Source: Sedimentisphaerales bacterium (GTDB taxonomy: Bacteria; Planctomycetota; Phycisphaerae; Sedimentisphaerales; Anaerobacaceae). From it: a DNA stretch of 64,000 nt. The translations under genes and the position numbers were made by a program. Numbering within the stretch: position 1 is the first letter of the stretch; each line of letters begins with the position of its first letter. This document shows positions 1 to 64,000 of the stretch, one piece after another. Under the pieces are notes generated by a model. The model was not told the origin of the DNA. It was given only the letters and a program-made list of their open reading frames with translations, and did not search any database. Location of the stretch: contig OY970194.1 of the NCBI GenBank assembly GCA_963708075.1, positions 5,280,001 through 5,344,000 on the forward strand, read 5' to 3'.

Positions 1-1118
1 GGATCGATTGTCACTGCCTTCGCCGCGATGTCGTCACAATAGCGGCAGTCCTCGCAGGAAAGGTGCGAGCATCGGCGCTGCTCGAATCCGTGGATGAAGT
101 CCGCCGGAATCCGGCTCGTGTCGATGCGAAAGGGGTTTCTGTCCAAAGCGAATAACATGCCTTGCTCCCTGAGCATGGCGTAGAACGGCCTGAGCTTCCA
201 GGGCCCGATCTGGCCCGGCCGCAAGAAATGGCGCAGCAGCCAGAAGCGTTGTTTCTCCGGCGCCTTTGTGAACCCGTACGGCAGAATCAGCTCGGCCAGG
301 TTCTCGCCTGAAGTCCGGCTGCTGTAGGCTTTCACCCGCCTGAGCAACTCCGCAGAGGGTATGCCCCTCTCCAGGAGCTTGAAGTGCTCATAACCCAGTT
401 CCTCGTAAAAGCGTACATCTTCCGGCCGAATCCAGCCGGCCTTGATGAGCATGGAAGGATCTTCGAGGCGTTTCATGGTGCAATTCAGGAAACAGTAGTC
501 GATGAACAGCTCGCGCGAGCCGTCGGAGCTGTGTGCGAAGCCATTCTGGTGGTACGGCTGCATCGCGCAGTTCGGCAGGCACGGATGATTCGCGATCAGT
601 TGCAGTTCACCGTCAACGGCTTGGCGGATCGCCCGTAGCGTGGTGAAGTCCCGGTTGATCGAGAAGCTCTCCAGCGTCAGTGCGTCAGCACCGAGGTTTC
701 GCCAGAACCGTGCCCGCCGGGGCGTGTCGATCTGAGCGTAAATCCCGACCTTGACGTAAAACTCGGGGAACGCTGCCTTTATGCGCTCCAGCAGGTAGGG
801 CGTGGAGATCGTGAATCGCCGAATCCCCATGCCGGCCAGCCGGTCGAGCAGACGCATGAGCTTTTTCTGCCAACCCCGGCTCCATTCGCGATTGCCTGAG
901 CACGAGCTGTTGAGCAGGTAGTTGAAACTGATGTCATGACGTTCGAGCTCGGCCACGTAGGCAGCCAAGTCCCTCTTCGTCAGCGGCGTGCCCATATAGC
1001 TGGGCCGCCCGCCCCCGACGAGATCGGCCGGGAACTTGCCGTACACCTCCGCGACCGGAAAGCCGGCCAGCTCCGCAGCCAACTCGCCATCGTAATTGGC
1101 CGCTACCGAAAGCTTCAC
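1..1118 (-). CDS. Peptidase U32 family protein (Fe-S hydroxylase-like superfamily), runs off left edge
   Basis: Hand translation, absent from the ORF track because no stop lies in the window: VKLSVAANYDG..VYGK..GGGRPS..FNYLLNSSC..NRDF..ANHPCLPNC..IDYCFLNC..WIRPED..FKLLER, with C-terminal CxxxxCxxCxxC; GTG start after GGAGGG. Confidence 0.8.
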   Translation of the reverse strand, partial: MKLSVAANYDGELAAELAGFPVAEVYGKFPADLVGGGRPSYMGTPLTKRDLAAYVAELERHDISFNYLLNSSCSGNREWSRGWQKKLMRLLDRLAGMGIRRFTISTPYLLERIKAAFPEFYVKVGIYAQIDTPRRARFWRNLGADALTLESFSINRDFTTLRAIRQAVDGELQLIANHPCLPNCAMQPYHQNGFAHSSDGSRELFIDYCFLNCTMKRLEDPSMLIKAGWIRPEDVRFYEELGYEHFKLLERGIPSAELLRRVKAYSSRTSGENLAELILPYGFTKAPEKQRFWLLRHFLRPGQIGPWKLRPFYAMLREQGMLFALDRNPFRIDTSRIPADFIHGFEQRRCSHLSCEDCRYCDDIAAKAVTID

Positions 1119-1334
1119 ATTTCCCTCCATCTATCACCGGCGATACCCGAAAAGACGTGAACCATCCCTCGGGCCGCACGGCTGTGTCATTCTAAGCAGC
1201 GATGGTCGCGTCAAGCGCAAGCCTGCCGACGCCCCACCCGCTCTATATACAGGCGGATTGCCTGCCGGGCTGTAAGAATGGCGCGCCATTGGACAATTGG
1301 CAACTCAGGCTTTTCCTACACCGTCTCGTAAACT

Positions 1335-1394
1335 GGCGACACCATACTCAATCCAGGACCGAAGATCGAAATAAGTAGGGTCTCTCCGGAATTC
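1335..1394. repeat. Short hairpin element, GGGGACACCATACT family
   Basis: ggcgacaccatactcaat...aataagtagggtctctccggaattc; related copies at 4975, 7064-7270, 7276-7317, 7446 and 37368. Confidence 0.6.
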
Positions 1395-1430
1395 AACGTG
1401 GAAGGCTCACGGTGCCAAGGAGTTAGAGCC

Positions 1431-1889
1431 ATGAAACGCAAAGCCTTATGCTGCAGCATGTCGTTGTTGGTTATCGCCTTGGGATCAGGGTGCCGGATGG
1501 CCGGGCTGATTCGAGAGAATACCGAAGAAATCAAGGCCACGAACCAGGCAGTTTCCAGAAACACGACAGCGGTCGTCGCCACAACGCAGACCATGCAAGA
1601 CCTCGAATCGGCCTTGCAGCCGGTGAGTTCACTGAAAGAGCCCATGCAGGACCTGGCGGCGCTGGGTCCGACGTTCAATAAGGTGGCCGATCTCGACGGC
1701 CCCATGAAGGAATTGGCCGGCCTGCGGGACCCGATGGTGCAGCTCAGCCGGCCCGTGTCGGTCCTCACCCGTCTGACTCCCGTGCAGCTCGCCGCATCGG
1801 TGATTCTCACCATGCTTGCCTTCTTCGTGCTCCTCTTTCTAACGATCTGGGCCGCCGTCCGCCTGGCTTTACGCCATCGTCCTGCTTGA
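1431..1889 (+). CDS. Hypothetical lipoprotein with C-terminal TM helix
   Basis: Lipobox-like LGSGC, internal LxxPMxxL repeats, hydrophobic C-terminus. Confidence 0.65.
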   Translation: MKRKALCCSMSLLVIALGSGCRMAGLIRENTEEIKATNQAVSRNTTAVVATTQTMQDLESALQPVSSLKEPMQDLAALGPTFNKVADLDGPMKELAGLRDPMVQLSRPVSVLTRLTPVQLAASVILTMLAFFVLLFLTIWAAVRLALRHRPA

Positions 1890-2177
1890 AGCGGCTGTTC
1901 CCGTTATTCCCCCGTTATTCCTAATCGCGCCGCCCGGAGCGAGTAATTCCTGATTCAGGACCCCGTCTATTACTCCCCGTCTACCCTTCGGTTACAGAAA
2001 TACAGCATTTCTCTTCACAGAATACAGTATCCACCTTGTTTGTATGTTGGAATGCCGACGGTACCGTGAAGTTTCGAGATGTTCCGAAGCTCTAATGGCC
2101 GGGGAAAGGAAGTGGTCGGCATGCATTGAGAGAAGAAAGCCTGAGGCAAATGTGACAGCTTACTAACCAAACAAACC

Positions 2178-3239
2178 ATGTATATTCAACCCATCTCAAC
2201 TCGAAAGGGGAATGCCATGAAGAAGTATATGCTTTTGACAGTCGTAGCCGCCTTTGGCCTGCTGTCGGTTACGGTGTCAGTCCCAGTTCTCCAGGCGACT
2301 GCGGGGGGCAACACATCAAAGGACTCATCAAAGGACTTCGTTCCGCCGATCGTATTCCAGGCAGCCGGGCCGACCGTAGCGTCAATTCAGGGCACGGTCG
2401 ATGCGTTCCGCGCTGCTCTAGGGAACCCCAACAACGGCAACGCGCCGGGGCCGCTCGCCGGCGGTCGCCGCGAGATCAACTGGGACGGCGGGGGCAACAA
2501 CCAGACCACGGCGGTCGCCGGGAACCCATTCGCGGGCTTTCAGGCCATACGCGGCGCACTGTTCACGACGCCGGACGGGACCGGTTTCGTGCAAGCTCCT
2601 CCTACCGCCGATCCGGCTCTGTTCCCGCCGGGGGGGCTGGCCGGCCTGTTTGACAACCCGACGTACGGGATCATCTTCACCGCGTTCAGCCCGCTGCGGC
2701 TGTTCAGCGCCATCGATAGCACCATCACGGAAGTGGACTTCTTCGTGCCCGGCCCCGACGCCGACAAAAAACCAGCGACAACCACCGCGTTCGGCGCTGT
2801 CTTCACAGATGTTGACCAGCCGGATGGGAGCGGGCCTGGCAAGAAGCACGAAGACCATAGCACCGACACGCTGAGCGAGTACTCGGGTGCCGACACCGGG
2901 TTCGACGCTGCCTCCACAGAGGTTGACCAGGCGGGTGGGAGCGAGCATGGCAAGAAGCATGGAAACCGTAGCGCCGGCACGCTGATCGAGTACTTCGATG
3001 CCGACGGCGAGTTGCTGTTCAGCAGCGTCGTCCCGGCCTCGCCGGGCGATGGGAGCCTTTCCTTCTTCGGCATCCTGTTTGACGACGCGTGCATCGCCCG
3101 GGTGCGGATCACGAGCGGCAACGCGGCCCCGGGGCCGGATGATGATGGGAAACGAGACATCGTCATGATGGATGACTTCATCTACGGCGAACCACAGGCC
3201 TGCGGCTGCGACTCATTGGTGACACTCACCGATAAATAG
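2178..3239 (+). CDS. Secreted hypothetical protein (start may be 2217) with internal 37-aa tandem duplication
   Basis: Signal peptide MKKYMLL..; RREINWDG and MMDDFIYGEP motifs; 111-bp duplication 2784-2894/2895-3005. Confidence 0.75.
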   Translation: MYIQPISTRKGNAMKKYMLLTVVAAFGLLSVTVSVPVLQATAGGNTSKDSSKDFVPPIVFQAAGPTVASIQGTVDAFRAALGNPNNGNAPGPLAGGRREINWDGGGNNQTTAVAGNPFAGFQAIRGALFTTPDGTGFVQAPPTADPALFPPGGLAGLFDNPTYGIIFTAFSPLRLFSAIDSTITEVDFFVPGPDADKKPATTTAFGAVFTDVDQPDGSGPGKKHEDHSTDTLSEYSGADTGFDAASTEVDQAGGSEHGKKHGNRSAGTLIEYFDADGELLFSSVVPASPGDGSLSFFGILFDDACIARVRITSGNAAPGPDDDGKRDIVMMDDFIYGEPQACGCDSLVTLTDK

Positions 3240-3340
3240 TAGTCCATAATAGGTGGCTGTCCCGAAGCTGGGGTCAGGGGTCATCCATATAGGGGGGGCA
3301 GAGGTGTGCGTCAGGGGTCAGGGTCAGTGGGCGTCAGGGG

Positions 3341-4315
3341 TCAGGCTTTGGATTTTGGTGTCCGCAGGGCCTGCCATAGTTTGGCGTTCCGCCGTGTCTT
3401 GTTTTCTTGAGCGACGGCCTTGCTGACGCCATAGATGTTGCCCATGTGCATGGCTTCACTGAACCAGCGATTTGTGACGGCACAGTGCCGCTTGATCCAG
3501 CCGGCAAGGACCACCTTCCATGGAGCCAGCTTTCGGTCTGACGACAGGTCCGCCCCCTTCTTGCCGAGACGCCGCAGACCCTCCTCCAGAAGCGTCTCGG
3601 CTCGTTCCTCCCCATAGCCGGTCCGACCCGCCCCTTCGCCACAAGCAAGATGGCCTTTGTCCAGTTCTTTCACCAGGGCTCTCTTGCCCTCGCGAGTCCC
3701 GATGTACCAGCCCCGGCACAACTGCTGATGCAGCACCGACCGGCGACGGGGATTCCCTTCCTCCGCCATGGCCAGATAGCGATGGTAGCACCGCATCCCC
3801 GCCGCTGTGGGCCTCAGGTCCCCGGCCACGTACAGCCAGTCCGCATTCTCCAGACACACCGGACGCACGCGCTGGAAGAACTTTGGAAAGCTGCTCAGCT
3901 CATGGTCTTTAAGGGTCTCGACGCTTTGGAGGCCCGCCCGCACGGGATTGAGGTGAATATAGTTGACCACCCGCAGAAGCGACTCGCCGCGCTCGATCAA
4001 TAAGGCCTTGTATCGCCCCTGGAACACATGGCCGCGCTCCCTCACGAGCCGGTTGAACCGATTCGCAAACGTGCTTTGCAGCCACTGCATCCCGGACGCC
4101 AGACGGCCGTCGGGCGTCTCCACGCACAGGTGATAGTGATTCGACATGAGCACGTACGCATGCAGACGCCAGCCAAAACGCTCGCACGTGTCAAACAGCG
4201 TCCGCTCAAAGCAGACGCCGGAGTCCTCGACCGTGAACAGGTCCCGTCGGTAGTTGCCGCGATTTAGAACGTGGTACACGGCTCCGGCATATTCAATTCT
4301 CGATTGGCGAGGCAT
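3341..4315 (-). CDS. REP-associated tyrosine transposase (RAYT, Y1_Tnp HUH) with C-terminal HTH-like extension
   Basis: YHVLNRGN, YVLMSNHYHL (HUH), GHVFQGRYKA, YIHLNPVRAG motifs. Confidence 0.92.
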   Translation of the reverse strand: MPRQSRIEYAGAVYHVLNRGNYRRDLFTVEDSGVCFERTLFDTCERFGWRLHAYVLMSNHYHLCVETPDGRLASGMQWLQSTFANRFNRLVRERGHVFQGRYKALLIERGESLLRVVNYIHLNPVRAGLQSVETLKDHELSSFPKFFQRVRPVCLENADWLYVAGDLRPTAAGMRCYHRYLAMAEEGNPRRRSVLHQQLCRGWYIGTREGKRALVKELDKGHLACGEGAGRTGYGEERAETLLEEGLRRLGKKGADLSSDRKLAPWKVVLAGWIKRHCAVTNRWFSEAMHMGNIYGVSKAVAQENKTRRNAKLWQALRTPKSKA

Positions 4316-4321
4316 GACCAG

Positions 4322-4350
4322 AGACTACCGCTCATCGTCCCTCATAGCAA
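4322..4350 (-). promoter_or_regulatory. sigma70-like promoter, leaderless RAYT transcript
   Basis: TTGCTA-N17-TAGTCT-N6-ATG; retained in all three copies. Confidence 0.5.
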
Positions 4351-4353
4351 CAC

Positions 4354-4842
4354 CTAAATCCAAAGCCTGACCCCCCCTGCCCCCCCCGGACGCACGCGCT
4401 GGAAGAACTTCGGAAAGCTGCTCAGCTCATGGTCCTTAAGGGTCTCGACGCTTTGGAGGCCCGCCCGCACGGGATTGAGGTGAATATAGTTGACCACCCG
4501 CAAAAGCGACTCGCCCCGCTCGATCAATAAGGCCTTGTATCGCCCCTGGAACACATGGCCGCGCTCCCTCACGAGCCGGTTGAACCGATTCGCAAACGTG
4601 CTTTGCAGCCACTGCATCCCGCACGCCAGGCGTCCGTCGGGCGTCTCCACGCACAGATGATAGTGATTCGACATGAGCACGTACGCGTGCAGACGCCAGC
4701 CAAAACGCTCGCACGTGTCAAACAGCGTCCGCTCAAAGCAGACGCCGGAGTCCTCGACCGTGAACAGGTCCCTTCGGTAGTTCCCGCGATTCAGAACGTG
4801 GTACACGGCTCCGGCATATTCAATTCTCGATTGGCGAGGCAT
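4354..4842 (-). pseudogene. 3'-truncated RAYT copy 2 (about first 153 codons, contains the catalytic core)
   Basis: Nearly identical to 3341-4315 up to FQRVRP, then joins the poly-C end of copy 1; own end repeat at about 4884-4902. Confidence 0.9.
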
Positions 4843-5144
4843 GACCAGAGACTACCGCTCCCCGTCCCTCATAGCAACACCTAAATCCAAAGCCTGACCC
4901 CTTTTCCCCCTTTTCCCCTTTTCCCTTTCCTTTTCCCCCCTCCTCCTCCTTTTCCCCTCCCCCGGAGCGCCCTGAATTGAGTATGGTGTCCCCCGGCAGA
5001 ATTCAACTCCGGGTGGCAGCGTCAAGCGCAGCTTGGCGATGGTCTTCGCCGTCCGGGACCAGGCCAAGACCGTTTGTGAAATGTGTAGGTTTGACCCCCG
5101 GCTAGGCCTAGAAATCTGTATCCATCTGCTGGGAACTGGGAACA

Positions 5145-5228
5145 GGGTCAACTCTTGACATCTGACGCGATCATCATCGATTGAGAATTCGCCCGTTACT
5201 CCGTCTGTCAAGTGTCAGGAGTTGACCC
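5145..5228. mobile_element. Mini element with 16-bp inverted ends GGGTCAACTCTTGACA
   Basis: gggtcaactcttgaca ... tgtcaggagttgaccc (1 mismatch), tgtcaag stutter. Confidence 0.6.
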
Positions 5229-5256
5229 CAATCCCCCACCCGTTATTCCCGCCGGG

Positions 5257-5688
5257 TCATTCGTACCGCAGCATGCAGAAGCGGTTGCCGCATCCTTTGC
5301 AGCAGGTGAAATGGGTCAGGACCAGATTCCCGGCAAATAAGACCAGGAAAGCAACGAGCAACAGCGGTTGTCTGACAAGCCAGTACAGCGGAAACAGTGC
5401 GACAAAGCCGAAGAACACAGCTACGGCCAGCAGTTCCCCTCCGGTATACGCCCCGGCGGCGCGCTTTGGCATCATGCCGGCCACAAGGCCCATGACGACG
5501 CGATTACACTGGTCATGGACCGGGCATTTCGCACAGAACGCATAAACGAACACCAGCCATACGATGATGCCTCCGACCAGATAGATGCCCGCCGCGGCCG
5601 CTGAGTACCGAGAGATGCCGTACAGTCCGGCAATGACCGAACCGGCAAGCAGGCACAATGCGCTAACACCAGGGAGTCTTCCGGCCAT
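5257..5688 (-). CDS. Cys-rich small membrane protein
   Basis: About 4 TM segments; CAKCPVHDQC and CCKGCGNRFC motifs; AGAAAGGAG RBS. Confidence 0.75.
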   Translation of the reverse strand: MAGRLPGVSALCLLAGSVIAGLYGISRYSAAAAGIYLVGGIIVWLVFVYAFCAKCPVHDQCNRVVMGLVAGMMPKRAAGAYTGGELLAVAVFFGFVALFPLYWLVRQPLLLVAFLVLFAGNLVLTHFTCCKGCGNRFCMLRYE

Positions 5689-5757
5689 GATCTATATTCT
5701 CCTTTCTATCATGCGCCATGCCGCAGGAACGAAAACGGGATCTGTCCCTAGCCATCC

Positions 5758-5911
5758 CGACCGTGAACAGGTCCCTTCGGTAGTTCCCGCGATTCAGCAC
5801 GTGGTACACGGCTCCGGCATATTCAATTCTCGATTGGCGAGGCATGACAGAAGACTACCACTCCTCGTCCCTCATAGCAACACCTAAATCCAAAGCCTCA
5901 AAGCCTGACCC
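5758..5911 (-). pseudogene. RAYT copy 3: end repeat + promoter + first ~29 codons
   Basis: MPRQSRIEYAGAVYHVLNRGNYRRDLFTV then unrelated sequence; end repeat with caaagcct duplication. Confidence 0.9.
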
Positions 5912-6050
5912 CTTTTCCCGACACAAATGAATAGGCGACCGGATCGCTCGTGATCGCTGAGCCGTGTTGCACTTCGAGTGTTAATGCGCCTCTAGCCCTA
6001 GCCGCCTCTAATGGGTGTATTTTTCCGGCTCACGTGGTCGGAAGTACAAC

Positions 6051-6860
6051 CTATCTGTGTCGGTACTTATCCTCAAGGGAACGTGACTTGTTGGCAACCT
6101 CCCTACGCTCAATGGGACGGATGTACAACTCCTTCATAACGTGCTCCAGTATCTTATATGCGTCGAGCAAATCCTCCTGCTTTATGGTGGAATGATGGCT
6201 TGCTTGATTTCCTATGAACCTAATCCCGTGGAGTAGCTTGGCATCAGGGAACTTCTTCTCAAAGAGGCGTATGCGATCAACCAATTTGAGGAGAACCGAA
6301 CCATCGCTGCCAGACTCCTTCGTAGACTCAACTTTTTGGTCGTCAAGCAATGCCTCTACACTATGCCGAATCGCGTTACCGCAGGACGCAGGGTCAGAGA
6401 AGAATGTAGAAAAGGAACGCGTGATTTCATTCCGCAGACTCTTGGGATACCGGTCACCTAATCGAATCATCGGCAAAGGTGGTGTGAAGTACTCTGGCAA
6501 AATCCGAGTGCGTACGGGAAAGCCTCGTTCTTTCGCCAGTTTTGAAGGAATGATCGCTTTGCCCACCACAATTGCAGTCTCGTGGCATGACTTGCATCTC
6601 AGAAAAGCAGAGAACTTCGCCTGCACTTCGTTCATGGACTTCACAACCTTCCCGAGAACCAGGAATGCACTGAGAAGGAGATGGGACTCGAAGTCGATAT
6701 CCTCGAAGTCCTTTTCGTCGTACTGTTTCTGCAACTCTCTGAAGCGAACATCGTTCTTTTTAAGTCGCAATACTCCATCGGAACAGTAAGGGCACGGCAG
6801 TTCGGGGAATGTATCAATGCCACAGAAGGACTTGATCTGGTTCACGATCTCTTGATTCAT
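6051..6860 (-). CDS. DUF4145 (HEPN-like) protein with N-terminal Zn-ribbon
   Basis: CPYC...CKSC; AIRHSVEALL and IRFIGNQASH motifs; lower GC than core. Confidence 0.75.
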   Translation of the reverse strand: MNQEIVNQIKSFCGIDTFPELPCPYCSDGVLRLKKNDVRFRELQKQYDEKDFEDIDFESHLLLSAFLVLGKVVKSMNEVQAKFSAFLRCKSCHETAIVVGKAIIPSKLAKERGFPVRTRILPEYFTPPLPMIRLGDRYPKSLRNEITRSFSTFFSDPASCGNAIRHSVEALLDDQKVESTKESGSDGSVLLKLVDRIRLFEKKFPDAKLLHGIRFIGNQASHHSTIKQEDLLDAYKILEHVMKELYIRPIERREVANKSRSLEDKYRHR

Positions 6861-7084
6861 ATGAGTTCTCTCCGGCCAACAGGGCCCTCATGCTCCCATC
6901 GTCGCACATTCGCCACGCGTGTGTCCCTGGAGACAATTATCCCGCGTACGCGCGGGAGAGGCAAGAGAAAAGTGAATGGGAGGGACTGATTCGGACAGGA
7001 TGTGTGTGAGGGAAGATTCTAGCTTCGGGGGGGCAGACCCCAGTTTCCCCGAACCCACTTGCCGGGGAATCTGGGGACACCATA

Positions 7085-7217
7085 TAATGGCACTAAGTTA
7101 AGGGAATCATGGCTAAGAATGCGTTTTCTCTGCTAGCGAAATCACCGAGATTTCCCATCAAACGAGGGTCTTGCTGGGACTCGAAAGCGGTCAATTACGC
7201 TTAACTTAGTGCCATTA
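7085..7217. mobile_element. IS4-like MITE, 133 bp
   Basis: Perfect 18-bp TIR TAATGGCACTAAGTTAAG; 11-bp flanking duplication gggac[a/g]ccata (7074-7084, 7218-7228). Confidence 0.85.
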
Positions 7218-7489
7218 GGGACGCCATACTCAATGCGGAGCCGAAATAAGTAACATGTCCCCGGAATTCCTTTGTGGGATGTTATGCTCAATTTGGGTTG
7301 AAGTGAGTGAGGTGTCCCGCGATGCTCGGGAGCTCATTCTAAGGACTGCCCTTCGAAATCGCCATAAGTCCGGACTCTCGAAGTACCTCGGACTTCCCGT
7401 CGTCCCTTCTTATAGCGTCGGACTATTCCCCTAACAGTAATTCTGGAATTCTGGGGACACAATACTTATTCCCTCGTCCCATCGACGCT

Positions 7490-7646
7490 TTGATTGGGCT
7501 CTCCAACTCGTTCACTCATCGCACTCATTTCGACTTCTCAACATTCATATGACCCGCCTTGGGCTCCAACTTATTCGTCGCAGGTTGATCCGGGGCGTCT
7601 TCCTGAGAGTATTATGGCAGTCAAGGGCGGGAAGGCAAGGGAAAAG
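7490..7646 (-). repeat. Promoter-containing degenerate direct repeat, copy B (copy A about 8240-8396)
   Basis: ggttgatccggggcg.cttcctg.ga.tattatggc...caagggcgggaag.caagggaaaagc shared; TTGNCT..CATAAT on minus strand. Confidence 0.65.
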
Positions 7647-7797
7647 CGACAATGGAAAAGTGATATGTGATAAGTGATAGGGAAGCAGGGACAATGCTGG
7701 GGCAAGCCGTGCCCTACAGGCCGAAGTAATTCCGGAGATATCACACTTATTTCCTCGTTCTCATCGGTGGTTCCGGCGGGGTTTGCGCTTCTGCGGC

Positions 7798-8166
7798 TTA
7801 TTCTCCTATGACAAAGAGGCCGAATATCATGAGGCCCAGAGATGTAAAACCGCCGGCCAGGGAGCTGAGGATCCACTCGGCGCCGGGGCTCTTTGGGGCC
7901 AGGGCTACCAGAAGGCGGCGTAACCGGTCGGTGAATGCCGGTGGCGGGTATACCCTGTTGATCAGGCATTCGGCGGCGCCGAGCATCAGGATGCAGGCCG
8001 TGATGAGGGACGCGATGGCTGTGTACAGCATCCATTTGTGGCCGGAGGTCGTGTAGAGGGTGTTCAATAGCGTGACTTCGCCGCCCGTCATGGCCAGAAG
8101 AAAGGTGACCCATGTCTTGAGAAAATCGAGACGCAACTGGACTCTTGTTTCATCGCTGAGGGTCAT
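7798..8166 (-). CDS. Small hypothetical membrane protein
   Basis: 122 aa, three hydrophobic segments, GAGAGG RBS. Confidence 0.65.
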   Translation of the reverse strand: MTLSDETRVQLRLDFLKTWVTFLLAMTGGEVTLLNTLYTTSGHKWMLYTAIASLITACILMLGAAECLINRVYPPPAFTDRLRRLLVALAPKSPGAEWILSSLAGGFTSLGLMIFGLFVIGE

Positions 8167-8843
8167 ACGCGTCCTCTCGGGAACAATAGAACAACAGGGA
8201 CCATTGCTTGTTCGACTCCTATTCTATCGCGCTCTCCTCTCGGCTCTCCAACTGCCGCACCTATCGTACGCATCCGGACCTCTCCACATCCATACAACTC
8301 GCCTCGGGCTCGAATTCATCAATCACGGGTTGATCCGGGGCGACTTCCTGGGAATATTATGGCGGGGGCAAGGGCGGGAAGACAAGGGAAAAGCCCTTGG
8401 ATTGATGATCGATGATTGGGAAGGGAAGTGGGAAGTTTGATGTTTGAGGTTTGAAGTAAGAGGGTCGGGCGGCGGGGTGCCGGGATTGCGGATGTGCGAT
8501 TGATGACCGGGGACGCTGTCCCCGGACCCCTGGCATTTTTCGCTTTCTGCCAGCAGCATGATAGGAGAGCAATGTGAGGCGATGAGTCCATGGCTTCCGG
8601 CTGACATGCTATTGGCCCAAGGCGGCAAATGCCGGGGGTTTGGGGGCAGCGCCCCCGGAAAGCCACCGTGTGCAAGGCCCGCAGGCCCGCAGGCGTTGGT
8701 TACGGCGAGAGGTCGCGTCGGAGTCACTCGGATGATCACAGCCGAGGGCGGCTGTGCTACATGTCTCCGCCTGGCTTCCTTAGTCCTTGGGGGACAAGAG
8801 TTTAGGAAATATGCAACAAATCGCGATTTTGCGGATATTTGTG

Positions 8844-8872
8844 TTGACCCAAGAGTATGGGGGATATACCAT
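8844..8872 (+). promoter_or_regulatory. sigma70-like promoter of HNH-AP2 gene
   Basis: TTGACC-N17-TACCAT. Confidence 0.5.
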
Positions 8873-9001
8873 AGGCCTGAGACCCATCTGAATATCGAAA
8901 TTCGAAGTAAGCCCAGAGGCTCGCGCCATATGCCGCCGGCTCGTGCCGGGGCGGCAACTGAGAACCGACAACTGTCAACTGGGATCTGTTGAGGAGGCAT
9001 C

Positions 9002-9964
9002 ATGGCGAAGATCGCGTGTTGTCACAACTGCGCGTACTCGTACTGCGACCACGAGCATGCGCTGTGGAGCATGTCGGTCGGGGTGCTGACCTGGCCGGCG
9101 TGCGCGAACCATCCGGAGTCGTACGGGGTGATGCGGCGTGTGCCGCAGCGCGGGATCTGCTCGAACTACCGGGCGAAGGCCGGCAAGCCGGAAGGCGATG
9201 TCAAACAGATTCCCCTGGGCGACGGGTTCTACGCCTACGTGGACGCCGCGGACTATGAGTGGCTCAGCCGGTGGACCTGGCACCTGGGTAGCGGATACGC
9301 CTATCGGGTGGAGAAGAGAAAGGTGGTGATCTACATGCACCGCCAGATCATGCAGCCGCCCAAGGGGATGGTCGTCCACCACAAGAACCGCAACAAGCTG
9401 GACAATACGCGGGGGAACATGGAGAACGTGACGCCGGCGGAGAACACGCGCCAGCGAGCCAAGAAAAGGAATGCCTCCTCCCGGTTCTGGGGCGTCAGCT
9501 ACACCAAGAGCCGCGCCAAGTACCATGTTTCCGTCCACCACGAAGGGAGACTCTTCGCCTGTGGCTACTTCGCGGACGAGATCGAAGCGGCCCGGGCGCA
9601 CGACTACAAGGCGGTCGCGCTCAAGGGCGAGGCTGCCCGGCTGAACTTTCCCAAGGAATGGCCGCCGGAACGACGGGCGCAGGTCTATGCCGAATTCCAG
9701 GCGCGCCTCAAGAGAGAGGGGAAGAATGTAGGGAGGAAGGGAGGTAAGACAGGCAGGCGATCCCGGCCTGGGGACACGGGTCGTAAACAGCGAGCTATGT
9801 CCGCCAGGCCACGAGTGACCGGCGACGGGGGACGCGACAAGGTAAGACGAAGAAGGCAGAAGGCGAAAGGCAGGACTGAGGGGCCCGACGCAAGACGCAC
9901 AAAGCACGAGGCTGGACGAGGTGGGGTAAAGGCAAGAGCGCAAAAGGTCAAAGGAAACAAGTGA
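9002..9964 (+). CDS. HNH endonuclease-AP2 domain protein with N-terminal Cys cluster and basic tail
   Basis: VHHKNRNKLDN..N..VT..EN (HNH_3-like); SRFWGV..EIEAARAHD..ARLNFP (AP2); GAGGAGG RBS. Confidence 0.88.
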   Translation: MAKIACCHNCAYSYCDHEHALWSMSVGVLTWPACANHPESYGVMRRVPQRGICSNYRAKAGKPEGDVKQIPLGDGFYAYVDAADYEWLSRWTWHLGSGYAYRVEKRKVVIYMHRQIMQPPKGMVVHHKNRNKLDNTRGNMENVTPAENTRQRAKKRNASSRFWGVSYTKSRAKYHVSVHHEGRLFACGYFADEIEAARAHDYKAVALKGEAARLNFPKEWPPERRAQVYAEFQARLKREGKNVGRKGGKTGRRSRPGDTGRKQRAMSARPRVTGDGGRDKVRRRRQKAKGRTEGPDARRTKHEAGRGGVKARAQKVKGNK

Positions 9965-10048
9965 GAGAATTGGGGGCTGACGGCAAAGGGCCCGGGCGGC
10001 AGGCATTGCGAGTCCTTCCCGCGCCGGGTCGGTGAAATGGCTGCAGGC

Positions 10049-10688
10049 GGGTGCGGCTGGTATTCGGTGGCGGCGTATAGCCGCCGTGTGCGGACTGCGC
10101 CTCTTTCGTCCCTTACGGGACTGGCTTTTGTCCTTGGCCCCGGTTTCCCAGCGATGAATCGCTGGGCTATTCTCTGTCGCCCTTCGGGCTTGAACTGCGC
10201 CCGGACGGGTCGATCACCATCCCGCAGGTGTTGCGGCTATTCTCTATCGCCCTGCGGGCTTGGACTGCACCTCTTTCGTCCCTTACGGGACTGGCTTTTG
10301 TCCTCGCCCCCGGGTTCCCCAGCGATGAATCGCTGGGCTATTCTCTATCGCCCTTCGGGCTTGGACAGCACCCGGACGGGTCGATCACCATCCCGCAGGT
10401 GTTGCAGCTATTCTCTGTCGCCCTGCGGGCTTGGACTGCGTCATGGCTGAGCTTCGTGATACTGCCAAATTGAAGGCTATCCTCTATTGCCCTGCGGGCT
10501 TGGACTTCGCTCCAGTCCTCTTGCGTCGGCCCATCCGCCCCACAGGGGCGATCGACAATAGCCCACCGTTTCAACGGTGGGTACCGGTAGCCTATCACAT
10601 CCCAAAGCCCCGCAGGGGCGAAAGAAGACTGCGGTGCGCTCTTGTGTCGGGTGCAATCCGAATCCGCCACCAAATGCCGACCGCACCC
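10049..10688. mobile_element. MITE family A (~25-bp TIR GGGTGCGG...GGTGGCGG) filled with tandem REP-like palindromes
   Basis: gggtgcggctggtattcggtggcgg ... ccgccaccaaatgccgaccgcaccc; internal gtcccttacgggact / cccagcgatgaatcgctgggcta unit present twice; shorter copy at 57840-58168. Confidence 0.8.
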
Positions 10689-10847
10689 GCTTGGGGGCGG
10701 AATTGGCGGCATTGGCTTGCCCCGCACTGTCTAATAATGTAGAAGAGCAGGTCGGAGTGCCGATAGTAACCTCTGTGAGGCCCTGGATGGACAGGGTGTT
10801 GGCCTTTTGAAGGCAGCTATTATAGGACGTATCACGGGAGTAGCGTT

Positions 10848-13358
10848 GTGAAGAGGACGAAACGATCGCGCGAGCGGCGGCTGGGGAAAGAGGCATTTGG
10901 GGCGGGGGCGAAGGCGGCGTTGCTGTGCCTGGGCATGGGCGTTTGCCTGTTCCTGCTGTTCAGTTGCCTGAGCTTTCATATTGCCGACTGGCCGAGCCGG
11001 TACGTGCAGCCGCACAATGAGCCGCCGGCGAACTGGTGCGGCTCGATGGGTGCGTTCTCCGCTTACTACCTGATTTACTACATCGGCCCCGGCGCGTATA
11101 TCCTCCTGATCGCGACCATTGGTTACTGCTTTGCCAAGCTGGCCCGCCGGCCGGTCGGCCAGCCGATATTCCGCATCATCGGTCTGGTCCTGCTGACTGC
11201 GGCGGCCTCCTGCACGTTCTACTGTTTCTGGCCGCATAAGAGGTATCCGTTCCCCATGGGCTCGGGCGGAGTGCTCGGCGTCTGTTTGGCGGGCCTCCTC
11301 CGGGCCAACTTCGCCACGCTCGGCACGTTCATCCTCGTCACCGCGACGTGGGTGGTCGGCTTGGCCCTGCTGGCCGACAGCCTGATTGTCAGTATGTTCG
11401 CCGCCGGTGGGATCGCCATACGGAAGCTTGTGGGCGTGCTGGTGCCCGCCTGGGCGGTCGCCAAGGAGAACTCCGAAGCCCTCGGCAGCATTTGGCAAAG
11501 GCTCAGTGCCCGGCAGAAAGGGCTCGCGACAGAACGTCGCCGGGAACCAGTGCCTGCCCCGGCGTCGGGTCCTGTCCAGTATGTCTCGCCGCAGATCGAG
11601 GAGTCACAGGAAGAACCCGAGCCCGTGGAGGCTGCAGAGCCTGTGGAAACGCCGGTGCCTGTCCCCGCCAGGCGGCCGGAGATCGCCGAAGTCAAGCGTC
11701 CTCCGGAGAGGCGCGAGCAGCCGGCGTATGTCCAGCCGGCTTATGACGACTACACAATGCCGCCGCTGGACCTGCTGGCCGAAGGCGAATATGGGTATGC
11801 GTCTCTCCAGGAACAAGTGGTTAAGGCCAAGGCGGCGGACTTGGAAAAACTACTGAGCGAGTTCAACGTGAACGCTCGCGTGGTCGCTTCCGAGACCGGG
11901 CCGGTCGTGACTATGTTCGAGCTGGAGCTGGCGGCCGGCGTCAAGGTCAGCCACATCTCCAGTCTCTCCAACGACATCGCCCGGGCCCTGGGCGCCGGCG
12001 CGGTCCGCGTCGTGGCCCCGATCCCCGGCAAGCACACGATCGGCATCGAGGTGCCCAACAACGAGAAGGAAAAAGTCCGAATGCGCAATATGATGGAACT
12101 CGCGGGCGACCGGCCGCGGCAAGATGCAGATCCCGCTGTTCCTGGGCAAGGACTCCTCCGGCGAGGCCCTGGTGTCGGACCTGACGAAGATGCCGCACCT
12201 GCTGATCGCCGGCACCACTGGCAGCGGCAAAAGTGTCTGCATCAATACCATCATTGTCGGTATTTTGATGACCAAGCGGCCGGACGAGGTCAAACTGATC
12301 CTGGTCGACCCAAAAATGGTCGAAATGACAGCTTTCAATACCGTGCCGCACCTGATGTGCCCGATCGTGACGGAGACGCAGACGGCGGTGCAGATTCTCG
12401 AATGGGCCACCGTCAAGATGGACGAGCGTTACGCCCTGCTGGCCGAAGCGAAGGTGAAGAATATCGCCGAGTTCAACAAGCTCGGCACGGAAGAGATTAT
12501 CGCCCGTTTCAATCCGAGCACGCCGGACGAAGAGGCGAAGATCCCCAAGAAGCTGCCGTACATCGTGATCGTCATCGACGAGCTGGCCGACCTGATGATG
12601 ACGGCCTCCAAGGAAATCGAGGCCTACATCGTGCGACTGGCCCAGAAGAGCCGGGCGATCGGCATCCACATCATCCTGGCCACGCAGCGCCCGCAGGCGA
12701 CGGTCGTGACGGGCCTGATCAAATCGAACATGCCGTGCCGCGTCGCGTTTCCGCGTGGCCGCCCGCATGGACAGCCGCATCATCCTCGACCAGAACGGCG
12801 CCGAAACCCTCCTCGGCGAGGGCGACATGCTCTTCCTCAAGCCCGGCACGAGCGATCTTATCCGGGCCCAGGGCACATTCCTCGACGACGCGGAAATCAA
12901 GCCGGATCATCAAGCACCTCAAGGAGGTGGCCGAGCCGCAGTTCCATCCGGAGCTGACGCAACTGCGCAAGGTCGATGCCGCCGATATGCCGAAGGACGA
13001 TTTGTTCGACGAGGCGGTCCGAGTCGTGCTCGAGAGCAAACGCGGCAGCGTGTCGCTGCTCCAGCGAAAGCTGAGCGTCGGCTACGCCCGCGCCTCGCGG
13101 ATTATCGAGATGATGGCCGCCGCCGGCATTCTCGGCGAGTACAAGGGCAGCCAGGCCCGCGAGGTCCTCATGACGCTCGAGGAATACGAAGCCGTTCGCG
13201 ACCAGATGAACAAAGACGCCGAAGCGGGTTTTGCCGACCTGGCCGAAGAGCCCGGCGAACAGGATGCCGCACCTGCCGAGCCGACCGAGAAAGCCTACGC
13301 CACCGAAGGCCAGCAAGGCTACGTCTCCACCGACATCGAGGAAGAAGAGGACGAGTAG
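10848..13358 (+). CDS. ftsK: DNA translocase FtsK/SpoIIIE (apparent frameshifts about 12120, 12750, 12900)
   Basis: N-terminal TM domain, PHLLIAGTTGSGKS, IDELADLM, ATQRP, gamma domain SVSLLQRKLSVGYARA. Confidence 0.95.
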   Translation: MKRTKRSRERRLGKEAFGAGAKAALLCLGMGVCLFLLFSCLSFHIADWPSRYVQPHNEPPANWCGSMGAFSAYYLIYYIGPGAYILLIATIGYCFAKLARRPVGQPIFRIIGLVLLTAAASCTFYCFWPHKRYPFPMGSGGVLGVCLAGLLRANFATLGTFILVTATWVVGLALLADSLIVSMFAAGGIAIRKLVGVLVPAWAVAKENSEALGSIWQRLSARQKGLATERRREPVPAPASGPVQYVSPQIEESQEEPEPVEAAEPVETPVPVPARRPEIAEVKRPPERREQPAYVQPAYDDYTMPPLDLLAEGEYGYASLQEQVVKAKAADLEKLLSEFNVNARVVASETGPVVTMFELELAAGVKVSHISSLSNDIARALGAGAVRVVAPIPGKHTIGIEVPNNEKEKVRMRNMMELAGDRPRQDADPAVPGQGLLRRGPGVGPDEDAAPADRRHHWQRQKCLHQYHHCRYFDDQAAGRGQTDPGRPKNGRNDSFQYRAAPDVPDRDGDADGGADSRMGHRQDGRALRPAGRSEGEEYRRVQQARHGRDYRPFQSEHAGRRGEDPQEAAVHRDRHRRAGRPDDDGLQGNRGLHRATGPEEPGDRHPHHPGHAAPAGDGRDGPDQIEHAVPRRVSAWPPAWTAASSSTRTAPKPSSARATCSSSSPARAILSGPRAHSSTTRKSSRIIKHLKEVAEPQFHPELTQLRKVDAADMPKDDLFDEAVRVVLESKRGSVSLLQRKLSVGYARASRIIEMMAAAGILGEYKGSQAREVLMTLEEYEAVRDQMNKDAEAGFADLAEEPGEQDAAPAEPTEKAYATEGQQGYVSTDIEEEEDE

Positions 13359-13485
13359 CAGGTTTTTCAGACACGGATGAACGCGGATTGACACGGATTT
13401 TGTAGGGTGTGCACCGCACACCGATTCCCTCACAGGGGACGTGTGACATGCGCGGTCACGTAGGATGGGCTTCAGCCCATGCGGA

Positions 13486-13821
13486 TCATTGTTTCTTCTT
13501 TCGTGCTACGAGCCAGGAACATCGGGCCCAGCGAGCCAGCTCGTCCGGGTTTTCCAGGACATCGCCAGGGATTTCATAATAGGTCCGAATCGTGGTCTTG
13601 ATCTTCTCCGGATAGGGCTCGAAGGGAGCCGAGCCCGCCCGCACGAAGTCCTCGCGATTCGAGTCGTCCACCTTCAGGTAGGCGGCATCCTCGGCGAGGA
13701 CCGCGAACATCGTCCCCTCACGATACAGTCCGGCCCCGCCGAACATCCGGCGCACGGACACCTCGCCCCAGCCCGAGAGCTGCTCAACGACGTAATCCAC
13801 GAATTCATCCGACACGCCCAT
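13486..13821 (-). CDS. TfoX N-terminal domain protein
   Basis: RRMFGGAGLY..FA...YLKVD motif. Confidence 0.9.
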   Translation of the reverse strand: MGVSDEFVDYVVEQLSGWGEVSVRRMFGGAGLYREGTMFAVLAEDAAYLKVDDSNREDFVRAGSAPFEPYPEKIKTTIRTYYEIPGDVLENPDELARWARCSWLVARKKKQ

Positions 13822-14093
13822 CAGTCCTGCCTCCCCTGCTTCTCCATCACCGATGGAACAAAGTGGCCCTCATAGAAGGATGGCAGCCCCCGGAAGATAT
13901 CCAGCAACTGCTCCACCGCAACCACGCTCGCGTCATGTTCTACGACGACTCCATGCCCCTCCCTGTAGAACTTGCTCACACCTCGCATCCGGCCAAAGAT
14001 GGATGCCATCTCCTCAATGCATCGGTCGCACTTGCACCCGCACTCCGCAATGATGGAGGTACAATCCAAATGAAACGCCGTACGACTGGTCAT
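13821..14093 (-). CDS. Small Cys-rich, HMA-like protein
   Basis: ECGCKCDRC then helix, GV, VEHD pattern like heavy-metal-associated domains; coupled to the TfoX gene. Confidence 0.55.
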   Translation of the reverse strand: MTSRTAFHLDCTSIIAECGCKCDRCIEEMASIFGRMRGVSKFYREGHGVVVEHDASVVAVEQLLDIFRGLPSFYEGHFVPSVMEKQGRQD

Positions 14094-14116
14094 AGTTCTC
14101 TCCTTCTATGCTCCTG

Positions 14117-14518
14117 TCATTTCATCGAGTCACGAAGCTGCTCCCTTACCTTGTCCTGTGGCACGCCAGTCCCATCCAGCGACACCACAATCGGCATCGA
14201 ATAGGTTCCCCCATCGTAGATGACCGTAAGCATCTTGTCATCGACCGACTCCCAGGAGTATTTGCCCCAGTCCGATGCGTGGCAGGGCAAACCAGAACTC
14301 GAACAGAAATCACGGAAGTCCTCTTTCGATGCCGGGGGATGTCCCTTGGTTTCCATGTACCTGCGAAGTCCTGCCGCGAATCTGGTGATCTCAGTGATCG
14401 GTTCTGCTTCTTGGGTTTGCTCTGGGCCAATGCGGGTAGACGACCTGCACCCCGACACCGATGCGGCAATCACCACCGCAATCAGAAAGCCCACTATTGA
14501 GAAACGCCTTCTACTCAT
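14117..14518 (-). CDS. Hypothetical lipoprotein
   Basis: MSRRRFSIVGFLIAVVIAASVSGC lipoprotein signal; in frame with the upstream duplicated fragment. Confidence 0.6.
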   Translation of the reverse strand: MSRRRFSIVGFLIAVVIAASVSGCRSSTRIGPEQTQEAEPITEITRFAAGLRRYMETKGHPPASKEDFRDFCSSSGLPCHASDWGKYSWESVDDKMLTVIYDGGTYSMPIVVSLDGTGVPQDKVREQLRDSMK

Positions 14519-14560
14519 GTGTTCCGCATGCCTTGAGGAGCCCATCGCGTGTCTCCACCT

Positions 14561-14677
14561 GACCCCTCGCGTCCCGCCAAAGACCGCCTTCATCTCCCCA
14601 ATGCACCTGCCGCCGTTGACTCCACACGCCGGAATGATCGGCGTACAGTCCAAATGAAACGCCGTACGACTGGTCAT
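14561..14677 (-). pseudogene. Diverged 39-codon duplicate of the 5' end of gene 13821-14093
   Basis: MTSRTAFHLDCT... 26/39 aa identical by hand alignment. Confidence 0.8.
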
Positions 14678-14698
14678 GGCCCTTTCCTCAATCAGCTA

Positions 14699-15085
14699 CT
14701 ATGGTAGCCTCCCCGTGCGCAGGTTCACCGTGAACTCATAGCCTCTGGCCCATTCAAAATCAGGCCAACCCAGTATGGTGGAGCTGATTCCGTTTCGTAT
14801 TTCTGCCTTCAGGGTGTCAAAGACCGCTTCCACCTCCTCAAAGTCTTTCTGATCAACATGGACGGTCACCATGATATCTCTCGCGGATATGGTCGCATAG
14901 GCCTCAAATTTGAGTGTCACGAAGTTTTGTTTGACCTTGTTCCTGTGAAAGTAGTCGTGAATGATGCCCTCCAAAATCAACTCATCCTTTCTCGTCACCT
15001 TTGTCCCATCGGAACTGACCAGTGGGATACTTAGGGACAGGCAAACCAATGAGCACATGACGACCGCACTCCTGCGGGCTCCCAT
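14699..15085 (-). CDS. Hypothetical secreted protein
   Basis: Signal-like N-terminus, GAGGAG RBS. Confidence 0.6.
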   Translation of the reverse strand: MGARRSAVVMCSLVCLSLSIPLVSSDGTKVTRKDELILEGIIHDYFHRNKVKQNFVTLKFEAYATISARDIMVTVHVDQKDFEEVEAVFDTLKAEIRNGISSTILGWPDFEWARGYEFTVNLRTGRLP

Positions 15086-15233
15086 AGAAGACGCTCCTCA
15101 TAAATTGGTCTTGGTCATTTTGAATTCCACGGACAGCTTACCGGTTCTGGTTCTGTAATGAGTATGGCGTCCCCCGTTCAGATTCCCCTAGATTCTCATG
15201 TCCAGATTCCTGCGTTCAGATATCAGCATGTGA

Positions 15234-16229
15234 TCACGCGGTGCTCCCATTGTTTTCAGCTAAGGACGGTTCCAGATTATCTAGCAATTCTTGGCATTGG
15301 CCGCAGTAGTAGTATCCGGTTTCGATCATCTTGCAACGGTACGGATACTTTGCCGGTCGTCGTTTCGCAAAGTCAAATCGCAGCCGCAGAGAATGATAGA
15401 GTTGTTCATCTATATAGAGCTCGGCAAATGCATGCCTCTTGTTCTTCGCATGTTCCTTAGCGGTATTGTCAATGGCCCAGACTTGAGCGAAAGGTAACCC
15501 CAGGGTATTCAGGCACACGTGATTACCGGAGTCTGATATATGAGAAAGGGGGTCGTTGTAGTATTCATTGCTGCCTTGCGACAAGACGGCATGCGTTCTC
15601 AAGCCGAGGATGTCCTCATATACATTCTGGATGCGCCGAAAGACCTGAAGGAAGACTTCTGGTTTGTAGGTATTCTTGATATCGCTCCGATAATGCCCCA
15701 CTGTCCAGTTGCTCTTCAGGAGAAGAGAGTCAGCAAATGAAATGAATAGTATGTCGGGATAAGCCGCCGCGAGCCCATCAACTGCCATACGCAAGGCGAG
15801 TAACTTCTCCCTGGAGATACTGCCAGACCGAAGTGCATCCGCGAAATCGTCTGCGTCCACAAGGCAGAAGATAGAATATGATCTAAGATAGAGAAGGTCA
15901 AGCCAAGCTGTCTTTACAAATATATGGGGCTTCTCGTCACACTGCCAACACCCGACGCATGTAATGAACTGGTCCTTGGGAAGCGAGATGGCAACTTCAT
16001 GGTATCTGGTAGATATGTTTGGATACCAATCCAGCTCCATTGAGACGCTGTTGATTTCCCTGACAGTAGCAAAGCCAACATACCCAACGCTTCGGTCAGG
16101 ACCACCGGCAAAGAAATCAAGCTGTGCACGCTCCCACTCGAGCATGTATTCCTCCCCGATGAGGTAGCAATCCCTATCGAGGGGAACTCTCTCATAAGTG
16201 TAGACGTCAAACTTCTCGTGATCGAACAT
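15234..16229 (-). CDS. Hypothetical protein with divergent class III nucleotide cyclase-like C-terminal domain
   Basis: FCLVDADDF / ISFADSLLL / RTHAVLSQG / LGLPFAQVWAID / LYIDEQL in cyclase motif order; low GC; start 16229 or 16256. Confidence 0.55.
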   Translation of the reverse strand: MFDHEKFDVYTYERVPLDRDCYLIGEEYMLEWERAQLDFFAGGPDRSVGYVGFATVREINSVSMELDWYPNISTRYHEVAISLPKDQFITCVGCWQCDEKPHIFVKTAWLDLLYLRSYSIFCLVDADDFADALRSGSISREKLLALRMAVDGLAAAYPDILFISFADSLLLKSNWTVGHYRSDIKNTYKPEVFLQVFRRIQNVYEDILGLRTHAVLSQGSNEYYNDPLSHISDSGNHVCLNTLGLPFAQVWAIDNTAKEHAKNKRHAFAELYIDEQLYHSLRLRFDFAKRRPAKYPYRCKMIETGYYYCGQCQELLDNLEPSLAENNGSTA

Positions 16230-16319
16230 TCTCTTCACTGATTCCCGATGTGCCAACGACGATCAGGTAGTTTCTTCATCGCACTTCTCGACCATGGAAA
16301 AGACTCAAATCCGTACGTT

Positions 16320-16502
16320 TTACATTTCTGGGCGGCCGAGTTCTTTGGCTGGTTGAATCCACTCGTCGATGACTTTCTCCGCGTTGGCGACCGCCTCGGC
16401 ATAGGTAGGGCCATCCGCCATGCAGCCCGGCAGTTCGGGGACCTCTACCACAAACGACTGATCCTCCTCACTCCAATAGATGATCATCTCGTATCTACTC
16501 AT
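16320..16502 (-). CDS. HicB-like antitoxin (short, no hicA)
   Basis: YEMIIYWSEED..FVVEVPELPGCMADG.T..EA motif. Confidence 0.85.
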   Translation of the reverse strand: MSRYEMIIYWSEEDQSFVVEVPELPGCMADGPTYAEAVANAEKVIDEWIQPAKELGRPEM

Positions 16503-16536
16503 TTTCGTCTGCTCCGCAGATCAACGAGCTCCGTCG

Positions 16537-16866
16537 CTAATCCGGGATCTCCAGCGCGACGCGTAACGCCTGGGTCAGCATTTCCATCTTCTCAGGCGGG
16601 AGTGCGCCAATGTAGTTCGTGAGCACCGATTTTGGCAAGCTGACCAACTCGTCGCAGTGGATGCTGCTCTCGTGCTTCAAACCCTCATCCGGGCCGACGG
16701 GCACTTGCGTTGCCAGCCCGTCATAGACGGTGTAGACCGGCGCACAGACCACTGTGGAGAAGCGGGAGTCGATCAGCACCTGACGACCGACGACCACAAA
16801 CACCCGATATCTCTTTGGATCGCGCGCCGAGGGGTGGGCTACCCGGTAAAGCTCGCCACGCTTCAT
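16537..16866 (-). CDS. PemK/MazF family toxin
   Basis: MKRGELY...K.R.FVVV...VVCAPV...GL...S.I.CD pattern. Confidence 0.9.
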
Positions 16867-17096
16867 GGGAGCACCTGATACTCCAGCACATCGCTGGCTT
16901 CCTGGTTCAGGGAATCCGCGTTTCGGTTGATAATCTCAAGATCGCGGGCGTTCTGTTCGTCGCGGGTCAGTTGCTGGATAAAGGCCCAGACAGCAGTTTC
17001 GATGAAATCAGAGCGTGTCTTCTTCTGCTGCTTGGTCCGTTTATCGACAGCCTTCAGCAGCTCCTCCGAAAGTGTGATAGATGTCTTGACTTTCAT
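16863..17096 (-). CDS. Ribbon-helix-helix antitoxin
   Basis: [16 protein letters not shown]....RSDFIE; 4-bp overlap with toxin. Confidence 0.88.
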
Positions 17097-17102
17097 ACTA
17101 CC

Positions 17103-17131
17103 AATATACTTGCATCGTCCTGCACTGTCAA
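17103..17131 (-). promoter_or_regulatory. sigma70 promoter, leaderless TA transcript
   Basis: TTGACA-N17-TATATT-N6-ATG. Confidence 0.7.
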
Positions 17132-17149
17132 TGCTTTGGATTCTCTTTA

Positions 17150-17958
17150 TTAGCTTGCGGTTTCGGCGCTGTAGCGGGCGATGAGGCCGGTGCGGATGGC
17201 GTAGTGGTGGATGCGCGTGAAGAACCAGGCGGTGAGCAGGATGTAGAGGACCGCCAGGGAGGCGGCCCAGAGGAGCAGGGCGGGGTGAGCGGGCCGGCCG
17301 GCGAGGATCGTCCGCATGCTCTCGAAGACGTAGGCCGGCGGGAGCAGGTGCGAGACGTACTGCATCCAGTGGGGCAGGACCGAAAGCGGATAGAAGACCG
17401 CGGCAAACGGGGAGAGGAACGCCGGGATGGGCCAGACGAACCACTCCGCCGCCGGGCCGTACCGCAGCACCAGGGCATTGGCGAGAATCGCCCAGCGCGA
17501 TGCCGAACAGAAACAGCACGAGCAGGTAGGGGATGAGCATGAGGCCGTAGCCGAAGAAGGACAGGCCGAACACGGCGGTCGCCAGGATGAGCATCACGAT
17601 CAGCCCGACCGCGCTGGTCGCGACGCTCGACAGCACCAGGCCGCGCGAGGTATTCCGAGATCGTCAGCGGCGTCGCGAACAGGTTCAGGAAATTGCGGGA
17701 CCAGACGTCCTCGAGGAACGTCGTCGTCACGCCGTACATCACACGGGTGAAGAAGTCCCAGAACAGCACCGCCCCGAGCAGCATGGGGACGAAGTTGGGC
17801 CCGGCAGTGGTGATGGCGTTCAGGTACCGCGTGATGAATCCCCACAGCACGATGTCGATGGCCGCCCACACGAACACCGGCAGCAGGCGCGCGGGGCTGC
17901 CGCGCATGAGGTAGAACTGACGAAGCAGAATGGCGGCGATGCGGCGGACGTGGATCAT
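17150..17958 (-). CDS. ABC-2 type permease (two apparent frameshifts)
   Basis: FLEDVWSRNFLNLFATP, FYPLSVLP.W...S..LP motifs across frames. Confidence 0.88.
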
Positions 17959-18755
17959 GGCCCGTTGCCCCCAAGAGTCAACGGCTCGCGCGCGACGGCG
18001 ATGAACAGGTCTTCGAGCGTCTCCTTTCCGTACTCGCGCGGCAGGGTCTTGGGGTTGCCTTCGAGCAGGATTTTGCCGTGCGAGAGGAACAGCACGCGGT
18101 CGCACACCTTCTCGACCTCGGCCATGTTGTGCGAGGTCCACAGGACACCGACGGCCTCCTGATTGGAGAACTCGCAGATCTTGGTGCGGATGTCGCGGGC
18201 GGTGGCGGGGTCGAGCGAGGCGGTGGGCTCGTCGAGCAGCAGCAGGTGCGGCTGGTTGAGCATCGCCTTGGCCAGTCCCGCGCGGGTCTGCTCGCCGGAG
18301 GACAGGACGCCGCACTTGGTATTTCGGAACTGCTCGAGGTCGAACTCCTTCAGCACTTCCGTAATCCGCTCGGCCATACCCTCGACGCCATACAGCAATC
18401 CGAAGAACCGCAGATTCTGATGCACTGTCAGGTTCCCTGGCAGCGGCGCGTAGACGGCCGCGAAGTTCGTCCGTTCCAGGGCCCGGCGACGATGTACAGC
18501 GATGTCCATGCCTTCAATGTGGATCGATCCTGCGGTCGGCTCCAGAATGCCCAGGACCATGTTGATGATCGTCGTCTTGCCCGCGCCATTGGGCCCGAGT
18601 AGCCCGACGATCTCGTTGCGACCCACGTCGAACGAAACGCCATCCACCGCCACGGTCCGGCCAAAGGCCTTATGCAGATCCGTGGTCGATAGCACCTTCG
18701 GTGCCGGGGGCGCCTCGGAAGCCTGCGACTGCTCTGCTGTCATGCCTGGTTGCAT
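17955..18755 (-). CDS. ABC transporter ATP-binding protein
   Basis: GPNGAGKT, LSSGE, LLLLDEPT, SH. Confidence 0.95.
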   Translation of the reverse strand: MQPGMTAEQSQASEAPPAPKVLSTTDLHKAFGRTVAVDGVSFDVGRNEIVGLLGPNGAGKTTIINMVLGILEPTAGSIHIEGMDIAVHRRRALERTNFAAVYAPLPGNLTVHQNLRFFGLLYGVEGMAERITEVLKEFDLEQFRNTKCGVLSSGEQTRAGLAKAMLNQPHLLLLDEPTASLDPATARDIRTKICEFSNQEAVGVLWTSHNMAEVEKVCDRVLFLSHGKILLEGNPKTLPREYGKETLEDLFIAVAREPLTLGGNGP

Positions 18756-19013
18756 ATAGGCGACGATGATAGGCCCGCCCGCCCACGCAGACAAGAGCGG
18801 GTTTTGCCTAACGCCGGGCTTCCTCGGGTTGGACCTGCTCGACGTGCGAGAGATCGCTGTTGGCATGCGTCGTTGACCGCCCGCACGGCGTTTGGTATAC
18901 TGCATGGCGTCGGGCGGAGAGCCGGTTCTGCGGCGCTGCGTGGCATGCGGGGAACAGGCTCATGGATTCAGACGAGTGCCTCAGGGTCCAGGGCGCGAGA
19001 TGGAGGACGAGAA

Positions 19014-20766
19014 ATGCCGGTTCTACGGGCGATCTTCATCCTGACGGCAGTCGGTCTTGTCAGTTTCCCGGCGCAGGCGAAATACAGCGGCGGCAGCGGG
19101 ACCGCGAAAGATCCCTGGCGCATCGCCACAAAGAAAGACCTGATCACCCTGGCGGGCAGTCCGGCGGACTTCGCCTCGCATTTCCGTGTCATCGCCGATA
19201 TCGACCTGTCGGGGCAGGCGTACACCATGGCCCTGATCGCCCCCGCCACGAAGACCGGTCCGAACTGGACGTTTGAGGCGGTCCCGTTCACCGGCGTGTT
19301 CGATGGCAACGGTCACAAGATCACAGCTCTGGCGATCAACGACGGCAAGCGCGGGCCAGGCTATTTCGGACTGTTCGGCTGTATCGGCCGAGGCGGCTTG
19401 GTCACGAATCTGCGCCTCGAGCGAGTGAACATTACCGCCGGCGCTGTCGCACAGTACGTTGGCGGCCTTGCCGGGCTGAACGACAGCGGTACCATCACCG
19501 ATTGCAGCATCGCCGGCGACATTACGGGTGCCCACAGCACGAAAGTCGGTGCGTTGGCAGGAGAGAACGGCACGGCCGGCACGATCGCTCGTTGCCATGT
19601 CCTCTCAGGCACGGTTCGCGGGGGTGTGGAAGCCGGCGGCCTCGTGGGAAGAAATGTCTCCGGCGCGCGGATCACAGACTGCGATGCTGCTGACAACGTT
19701 GTCGCGGAAGGATTCCATGTCGGCGGGCTGGTTGGATTGAACCAGGGCACCATAGCTCGCTGCCAGGCCACAGGCAGCATTACCCACAGCGTCCTTATGG
19801 CATGGGGGCTCGGCGGCTTGGTGGGCCATAACGACGGGATGATCATCCATTGCCGGGCAACCGGCAGTGTCACGGGTGAGCGCTCGACACAACTGCTTGG
19901 CGGGTTAGTTGGTGAGAATGGGCGACGAGCGGCGATCATCGATTGTAGTGCCACCGGCAAGGTGACCAGCGAACAAGGACCGGGAGTCGGTGGACTCGTA
20001 GGTACCAACGCGGGGCTTGTCACTCATTGTTGTGCGACGGGAGGCGTGGCAGGCGCATTATTGTCGGGCGGGTTGGCAGGTGGGAATGGCGGAGCAATTA
20101 CCAACTGCTATGCTACCGGGAGTGCCACCGGCAGCGGCGGGGGAGTCGCGGGTGGCGGATTGGCAGGCAGCAACGATATCGCTGGAACGATTGTCAACTG
20201 CTATGCCACCGGCAGCGTAACCGGCTTCTCCGGCGCCGGGGGACTGGCAGGGTCCAACGGTGGCGCGATCACCAACTCCTACGCAGTGGGAAGGGTAACC
20301 GGCGCGGGTACGTGGCTTGGCGGACTGGTTGGCCTCCTGCCGCCCGATACAGCGGCGCAGACGGCCAACTGCTTTTGGGATACTCAGACGAGCGGGCAGA
20401 CCAAGAGCAAGGGTGGCACCGGTGAGAACCACGGTCCAGATGCAGACGGCGAAGACCTTTCTCGACGGCTCGTGGGATTTCAACTGCGTGTGGGACATCG
20501 TGGAGAAGAAGACGTATCCATTCCTGCGATTCAACCCTGCCGCCGATTTGAATTGCGACGCCAGGGTGAATCTCAAGGACTTTGCCAGGCTCGCGCTCAA
20601 TTGGTCGAAGACCTGCGGCGTCTCGACCAATCCCCCGCTGCCCAAATGCCCGCTCGCGGGCGACTTGAATTATGACAAGACGGTGGATGCGACGGACCTG
20701 ACCGTAATGGCCGTTCAATGGCTGGACACCCGCAAGCCGGCCGCCGATCAGCAGAACGCTGACTGA
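19014..20766 (+). CDS. Secreted GLUG-repeat protein with C-terminal dockerin/EF-hand-like repeats (frameshift about 20425)
   Basis: YSGGSGT..DPW.I, FTGVFDGNGH, many VGGLVG.N repeats, ADLNCDARVNLKDF and GDLNYDKTVDATDL. Confidence 0.9.
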
Positions 20767-20788
20767 CCTGTCGCCACGCATCTGGTAG

Positions 20789-20907
20789 AATGGGGGCATG
20801 AGCAAGGATTTGAAAGATAAGACGCTGGACGAGCTTGAGGCGGTTGTGACCGGGCTGGGGCAGAAGAAGTACCTGGCGGGCTACATCTTCAAGTTCATCC
20901 ATGTGCA
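20789..20907 (+). pseudogene. 119-bp duplicate of the rlmN 5' end
   Basis: 2 mismatches versus 22465-22583; preceded by CTGACC-N17-TAGAAT. Confidence 0.92.
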
Positions 20908-21100
20908 CGTGAGGCAGGGGGGGCACACCGGATACCGCGGTCACGTCCGCTTTCCGTTACACGCGTGGAACCGCCCGGCTGCAGGACGACGCATCCATTG
21001 TAAAATGTGAATGTGCAGGTGTGATCCCAAGTCCCCCCGCTAACGTATATCATGCGTATATCATGTCTGTTTTGCAGCATCTACTTTGAAGGGGGACGGT

Positions 21101-22219
21101 ATGAGAAACGAAGACCGCATGAGAGAGCCGCGCAACCGGGTTGTTCAAGTCAGGCGCTTCGGCGGTCCCGACGAGCTGGAGGTGGTCGACGCTCCCCTGC
21201 CGACGGCCGGCCGGGGCGAGGTGCGGGTCCGCGTGCTCGCCTCGAGCGTGGAGTACACCGACGTGGTGATCCGGCGCCACCTCTACCCGCAAACGATGCG
21301 CCGCCGGCCGCCGTTCGTGCTGGGCTATGACGTCGTCGGGGAAATCGATCAGCTCGGCGATGGCGTGCGCGGCTTTCAGGTTGGCGACCGCGTGGCCGAT
21401 ATGACGGTACTCGGGTCGAACGCCGCCTATCGCACGCTCCGGGCCGACCGCCTGACCCGCGTGCCGGCGGGCGTCGACGCGGCGGAGGCGGCCGCGCTGA
21501 TCTTGAGCTGGACGACCGCATACCAGCTCCTTCACCGCGCGGCCCGGGTGCAGCGAGGACAGCGCGTGCTCGTGCAGGGAGCCGCCGGCGCCGTCGGTCA
21601 GGCGCTGCTCGTGCTCGGCAGGCTGGCCGGCCTCGAGCTGTGGGGCACCGCGCGCGGCGCGCACGCGGCGCTGGTCCGCGAGCTCGGCGCCACGCCGATC
21701 GACTACCAACGCGAAGACTTCACGCGCGTCCTGCCGGGCGGGTTCGACGTCGTCTTCGACGGCGTCGGCGAGGACGGCTATCGCCGCTCGTTCGCGGCGC
21801 TCAAGCGCGGCGGCCTGCTCTGCGCCTACGGCTACACGGCGGGCGTGCAGGCGCAGCGTCGCCTGCTCACCATCCTGATGTGGATTGCGCGCGTGTATCT
21901 ATGGAGGCGGCTGCTGAGTTGGTTGCCTGGCGGCAAGCGCGTCCGCGTCTACTCGATCAACGCGATGCGGGCGCGACATCCCGCCTGGTTCCGGGAGGAC
22001 CTGGAGCGGCTCTTCGGCCTGTTGGCAACTGGCGCCATCCGGCCGCGCGTCGCCGAGCGGATCTCCTTCGACGAGGTCGCCGAGGCACACCGCCGTCTCG
22101 AGGCGGGCGGTCTCGAGGGCAAGCTCGTCCTGTGCCCGGACCTGCCGTCGCGACGCGACCGGGTGCCGCCTCAGGGCGAGCCGGGCGCCCCTGCCGTCCA
22201 GGCCCCGCCTGCGACCTGA
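21101..22219 (+). CDS. Medium-chain dehydrogenase/reductase (quinone oxidoreductase-like)
   Basis: GGPDEL, GYDVVG, VLVQGAAGAVG, GKLVL; very high GC. Confidence 0.92.
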   Translation: MRNEDRMREPRNRVVQVRRFGGPDELEVVDAPLPTAGRGEVRVRVLASSVEYTDVVIRRHLYPQTMRRRPPFVLGYDVVGEIDQLGDGVRGFQVGDRVADMTVLGSNAAYRTLRADRLTRVPAGVDAAEAAALILSWTTAYQLLHRAARVQRGQRVLVQGAAGAVGQALLVLGRLAGLELWGTARGAHAALVRELGATPIDYQREDFTRVLPGGFDVVFDGVGEDGYRRSFAALKRGGLLCAYGYTAGVQAQRRLLTILMWIARVYLWRRLLSWLPGGKRVRVYSINAMRARHPAWFREDLERLFGLLATGAIRPRVAERISFDEVAEAHRRLEAGGLEGKLVLCPDLPSRRDRVPPQGEPGAPAVQAPPAT

Positions 22220-22296
22220 GGCCTGCGAGCATGCTTTGTCCATCGAGTCGAACATGTCTACGCAAGCGTAGACATGGCACCCGGCCAGTTAGTTTC

Positions 22297-22367
22297 TTAG
22301 GAGCGCAGCGAGGCAATCTCCCACCTCCGGGACTGAGATTGCTTCGTCGCTGCGCTCCGCGCAATGA
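22297..22367. repeat. GTCATTGCG-type palindromic repeat
   Basis: ggagcgcagcgaggcaatctc...gagattgcttcgtcgctgcgctcc..gcaatgac. Confidence 0.65.
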
Positions 22368-22473
22368 CATCCACTGCCTTGAGATGGTTTCCAAGGACTC
22401 GGCTTGGCCGGCGCACATCAGACATTCTCGCGCCGATTTCGACCCGGTGCACAGGATTTGATACAATGGGGGC

Positions 22474-23493
22474 ATGAGCAAGGATTTGAAAGATAAGACG
22501 CTGGACGAGCTTGAGGCGGTTGTGACCGAGCTGGGGCAGAAGAAGTACCTGGCCGGCTACATCTTCAAGTTCATCCATGTGCAGAACGGGCACGATATTT
22601 CCGCGCTGAGCACACTGAGCAAGGCGTTTCGGGCGCAGCTCGTCGAGCAGGGGTACTTCATCTCGCAACTCAAGGTCATCCAGAGCCTGAGCGACCCGGA
22701 CGGCTCGATGAAATTCCTGTTCGAGCTTCCCGACGGCGAGCGGATCGAGTCGGTGCTTCTGCCGGAGGACAAGCGAAGGACGCTGTGCGTATCCACGCAG
22801 GTCGGCTGCGCGATGGGCTGCAGTTTCTGTGCGACGGCGAAGATTCGTCTGCGGCGGAGCCTGACGGCGGGCGAGATCGTCGATCAGGTCAATACGGCAC
22901 AAGAGCATGCGGGCGAGATCACCGGCGTTGTCTATATGGGCATGGGCGAGCCGTTCCAGAATTATGACGCCGTGCTCAAGAGCATCCGGATCCTGAACCA
23001 TCCGGCCGGCAAGAACATCGGCATCCGGCACATCACGATCAGTACGTGCGGCGTTGTGCCGGGGATCGAGCGGCTCGCCAACGAGGATATCCACCCCCGG
23101 CTGGCCATCTCCCTCAACGCGCCCACGGATACGCTCCGCAGCAAGTTGATGCCGATCAATGACAAGTACTCGCTGGCCGAGCTGCTCGAGGCGGTGCGGA
23201 CCTATCAGGCCAGGACCGGCCAGCGCGTGACGTTTGAGTACGTCCTGATGGACGAGGTGAATGATTCGGTCGTGCACGCCCGCATGCTGGTCAAGCTGCT
23301 TCGCGGCATCATGTACAACATCAATCTCATCGAGCACAACCCGTACCAGGGCTTCGAGCACGCCGCCAGCAGCCGGCAGCACATCCAGCGATTCGCGTCG
23401 GTCCTCAAGGACGCCGGCGTCGAGACGACGATCCGGTTCCGCATGGGCCGGGGCATCAAGGCCGCCTGTGGCCAGCTCCAGGCCGGATACTAG
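22474..23493 (+). CDS. rlmN: 23S rRNA/tRNA m2A methyltransferase RlmN (radical SAM)
   Basis: CVSTQVGCAMGCSFCAT, MGMGEP, ISLNA, EYVL, AACGQL. Confidence 0.95.
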   Translation: MSKDLKDKTLDELEAVVTELGQKKYLAGYIFKFIHVQNGHDISALSTLSKAFRAQLVEQGYFISQLKVIQSLSDPDGSMKFLFELPDGERIESVLLPEDKRRTLCVSTQVGCAMGCSFCATAKIRLRRSLTAGEIVDQVNTAQEHAGEITGVVYMGMGEPFQNYDAVLKSIRILNHPAGKNIGIRHITISTCGVVPGIERLANEDIHPRLAISLNAPTDTLRSKLMPINDKYSLAELLEAVRTYQARTGQRVTFEYVLMDEVNDSVVHARMLVKLLRGIMYNINLIEHNPYQGFEHAASSRQHIQRFASVLKDAGVETTIRFRMGRGIKAACGQLQAGY

Positions 23494-23496
23494 GGA

Positions 23497-23602
23497 AAAT
23501 CAAATATCAAAAGTCAAAGATCAAGATTGCAGGTCAAAAACCGAGGCGCATCGCCGGAGGCGATTCCACACTTTTGATCTTTGATTTTTGGTGTTTGATA
23601 TT
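23497..23602. repeat. Heptamer-periodic inverted repeat between convergent genes
   Basis: aaatcaaatatcaaaagtcaaagatcaa ... ttgatctttgatttttggtgtttgatatt. Confidence 0.75.
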
Positions 23603-23605
23603 GGT

Positions 23606-24505
23606 CTAGGCGGCGAGGATTTCGTCTTTGAGTTGGGGCCCGGCGGAGGTCCAATCGAGGAGTTCGACTTCGCCGAGCGGGGAGATGATCAGGAAGTCGT
23701 TGGTCCGGCCGGTCCAGGAGCCGCTGTTGAAGAACCAGTCGCCGAATGTTGCGGCGTGGTGCGTGTGGCCGACGATTGCGACGTCATACAAGTCGTCAAC
23801 TCTATCCTCGTAGTAGTGAGTGATCATGTGCTGCGTGCGAATTTGCCGGGTCAGCAGGCGGACTTTTTCCGCCGACGTTCGGACGCGGCCTTCGCGCAGG
23901 GCCTTGTTCACGCCGTGTCGCAGCCGGCCCCGAAGCCGCACAATGGGGTCGTCAATCGCCAGCGAACCGCGTTCGAGCATGCCCTTCGCCGCGCGGATCT
24001 CATCGCGCAGCTCGTAACGATGCGTCATCGCCCCGATCATCCGGCCGAGGTTCTTCCAGCCTGCGTTGACGAACGGATCGATCTCATGGCCGTGCATGAA
24101 GCGGAACCGCCGGCCCCCGATGGATTGTGTGAAGGCCTCCGTGATCCGGGTGAAGAACGGGTGGAGCGGGCAGTACGGATCGACCACGGAGAACACGTCC
24201 TCGTCGTGGTTGCCCGGCACGTACACGGCTCGCATGGCGGCCAGATGGTCCAGCAGATCGCGCCGCCGCACGAGGATGCTCTCGATCGGGTAGCGAAGCA
24301 ACTCGAAGAAATCGCCGAGGATGACCAGTTGCCCGTTCTGCTTTTCGACGTAGTTGAGGAAGCTGTTGAAGAGCAGCTCGCGGCCGGCACGATGCAGATT
24401 ATCCATCCGCGACCGATCCCCCATGTGCAGGTCGCTGACGACAAAGACCGACTTACCTTGATTGAGAACTATGTGGACACCCTTTCCTGAGCTTGGTACA
24501 ACCAC
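23606..24505 (-). CDS. Calcineurin-like metallophosphoesterase (LpxH-like); start uncertain
   Basis: SDLH, GDFFE, GNHD, HGH, GHTH, NSGSW. Confidence 0.88.
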   Translation of the reverse strand: MVVPSSGKGVHIVLNQGKSVFVVSDLHMGDRSRMDNLHRAGRELLFNSFLNYVEKQNGQLVILGDFFELLRYPIESILVRRRDLLDHLAAMRAVYVPGNHDEDVFSVVDPYCPLHPFFTRITEAFTQSIGGRRFRFMHGHEIDPFVNAGWKNLGRMIGAMTHRYELRDEIRAAKGMLERGSLAIDDPIVRLRGRLRHGVNKALREGRVRTSAEKVRLLTRQIRTQHMITHYYEDRVDDLYDVAIVGHTHHAATFGDWFFNSGSWTGRTNDFLIISPLGEVELLDWTSAGPQLKDEILAA

Positions 24506-24600
24506 TAACGTAGTTTATATCGGCTGGGTTCGCCCGTTTCCACAGACAAATGCGCGGATTTTACGCAATTGCAGGATAGGGCGGTTAGCAAGGTGTTTTC

Positions 24601-25551
24601 GTGGCAGCCAAGGGCAGAATCATCACGATCGGATTATCGCCGGCGTGGGACATCAGTTGTCGCGGCGCGGGGCTCGACTGGGGCCGGCATGTCGAGATCG
24701 ACGAGCAGGTAGTCCGGCCGGCGGGCAAGGCACTGAACGTCTCCTATGCGCTGGCGTGGCTGGGCCGGGAGAGCATTGCCGCGGGATTATGGGGCCGTGA
24801 GGACTATAGCCAGATGAACAGCGCCGTGCGGCGGCTCGGCGGGGGGATACGAACCAGCATGACGACCGGCCCGGGCAGCACCCGGCGCAATATCACAGTT
24901 GTCGACACACTCCGCCACCGCGAGATGCACCTGCGGCTCAGAAGCGAGCTGGCATCGCAGCGGTCCCTGCGACGGCTCAACGCGGACCTGGAGCAACTCG
25001 TCCGCAAAGGCGATACATGCGTCTTCGCCGGCGCGATGCCCGGCGGTGATCTTCCGGAGCGGGTCGTCGATCTCGTGCACACCTGCCATCGTGCCGGCGC
25101 CCGCATCGTCGTCGACACCTACGGTCCCGCCCTCGCGAGGATCGTGGACGCGGGCCTGGCCTGGGCGATCTCCCCCAATGTCGAGGAGTTGCGCGGGCTG
25201 CTGGGTCGCGAGGTTGCGAACACCCCGGCGAGACTGGCCACGGCGGCCCGGCCGCTGCTGGAGAAGGTGAGTACGATCCTGATCAGCCGCGGCGCCGAGG
25301 GCGCAGTGGTTATCACGAATGGTGGAACGTGGACCGGCCGGTCCAGAGGCCGGCGCAAAGCGTTATCCACTGTCGGCTGCGGCGATTACCTGCTGGCCGG
25401 CTTCCTCGCGGGCCTGCAGGATGCCGCCGATCCCGGAGCCGCTCTGGCAACAGGCTTGAAGGTGGCCGCCGCCCGTGCCTGGGGCTGGACGGAAACCAAG
25501 CCCTGGCCGCAGGCCGACAACGAGATCCAGGTGAGCATCAAGCCTCTTTGA
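24601..25551 (+). CDS. PfkB family hexose kinase (1-phosphofructokinase-like)
   Basis: AGKALNVS, TRRN, SPNVEE, STVGCGD. Confidence 0.9.
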   Translation: MAAKGRIITIGLSPAWDISCRGAGLDWGRHVEIDEQVVRPAGKALNVSYALAWLGRESIAAGLWGREDYSQMNSAVRRLGGGIRTSMTTGPGSTRRNITVVDTLRHREMHLRLRSELASQRSLRRLNADLEQLVRKGDTCVFAGAMPGGDLPERVVDLVHTCHRAGARIVVDTYGPALARIVDAGLAWAISPNVEELRGLLGREVANTPARLATAARPLLEKVSTILISRGAEGAVVITNGGTWTGRSRGRRKALSTVGCGDYLLAGFLAGLQDAADPGAALATGLKVAAARAWGWTETKPWPQADNEIQVSIKPL

Positions 25552-25656
25552 GACGAGCATCCTCGCAATATGAATTGCTGACTGGACATTCATCGCAGGC
25601 TGGCATATGATCTGGGCCGCCTTAATCATTTACCCTTACTTGGAGGATCAGAGACC

Positions 25657-26629
25657 ATGGCGAACATGAGATTTCGGGCAATCATTCCGGCGGTCAGTTC
25701 CATCGTCCTTATCATCCTGTGCGGCAGCGCCGCGGCGGCCACGCAACTGCAATGGAAGCTGGCCAAGGGCAAAATGTATTACCAGAGAACTGTAATCGAG
25801 CAGCAGATCACCCAGACTGTGATGGGACAGGAGCAGAAGATCGAGCAGAGCATCGGAATCGGGCATAAGCTTCAGGTGCTTGATGTCGATCCTCAAGGGA
25901 ACATGCGGATCCAGTACACCTATCTGTGGTCGAAGCTCAAGCAGATCAATCCGATGGTCCAGATCGATTACGACTCTTCACAAAAGTCGCCGGTTCCCGC
26001 AGGAGCGGAAGGCTTCGCCGCCCTCGTCGGCCAGAGCTACACGGTCAAAATGACTCCACAGGGCAAGATTCTCGACGTCAACGGCGTGGAGCAATTGCGG
26101 GATGCGGTTCTCAAGAAGCTCCCTCCGGGGATGGACGCGACGGTGGGGATGAACCCGGTGGCAGGGTACATCGATAAGGAGAGCCTCAAGCAGATGACTG
26201 AGGCCGGTACGGCCATCTATCCGGACAAGCCCGTAAACCCGGGTGACTCGTGGAACAAAGAGAACCACCATGGTGGTAGGCTTCAAGACGATTATTCAGT
26301 CCAAATGGACGCTGCAGAAAGAGCTGGATGGCGTTGCCACGATTGGTGTGGTAGCCACGATGCGGACCGATCCCAGCGGGCCGGCTATGGAGACCCAGGG
26401 CATGAAGATGCGGTTTGCTCTATCAGGCCCCCAGGAGGGCACGATCCAGGTGGCGGAGGCGACCGGTCTGGTCACGACCGGCAAAGTGCGCACGCAGCTC
26501 AAAGGGGATATCCAGGTAGGCCAGGCAGGAGCTGCGGCGGACGCACCACCTATGATGACCATACCCATGCTCATCGACACGCGGACCACCAGCGAAATGA
26601 GCGAGCAGATGTGGAAAACCAGCCCATAG
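25657..26629 (+). CDS. Secreted protein, DUF6263-like (frameshift about 26265)
   Basis: Signal peptide; DYDS, G.I..V.G, YPDKPVNPGDSW pattern. Confidence 0.7.
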
Positions 26630-26680
26630 GGTCGGTCGCACCGGCATGCAGGGCTTCTGTTTTTTCTGCAAAATAAAGGG

Positions 26681-26709
26681 TTGACTCCGCACACCGGGTC
26701 GTATATAGT
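26681..26709 (+). promoter_or_regulatory. sigma70 promoter of tRNA-Gln/glmU operon
   Basis: TTGACT-N17-TATAGT with A-rich UP element. Confidence 0.7.
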
Positions 26710-26726
26710 CTGTGGTTTAAGACTGC

Positions 26727-26947
26727 CTTGTCGCACGGGGTAGACGTTTGGATTTTCGATTTACGAATTTTGAGTTACGATTTGGGCCTGCTTGAGAAGC
26801 GGGTCAGTTCCGACTGTTCCGCCTTCAAATCGCAAATCATAGATCGTAAATCATAGATCCATAGGGGTCAGCAGAATCACGGCATGGCTGACTCAAGCCT
26901 CCGACAGGGTCTTACCGGACCGCTCCAAAGCGGTTTCCGTGACAAGC
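26727..26947 (+). ncRNA. Candidate rod-like structured RNA interrupted by a repeat hairpin
   Basis: Nested pairings cttgtc(gc)acgg/ccgtgacaag, ggtagac/gtcttacc, gggtcagc/gctgactc; side hairpin accgc-tccaaa-gcggt. Confidence 0.35.
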
Positions 26948-27260
26948 GTTTGGATTTGCGAATTACGATTCTTGATTCATGATTTGGCGTGGCCGCAGCG
27001 GTGCGATGTGCTCTGGGCGTCCTGCCTTCAAATCGTAAATCAAGAATCGTAAATCATAAATCTTCGATCGGATTACCCGGTGGTGTAATCGGCAACACAG
27101 GAGGTTTTGGTCCTCCTATTCCAGGTTCGAGTCCTGGCCGGGTAGCTTTGGAAAGTACGAATTACGATTTATGATTGACGATTTGGCCTCGCTCGCGGGT
27201 TGGAGAAGGTCTCGAGGTCCAGTCTTCAAATCGTAAATCGTAAAGGATAAATCGTAAATC
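26750..27260. repeat. Three related ~110-bp heptamer hairpin modules (26750-26859, 26952-27062, 27157-27260)
   Basis: (gatttac)n-like left arm, 35-45 nt loop, cttcaaatcg(taaatc)n right arm. Confidence 0.85.
27074..27145 (+). tRNA. tRNA-Gln (UUG), CCA not encoded
   Basis: Acceptor tacccgg/ccgggta, anticodon arm ggagg-ttTTGgt-cctcc, T arm ccagg-ttcgagt-cctgg. Confidence 0.97.
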
Positions 27261-27271
27261 GGAATGGTTTG

Positions 27272-28509
27272 ATGGCAGAACGAGTTGCGATACTGCTGGC
27301 GGCCGGGGTGAGCAGCCGGATGAATACCAAGCTGCCGAAGGTGCTGCACGAAGTGACCGGCCGGCCCATGCTGGCGTACGTGCTCGATGCGTGCCGAAGT
27401 GTCGGCGTAGACAAGATTTACGTCGTCGTCGGCTTCGGCGCCGAGCAGGTCAAGGAGCGGTTCGCCGCCGAGTCGAGGGACATCGTCTGGGTACATCAGC
27501 CCAAGCAGTTGGGAACGGCCCATGCGGTCATGTGCTGCAAGGAGCATCTGCAGAATTTCGACGGGCCAGACGCTCGTGCTGTGCGGCGATGGACCGCTGA
27601 TCCGGGCCAAGACCCTCCAGACGCTGATCGAGAAGCACGAGGCCGAGCAATCCGCGGCGACGCTGGCCACGGCGGTCCTGGACGACCCGACCGGCTACGG
27701 CCGCATCGTCCGCGACGCCTACGGCAATATGCAGGGCATCGTGGAGGACAGCGACTGCACGCCGGCGCAGCGGGCCGTCAGGGAAGTGAACCCGAGCTAC
27801 TACCTGTTCAACAACCAGGTGCTGTTCGGGGCGTTGGAGCAGGTCAAGCCGAACAACGTCAAGAAGGAATACTACCTGACGGATGCCTTGTCGCTGATCA
27901 TCGCGACGGGCCACAAGGTCGTGGCGGTCACGGCGGTTCGGCCGGAAGAGGCCATGGGCGTCAACAGCCGGGCCCAGCTGCAGCGTGGCCAGCAAGATCA
28001 TGCAGCACCGCGTCCAGCAGGAGCTGATGGAGAACGGCGTGACGATCGTGGATCCGGACAACACCTGGATCGACGCCCGCGCGCAAGATCGGGCAGGACA
28101 CGGTGATCGAGCCGTTCGTATATATTCACGGGCGAGGTGAAGATCGGCCGCGACTGCCGGATCGGGCCGTTTGCCTTCCTGCGGGATGGAACCGTGATCG
28201 GCGACGACGTCGTGCTCGGCGTGTTCACCGAGGTCAAGAACACCACGCTGGCCGACGGCGTCCGGGCCCGGCATCACAGCTATCTGGGCGACGCCGATAT
28301 CGGACGGCAACGTGAACGTCGGGGCCGGATCGATCACCGCCAATTTCGACGGCGAGAACGATGCAACCGGACGGCCGTCGGGCGACGACTGCTACATCGG
28401 CTCCGGCGCCGTTCTGATCGCGCCGCTGGTCCTCAAGACCGGCGCACGAATCGGTGCGGGGACGGTCGTTTCGCAGGATGACGTCGACAAGCTCGGCGCG
28501 AAAGGATAG
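27272..28509 (+). CDS. glmU: Bifunctional GlmU (several apparent frameshifts; short C-terminus)
   Basis: LAAG...RM...PKVLH, QLGTAHAV, GYGRIVR, EYYLTD, GVNSR, HSYLGDA, GAGSITANFDG. Confidence 0.93.
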
Positions 28510-28538
28510 TCGCAACACGGCAGGCAAGGGGCGACCAG

Positions 28539-29494
28539 ATGTTTCTGAATGACAACCTGAAAATATTCTCCGGGAGCAGCAATCCGGCACTGACCGTCGA
28601 GGTCTGCAAGTACCTGGGCATCCCGGTCGGCGGCGCCAAGATCAGCACGTTCCCGGACGGCGAGAAGCTGATCCGGATCGAGGACGACGTGCGCGGCCGC
28701 GACTGCTTCGTCGTCCAGTCCACGTGCAGGCCGGTGGATGAGCACCTGATGGAGCTGTTGATCTACCTGGATTGCCTGCGCCGGGCCAGCGCCAAGCGGA
28801 TCACGGCGGTGATCCCGTACTTCGGGTATGCCCGCCAGGACCGCAAGGACGAGGGCCGCGTGCCGATCACGGCCAAGCTGGTGGCGAATCTCATCACCAC
28901 GGCCGGGGCCGACCGCGTGCTGGCGATCGATCTGCACGCCCACCAGTTGCAGGGGTTCTTCGACATCCCGGTGGATCATCTGACGGGCGAGCTGGTGCTG
29001 AGCCGGTATTTCCGGGACAAGAAGATCGCGGACCTGAGCGGTGGTGTCGCCGGACGTGGGCAACATCAAGACGGCGGCCCGCTACGCCGCCCATCTCAAC
29101 GGCGATCTGGCGATCGTCCACAAGAAGCGGCATCAGCGGCTCGCAGGTCCAGGCGGGCGAGCTGATCGGCTCGGTGGAAGGCTGCAACGTGCTGATGTGC
29201 GACGACATCATCGCGACCGCCGGAACGATCTGCAGGCGGCCGAGCTGGTGAAGCAGCGCGGGGCCAAGAACGTATGCGTGGGCGTCACGCATGGCGTGTT
29301 CGCCGGCCCGGCGCTGGAGCGGCTGGAGAAGGCGCCCGATCGACGAGGTCGTCGTGACCAACACGATCCCGCTGACCGAAGAGGCGAAGAAGATCAAGAA
29401 GATCAAGGTTCTGAGCGTGGCCGCCATGCTTGGCGAGGCGATCAAGCGGATTCACAGGGACGAATCGGTGAGCAGTCTGTTCGCCGTCATGTAA
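28539..29494 (+). CDS. prs: Ribose-phosphate pyrophosphokinase (frameshifts)
   Basis: [38 protein letters not shown]. Confidence 0.95.
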
Positions 29495-29564
29495 GACAGA
29501 ACGCGTTTGTAATGCATGAGCACAAACTGGGTTTGCATAGATAAGTTGATCAGGTGAGAGACTT

Positions 29565-30220
29565 ATGGCAAAGACAGTATCGTTAGAGGCACAGATTCGA
29601 CAGAACATCGGCTCGAAGGCGGCTTCGGCGGCCCGCAAACAAGGCCGCATCCCCGCCGTCGTGTACGGTCACCAGGAGCAAGCCGTGGCGATCTCGCTGA
29701 ACGCCCATGATTTTCTCGAAGGGCTTCATCACGGGCAGCGGCTGATGGATCATCACGATCGACGGGAACACGCGAAAAGATGCTCATCAAGGAGCTGCAG
29801 TACGACCATCTCGGCCGCGAGGTCGTCCACGTCGACCTGATGCGCGTCGATGTGACGGAAATGATCACGGTGAGCGTGCCGCTCGAGCTCAAGGGCATGG
29901 CCAAGGGCGTGGCAGGAAGGCGGCGTCATCGAGTCGCACACGAACCACCTCGAGGTGGAGTGCCTGGCGATCAACATTCCTGAGATGATCGTCGTGTCGG
30001 TCAAGGAGCTGGATGTGGACCAGTCGATCCACGCCGGCGACGTTCAAGCTGCCCGAGGGTGTGACGCTCGTCACTCCGGCCGAGGTCCTTGTCGTCGTCT
30101 GCCGCGTGCTGCCAGGAGACCAAGACCACCGAGCAGGTAGAGGCGGAAGCCCCGGCGGCTCCTGAGGTCATCACGGAGAAGAAGCCTGAAGAGGGCGCTG
30201 CGGAAGAAGAGAAGAAGTGA
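29565..30220 (+). CDS. rplY: 50S ribosomal protein L25/Ctc (frameshifts)
   Basis: R.QGRIPAVVYG, KELQYD...HVDL.RV, PEVITEKK. Confidence 0.93.
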
Positions 30221-30250
30221 TTTGGCCGTGCTGAGCGGAGACCGGAACCG

Positions 30251-30832
30251 ATGGCTGACGTCAGGCTTGTTGTCGGTCTGGGAAATCCGGGTCCGGAGTA
30301 CGCCGAGACGCGGCACAACCTGGGCTTCAAGGTGATCGAGACCCTGGAGGATGCGTCTGGGAATCGAGGTCAAGCAGCGGAAGTTCAACGCCCGGATCGG
30401 CGAAGGCGTCTATGCGGGCACGCGGCTGATCCTGATGAAGCCGTGGAAGTTCATGAACCGCAGCGGGGAGTCCGTGGCCACGGCCGTGGGCTTCTACAAG
30501 CTGGACCTGCGCGACCTGATCGTGGTCACGGACGACATGGCCCTGGAGATCGGTCGGATCCGCGTGCGGGCCCAGGGCTCGGCCGGCGGGCACAACGGGT
30601 TGGCCGACATCATTGAGAAGCTCGGGTCCAACGAGTTTGCCCGCTGCCGCGTCGGGATCGGCCAGTGCGCCGGGCGCCGAGGCGGTCGGCTACGTGCTGG
30701 GCCGGCCGCGAGCCGCAGGAAAAGCCGCTGCTGAACCAGGCGATTCTCAGGGCCCGCGACGCCGTGCTGTGCTGGCTGCGGTTTGGCATCGAGAAAACGA
30801 TGAATGAGTTCAACAGGGTGCAGGAGCAATGA
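30251..30832 (+). CDS. pth: Peptidyl-tRNA hydrolase (frameshifts)
   Basis: VGLGNPG.EY..TRHN.GF, KP..FMN.SG, GGHNGL. Confidence 0.95.
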
Positions 30833-30894
30833 CCGCGCTGGATTGGTTGAGCGTGAGTGGCATTACTCACAATCGGGAGGTCATAGGTTCACAA

Positions 30895-31378
30895 ATGGCT
30901 GCAAAGCGATTGTACGAAGGGATGTTTCTGGTGGATTCGGCCCTGGCGACCGCCGACTGGGATGGCACGCTGGCCATGGTCGACAATATCCTGAAACGGG
31001 CGGATGCGGAAATCGTCGCGCTCCGCAAGTGGGGCGAGCGCAAACTCGCCTACGACATCGAGCACAAGACGCGCGGGACGTACATCCTGGCGTACTTCAA
31101 GGCCGACGACGCAGCGGATCGGAGGCATCGAGAAGGACGTGCAGCTCTCCGAGAAGATCATGCGTGTTTTGATCCTCACGACGGAAGGCCGGCCGCCGGA
31201 CCTGATCGACCGGGATATCGCCGGTCTGCCCAAGCCGGAGCCGGTGCCTGAGCCTGAGCCCGCAGGGCCGGCTCGCCGCCCGGCGCCCGTTGGCGTGGGC
31301 GACGAGGGCCCCGCGATCGGGGAAGAGGAAGGCGCCGAGCCGGAGATGGCGTCGGAGCCCGGGCCCGAGGAGCCGTAA
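30895..31378 (+). CDS. rpsF: 30S ribosomal protein S6 (frameshift)
   Basis: YEGMFL, WGERKLAY.I, G.Y.L.YF; acidic tail. Confidence 0.93.
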
Positions 31379-31491
31379 CCCCCGGCGGATCGGCCGACGC
31401 AGGGAAGTCGGAAATGATATCCGCTGCGCCCGTCGCTGGAGTGAACGGGCGTGCAGCGGGTGGTGGCAGTTAGTTTTACAGGAGCAGTCTT

Positions 31492-31925
31492 ATGGCTGGC
31501 TTTAACAAGGTTCTGCTGATGGGCAATCTGACGCGCGACCCACAGCTTTCGTACACGCCGAACCAGACCGCGGTCGTGGACTTCGGCGTCGCGACGAATC
31601 GACGTGGACCGGCCAGGACGGAACGCAGCGCGACGAGACGTGTTTTGTGGACTGCCGGGCCTTCGGGCGCACGGCGGAGAATATCAACAAATTCTTCAAA
31701 AAGGGCAAGCCGATCTTCCTCGAAGGCCGGCTGACGTTTGACAGTTGGACGGCCCAGGACGGATCCAAAAAGAGCAAGCTCCGGGTGACGGTCGAGAACT
31801 TCCAGTTCCTGCCGGGCACCGGAGGCGGACCGAGTGGGCCCGAGCAGGAGCCCGGACCCGATTCCGATGCCCCGCCGCAGGGACGCCCCGCCGGCCAGAT
31901 ACCCGATTCGGACATACCATTTTAG
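31492..31925 (+). CDS. ssb: Single-stranded DNA-binding protein (frameshifts)
   Basis: NKV.L.GNLTRDP, EGRL, C-terminal DIPF. Confidence 0.95.
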
Positions 31926-31939
31926 TTGTGAGGTGATAC

Positions 31940-32204
31940 ATGGCAATGCGACAACAGAGAACCAAAACACCCAGACGAAGAACCGGCTTCAGCGGCCCGC
32001 GCGATCAGACGCAGTGCCGGTTCTGCCGGGGCGGCGTCAGAGTACATCGATTACAAGGATGTCGAGACCCTGCAGAAGCTGCTGACCAACCGGGGCAAGA
32101 TCTATTCGCGCAAGCGCAGCGGCAATTGTGCCGGCTGCCAGAGGAAAGCCAAGGCCGCCATCAAGCGGGCCCGGTTCATGGCCCTGCTGCCGTATACCAC
32201 GTAA
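31940..32204 (+). CDS. rpsR: 30S ribosomal protein S18, Zn-binding (C+) type (frameshift)
   Basis: [30 protein letters not shown]. Confidence 0.93.
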
Positions 32205-32224
32205 GCGCGGGTTATTGAGGATTC

Positions 32225-32290
32225 GTAGGGTGGGGCTTGCCCCACCGTCTATCTACCAGGATTGTTCATGGTGGGGCGCACCCACCCTAC
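32225..32290. repeat. GTAG-family REP doublet inside the ribosomal operon
   Basis: gtagggtggggcttgccccacc...ggtggggcgcacccaccctac; relatives at 13402, 13460, 36057-36111. Confidence 0.75.
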
Positions 32291-32305
32291 AACGAGGTAT
32301 TGACG

Positions 32306-32810
32306 ATGAAAGTACTACTTTGCGAGGATGTGAAGAAACTCGGCTGGCTCGGTGACGTTGTGGACGTTCCCGAAGGCTACGCCCGGAACTACCTGCTGCC
32401 GCAGAGGCTGGCGAAAGTGGCGACGGAGGGCAACATCAAGTCCATCGCCCAGGAGAAGGCCAAGCGGTCCGAGCAGCGGCTCCAGGAGCGCCGGCGGTCT
32501 GGAGAAGGCCGCGCAGGCTGTCAACGGCGCCGAGGCCGTCGTGGCCGCCAAGGCCAACGAGCAGGGGATTCTGTTCGGTTCCATCAGCGAGTCGATGATC
32601 GCCGCCAATCTGCGGGCCCAGAGCTTCGAGGTGGCCGACGAGATCGTGAAGCTGCCCGAGCACATCAAGCAGCTCGGCACGCACGAGGTGACTCTGAAGT
32701 TCGCCGACGATGTCACTGCGACGATCCGCGTCGTGGTCGTTCCGGAGCAGGTTGAGGCCCCGGAGGGGGCTGCCCCCGCCGCGGAGGCACAACCAGAAGA
32801 GCAGGAATAG
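32306..32810 (+). CDS. rplI: 50S ribosomal protein L9 (frameshift)
   Basis: [33 protein letters not shown]. Confidence 0.95.
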
Positions 32811-32919
32811 GATCCGCCCGAGGCACTGTCTTACGACGATCCGAGCCGGTGCAGGCGGCGTCAAGTCGGCCATGTACCTGTTCGCCTCGCGATGAGATGT
32901 CGTCGCTCTTGATGAATTG

Positions 32920-32966
32920 AAGCGGCCCATATGCATGTTATCATGCTGTGGGCCGCTTGCGTTTTC
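32920..32966 (+). terminator. Possible terminator hairpin after rplI
   Basis: aagcggccc...gggccgctt followed by gcgtttt. Confidence 0.4.
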
Positions 32967-33339
32967 AGACGGCTCACATGGCCTGGAACCACGTACGAGA
33001 GGGGTCAAAATGGCTGTCCGAGTCGTCCGAAAAAATCTTCAAAGAAAATTGGATTTTGTGAACCGGGGCTGTGGGGGCCCGTACGGGTACATGATTTTGG
33101 GGGGCCGTAGGAGAGAAGGACGCCTCGAAACGGTCCACGAGTGAGTGAACGATAGAGAGACCCAGAGGAACGGTGAATTATTCGGGCTTTGAGGCTATGG
33201 CGGTAAACGGAATAATAACCTGTCAAACCCTACCCTTGGATCCGGCTTGCATTCCAAAGTAACACTCTCCTTCTGAGATATGCTGCCGCTGCGATCCGCT
33301 CCGGCGGCAGTGACTAAGCCATCCACAGGGCCTCCAACC

Positions 33340-33374
33340 AAAAGGCCGCGAGCTACACACGCTCGCGGCCTTTT
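33340..33374. terminator. Bidirectional intrinsic terminator
   Basis: aaaaggccgcgagc-tacacac-gctcgcggcctttt. Confidence 0.8.
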
Positions 33375-33398
33375 ATCGTTCGTGCGCGGCCTTTCATT

Positions 33399-33553
33399 GG
33401 CTTCGTTCCAGTTCCTTGAGGTCTGGGTGGCAGCGTCAAGCGCAGCTTGGCGATGGTTTGCCTATTCGCCATCGCCAAGGCCTTCGGCCTTGACGCTGCC
33501 ACCCGGCTACATAGCTTGCACAGGCCCAATCTCAAGAATGGGGGACGTTGCCC
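33399..33553. mobile_element. MITE family B, degenerate copy
   Basis: Reverse-orientation relative of 42119-42263 with gggtggcagcgtcaag...cttgacgctgccaccc core; flanks ctttcatt/ccttcgtt (6/8). Confidence 0.7.
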
Positions 33554-33563
33554 CTTCGTTTGA

Positions 33564-34877
<1,314 letters not shown>

Positions 34878-35219
34878 TTACACTCAGTCAAGATGTCCCT
34901 GCTCCGCTGCCCGCCGAGGGCGTCACGGGGATGAACGTCATCCAGCGCTCGATCTACACGCTTTGCGTACGCACATCTGCCCAATTTGTTTCCCAAAGGT
35001 CCCCGGATGCCATTCCGCCTGGACATTGTACGATCACAGGAGGACAGCCAATTTCCCACGGTTCCCGTAGTGGTGCTCTGATATACCCAGGCTCAATTCC
35101 TGTCAAGGACAATCGCAGCAAGCAGATCCTCTGGCTTTGTTCGGCCGGGCCGGTCCAGTGCGTGGCGAGGCCATTCCCCGCCTGCGCGGGGACAGGCTCT
35201 GGCCTCGCCTGGCAGGCCA

Positions 35220-35733
35220 AATTGGCTTTGTTTCGCAGACCACGCCCGCCCCCGGCGGGGAGGGGCGGCCCCGGCAATGGGCTTTGTTTCGCGCGGTAGG
35301 CCGAGCGTCGCCACTCGCCCCGGTCGGGCAGGCCGAATTGGCTTTGTTTCACAAGATCATCCACGCGCTCCCCTCCAGCCTGCCGCCTTCCCTCAGCCAA
35401 TTGGCTTTGTTTCGCGCCGGCCTGCCGCACTAGTCTTCTCCAGGTGCCCCATCCCGCCCAAGTTTGGCTTTGTTTCGCAGACCACGCCCGCCCTCGGCGG
35501 GGAGGGACGACCCCGGTAATTGGCTTTGTTTCGCAGAATAGCCCTGGCTCGTAGTGCCGCAAGGCGTTCGTGGCGAGGGCGTCCCACCCTTGTCTTCCGC
35601 CCCGAATTGGCTTTGTTTCATACAATTGGCCATGTGGCTCCCTCGTCCCGGCCGCGGGTCCCGGGGCATATTGGGTTTGTTTCGCATCGCCATCCTCCCC
35701 CCATGTCGGTCCCCGGAATTGGCTTTGTTTCGA
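35220..35733. repeat. Array of nine 17-bp direct repeats AATTGGCTTTGTTTCGC with variable spacers
   Basis: Copies at 35220, 35276, 35336, 35399, 35462, 35518, 35605, 35669, 35717. Confidence 0.92.
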
Positions 35734-36027
35734 AGAATCGTTCATCCGTCCTCATTCCGTATTCCGCAGTTCCCGGCCCCCCCAACCTCCCGGGACTTAC
35801 GATTCTTGATCTTTGATTTTTGAAGTGTGATTTGATAGTTGGTCATAGGCCCATATACTAGAGACGCTCGCCGAGCCGGATTGTTGCAACAAGTTTCTGT
35901 TAGCTGGTGAAAATAATTACAACCTGTTGTAGCCCGGTGCCATACAGTGCTGTGTTGTCGTGCATCGACCTGGAAGACCCGCCCCTGCCCCGCCCTACCC
36001 CGTGGCAGCCCCCCCGCATGGCGGCGC

Positions 36028-36139
36028 CGTTCGTAGTGACGCCGTAAGGCGTTCCCGTAGCATGGGCGTCCCGCCCATGAATCTCAAATCACGGGCAAAA
36101 TGCCCGTGCTACCATGCCCTTACGGGCACACTACAAACG
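36028..36139. repeat. Nested palindromic repeat (CGTTYGTAGTG ends enclosing a GTAG REP doublet)
   Basis: cgttcgtagtg...gtagcatgggcgtcccgcccatg...cacgggcaaaatgcccgtgctac...cactacaaacg. Confidence 0.7.
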
Positions 36140-36467
36140 AGCCGATCCGTCTGCTGCAAACGCCGGTTTTCCTTCACAGACACGCCCCGGCCTTCGGCCG
36201 CAATCAAGACCGCGATAGCCGAAAGAAGCGAAAAGGAGCGAAAAGATCATGTAGGCCGGCCGTCCCCAACTGGGGCAACCGCCAGACGCAGCCGCTTGAA
36301 GGCTGGGCTACAAGGCATACCGTTTTCTTTGCGTCTTCCTTCGCTCTTGTCGGCTCTCCGTTTCATTCCTTCCTCCTGTTCGTCCTTTCGGCTGCCCTTG
36401 TTGAGCCCGCCCGCAGGATGGGCCCGTGACCGACGCCGCTATCTTCCCGAAATTCTCGCCCGCCCGC

Positions 36468-36496
36468 TTGACCCGCCCGGGCGGACAAGTTACAAT
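36468..36496 (+). promoter_or_regulatory. sigma70 promoter
   Basis: TTGACC-N17-TACAAT. Confidence 0.6.
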
Positions 36497-36692
36497 CACG
36501 GATGACAGTTGGAGCGAATCGCATGGTGGCAGTGCTGGAGACGGACAATCTCAGGGACTCGCTCGGTACACATGGGGCAATCGTTGGTCCACGCGTCGCG
36601 GGACGGAGTTACAACGGCCCTCTTCAACCTAAACGCGTAACTTAAGGGCCGACCCCCAAAAGTCCCTGGGCGGTAAGAGAAGGGAGATACAC

Positions 36693-37322
36693 ATGGCGAA
36701 ACGGAAGGTCGGAGAGTTGCTTCGGATCAACCTGACGGTTCCACTCTGGTTCATCATCGGTGCGGGTGTGCTCGCCTTTCTTATCAGCTATCTCTGCGCA
36801 GCACAACACCGAGACCAGATCAAGTTTGCAGCCGTTCTCCTCGGTGCCGCCGCCGGGATCTACAGCGCGTACTATGTCGGTGCTGCCCTGCGTTTGCAGC
36901 TTTCAAGAGAGCGCCAGAAGGCAAGCTTCGAGCTGCTCGGCCTGCTGAATCGACCTGAATTCGTCAAAGTGAGAAACTTCCTGGAAAGGGAAGTTGAAGG
37001 GCACGAGAAACTCTCCGCTGAAGAGCTCTACGCCAAGGTCGATGGGAACGATGAACTGGATAACGCTGTAACAGTGGTGATGGACATTCTGGAGGACATG
37101 TCGATAGCGATCCAGAACGACTACGCTGAGGAAGAGATTCTCCGTCTATCTCTGGTGTGTATCGTCGAGCGGAATTGGAATGGTCTGCGTGGCTGGGTCG
37201 AGCAACTTCGCAAGAAGCATGGCGATCAAAGACTGTTTTCGGAACTCCAGAAGCTCGCGACAAGCTGGGAGTCGGGAAAGCGCCTATGCGATGGGCGGGA
37301 ACTCCCAGTGCTTCCCAAGTGA
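36693..37322 (+). CDS. Membrane-anchored hypothetical protein, DUF4760-like
   Basis: Two TM helices, then ILEDMSIAI...W..L..WVE.LR......F.ELQKLA..W pattern; AAGGGAG RBS. Confidence 0.65.
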   Translation: MAKRKVGELLRINLTVPLWFIIGAGVLAFLISYLCAAQHRDQIKFAAVLLGAAAGIYSAYYVGAALRLQLSRERQKASFELLGLLNRPEFVKVRNFLEREVEGHEKLSAEELYAKVDGNDELDNAVTVVMDILEDMSIAIQNDYAEEEILRLSLVCIVERNWNGLRGWVEQLRKKHGDQRLFSELQKLATSWESGKRLCDGRELPVLPK

Positions 37323-37561
37323 TTGACGTTAGGGCGGGCCCTACCGCGACACTTAATTCAGACTCGCAATGAGTATTGTGCCCCCGGAATCTCCCGTAAC
37401 TTCGCGACGGACTAAGGGCTCCCCCACGTCCCGTTGGCTTTCCTTTTAAACTCGCGCCTCACGTTCGGTGGAATTTGGTATGGTGTCACGGCAATTCACC
37501 GCAATTCCCATAAAGCTTGCCATGCGTGGTCACCATCCTTGGACGTTTCCGCGTGGGGTAG

Positions 37562-37723
37562 TTACTTGCCCTTCTTCCCGCCACGCCCCGTGTCACCGTG
37601 TCCGGGGAGCGGGATGTTTTCCTTTTGCGTCGTCGCCGGCCGCTTGTCGGCTTCTTTCAGCGGAATGAACTTCCCAGTGCGTGAGTCACGCGCGCCTCGT
37701 CGTGCTTGCCGGTCTTTGGCCAT
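37562..37723 (-). CDS. Small basic protein, 53 aa (below ORF-track cutoff)
   Basis: MAKDRQARRGARDSRTGKFIPLKEADKRPATTQKENIPLPGHGDTGRGGKKGK; strong AGAAAGGAG RBS. Confidence 0.7.
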   Translation of the reverse strand: MAKDRQARRGARDSRTGKFIPLKEADKRPATTQKENIPLPGHGDTGRGGKKGK

Positions 37724-37907
37724 CTGATAGCTCCTTTCTGTTCAATGCAATCCTTACAAGACTCGAATAGACTACCCGATCAGAATGGTCGCCGCAAGGC
37801 AAGACGACGCCATTATCCGGTTTCAACGGGTCTTCGAGGGTCGGGTATCCATATAGGATTCTTGTCAAGTACAAGAATATTCTCTCTGAACCGAAATCTT
37901 TACGGGG

Positions 37908-38084
37908 TCAGGGGCCAGCCCTTAAGTCAAGCGTTAAGGGTGGCGGGGGGTCTTTGAGTTTGGCGGCGATGGTGGCTACCGTGACTTGCAGGCGTTTGTT
38001 TGATTCAAGGGCCTGGGCGAGCTTGCGCAGTTGGAGACTGACGGCCGCCCCGGTGGCGATGCCCAGTATGTGGGCCGCCTGCCG
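37908..38084 (-). pseudogene. C-terminal HTH-like remnant, probably of a second RAYT
   Basis: RQAAHILGIATGAAVSLQLRKL...; stop codon inside a CTGACCCC end motif, as for 3341. Confidence 0.5.
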
Positions 38085-38131
38085 TTAGGCTTGTGCAGCG
38101 TTTTGAATATCAGTTATGAGACAGGCGGATA

Positions 38132-38160
38132 TTGACTAAGGTGCGGGGGTGCGGTATTCT
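38132..38160 (+). promoter_or_regulatory. sigma70 promoter of aspS
   Basis: TTGACT-N17-TATTCT. Confidence 0.55.
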
Positions 38161-38231
38161 GGGTGGTTTGCCCGGCGCTTGTGCTGCGCGCTAAGGGGCC
38201 ACTGAAATCAACTATTGTCGAAAGCGTCAGA

Positions 38232-40042
38232 ATGCTGAAAAGAACACACAACTGCGGCGAGCTTCGCCTGGAAGACACGGGCAAGAAGGTCATACTATCC
38301 GGCTGGGTCCAGTCCTATCGGGACCACGGCAACCTGGTGTTTTTCGATTTACGAGACCGGGAGGGGCTGACGCAACTGGTGTTTGACCCCGAGATCCAGG
38401 CGGAGCCACACCGAATGGCCCGCACGGTCCGCTGCGAGTGGGTCGTCGCCGCCAGCGGCACGGTTCGGCCGAGGAGCGAGGGCATGGAGAACCCCAAGCT
38501 GGTCACCGGGCAGATCGAAGTGATCGTGGACCGGCTGGAGATCCTCAATATGGCCAGGACCCCGCCGTTCGACATCGACGACGAGATCCGCACCAACGAG
38601 GAAACCCGGCTGGAGTACCGCTACATCGATCTTCGCCGGCCTTCGATGCAGCAAAAGCTGCGGACCCGCCATCGCGTCACGTCGCTCGTGCGCAAGTACT
38701 TTGACGAGAAGGGTTTCTGGGAGATCGAGACTCCCATGCTGGCCAAGAGCACGCCGGAGGGGGCCAGGGACTTCCTCGTGCCCAGCCGCCTGGTGCGAGG
38801 CTCCTTCTACGCCTTGCCCCAGTCGCCCCAGTTGTTCAAGCAGATCCTGATGATGAGCGGCATGGACAAGTACTTCCAGATCGTCCGCTGCTTCCGCGAT
38901 GAGGACCCGCGGGCCGACCGCCAGGCGGAGTTCACGCAGATCGACGTGGAGATGAGCTTCGTCGAGTCCGATGACGTCATTCGGATGCATGAGCCGCTGA
39001 TCGCCCGGATCTGGAAGGAGATCGCGGGGATCGACGTGCCGCTGCCCATCCGCAGAATGCCATACTCCGAGGCGATGCGGGATTACGGCATCGACCGGCC
39101 CGACCTGCGGTTCGACATGAAGCTCAAGGATATCTCCGACCTTGCCCGCCAGAGCACCTTCAAAGTGTTCGTCTCGACCATCGAGAATGGGGGCGTGGTC
39201 AAAGGTTTGTGCGCCCGGCCGGCGACAAGTACTCGCGAAGCGATATCGACAAGACGCTCACGGGCCTTGTGATGGACTATGGCGCCAAAGGCCTGTCCTG
39301 GGGCAAGCTGAAAATGGAGGGCGGAACGCCCTCGTTCGTCGGCGGGCTCGGCAAGTTCTTCACTCCCGAGCAGCAGAAGCAGTTGGTCGAGCGCTTCGGG
39401 GCCAAAGACGGCGATATATTGCTGGTCGTGGCCGACAAAGAGGCCGCGGCGAACAAGGCGCTGGCGCCGCTTCGATGCCGGGTGGCCAGGGACCTGAAAA
39501 TGTACGATCCGAGCAAGTTCGAATTTGTTTGGGTCGTAGACTTCCCGCTGTTCGAATGGAACGAGGATGACAAGCGGTTCGATTCCGTCCATCATCCGTT
39601 TACAGCCCCGGTAGCCGAGGACCTGCTCAAGCTCGAAACCGATCCGGGCCACATCCGCTCCCAGGCGTATGACATCGTCGTCAACGGCAGCGAGGTCGGC
39701 GGCGGAAGCATTCGTATCCACAGGCCCGAGGTCCAGCAGAAAGTCTTCGATCTGCTCAACATCACGCGGGAGCAGGCGGAAGTACGGTTCGGTTTCTTCC
39801 TCAAGGCTCTGGACTACGGTGCCCCGCCCCACGGCGGCATCGCCCTTGGACTGGACAGGCTCATCATGATGCTGACCGGCACGGACAACATCCGCGACGT
39901 GATCGCGTTCCCCAAGACGCAGAGGGGCCAGTGCCTCATGACCGGCGCTCCCAGCGAGGTCGATCAGAAGCAGCTCGATGAGCTTAACCTGCGGACGCAA
40001 AAGCACTTACACGCGGACGAGGAGAAGCCCAAGCAACCGTAG
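38232..40042 (+). CDS. aspS: Aspartate-tRNA ligase, likely non-discriminating (one frameshift about 39212)
   Basis: [51 protein letters not shown]. Confidence 0.97.
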
Positions 40043-40163
40043 GACGGCTGGATTGATGACTGACAATTGATGATTTTGAGTTGTCCGGCGCAGCGAAACA
40101 CTTAGAATGGCCTTCACGGCAACGGTCCGGCAATGATCAATAATCAGTGGTCAATTACGAGCT

Positions 40164-41807
40164 ATGCGTATCGATCTGGGCAAGGTCCTGCAACGGGTTC
40201 TGCGGTTTCTGCATCTGACGCCGCTTTCGCTTGCGGAGAAGTGCCGGATCATGTTCGGCGCGGCCGTGCTGTTCAGTCTGGTCATCGCGCTGCTGATTCC
40301 CTACATCTGGATGCGCCAGCTCACCAAGGGGACGCTACTGGAGACCAACAAAGCCAGGGCGGAATCGCTGTTGCTCCACCTCCACTTCAAACTGAAATCC
40401 TCGGGCGAGATCACCCTGCCGGAGTTGAACGAGCAGGGAGCGGCAAAGGAACCGAACCAGCCCGACATCGTCTGGGTGCGCTTCCAGCGGGAGAAGGATA
40501 AGAGCGATTTCTCAAAGCTGAGCAGCGTACAGAGGCAGCTCCTGGATGAGTTGGTGGCCGGCGGGACGCAGGATGAGACCATCGCGCTGAGCCGGGTCAA
40601 TGGCGTGCTGCAAAGCGATTATGTGCGCGTGTTCCGCGCCACGGACAACTGCGTGAGTTGCCACAGTGCACAAAGCATCGCCGCGCCGTTCACCCCAAAG
40701 GAGATCATCGGGGCGGCGGTCGTCCAGACTCGCAACATCGGAGGCGAGTTGAGGTGGATGACCCTCATGAACGGCGTCTGGATCCTCGTGGCCGGCATCA
40801 TCGGCGGCACCGGCGCCATCGTGGCCTTCTACTGGATCACCCAGCGGGTCATCCTTCGCCCGATCCGCCAGTTGCGGGCCTTGGCCAACAATGTCGCCGA
40901 AGGCAACCTGGACATCCGAAGCTCCATCGCCACGGCCGACGAGTATGAGAAGCTCGCCCAGGCCTTCAACCACATGCTCGACAACTTGCAGGCCGCCCAG
41001 GAGGAGCTGCGCCAGGCGAACCGCCAGCTCGACGCGAAAATCGGCGAGCTGTCCGAGCGCAATATCGAGCTGTTCCGAGCCAACCAGCTCAAGAGCGAAT
41101 TCCTGGCGAACATGTCGCACGAATTTCGCACGCCGCTCAACGCGATCCTCGGTTTCGCCCAGGTGCTCCGCGAGAAGCCGGGGCTGCTCAGGCGGGACAA
41201 GGGGCAGCGGTACATCGAGAACATCATCACCAGCGGCAACGGCCTGTTGAGCATGATCAACGACCTGCTCGACCTGGCCAAGGCGCAGGCCGGCAAGATG
41301 GAGCTGCACGTCGAGCAGACCTCGCTGGTGCAGTTGTGCGAAGTTGTCGTGTCGTCGTTTTCGCTGCTCGCGAAGAAGAAGAGACTGAAAATCCAAATGG
41401 AAGTGGACAAGAATGTTCCGCTGCTTGTGACGGACGCGGGCAAGGTGCAGCAGGTGCTGTACAACTTCCTGAGCAACGCGGTGAAGTTCACGCCCCTTCG
41501 CGGCCGGATCGACATTCACGCCTCCATGCTCGATGAGAAGATGGTGCGCATCGCCGTGACGGACACCGGCTGCGGCATCGCGGAGGCCGACCGGGAGATC
41601 ATCTTCGACAAGTTCCGCCAGGCCGACGGCTCGCTGACGCGCGAATCGGCGGGCAGCGGGCTGGGCCTGTCCATCTGCAAGGAGTTGGCCGCCATGCTGG
41701 CCGGGTCCATCGGCCTGGCAAGCGAGGTCGGCCGGGGCTCCTGCTTCTGGCTCGACATTCCCGTCCAGTTGCGCCGGGCGGCGCCTCCCATCCGCAAGCC
41801 GAACTAG
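40164..41807 (+). CDS. Sensor histidine kinase (periplasmic CxxCH, HAMP, HisKA, HATPase)
   Basis: NCVSCH; FLANMSHEFRTPLN; NAVKFT; DTGCGI; GSGLGL. Confidence 0.95.
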   Translation: MRIDLGKVLQRVLRFLHLTPLSLAEKCRIMFGAAVLFSLVIALLIPYIWMRQLTKGTLLETNKARAESLLLHLHFKLKSSGEITLPELNEQGAAKEPNQPDIVWVRFQREKDKSDFSKLSSVQRQLLDELVAGGTQDETIALSRVNGVLQSDYVRVFRATDNCVSCHSAQSIAAPFTPKEIIGAAVVQTRNIGGELRWMTLMNGVWILVAGIIGGTGAIVAFYWITQRVILRPIRQLRALANNVAEGNLDIRSSIATADEYEKLAQAFNHMLDNLQAAQEELRQANRQLDAKIGELSERNIELFRANQLKSEFLANMSHEFRTPLNAILGFAQVLREKPGLLRRDKGQRYIENIITSGNGLLSMINDLLDLAKAQAGKMELHVEQTSLVQLCEVVVSSFSLLAKKKRLKIQMEVDKNVPLLVTDAGKVQQVLYNFLSNAVKFTPLRGRIDIHASMLDEKMVRIAVTDTGCGIAEADREIIFDKFRQADGSLTRESAGSGLGLSICKELAAMLAGSIGLASEVGRGSCFWLDIPVQLRRAAPPIRKPN

Positions 41808-42023
41808 CAAATCTCAAATCGTGAAAAAAAGGATTCTGCAAAATGGAGATTGGGCTTATATTGTTCAAGGAAATCGGCTTTGAGAGTTCCTTGAGCAATC
41901 CATATGATCATTTCTGCGTCCAACACTTGCTATTTCTGAAGGAAAAATGAAAGACGATTTTTCCTTCAGAAAGTAAACCCAATCTCCATTTTGCAGAGTT
42001 CATATTCTAAGAAGGAACTGTTC

Positions 42024-44243
<2,220 letters not shown>

Positions 44244-44282
44244 TGACGACTCGGTTGCTGCAGAGCACAATGGGTCTTCGTT

Positions 44283-44359
44283 GGTCCACGTCGTCCACTG
44301 TGTCCATCACGTCCACAGTAGTCTCGTGGACATGGTGGACGAAGTGGACGTTATGGACG
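44283..44359. repeat. 9-bp-periodic inverted repeat
   Basis: (gtccac nnn)4 ... (gtggac nnn)4. Confidence 0.75.
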
Positions 44360-44522
44360 AACAGGACCACTCGGACCGCCGCCGACCCAGGCTTCACTGC
44401 CCGGCCCCCGGAGGCGACACTTGGCGAAAAAGCCCGGCAAAAAGCCTGTCGTGCGGGCGGTCAGTCTGCCGATGCCTTGAATCGGGGCGCCTGATGTCGC
44501 GGCGGCACAACGGCTTGTGATG

Positions 44523-44610
44523 GGTGGCAGCGTCAAGGCCGAAGGCCTTGGCGATGGCTGCACCGCATCCCAAGAACGCCATCGCCAAGCTGCGCTTGAC
44601 GCTGCCACCC
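44523..44610. repeat. Palindromic core of MITE family B without outer TIR (partial copy also at 5011-5043)
   Basis: gggtggcagcgtcaaggccgaaggccttggcgatgg...ccatcgccaagctgcgcttgacgctgccaccc. Confidence 0.85.
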
Positions 44611-44670
44611 AGGTGTCCCGGACGGATCGTGAAAACTTGCGGCAATCGGCGTCAACTTCCGCTTCGCCGT

Positions 44671-44699
44671 TTGACCGTCAGCGAACGTGGCGGTACAAT
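44671..44699 (+). promoter_or_regulatory. sigma70 promoter of dnaB-bamA-lpx operon
   Basis: TTGACC-N17-TACAAT. Confidence 0.65.
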
Positions 44700-44782
44700 G
44701 CTGGCCTGTTGTCGGTGAAAGCCAAAATACAGGGACGAGTCGATTCCGTATTTCGGGCGTGTTAGTTGGACAGGATGCTCTG

Positions 44783-46271
44783 GTGGCAGCAAAAGGCAAT
44801 CATAAGAAGACGGGGGACAAGCCGGGACCGAACGGCGAATCGAACGGGACTGCCGGGGCGGGTCCGGCACGCAACGGCGCCGCTTCCACCCGCTTGAAAG
44901 CCAATGGGGCGTCGCCGGTCCTTCGCAGCATGCCACAGTCTCTGCCGGCGGAGGCCGCCGTGCTCGGCTCGATGATCGTGGACCCGCGCTGCGTCGGCGA
45001 GGTGGTCGAGCTGCTCAGTCGCGACGCATTCTACCACACCGAGCATCAACTGATCTTTGACGCAATCGTCGCCCTGTTTGAGAAGAACCGCGGCGAAGGC
45101 ATCGACGGGTTCCTCGTGCGTGACGAACTCGAACGGCGCAACCACCTGGCGACGATCGGCGGCATGGAGTACCTCCAGCGGGTCATCGAGACAGTCCCCT
45201 CCTCCGCCAACGTCGCGTACTACGCCGAGATCGTCCGGGAAAAGATGCTGCTGCGCGAGACCATCTCGGCGGCGACGGACATCCTCAACTCGATGCCTAC
45301 GACGAGAGCGGCGACACCGGCGAGAAGCTCGACGACGCCGAGCGGCGGATCTTCGCCGTGGCGGACAAGCGAATCACCAACTCGGCGGAGCCCCTCAAGG
45401 ACCTGGTGATGCAGGCCTACGAGCTGATCGAGAAGCGCGAGGGGACGCACGTCACGGGTCTGCCGACCGGTTACTACGAGCTGGACGACCTGACCTGCGG
45501 CCTGCAGAACGGCGAGATGATCATCATCGCCGGCAGACCCAGCATGGGCAAAACGGCCCTGGCGCTGAATATCGCCGAGCATGTCGGAATCGTCGAAAAG
45601 ATTCCGCTGGCGATCTTCTCGCTGGAAATGGGCCAGCCAGCAGTTGGCCGAGCGGTTCCTGTGCAGCTACAGCGGCGTAGACTCCCAGCTCGTCCGCAAG
45701 GGGATGCTCAGCACGGAGCACTATCAAAAGCTGGTGGAGGCCTGCGGGATCATCTCGGAGGCCCCGATCTTCATCGACGACACGTCGGCCCTGACGCCGC
45801 TGGAGCTGCGGGCCAAGGCCCGGCGACTCAAGAGCATGCACGACATCCAGGCCATCGTCGTCGACTATCTCCAGTTGATGGGCCTGGGGATGGGCAAGAT
45901 CGAATCCCGCCAGCAGGAAATCACCGCGATCTCGCGGTACATGAAGTCACTGGCTCGCGAGCTCAACGTCCCGGTGATCGTGCTCAGCCAGCTCAACCGT
46001 TCCCCGGAAGGCCGGGAAGGACCACCGCCCGCGAATGAGCGACCTGCGCGAATCCGGGAGTATCGAACAGGACGCAGACGTGGTGATGCTGTTGCACCGG
46101 GAGGACTATTATCACCGGGGCGAGCCCGATTACCAGGCGGACAATACGGCGGAAGTGATCATCGCCAAGCAGCGCAACGGTCCCACGGACATCGTCAAGC
46201 TGTCATTCCGGGAGAAATGCACGCGGTTCGAAAACCTGGCACAGGTTCAGCAGGAAGCAGTGCCTTTCTAA
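44783..46271 (+). CDS. dnaB: Replicative DNA helicase (frameshifts)
   Basis: PQS..AE.AVLG, AGRPSMGKT, FSLEM, VDYLQL, LSQLNR, SDLRESGSIEQDAD, KQRNGP. Confidence 0.96.
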
Positions 46272-46297
46272 TTGATAATGGATGATTGATAATCGAT

Positions 46298-48474
46298 ATG
46301 CAGGATGCTGTTCTCATCTCCACATTGTTCAGCCTCATAGGATTCTTGAGTCCGTGCGTCGCGGCCGAGGCCGGGGATCCAAATCAACAATCAACAATCA
46401 ACAATCAACAATCGACATCGATCGTCAAGTCCATCGAGTTCAAGGGCAACCGCAAGTACAAAGATCACGTCCTGCGGGAGCGGCTCGGATTCGAGCTGGG
46501 CGACCGCCTGGACCCGTTCCTGGCCGAAGGCGGGCGGGTCACCATCTCCGAGGTCTACCGCAAGATCGGCTATCCGTTCGTCAAAGTCTCGCTCGATAAG
46601 GAGCGCCTGGCCGACGGCCACCTGCTGTACATCATCGACGAAGGGCCCCGCGTGCGGATCGACAAAATCGATTTCGTCGGCAACGACTCGTTCGGCGACG
46701 GCACGCTCAGGCAGGTCATCAAGACGAAACAGAGAAAGTTGTTGCTGTGGCCGTCTCACTTTACGGAGGATGCCATCGACGAGGACCTGGATCGGCTGCG
46801 GGACTTCTACTACAACCACGGGTTCCTCGACTACCACATCTCCGCGGAGAAGGAATTCACCATCGACGGCAGTGGCGTGCAGCTGGTCTTCACGATCGAC
46901 GAAGGCCCGGTGTACCGGGTCGGGGAGATCCTCTTCGTGGGGAATACGCGCTACACCGATGAGCAGTTGCGCGAGCGGATGGAACTGCGCGAGGAGCAGG
47001 TATACCTCAAGCCCGTGGCTCGAGCGCGACGCCCGGACGATCGCTCAACTGTACCGCGAGCAGGGTTTCGTGGACGCCGGCGTCGCGCAGACGCCCCGCT
47101 TTACCACGCGGGAGGGGGACAACCTGGTCACCGTGGAGTTCGACGTCACCGAGGGCAAGCAGTTCCGCATCGGCCGGATCGAGGTGACGGGCAACGAGAT
47201 GACGAAGGACAAAGTGGTCCGGCGGGTGCTCGACGAGTACGAGTTCACCCCAGGCGACCTGTATAACGCCAAAATGGCGCCCAAGGAAGGCAGCGGGTTG
47301 CTCGAAAAGTACGTGCAGCGCTCCGCCGCCGCCCAGGAGGTCATGATCCGGCCCGTGAACCCGCCCGACGGAGATCCCAACCAAAAGGACGTCCGCGTGA
47401 ATATCGAGGAAGGCATGACCGGCGTGATCATCCCGGGCGTTGGCTTCAGCACCGATCACGGCGTGGTCGGCCGGCTCATCTATCGGCAACAGAACTTCGA
47501 CATCACGGACTGGCCCGAGAGCCTCCGCGAGTTTTTCTCCATGAAGGCATTTCACGGGGGCGGCCAGACCCTGAGCCTTGTCCTTCAGCCGGGAACGCAG
47601 TACAGCACGTACTGCGTCGATTTCGTGGACCCCTATTGGCGCGACAAGCCCGTCGACGCTCGATGTCGGCGGTCGAAGCTGGGAGCGCTTCCGGGAAAGC
47701 TACGACGAGAGCCGGCTCAAGGGCACCGTCGGATTCGAGAAACGCCTGGAGGACTATTGGCGCCAGAGCATCGGCTTCCGTGCGGAGAACGTGGGGGTAC
47801 ATCACCTGGATTACGATGCACCCGTGGAGATTCGCGAGTTCGAGGGCGACACCCAACTCTTCGGCGCGCGATTCGGGCTTGGCCGCTCGGCCGTGGACGA
47901 CCTGTACAACCCCTCGCAGGGCCACAGGTTCAATGCGTGGTATGAACAGGTCACCGGCGACGATGCATTCGGGTTGCTCGAAGGCTCTTATAACAACTAC
48001 TTCACGCTCTACACGGACGTCCTCGATCGAAAGACGGTGCTATCCACGAAGATTCTGGCCGGCACAGTGGTCGGCGAAGCTCCGCCGTTCGAGAAGTATT
48101 ATGCGGGCGGCTCGGGCCGCTACGGGGTGCGGGGTTTCGAATATCGCGGCATCAGCCCCCGCGGGCTGCAGACCAATGTCGGTCCCTTCGCGGAACGCAA
48201 AGACCCGATCGGCAGCGATTGGATCTTCCTGGCGAACGCCGAGGTTGTGTTCCCGCTCATCGGTGAGAACTTCGGGGGTCTGCTCTTCGTAGACAGCGGC
48301 ACCGTGGAAATGGGCAAGTACCGCCTGTCCGTCGGCACCGGTATCCAGATCCTGATCCCGCAGCTTTTCGGGAACATCCCGATGCGATTCGAGATTTCCG
48401 TGCCCCTGCTCAAGGATGAAGAGGACGAGACGCAGGTCTTCAGCTTCTCTCAGCCGGAAATGTATTTCCAATAA
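46298..48474 (+). CDS. bamA: Outer membrane protein assembly factor BamA (frameshifts)
   Basis: POTRA motifs (IDEGP, F.GN, GN..TKD.V.RR), GG....VRGF, FVDSG; followed by skp-lpxD. Confidence 0.92.
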
Positions 48475-48535
48475 GGGGTGGAGTTCTGCCAGGTACAGAT
48501 GGGCTTGAGACTCCACACAGCAGAAAGGGTTTGAT

Positions 48536-49141
48536 ATGAAAATTGGAGCAAAGACGGTGGGAATTCTCCTGGGCGTGGTCGCCTTGTTGGCGACGTTCCA
48601 GTACAGCTATGCGGCGTCCGAGTCGGCGCCTGCGGCGTCAAAGATCGGCATCGTGAGTGTCCGAACCGTGTTCAATACGTCCACGCGGCACGGTTTGTAC
48701 CGCTCCCAAGTCCTCCAGACTCAGACCCGGGCCAGGGCCCAGTTGGATGGCATGGCCAAGGAGATCGAGGCCGAGGAAGCCGGACTCAAGGCCCTCAAGG
48801 AAGGTACCGCCGACTACATGAAGCAGCTCCAGGCGATCCTCAAGAAACGCGCCGATCTGGAAAGCCAGCGCGAATACCTCAAGCAGCAGCGATCCCTGGA
48901 AGATAAGAACTGGATGGAGGCCCTGTACCAGGAGACCCTGAAGATCGTCCAGACGGTCGCCAAGGAGAAGGGCTTGAACCTCGTGTTCGAGCGGACCGAG
49001 CCGGAGTTTCCGGTTCCCAGCGAGGAGCTGATGATGACGTTCAGCACGCACAAGGTGCTCTACGCCGAGGGATGTGTGGATCTGACGCAGGAAGTGACCG
49101 CCCGGCTGGATGCCGCCGGCGGCGCACAGTCTCAAAAGTGA
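48536..49141 (+). CDS. skp: OmpH/Skp periplasmic chaperone
   Basis: Signal peptide, KIGIV, coiled coil, VLYA...DLT.EV; synteny. Confidence 0.88.
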   Translation: MKIGAKTVGILLGVVALLATFQYSYAASESAPAASKIGIVSVRTVFNTSTRHGLYRSQVLQTQTRARAQLDGMAKEIEAEEAGLKALKEGTADYMKQLQAILKKRADLESQREYLKQQRSLEDKNWMEALYQETLKIVQTVAKEKGLNLVFERTEPEFPVPSEELMMTFSTHKVLYAEGCVDLTQEVTARLDAAGGAQSQK

Positions 49142-49181
49142 CGATGCACGGACCCGATAGAGAACCTCTTTCGAGATTACG

Positions 49182-50230
49182 ATGGGAATGACGGTTCGAG
49201 AACTGGCCGAAAGGCTTGGCGCAAGGTTGATCGGCGAGTCTGCTGATGGCGACAGGCAAGTAGGCGCGGTCATGCCGGCCGATGTCGCCGGAACGAGCGA
49301 TGTGACCTTCGTGGCCGATGCAAAGTACGAGGCCGCAGCGCTTCAATCCAAGGCCGCCGCGGCGATTGTCTCCCGGCCGATCGAAGGCCTGGCCAAGCCG
49401 CAACTGCTGGTGCAGGATGTCAATGCCGCTCTGATTCAAGCCCTTACGCAGTTCGCCCCGGAACGAAAGCCCCCCGTGGAGGGTGTGGATCCCTCCGCAC
49501 GCCGGGAGAGAATGTGCGTCTGGGCCGGGGTGCAGCATCGGACCGAACGTCGTCATCGATGACGACGTGCAGATCGGCCCGAATACGGTCATTGCCGGCG
49601 GGTGCAAAATCGGCGAAAACTCCATCATCGGGGAGAATTGCCGCCTTGACAGCAACGTCGTGGTCTACCACGGCTGCCGACTGGGCAACCACGTCATCGT
49701 CCAGGCCAATAGCACGATCGGTTCCGTCGGCTTCGGATACGTCTTTATCGACGGGCGCCCACACGCTGGTCCCCCACAACGGCGGCGTCGTGATCGAGGA
49801 CTTCGTCGAGATTGGGGCCAACTGCTGCGTTGACAGGGCGAAATTTGGCAATACTATAATTGGGATGGGCACGAAGATCGACAACCTGGTGCAGATTGCG
49901 CACAACGTCGTCATCGGCAAGTGCTGCCTGATCGCCGCCCAGGTGGGGGTCGCAGGCAGTTGCCGACTGGGCGACGGGGTCGTGCTTGCAGGACAGGTCG
50001 GTCTGGCCGACAATATCGAGATCGGAGCCGGCACGATGGTCGGGGCGCAGGCCGGCGTCATGAGCAGCGTTGCACCCGGAGAGAAGCTGGCCTGGTCGCC
50101 GGCCCTGGACGTCAGAGAAGCGGCCAGGGTGGTCGCACATGTCCTGCGCCTGCCGAAATTATCGCAACAGGTGAAGCAGTTGACGGCGAAGGTGGAGAAA
50201 CTTGAAGCTGCAAAAGACGATAAAGGATGA
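49182..50230 (+). CDS. lpxD: UDP-3-O-acylglucosamine N-acyltransferase (frameshifts)
   Basis: [37 protein letters not shown]. Confidence 0.95.
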
Positions 50231-51522
50231 GGTGAAACTCAGCGGCAAAGGATTGTTCGGCGGCGAGGAGCCACGGTTATATTCCGCCCTGCGCCGGAGG
50301 ACGCGGGCATCGTCTTCGTGCGGACCGACGTGCCAGCGACCGTCCGCATCCCGGCGATTGCCCCGAACATTGCCGAGCGCAGCCGCCGCACGAGCGTCAA
50401 AAAGGGCGACGTCAGCATCGAGACCGTCGAGCATTGCCTGGCGGCGATCCGCGCGCTGGAAATCGACAACATCATCGTGGAGGTGGAGGGGCCCGAGCTG
50501 CCCGCCCCCGATTGCAGCAGCGCCGAGTACGTCAACGTCCTCAAGCAGGCCGAGATCGTCGAGCAGCAGAGCCCGCAGAAGGAGTTCATCATCAAGAAGC
50601 CGATCAGCGTCAGCGCCGGCGACGCCACGATCTACGCGCTGCCCTATGCCGACGGCGGCTTGAACATCACGTACGATCTGGACTACAGCAGTCATCCGGC
50701 GATCGGCCGGCAGATCTACAGCTATCACCTCACGCCGGACAGCTTCGAGAGCGAGCATGGCGGCCGCCCGCAGCTTCCTGCTCGAAGGCGAAGCCCGGCA
50801 GTTCCAGGCCCGCGGGCATCGGCACGCACATCGGTCCGAACGACATCCTCGTGATCGATTCGGACGGGCCGATCAAGAACGCCTACCGTTTCCCCAACGA
50901 GTGCGTCCGTCACAAGATCGTGGATCTGATCGGCGACCTGACGCTGGTCGGCCGGCCCATGCGTCGGGCGGATCGTGGCCTACAAGAGCGGCCACGCCCT
51001 GAACCAGCAGCTCGTCCGCAAGCTCTACGAGACGGTCCAACAACAGGACCGCCTCGACAAGTTCGGGACCGACGCGGTGCTCGACATCCGGCGGATTCAG
51101 AAGATCCTGCCGCATCGCTATCCTTTCCTGCTCGTGGATAAGATCATCGAGGTGGAAGGCGATACGCGGATCAAGGGCATCAAGAACGTGACCATTCAAC
51201 GAGCAGCTTCTTCCAGGGTCACTTTCCCGCGTACGCCGATCATGCCCGGCGTGCTGATCGTCGAGGCGATGGCCCAGGTCTCGGGACTGCTGTTTGCCCA
51301 GCGGCTCGAACATACCGGCAAGCTCGCCGTGCTCCTGAGCATGGACAGGGTGAAACTGCGCAAGGCTGTCGTGCCGGGCGACCAGTTGATTCTGATGGCC
51401 GAGACCGTCCGGCTGCGACGCAGGACCGCCCATTGCCGGTGCCAGGCGATGGTCGGCGATGCTATCGTGGCCGCGAGGCGGAGATCAAGTTCATGCTTCT
51501 CGACGACGATGAGAAGCTGTGA
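50202..51522 (+). CDS. lpxC: Bifunctional LpxC/FabZ fusion (frameshifts)
   Basis: [30 protein letters not shown]; then [28 protein letters not shown] with no stop at the junction. Confidence 0.92.
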
Positions 51523-51575
51523 TATGGGGTTCTGCAAAATGGAGGTTAGGCTTATGAGGTGCAGGAACCACTAAC

Positions 51576-52411
51576 ATGGCGACAGTACATCCCACGGCGA
51601 TTCTGGAAAAGAACGTGCAGTTGGCTGACGACGTGGTCGTCGGGCCCTATTGCGTGATTGGCAGACAGTGTCTCGATCGGCGCCGGGCACGATTCTCGTA
51701 CGCCCGGGTGGTGATTGCCGACCGCGTACGCATCGGCGCGGCAGAACCACTCTGTACCCGAATTCCGCGATCGGCTGCTGTCCCCAGGTTCTCGGCCTGA
51801 CGCCGAATGCCCACGATGGGCGGCCTGGTGATCGGCGATCGCAACATGATCCGCGAAGAACGTGACGATCCATCCGAGCAGACACGAGGGCACCGCGACC
51901 CAGATCGGCAGCGACAACCTCCTGATGGTCGGGTCCCACATCGGTCACGATTGCGATCCGTCGAGCGACAAGGTCGTCCTGAGCAACTATGTGCAGATCG
52001 CCGGACACGTGCAGATCGGCATGGGCGCCTGGTTCAGCGGGCATGGCGGCGTCGCACCAGTTCGTCACCATCGGGCGCTGGTCCTTCATCGCCGGGCTGG
52101 CCGGGCTCACCCACGACATACCGCCGTTCCTGATCGTCAGCGGGCACTATCCGGTCAAGGTTCGCGGCGTGAACAAACGCGGGCTGCTTCGCGCGGGCCT
52201 GAGCGGAGAGCAGCAGTTGCACATCTTCGAGGCCTACAGGAAGCTTTATCGCCAGGGCAGCACGCTGCTGGCCAATGCGCAGGAGCTGGCCGAGCAGGAC
52301 GGCCTGGACGAGAATGTTCGAGATATAATCGAGTCGATCTTCAATAGTCATCAGCACCGGTTCGGCCGCTATCGCGAAAGCCTCAGGACGGAGTCAGCCA
52401 GATTCCTATGA
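51576..52411 (+). CDS. lpxA: UDP-GlcNAc acyltransferase (many frameshifts)
   Basis: VHPTAI, GPYCVIG, IGDRN.IRE, HIGHDC, HQFVTIG, GVN.RGL.RAG. Confidence 0.92.
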
Positions 52412-53420
52412 GCAACGGGAAGATTCGCACGGCGATCGTCGGCGCCGGGAAGATGGGGGGGATCCACGCCAAGGTGTACAGCACGTTGCCCGACAGCGAG
52501 CTGGTCGCGGTGGTCGATACGGACGCCAACAAGGCCGCTGATCTGGCCGACAAGTACGGCTGCCTCGCCTACACTGATTGCGAGCGAGATCCTCGACAAG
52601 GTCGATGCGGTCACAATCTCCACCCCGACGATGACGCACCTGAAGCTGGCCAAGCTCTTCCTGCGACAGCGGATCCCGGTCCTGATCGAGAAGCCGCTGG
52701 CCTCGAGCGTGCGGGAGGGACGCAAGATCGTCTCGCTGGCCCGCCGGTACGATACGGTCGTCGCGGTCGGCCATTCCGAGCGCTGCAACCCGGTGGTGCA
52801 GGCGATGAAACGGCTGGAGATCGAGCCGAAGTTCATCGAGGCCCATCGCGTCAGCCCCTATCCGTTCCGCTCGACCGACGTCGGCGTCGTCCTGGATATC
52901 ATGATCCACGACATCGACATCGTTCTGTCCCTGGCGGCCAGCAAGATCAAGCGAGTGGACGCCGTCGGCGTCAGCGTCATCGAAGGTCAGCGAGGACATC
53001 TGTAACGCGAGGCTCGTGTTCGAAAACGGCTGCATCGCCAATCTGACGGCGTCGCGCCTCGCTCTCAAGACGGAGCGCCGCGTCCACGTCTTCTCCCGCC
53101 AGGCGTACCTGAGCGTCGATTACCTCAAGAAGAGCGGCATCATCGTCAAGACCGACCCGAACGACAACGTCGTCGAGTGGATCAAGCAGCAGCGGGAAAG
53201 CGGCGAGCTGGACCTGACGAGTGTCAACTGGCCCGACCTGCTGCACATCGAGCAGCTCCAGATCGACGACAAGGAGCCTATCCGGCTTGAGCAGGAAGCG
53301 TTCCTCCGGGCCGTCCGGGACCGGTCCTTCAGGCCGGAGGTCAGCGCCGAGGAAGGCTTCGCCGCCCTCAAGTGCGCCCAGAAGATCATCGCCTGCGTCA
53401 AGCGCCACAAGTGGGACTGA
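52408..53420 (+). CDS. Gfo/Idh/MocA oxidoreductase, GnnA-like (frameshifts)
   Basis: GAGKMG, EKP, GHSER.NP, DVGVVLDIMIHDID, TASR; overlaps lpxA stop. Confidence 0.85.
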
Positions 53421-53585
53421 CGTGATTGTTGATTGCGGACTGCGGATTCCGCATGGCGTCCGCCCTCGGCCCCATGACTCGTCTGCGGCGTGTGTCACAT
53501 TTTCCGTGACTACCCTCCACAATCCTGCCTTTTCTCTATGAGCGATTCATCGTTGTTCAAAAGGCGAGTTTGAAAGGGTACGCAC

Positions 53586-54224
53586 ATGTTCGCAAGAGGC
53601 AAAGGAGTCCTGATCGTTGTCTGTGTGTTGCTGTTCACACTCACGCTGATGGGGCAGCGGTCCAACGTGCGGCCGGGTCAGCGCCCCGTCGTCTCGACTG
53701 AGCCGCTGGCGGCACTGGTCGAGGCCTTCATCGTCGAGGTGAACCTGCCGGCCCTGGCCAAGCTGGGCATCAGCCCCATTGGCGAGGAGCCGCACGCCGT
53801 GACTGTCCCGGATATCCTCAAGTGCCTCGGCACCGGCCAGGCGCGGGTGGTCGCCGGAGCCAAGGCGGCCTCCCAGCAGGGAAACACCGAAGTCCGGGCG
53901 ACAAAGACAACCTACATCGTGCGAGAGACATCCACGCCGGGCCAGAAGGACTACAGTCCATACGAATCGGGCAGGCGGTTCTCCGTCTCCACCGGTGTGG
54001 CTCCGGACAATGCCCCGGCTACGGCCATCCTCGTGCAGTTCAGCTTGGAGGAGAGCCGGTTTATCGAGAAGAGGCAGACCCCGGACGCTCCGTCGGACCG
54101 GGCGATGTGGGACTGGTCCGGGTCCGTGCTCCTTCAGCCCGGCCGGCCCGAGATCGTCGCCGCCAGCCAGAATGCCGAGAGGGCCATCTTCCTGCTCCTT
54201 ACAGCCCACGCACAGGGCCAATAG
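53586..54224 (+). CDS. Hypothetical secreted protein
   Basis: Signal peptide, 212-aa intact ORF. Confidence 0.7.
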   Translation: MFARGKGVLIVVCVLLFTLTLMGQRSNVRPGQRPVVSTEPLAALVEAFIVEVNLPALAKLGISPIGEEPHAVTVPDILKCLGTGQARVVAGAKAASQQGNTEVRATKTTYIVRETSTPGQKDYSPYESGRRFSVSTGVAPDNAPATAILVQFSLEESRFIEKRQTPDAPSDRAMWDWSGSVLLQPGRPEIVAASQNAERAIFLLLTAHAQGQ

Positions 54225-54322
54225 CCCGGATGGACCTGTGCGACGTCGCTCGCGCCGGGTGGCGGCCCCGTGTGCACGAAATTGTTTTGCAAAAGGTTCG
54301 TGCGGGGCCCATCATGGGCGCC

Positions 54323-54985
54323 ATGTTGACGCCCAGTGAGGACAATCACCTGGAATCTACCCGCCGGCTGATGCTGCAGGAACACCTGCGTGGACGCGGC
54401 ATCACGGACCCCGATATTCTGGCCGTCATGGCTGAGGTCCCCCGCGAGCGGTTCGTCCCGCCGGAGCATCGCTTTCGAGCGTATGCGGATGGCCCGCTGC
54501 CCATTGGCGAGGGCCAGACGATTTCACAGCCTTATATCGTGGCCTTGATGACCCAGCTTCTGCGGGTGCATCGCGAATGCGAGGTCCTGGAGGTCGGCAC
54601 CGGAAGCGGGTACCAGACGGCTGTTCTCGCCCGGCTGGCAAAGCGCATTTACACCATCGAGCGATTCCCGGAGCTGTCGGCAACCGCCCGCGATACCCTG
54701 GGCGAGCTGGGCATCGGCAACGTCGAGTTTCGAGTCGGAGATGGCAGTTGTGGCTGGCCTGAGGACAGGACCTTCGACCGGATCATCATCACGGCGGCGG
54801 TCCCGGACTTCCCTGCGCCCCTGACGGCTCAACTGGCCGAGGCCGGCGTCATGATCGCTCCCGTCGGCCAGCGTGCCGTGCAGCAGCTTGCCGTCGCCGA
54901 GAACTTCCACGGCAAGCGGGTCGAAAAGCACACCAGCAGTTGCCGCTTCGTAAGACTCATTGGCAAATACGGTTTCCCCGAGTGA
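54323..54985 (+). CDS. pcm: Protein-L-isoaspartate O-methyltransferase
   Basis: VPRERFVP, AY.D.PLPIG.GQTISQPY, LEVGTGSGYQ, FDRII.TAA. Confidence 0.96.
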   Translation: MLTPSEDNHLESTRRLMLQEHLRGRGITDPDILAVMAEVPRERFVPPEHRFRAYADGPLPIGEGQTISQPYIVALMTQLLRVHRECEVLEVGTGSGYQTAVLARLAKRIYTIERFPELSATARDTLGELGIGNVEFRVGDGSCGWPEDRTFDRIIITAAVPDFPAPLTAQLAEAGVMIAPVGQRAVQQLAVAENFHGKRVEKHTSSCRFVRLIGKYGFPE

Positions 54986-55078
54986 AAACGCTGGTCAATA
55001 GACCATAAACCGGGTAGAATGGCCGGGTGTAGTTGGTACAGGTTGGATGCAGTTGTGGAATCGAAAGCTGTCAGGGAT

Positions 55079-57198
55079 ATGCAAGGTGCAGTTTCCAAAG
55101 ACGTTCAGGGCAAGGAGAGCATAACACTCACGATGCCCGTGCAGTACGTCAAGGGGGTCGGCCCGGCGCGGGCGGCGATCTTTGAGAAGCTCGGCGTGCA
55201 GACCGTCGGCGACCTCCTGGAGTACTTCCCTCGCGACTGGGTCTTTGCGCCGGGTCCGATCAAGATCGGCGCAGATGCAGCCCGAACGAGCCGGCCACCA
55301 TCGTCGGCCTGGTCGAGTCCATCGACTTTCAACAGCACCGCCGTGTGCCGCTGCTGGAGGTGATGGTCAGCGACGACACGGGCGTCTGCCGGGTCATCTG
55401 GTTCCACGGCGGCTATTTGCGTAGTCAGATTCAACTGGGCCAGGTGCTCATGGCCTCGGGCAAACCGGCGATCTACAAGCACCAGATCCAGATGACCAAC
55501 CCCAAGTTCATGGTCCTCGATGAAAAGCACGCCGAATCCGACAAGTACTTCTCCGGCGGCGTTTACGCTGCGACCGCCCGGCTGAGCAGCCGGCAGATCA
55601 AGGGGATCATCGTGCCGGTGCTCGATCACGTCAATGAGTTGATCGGCGAGTTCTACGATGCGAGCTTTCTCAAAGACAACCTGATCGTCAGCCGCAAGGA
55701 GGCGTTCGCCTGGATTCACATGCCGCCGGACGAGGAAAAGCTCGCCGCCGCCACGCGACGGCTCAAGTATGACGAGCTGTTCCTCATGCAGCTCGGGCTG
55801 GCCCTGCGCCGTTATCGAACGCAGCACTATTGCATGTGCCACGGCGTGCACCCTCACCGACGAGATCGACAGCCGGATTCGCAAGCGTTTCCCCTTCCTG
55901 CTCACGGACGACCAGAACGCCTGCATCGCCGAGATCGCCGAGGACATGAGCCGCACGACGCCGATGAATCGCCTGCTGCAAGGCGACGTCGGCTCCGGCA
56001 AGACCGTGCGTGGCGCTCTACGCGGCGCTGCTGGCCATCGCCAACAAGACCCAGGCCGCCATCATGGCCCCTACGGAAATCCTCGCCTCGCAGCACTTTC
56101 TGAGCATCGAGCGGTATCTCAAGGACAGCCAGGTCCGCCGCGTCCTCATCACCGGCGGCCTGACCGGCAAGAAACGCGAAGAGATCCTCACGCAAATCAA
56201 GCAGGGCGAGATCGATATCGTCGTCGGCACCGTCGCGCTGCTGCAGAAGGATATCGAGTTCCACAACCTGGGCCTGGTCGTGATCGACGAGCAGCACAAG
56301 TTCGGCGTGCACCAGCGGGCCGAGCTGCGCAAGGACTGCGCCCCGCATTGCCTGGTGATGACCGCCACGCCCATCCCGCGAACGCTGGCGATGACGGCGT
56401 TCGGCGACCTCGACGTCTCCGTGATCAAGCAGTGCCCTCCCGGCCGTGGCGCGGTCGTCACCCGCTGGGTGGACCCGCAGCGACCGCCGGAAGGCCTACG
56501 ACTTCATTCGCGAACGGCTGCAAGGCCAAGAAGCAGGCGTACTTCGTCTTCCCGCGCATCTCCGCCGTCGAGGAGACCGGGCAAGGAAATCAAGGCCGCC
56601 ACCGACGCGCTGGAAGGAGCTTTCCGAGCGGGTCTTCCCCGAGCTTCAGCGTCGCCCTGCTGCACGGCCAGATGTCCTCCGCCGAGAAGCAGCGGATCAT
56701 GGCCGACTTCCGCAAGGGCACAGATCGACGTCCTTGTCTCGACCGTCGTGATCGAGGTCGGCGTCGATGTGCCCAACGCAACGATCATGGTGATCGAGGC
56801 GGCCGACCGCTTCGGCCTGGCCCAGCTGCACCAGCTTCGCGGCCGCATCGGCCGGGGCGAGTCCAAGTCCTACTGCCTGCTCTTCGCCGAGACCGACAAC
56901 GAGGTCGCCAAGAGCCGGCTCGAAGTGATGACGCGAACGAACGACGGCTTCGAGATCGCCGAGCAGGACCTGCGCATCCGCGGCCCGGGCGAGCTGTTCA
57001 GCGCCCGCCAGCACGGCCTGCCCGACCTCAAGATCGCCAACATCATCGACGACTACGACCTGCTCGTCATGGCGAGAAGACACGCCTTCGAGCTGGTCTA
57101 CAAAGACCCCACCCTGACCCAGCCCGAGCACTACAACATCCGCCGAGCCCTCCTGGCCAAATTCGGCAGGCTCCCTCGGCCTGGCCGACGTGGCGTGA
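55079..57198 (+). CDS. recG: ATP-dependent DNA helicase RecG (frameshifts)
   Basis: RLLQGDVGSGKT, MAPTEILA.QH, DEQHKFGV, MTATPIPR, FGLAQLHQLRGRIGR, RGPGE. Confidence 0.96.
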
Positions 57199-57394
57199 GG
57201 CATGGATGATCGATTATTGATGATGGATGATTCGCCCCCGCAGCATCGTCCGTGCCGTTGCAAGTCCCACAGGGTGTGCCATGCGCACCTTCTCCATCTG
57301 ACATCCGATGGTTCCTGGATTCCTGCTTGCGCAGGAATGGACTGGCAAATCGGTGTCAACAGTCCTTCAACCGCTGCATCCACGACGGTCGGGG

Positions 57395-58610
57395 TCAGTG
57401 ACTACGCGCCGCCAGCTTTCGTCTGCGGAGCTTCCGTGACGGCTGTTTCGTTGCTCGCTTCGAGACTCGCGGGGGACGTTTGCGGCCTTTGCGCGCGGGG
57501 GCCTTGGGCCGGGCTGCCGTCCGCTTGCCTTTCGTCTTGGCCTTCCTGGCCTTTTGCCTGGCCATTTTCCGCTTCCACGCGGCATGCACTTTTCGCCGTC
57601 GTTCGGGCGGCCACTCGTCGGGCAGGTTCACCCAGGCGAACTCGCCGCCGCACTCGACGGCCCTGTAATCATAGGCTCGGGCCGCCTCGATCTCTTCACC
57701 GAACGACCCAAGCTGGAATTCTTCACCCTTGAAACTGAATCTTGCATACCACCTGCGGCTATTTCGAGCGCGCATGACACCCTTGAACCTCGAAACGCCA
57801 CCCATGCGTTTGGGGCTATTGTGCGCATTCTCCCCGCGTGGGTGCGGTCGGCATTCGGTGGCGGCTTCGGATTCCAGCCGACACAAGAGCGCAACCCAGT
57901 CTTCTTTCGCCCCTACGGGGCTTTGGGATGTGATTGGCTATCGGTACCCACCGTTGAAACGGTGGGCTAGTGTCGATCGCCCCCGTGGGGCGGACGGGCC
58001 GACGCAAGAGGACTGAAGCGAAGTCCAAGCCCGCAGGGCGATAGAGAATAGCCCAGCGATTTATCGCTGGGGAACCGGGGCCGAGGACAAAAGCCAGTCC
58101 CGTAAGGGACGAAAGAGGCGCAGTCCGCACACGGCGGCTGCACGCCGCCACCGAATTCCGACCACCCCCCCCGCGTGTGCAAGCGCGCAGGTTACGCGCG
58201 CAGTTGTCCAGGCGATTACCGTTCCTGTGATCGACGACCATTCCCTTCGGGGGCTGTATGATTTGGTGGTACATGAAGATGGCTCTTCCCTTCTCGTACC
58301 GAGCGGCATATCCGGCACACACTCTCCACTTGTACCGGCTCAGCCGCTCGTAGTCGGCGGCGTCCACATAGGCGTACGGGCCGCCGGATAGGGGGATTCG
58401 CTTGACCGTCTCGTCGGCCGGGTCCGGGGACGGAGGCCTGACCCGATAGTTGCGGCAGACCGTGCCGGGCGGGATCTCCCGCATCAGGCCCGGCGTGTCC
58501 GGGTGGTTGGCACAGACCGGGCGGGCCGGAAAACCTGACGATAGGCTGCGCGTCTATAGACCCCGGTCCCAAAACGCAAAAACGCAGGTGTGACAGCTTG
58601 GCTTTACCAT
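57395..58610 (-). pseudogene. Second HNH-AP2 gene, inactivated by an in-frame TAG (58554-58556) and a MITE insertion
   Basis: MVKPSCHTC..*..CANHP..C.NYR..YAYVDAADYE..PPKGMVVDHRNGNRLDN [MITE] SRFKGV..EIEAARAYD..N.PDEWPPERR. Confidence 0.88.
57840..58168. mobile_element. MITE family A, 329 bp, 8-bp TSD
   Basis: ccccgcgt at 57832-57839 and 58169-58176; removal restores LRACTRGENAHN frame. Confidence 0.88.
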
Positions 58611-59024
58611 GTTCTTCTCCCTTCCTGTGACTCTCGTTTGTTCCGGGCCGACAATGTCGTCGCACCATGTGCTGTTCCATGTATGGTACATTCGCCATAT
58701 ATTCTGCCAATAGAAAACCATCAAAAAACTCTCCATCTTGTAAGTCCCTGTCCCTAAACGACTAACAGCGACTGGAATGGAGAATCTTGTCTTTTCGAGT
58801 GGCAGCAGCAAGCAGAGAGCAGCGGTGCTTACCGATGGTGCCATGCGTCTTACGAGCCATCGGCAAGCTGGCGCTTGCCGCTGCCACGCGAATCGCAGTC
58901 CGTGATACACACGAGGGCGATTCATCGTGCTTTCGGGGTTTGCAAAGCGGCGCCGTGGTTGTATGATGGCGGGCTTTGGCGGCGAGGGTGATGTTTGGAG
59001 TCGTTCGGGCAAGGCAGTGAAGAT

Positions 59025-60689
59025 ATGAATGAGCAGAATGCAGTCCAGGGACCGGTGCCGGCGGAGCGGATTCAGTTCGGCGAGCCGCGGCGGTACCTGG
59101 TGAATATCGATTCGATCTCGACAAACCAGCTTTTCGCCGATTGCGTGATCGTCGGCGCCGGGGTCGCCGGCCTGCGAGCGGCCATCGAAGCGGCCGACCA
59201 ACGCAACGTCATTGTCGTCTGCAAGGCGGGCCTCGAAGACAGCAACACCTGGAAGGCCCAGGGCGGCATCGCCTCGGTGCTGCGCAAGGACGACTCCTTC
59301 GAGTCGCACGTCGCCGACACCCTGCGGACCGGCTGCGGGCTCAGCGAGCCGGACATGGTCGAGCAGGTCGTCCACCAGGGACCCGAGCTGGTCAGGCAAC
59401 TGCAGGAGTGGGGGGCGGGGTTCGACCGCGTGAACGGCGAGATCGACACGACCCTCGAAGGCGGCCACTCCCATGCCCGCATCATCCACGGCCACGGCGA
59501 CGAGACCGGCCGGGCCATCGCCGAGACGCTGATCGCCAAAGTCAGGAGCAAGCCGAATATCCGCGTCATCGAGCACTTCTTCACGATCGACCTGCTCACC
59601 GATGCGGACAATCGCTGCATCGGCATCATCGGTCGCGGACAAGGACCGCGGCTTGCAGATCATCTGGGCGGCCAACACGATCCTCGCCACCGGCGGCGAC
59701 GGGCAGCTCTACCGCGAAACCACGAACCCGCCGGTCGCCACCGCCGACGGCCTGGCGATGGCCTATCGGGCCGGCGCGGTCCTGCGCGACATGGAGTTCG
59801 TGCAGTTCCACCCGACGACGCTCTACATCGCCGGGGCATCCCGCGCCCTGATCACGGAGACGCTTCGCGGCGAAGGGCGCCTATCTGCTCGACACCAAGG
59901 GCCGGCGGTTCATGAAGGACTACAGCGAGGCCGGCGAGCTGGCCCCGCGCGACGTGGTCAGCCGGGCCATCCTCGCCCAGATGCGAAAGACCGACGCGAC
60001 GCACGTCTACCTCGACGTGCGGCATCTGGACAAGGAGTATTTCGCCAAACGCTTCCCGCTGATCAGCGACCTGTGCGAGAGCTTCGACATCGACGTGAGC
60101 CACGATCTGATCCCGGTCCGGCCGAGCGCCCACTACATGGTCGGCGGCGTCAAGACCGACGCCTCAGCCCGGACGAACATCGAGAATCTCTACGCCTGCG
60201 GCGAGGTCGCCTCGACGGGTCTGCACGGCGCCAACCGGCTCGGCAGCAACTCGCTGCTCGAAGGGCTGGTCTTCGGCAAGATCGCCGGCCAGGCGGTGGC
60301 TCGGCGCGCGAGCCGAACGGACGTCACGTGCGCTCAAGCACCCGGCGATCCAGTACGACATTCCGCACTCGGACCGCAGCCGGCTGGACACCGCGGACGT
60401 CCGCAACTCGCTGCGGTCGCTGATGTGGCGCAACGTCGGCATCACGCGCAAGGCCCAGCCTCTGGCCGAGGCCCAGGAGATCATCCGCTTCTGGCATCGC
60501 TACGTGATGGACAAGGTCTTCGACGCCCCGGAAGGCTGGGAATGCCAGAACATGCTCACGGCCTCGCTGCTGATCGCCCATGCGGCGGAGCCTGCGCAAG
60601 GAGAGCCGCGGCGTTCACTACCGCATGGACGACACCAGACCGACGACAAGCACTTCCGCAAGCACATCGAGATCGTTCGCGCGGACTGA
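59025..60689 (+). CDS. nadB: L-aspartate oxidase (frameshifts)
   Basis: [63 protein letters not shown]. Confidence 0.95.
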
Positions 60690-60740
60690 TAGGTCCTATT
60701 GGTCCCATGAGTCCTATAGGTCCTGTCGCCGGCAGGCCAC

Positions 60741-61481
60741 CTACGCCGCCGGCAAATGGCCGGCGTCGATGCTGAAGTGCGCCAGATGCTCCGGCCGGGC
60801 GGGCAGGTCTTTGCGGACAATCCGGCTCGGATTATCGCTATTCACCACGTTGCGCAGGTTCTGCGAATGGACCACCTGCAGCCAGTAGGGCTTGTCCTTG
60901 ATATAGCACCTCTGGACCTCGGTGGGGATCCGGCTGTGGTCCCACTGGCAGATTGTGTGCGGGTCCCGGGCGTCTTCGATCAGGGTGGGGCAGTTGTTGG
61001 ACCAGTACTCCATGAGCCATGCCTGCCGGGTGGGAAGGTCCAGGATCAGGCCGAAGGGGAAAACGATCAGCCAGGGCTCTGAGCGATGCTCGCGCTCGGC
61101 TCGCCACGTCTCCTGGATGGTCTGCACCGTGTCCCTGTGGAAGGCGTCGTCGTTGTCGATTCGGCTGGTGATGAGATCGTATTCGCCGAAGGGGATGTCC
61201 TGCAGCCACAAGGGCTTGCCGGGCGCAGGATAAATGAGCCTCATGTTCGGATAACCGACGTTCTCCAGCGTCCGGATGTCGCGCTCGGGGGTCCGCTTGT
61301 CCATCAGGACATGCCACGTGAACTCCTGGCAGCTTTGGCCCATGATTGAGGGCAGCGTCAGCGTAGTGAACAGGCGCAGGCGATGCTCCATCCACTCCTG
61401 CGGCGAGACCGGCAACTCCGCCGCCCGCCGGTACAGCCCCGCGTTGAATCGCGTCAAAATGTAATGCTTGAATTCCGCCAT
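60741..61481 (-). CDS. Glycosyltransferase (putative rhamnosyl-transferase-like)
   Basis: ILTRFN, R..LF...TLPS..GQ...F.W, SRIDNDDA. Confidence 0.8.
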   Translation of the reverse strand: MAEFKHYILTRFNAGLYRRAAELPVSPQEWMEHRLRLFTTLTLPSIMGQSCQEFTWHVLMDKRTPERDIRTLENVGYPNMRLIYPAPGKPLWLQDIPFGEYDLITSRIDNDDAFHRDTVQTIQETWRAEREHRSEPWLIVFPFGLILDLPTRQAWLMEYWSNNCPTLIEDARDPHTICQWDHSRIPTEVQRCYIKDKPYWLQVVHSQNLRNVVNSDNPSRIVRKDLPARPEHLAHFSIDAGHLPAA

Positions 61482-61490
61482 TCGTCTGGA

Positions 61491-63287
61491 CTAACTCTGT
61501 TGCAGCACGGCCATGAGCCACATCGTGTAGGAGACCATCGGCGTCCAATACTCAGAGACATTGTAGACGCCGTCGCCGATCAAGGGCTGATCGTCCATCG
61601 TGCCGCCCAGGCCGTTCATCACGGCACCGGGCAGGAGCGGCGTGGCCGGCTGAAACTCGCTGCCGTTGACGAACCGGGGCGGGTGGTTGTGCCCGATGCC
61701 GATCCACTGTGCTGGCGTCGAACGGATTGCAGCCGAGGATCCAGTCGAGCTGCCGCTGGGCCACCGCTCGCAACTGCGGCTCGTCGAGAACCTTTGCGGC
61801 CCGAACCAACCCGACGCCCGCGGAGGCGAGGTTGGCGTTGATACCCACCCACCAGTTCTCCGGCCGCATGAAATAGCGATACCAGTAGTTGGCGATCTTG
61901 CGATTGCCCGCGTCCTCCTTCGATTGAAAGCCATAAGGGACGATGCCGAAGCTGTTGCGTGCGGACATCGCCGCCAGGTAGTCGTGGGTGTAGAGGCGGA
62001 TGGCGTTGCGCCAGCTTTTGGCGTCGGGATGGTCGGGGAACAGCTCCACGAGATCGCACAAGCCGAAGAGATGCCAGCAGCCGTGATAGATATCACGATA
62101 CGGCTCGGAATTGTTCGTCCCCGCGCGATAGAAGCCGCGGATGGCGTCCTTCGAGTCCAGGGGCTCTGTCACTTGAAGCTGCATGAGACGCGAGGCACAA
62201 TCAATCGCCGTCCTTCTTGTACTGCTCCTGCTCGCCGCTCTTGTAGAGTTGTATGGCCGCCGCCATCGCGCCGCCGAGGCGCTCGGTGGCGTTCTCCGGA
62301 CGGTCCTTGGTGCACCAGTCATAGCATCGCTTCGCCGCCTCCAGGCAGCGGGTGGAGTACGCCGGGTCACTGGTTTTCGTCAGGCGGGCCATCATGGCCT
62401 CGGCGATCACGAACTTGTACTGACCAAGACGGTCCAGCGGCTTGGCCTGGATGACGCGGTCGTCCTTGTCGCCGACGATCGTGATCTTGCTGCGGGACCC
62501 GCCCGGCGTCGGATCGATCGTGGCGGGCTCGCCGCCTTCCAGGCCGACGGTGTTGTCCGTCCAGCGGTTGCCGTCCCCGTGCCGCAGGGCATCGCCGCCG
62601 ACATGGCTCATCACGTAGCCGGCGGACTCCTGCATGTTGAGGAAGTACCGGTTGCCCCAACGAAGCTCATCCATGATCCGCCGGCGCATCGGCTCGGACG
62701 CCGTGAGCTCATAGACCTGTGCCAGGCCGATCATGCCGTGGATCGTAGCCCCGACCCACTTGCGCAGGTCCGACGCATCATGCCAGCCGCCTGTGGTGTC
62801 CTGATGCTTTCCGTTGTCGAGCCGCACGGCGTCATCACAATGGCACGGGGCCAGATACCCCGTCTCGCTCGGTCCGCACCGCTGCAGCGAGAAGTACCCG
62901 ACGATCATATCAATCGCGTCCTCGTAAACCCCGGGACCGATCCGGAACGGATAGGATCGCGACTGCCCGGCCCGGATGTAGTATGTGCCCGCGCCTTTGA
63001 CTACGCTGAAATCACCCGTATAGAACGTGCCGAAGTCGCCCTTCGATTCCACCAGCGGGCCGGAGAACAGCGACGCTCTGGTCCGTCGTCCGGATCACCT
63101 CGAATTGCTCTGCCGTGCGGTCCTTGAGCACGCACCTCTTTGACGCCCCCGGCACAAAGCCAACCTGGTTCATCGTAACATCGACCCGCAAATCCCGCGA
63201 AAACATCTGGCCGAATGTTGGACTGGCGATGCAGAGCACCGCAAGCGACAGAAAGCGACCCGGCATCAAAGAAGCTGGTCTATGCAT
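61491..63287 (-). CDS. Secreted glycoside hydrolase family 9-like protein (frameshifts)
   Basis: NQVGF.P...K, S.PF.I, YF..QRCG, D.TGGWHDA.D, WILG.NP. Confidence 0.8.
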
Positions 63288-63657
63288 GAGATTCCCCTTC
63301 AGGATTTGGCTCCGCAGGTCGGTCCTGTTTGCCCGCGCGATAGAAGTGAATATTGACATCTTCCAGCGTGGCGATGCCTTCGTCAACGACGGCATCGATC
63401 ATCTCCAGGAAGCCGGCGATCTTCTCCTTCGTATCGACGATTTCGATCACGATGGGCAGGTCCTGCGAAAGTCGGAGAATCTTGGCCGTGTGCATCCGGC
63501 TGTGCGCGCCGAAGCCTTGCAGGCCGCGAACCACGGTCGCGCCGGCCATGTGCTGCTCGCGGGCCTTGCGCACGATCCACTCATACAGCGGCAAGCCCCC
63601 ATGCTTGTCGCTTTCGCCAATGAAGATCCTCAGCAACTGTCCTTCTTTCGGCAGCAT
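63280..63657 (-). CDS. DUF190 (PII-like) protein
   Basis: LRIFIGE.D, GATV.RG..GFG, LS.DLP.V.EIVD; follows crcB. Confidence 0.92.
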   Translation of the reverse strand: MLPKEGQLLRIFIGESDKHGGLPLYEWIVRKAREQHMAGATVVRGLQGFGAHSRMHTAKILRLSQDLPIVIEIVDTKEKIAGFLEMIDAVVDEGIATLEDVNIHFYRAGKQDRPAEPNPEGESHA

Positions 63658-63663
63658 GGCTCA

Positions 63664-64000
63664 TCACCTCAGATTCGATAACCCGTACCCCAGCGCCACG
63701 GCGGCAAAGCCAACAATCACATGCCCGCCCACGTACAGAAACGCGTAGAGCAGCTCTTTATCCCGCAACATCGCCATCGCCTCATAGCCGAACGTGGAGA
63801 ACGTCGTGAAGCCGCCGAGCAGCCCAATGAGCAGGAATAGACGCATGGAGGGACTGAACAACTCCGCGTTATCCGCCCACCCGCCCAGCAGACCAATCGC
63901 CAGGCAGCCCAGAACATTGACGCTCAGTGTCCCGTATGGAAATGAGGCTTCGTCCGACAATCGTTGCACCCAACCCGCCATGAGATATCGCAGGATCGAC
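63664..64000 (-). CDS. crcB: Fluoride channel Fluc/CrcB, 5' end outside window
   Basis: RY, FPYGTL.VN..G, GLLGGFTTFSTF..E. Confidence 0.95.
   Translation of the reverse strand, partial: SILRYLMAGWVQRLSDEASFPYGTLSVNVLGCLAIGLLGGWADNAELFSPSMRLFLLIGLLGGFTTFSTFGYEAMAMLRDKELLYAFLYVGGHVIVGFAAVALGYGLSNLR

Follow-up and report, generated by a model that had tools for sequence, protein, structure and literature searches.

A short-repeat array in a Sedimentisphaerales genome is best read as a gene-less copy of a dispersed one-gene element

Sponge RNAs of the CsrB/CrcZ type carry many A-rich motifs between GC-rich stretches and have their own promoter, and a site-bend-site arrangement occurs in many DNA complexes besides lambda cosB. 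In lambda, cosB holds TerS by such an arrangement, as described in PMC4856287. The NIME arrays, composed of dRS3 repeats and RS elements, are intergenic and combine a short constant repeat with spacers of 50–150 bp from many shared families; syntenic arrays vary in number and order, and other repeats and IS fall into them (PMC1797815). The same account proposes recombination at the repeat, names a phage-borne transposase as candidate recombinase and describes the arrays as restricted to Neisseria (PMC1797815). The array analysed here lies in a 64,000-nt stretch of contig OY970194.1 (the window) from a Sedimentisphaerales bacterium with a genome of 7.5 Mb (the source genome). It is a member of no family tested, and is best read as behaving like a NIME array that grew from a non-autonomous one-gene element.

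The array consists of nine copies of a 17-bp motif (Table 1), with starts at 35220, 35276, 35336, 35399, 35462, 35518, 35605, 35669 and 35717. A recount gave the same periods (56, 60, 63, 63, 56, 87, 64 and 48) as a prior annotation made from the letters of the window, the sequence-only reading. The exact 17-mer occurs in three of the nine copies, the others being one or two positions off, and the nine matches compare with a mean of 0.27 and a maximum of 2 in 100 shuffles. The first and fifth spacers, noticed earlier as nearly identical, are 93% alike over 71 nt, and the spacer with a REP-like hairpin has a counterpart, 76% alike, among the spacers of the C1:7459742 array. The motif appears as KQSQ, ETKP and NKAN in the three frames of a 263-aa open frame, from which the sequence-only reading had concluded that conservation acts at the nucleic-acid level. 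This conclusion is borne out by the frame scoring as non-coding and lacking a conserved homolog: its coding score is −0.16 per codon, compared with +0.44 for metY, there is no full-length homolog among 23 congeners, and no match was found in Pfam, NCBIfam or PHROG. The frame was rejected as a gene on its negative score and the lack of a conserved homolog, and with it the contrary case that the reading had named, a conserved expressed protein. Arrays of this kind account for many spurious 'hypothetical proteins' ending in KQSQ, ETKP, NKAN or NEPN. The window array has no Rfam match, CRISPR repeats included, and no terminator distinct from the repeats was found.

Table 1. Features of the array and its immediate surroundings, in window coordinates
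Feature	Position	Strand	Basis or remark
Cys/Met PLP enzyme, metY-like, downstream host gene	33564..34856	−	PF01053, E 2e-134
263-aa open frame spanning the array	34954..35745	−	likely not a gene
Host sigma70-like promoter TTGACA-17-TATCAG, ahead of metY, outside the element	35078..35106	−	predicted
Degenerate tenth motif	35131..35144	−	
Nine-motif array, 17-bp motifs, eight GC-rich spacers	35220..35733	−	core AAACAAAGCCAA on the minus strand
Spacer with GTAG-type REP-like hairpin	35535..35604	−	REP class as described in PMC3733652
Heptamer tract	35801..35836	−	also precedes the ribosome-binding site of full genes
Leader with homology to those of six full gene copies	35831..35950	−	nhmmer E 2.2e-7 with promoter boxes masked; alignment
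ECF-type promoter-like site TGCAAC-N16-CGTCT	35862..35888	−	predicted
Degenerate 25-bp IHF-consensus-like site, marks the 5' end of the element	35920..35944	−	fails the strict pattern; aligned position homologous

Several other features of this part of the window were observed. A cluster of GTAG-type REP-like hairpins, a kind very abundant in sediment contigs, lies just outside the 5' end of the element (36028–36140). Between the array and aspS is a DUF4760 gene (36693–37322), with half sites at 36618–36656, 37322–37360 and 37911–37949 that we take to be attC-like; the gene is possibly an integron-type cassette without an integrase. The glmU-, prs- and aspS-like genes (27269–29544, 38163–40042) appear split by frameshifts, likely through indel errors of the assembly.

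The sequence ahead of the array links it to a gene. An orphan gene is present in nine copies in the source genome, six of which carry the same leader as the window array. A profile of these six leaders with the promoter boxes masked detected 13 further loci at E<1e-4, and 12 of these, the window included, lie just upstream of gene-less arrays. The ECF-type site and the heptamer tract that the sequence-only reading had reported beside the array are both present, and within the leader the predicted promoter boxes are conserved best: 124 of 130 box positions are kept in gene-less copies (the second box scored one column to the right, as GTCT), compared with 75% in the remaining leader. Other gene-less arrays have sigma70- or sigma54-like leaders, which also head full genes here or in congeners, so that leaders of predicted sigma70-, ECF- and sigma54-like type are all in use across the arrays. 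Gene-less arrays also retain traces of the gene that they have lost. First-codon remnants of at least 5 bits occur in 4 of 35 upstream regions, three of them at the expected place, compared with none in two strand controls and 1 in 300 random regions. One deletion junction, 44–47 nt after the old start codon, is common to four gene-less arrays, which indicates that the gene-less form itself multiplied. An open frame runs through all six gene-bearing arrays with four or more copies and through 5 of 28 gene-less ones (p 3e-4); in the gene-bearing arrays it mostly reaches the conserved tail and shows a mild codon-position bias. From these sequence comparisons, the window array, which had been taken for a stand-alone one, is best read as derived by gene deletion from an element that is dispersed in the genome and carries a gene; it has an IHF-like site and spacer modules in common with other arrays.

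Individual copies show further rearrangements. In congener G013 the copies have the gene in common from codon 1 and differ in their leaders, suggestive of promoter swapping between copies. A full copy at C1:4778158–4780600 is frameshifted, and its array is interrupted by a transposase-like ORF of 393 aa; at C1:3463176 an insertion separates a leader from its array.

The sequence-only reading had suggested counting the motif across the genome and in relatives, and searching for genes that accompany the arrays. The 12-bp core occurs in 288 copies and 44 clusters in the source genome, where 38 arrays have three or more copies, the window array among these. Core positions are at least 95% constant over the 288 copies while the spacers diverge. 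Conservation fades gradually on the 5' side and stops after AATT on the 3' side, the motif being asymmetric, 12–17 bp long, and repeated at periods of 32–198 nt genome-wide. All 38 arrays are in a single orientation, facing away from the promoter. Ten motif clusters lie at the 3' end of the orphan gene, and every one of its nine copies has an array. The linkage extends beyond this genome. Ninety-one distinct planctomycete loci were collected outside the source genome, 85 of them with enough sequence, and the motif lies downstream in sense orientation in 84 of the 85 and upstream in 0 of 78; at loci labelled Acidobacteriota, Alphaproteobacteria and others, it lies downstream in 11 of 23 and upstream in 0 of 22. 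All 24 genomes of the genus contain the motif (8–683 copies), compared with 0–3 copies in 16 genomes of other families. Gene and motif counts are correlated over the 24 congeners, which are kin and not independent (rho 0.81). No full gene was found in two congeners with fragmented assemblies (G006 and G011), which retain 50 and 8 motifs. Viral contigs gave only six matches of the 17-mer, single and gene-less. A protein family coupled to a conserved motif is found in Planctomycetota, Acidobacteriota and Alphaproteobacteria, with dozens of gene-less arrays per genome; the pairing provides a protein and a site that can be tested together, and non-enzymatic selfish elements of this sort are a candidate class.

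The orphan protein belongs to a large family (24,986 clusters at 50% identity, E<=0.001) that is undescribed in the open literature searched; the available part of a Solibacter paper (PMC3174227) makes no mention of it. The protein was found in 21 of 23 congeners, where a genome can have as many as 24 matches; among more distant relatives, 4 of 17 have it. Three gene copies were tested and matched no Pfam, NCBIfam or PHROG family over the cut-off and no Rep. The predicted model (pLDDT 85) is entirely helical and features a long hairpin. Its fold has no match at E<=0.001 in BFVD or PDB; VIA-align returned generic coiled coils only (best Z 8.2), and the ESM Atlas unnamed clusters only, the nearest named one being SEC-C-fused (0.79). 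By sequence, the PDB yielded nothing beyond two weak MazF matches (E 0.45–0.59). No terminase is among the fold matches listed for the model, which by itself would not exclude a terminase fold. The N-terminus resembles two phage protein groups, over residues 3–45 (probability 98.8) and 11–64 (probability 97.4), and the likeness is confined to the first 45–65 residues, ending at about residue 65. Of the phage proteins in these groups, 3 of 15 match the PHROG of the terminase small subunit, and for 8 of 17 the next gene matches the terminase large subunit. None of 30 phage loci encoding such proteins carries the motif.

Viral contigs (L120–L171) encode a group of unnamed phage proteins with the same N-terminal motif and a Cys-rich segment, directly before divergent large terminases. 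These proteins are likely unannotated small terminases.

A second conserved sequence, a 25-bp site of the pattern T(A/T)A-N12-xAA-N4-TTR, precedes the promoter in 38 of 88 loci, compared with 5 on the reverse strand and 2 of 78 in the control. Its right half resembles WATCAANNNNTTR, as given in PMC5224486, from which the IHF consensus was taken; PMC6907758 was left unused, as its available text lists an IHF consensus under H-NS. CAA-N4-TTR is kept and the left part has one or more mismatches. The resemblance to IHF is one of consensus; the three DNABII proteins of the source genome score best on IHF models, below the cut-off. The site is found in 10 of 29 gene-less arrays of the source genome, near the 5' limit of homology, compared with 3 of 1000 at random. 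It also forms part of a 90-bp unit. Motif pairs are 88–92 nt apart in 38 of 98 cases, and where the strict pattern matches, the distance from the left motif to the start of the site is 35–36 nt in 13 of 13, and in 7 of 10 in the source genome. The position ahead of the promoter and the fixed offset inside the 90-bp unit favour a role as DNA. Among 151 phylum-wide genomes, a sample without congeners, the strict unit pattern was found in the source genome only; the window array has no such motif-site-motif unit among its spacers, and its own 25-bp site is degenerate.

The 25-bp palindrome also occurs in 14 copies away from arrays (e.g. C1:1874212, 6260125, 798514 and 2321596), one of them right after tRNA-Lys and one near a tyrosine-recombinase-like ORF (read by eye). 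Its identification as a recombinase core is unsupported; most of the 14 copies precede host promoters.

Spacers are re-used between arrays. A partner at least 70% alike in another array exists for 98 of 223 spacers (best shuffled 0.67), and spacer families recur in different orders. A comparison with phage sequences, one of those that the sequence-only reading had suggested, gave no match at E<=1. REP-like hairpins are present in 17 of 187 spacers in sense and in 5 in antisense (3.8 in shuffles), and heptamer tracts in 28 of 187. In a related strain, a contig spanning metY, the leader and the window array shows blocks a-b and c-d in exchanged positions, plus two additional units. Both block joints are supported by a second run, and one has 15 shared letters in the motif. 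Joints within the motif are also predicted by slippage, and unequal exchange with deletion explains the reordering as well as enzyme-driven excision.

The presence of arrays among congeners is patchy. The metY-aspS interval holds no array in six of six congeners, one congener carries an array beyond aspS, a position that is empty in the window, and at six other host genes an array is present at 4 of 24 orthologous sites. The arrays at clpX and typA have leaders of different subfamilies in different species, which suggests repeated arrival or leader exchange; sites common to several species may represent old vertical inheritance with loss. The window array has no terminal inverted repeats or target duplication, and searches for a left end of the element, a duplicated target or an enzyme that mobilises it were negative. 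No duplication was seen by eye at inverted pairs, and a search of four runs for the empty site of a full copy gave no bridging contig. Five full copies end exactly at the terminal repeat of an active IS4-type IS/MITE family, without a left end or duplication. This repeat is absent from the window array and from the 3' ends of gene-less arrays, and in two congeners just 2 of 34 loci have it nearby; IS4 ends were therefore rejected as a general route of mobility. The possibility raised by the sequence-only reading that the arrays are fragments of a known IS or MITE finds no support, given the lack of terminal repeats and duplication and a parent gene that is not a transposase.

The IS4-type MITE family itself comprises 71 end pairs, 41 of them with 7–9-bp duplications, and an intact IS4 transposase is encoded elsewhere. 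Members lie at 10049–10688 and 57840–58169 of the window and at C1:46637–48344. The Acido-Lenti-1 Rfam matches of the window fall inside these MITEs, so the RNA family may be MITE/REP DNA here.

These data suggest a probable mobile element of a kind not so far described, related forms of which occur in several bacterial phyla. Judged from sequence, there is an even chance that the array is a gene-less copy of this undescribed dispersed element, that the motifs are DNA sites of its protein, and that the copy is moved in trans as a selfish element. The complete unit would comprise the IHF-like site, a promoter, the gene of the all-helical protein and one or more 12–17-bp motifs. The unnamed protein, which is predicted to be helical, likely reads the motifs as sites on double-stranded DNA; a basic conserved N-terminal arm and a helical hairpin that would oligomerise are consistent with such binding. 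A host IHF-family protein would bend the DNA between the two motifs of the 90-bp unit, and the oligomer would grip both. Full copies would supply the protein to gene-less copies, and insertion would favour positions immediately ahead of host promoters. Recombination between motifs is the likely means by which the array grows and changes its order. As the protein has no enzyme fold, cutting and joining would need a borrowed enzyme, either a host or IS recombinase or a phage terminase. Among the functions that the sequence-only reading had offered, a recombination or protein-binding array fits best. An iteron array was rejected on the absence of a Rep match and the irregular repeat spacing, and helical phasing is weak over 204 gaps (R 0.10 at 10.5 bp, p 0.12; p 0.011, uncorrected, at 11 bp). 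A non-coding RNA is a live rival.

As RNA, the gene-less arrays would be promoter-driven decoys, each transcript exposing numerous A-rich motifs in unpaired form, that titrate the element protein or a host RNA-binding protein, in the manner of a sponge or of antitoxin-like anti-addiction. We regard this as doubtful. The maintenance of promoter boxes after gene loss, the use of three leader types, the uniform sense orientation in the source genome and the far better conservation of motif than of spacers are consistent with a decoy, and AAACAAA is predicted to be unpaired in 57–97% of copies, compared with about 40% overall, as expected for an A-rich tract. By contrast, congeners have mixed-orientation arrays and inverted motifs (four of four picked for mixing, once head to head), and antisense motifs occur at 20 of 85 planctomycete loci outside the source genome; an inverted pair could, however, also form an RNA stem. 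The fixed geometry of motif, IHF-like site and motif also argues against a decoy, as do an IHF-like site upstream of the promoter, where transcription would miss it, the lack of a distinct terminator or Rfam match, and the absence of unusual folding relative to shuffles in 12 arrays (median z −0.3). A further proposal is a packaging system with a stand-alone small-terminase-like gene and a cos/pac-like site. The protein and IHF would assemble on the motifs and recruit the large terminase of a helper phage, which would lead to packaging and transduction of the element along with adjoining chromosomal DNA; the gene-less arrays would be parasites of the system. The N-terminal match to two phage groups, the terminase genes found among and beside their members, and the long helical hairpin of the model speak for this proposal, together with the R3-I1-R2 order of lambda cosB reported in PMC4856287 and the pac repeats that overlap the terS gene of SPP1 according to PMC4737164. 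Its probability is nevertheless low, as the likeness stops at about residue 65, no terminase is among the listed fold matches, the motif is missing from the phage loci and nearly so from viral contigs, and DNA transfer between cells leaves new chromosomal sites unexplained. A broader version is unlikely as well, though a little less so: a small-terminase DNA-binding arm would have been redeployed in a huge family of chromosomal one-gene cassettes with an IHF-bent docking site, and cassettes and gene-less arrays would seed dozens of packaging or recombination starts throughout the chromosome, moving both their own and host DNA via borrowed machinery. If the packaging reading were true, the arrays would amount to a chromosome-wide gene-transfer device.

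Domestication of the arrays as upstream regulatory cassettes, either operator arrays or extra promoters tuning the downstream host gene, appears quite improbable. With an approximate sigma70 matrix, a sigma70-like site of at least 10 bits lies no more than 160 nt from the end of 11 of 29 gene-less arrays (2 of 29 in antisense; 77 of 400 ORF-upstream controls), the next gene is co-directional in 24 of 29, and the sites at clpX and typA recur in other species. However, the array is absent at 26 of 30 orthologous sites tested, the neighbours have no common function (read by eye), the tandem-gap bias is only 14 to 5 by hand count, and the host promoter is conserved whether an array is present or not. 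It is very improbable that the arrays are inert passengers, that is, low-complexity 3' tails of a duplicated gene carried by IS4-type or REP-associated transposases and expanded by slippage. The five full copies that end at the IS4-type repeat, the presence in the genome of an IS4-type IS and about 70 MITE pairs with 7–9-bp duplications, and the REP-like hairpins and heptamer tracts of the spacers agree with passengers; the constancy of the core beside diverging spacers, a motif that follows the gene in other phyla too, and the absence of the IS4 repeat from this array and from the 3' ends of gene-less arrays, with its rarity in two congeners, disagree. An orphan or degenerate CRISPR array has practically no probability. 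An IHF-like site in a leader ahead of a repeat-spacer array recalls type I-E, as described in PMC5224486, and was set against the 17-bp repeat, the irregular periods and the spacers common to several arrays; the CRISPR reading was rejected on these points and on the absence of cas1, of phage matches and of an Rfam CRISPR repeat. The sequence-only reading had likewise called the array unlike CRISPR, and rightly so, as repeats of 24–48 bp with regular unique spacers are not found here. Its statement that cas genes are lacking stands for cas1 (PF01867), which is absent from the source genome (93% complete) in a search whose control matched 7 of 14.

In comparison with known systems, the likeness to CRISPR arrays lies in a leader followed by a constant repeat with variable spacers. 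CsrB/CrcZ-type sponges share the A-rich motifs between GC-rich stretches and a predicted own promoter; they differ in that the motif here can be inverted in relatives and is set in an IHF-like DNA geometry. As in lambda cosB (TerS sites R3-I1-R2-R1) and SPP1 pac, described in PMC4856287 and PMC4737164, repeated short sites surround an IHF-like site and adjoin or lie inside a small gene, and the N-terminus is like that of proteins in small-terminase position. By contrast, there is no large terminase or prophage beside the element, the neighbours of the source genome gene copies looking like unrelated host genes (read by eye); the spacing is about 90 bp, the protein likeness is limited to the N-terminal 45–65 residues, and related phage loci have no motif. 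With REP/BIME clusters of the GTAG family (PMC3733652) the arrays share hairpins in some spacers and a mosaic intergenic organization, but the constant unit is not a palindrome, and most spacers, as well as the AT-rich relatives, are without REPs. Like MITEs and other non-autonomous IS, internal-deletion copies outnumber gene-bearing ones, are intergenic and are patchy among relatives, whereas terminal inverted repeats and target duplication are missing and the parent gene is not a transposase. NIME arrays have in common with the present ones a constant repeat between shared spacer families and variability between strains. They differ in the dRS3 repeat, a 20-bp inverted repeat according to PMC1797815, whereas the motif here is asymmetric; a further difference is that the present arrays come with a promoter leader and derive from the 3' portion of one particular gene. 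They offer a second, non-Neisseria case of NIME-like array dynamics.
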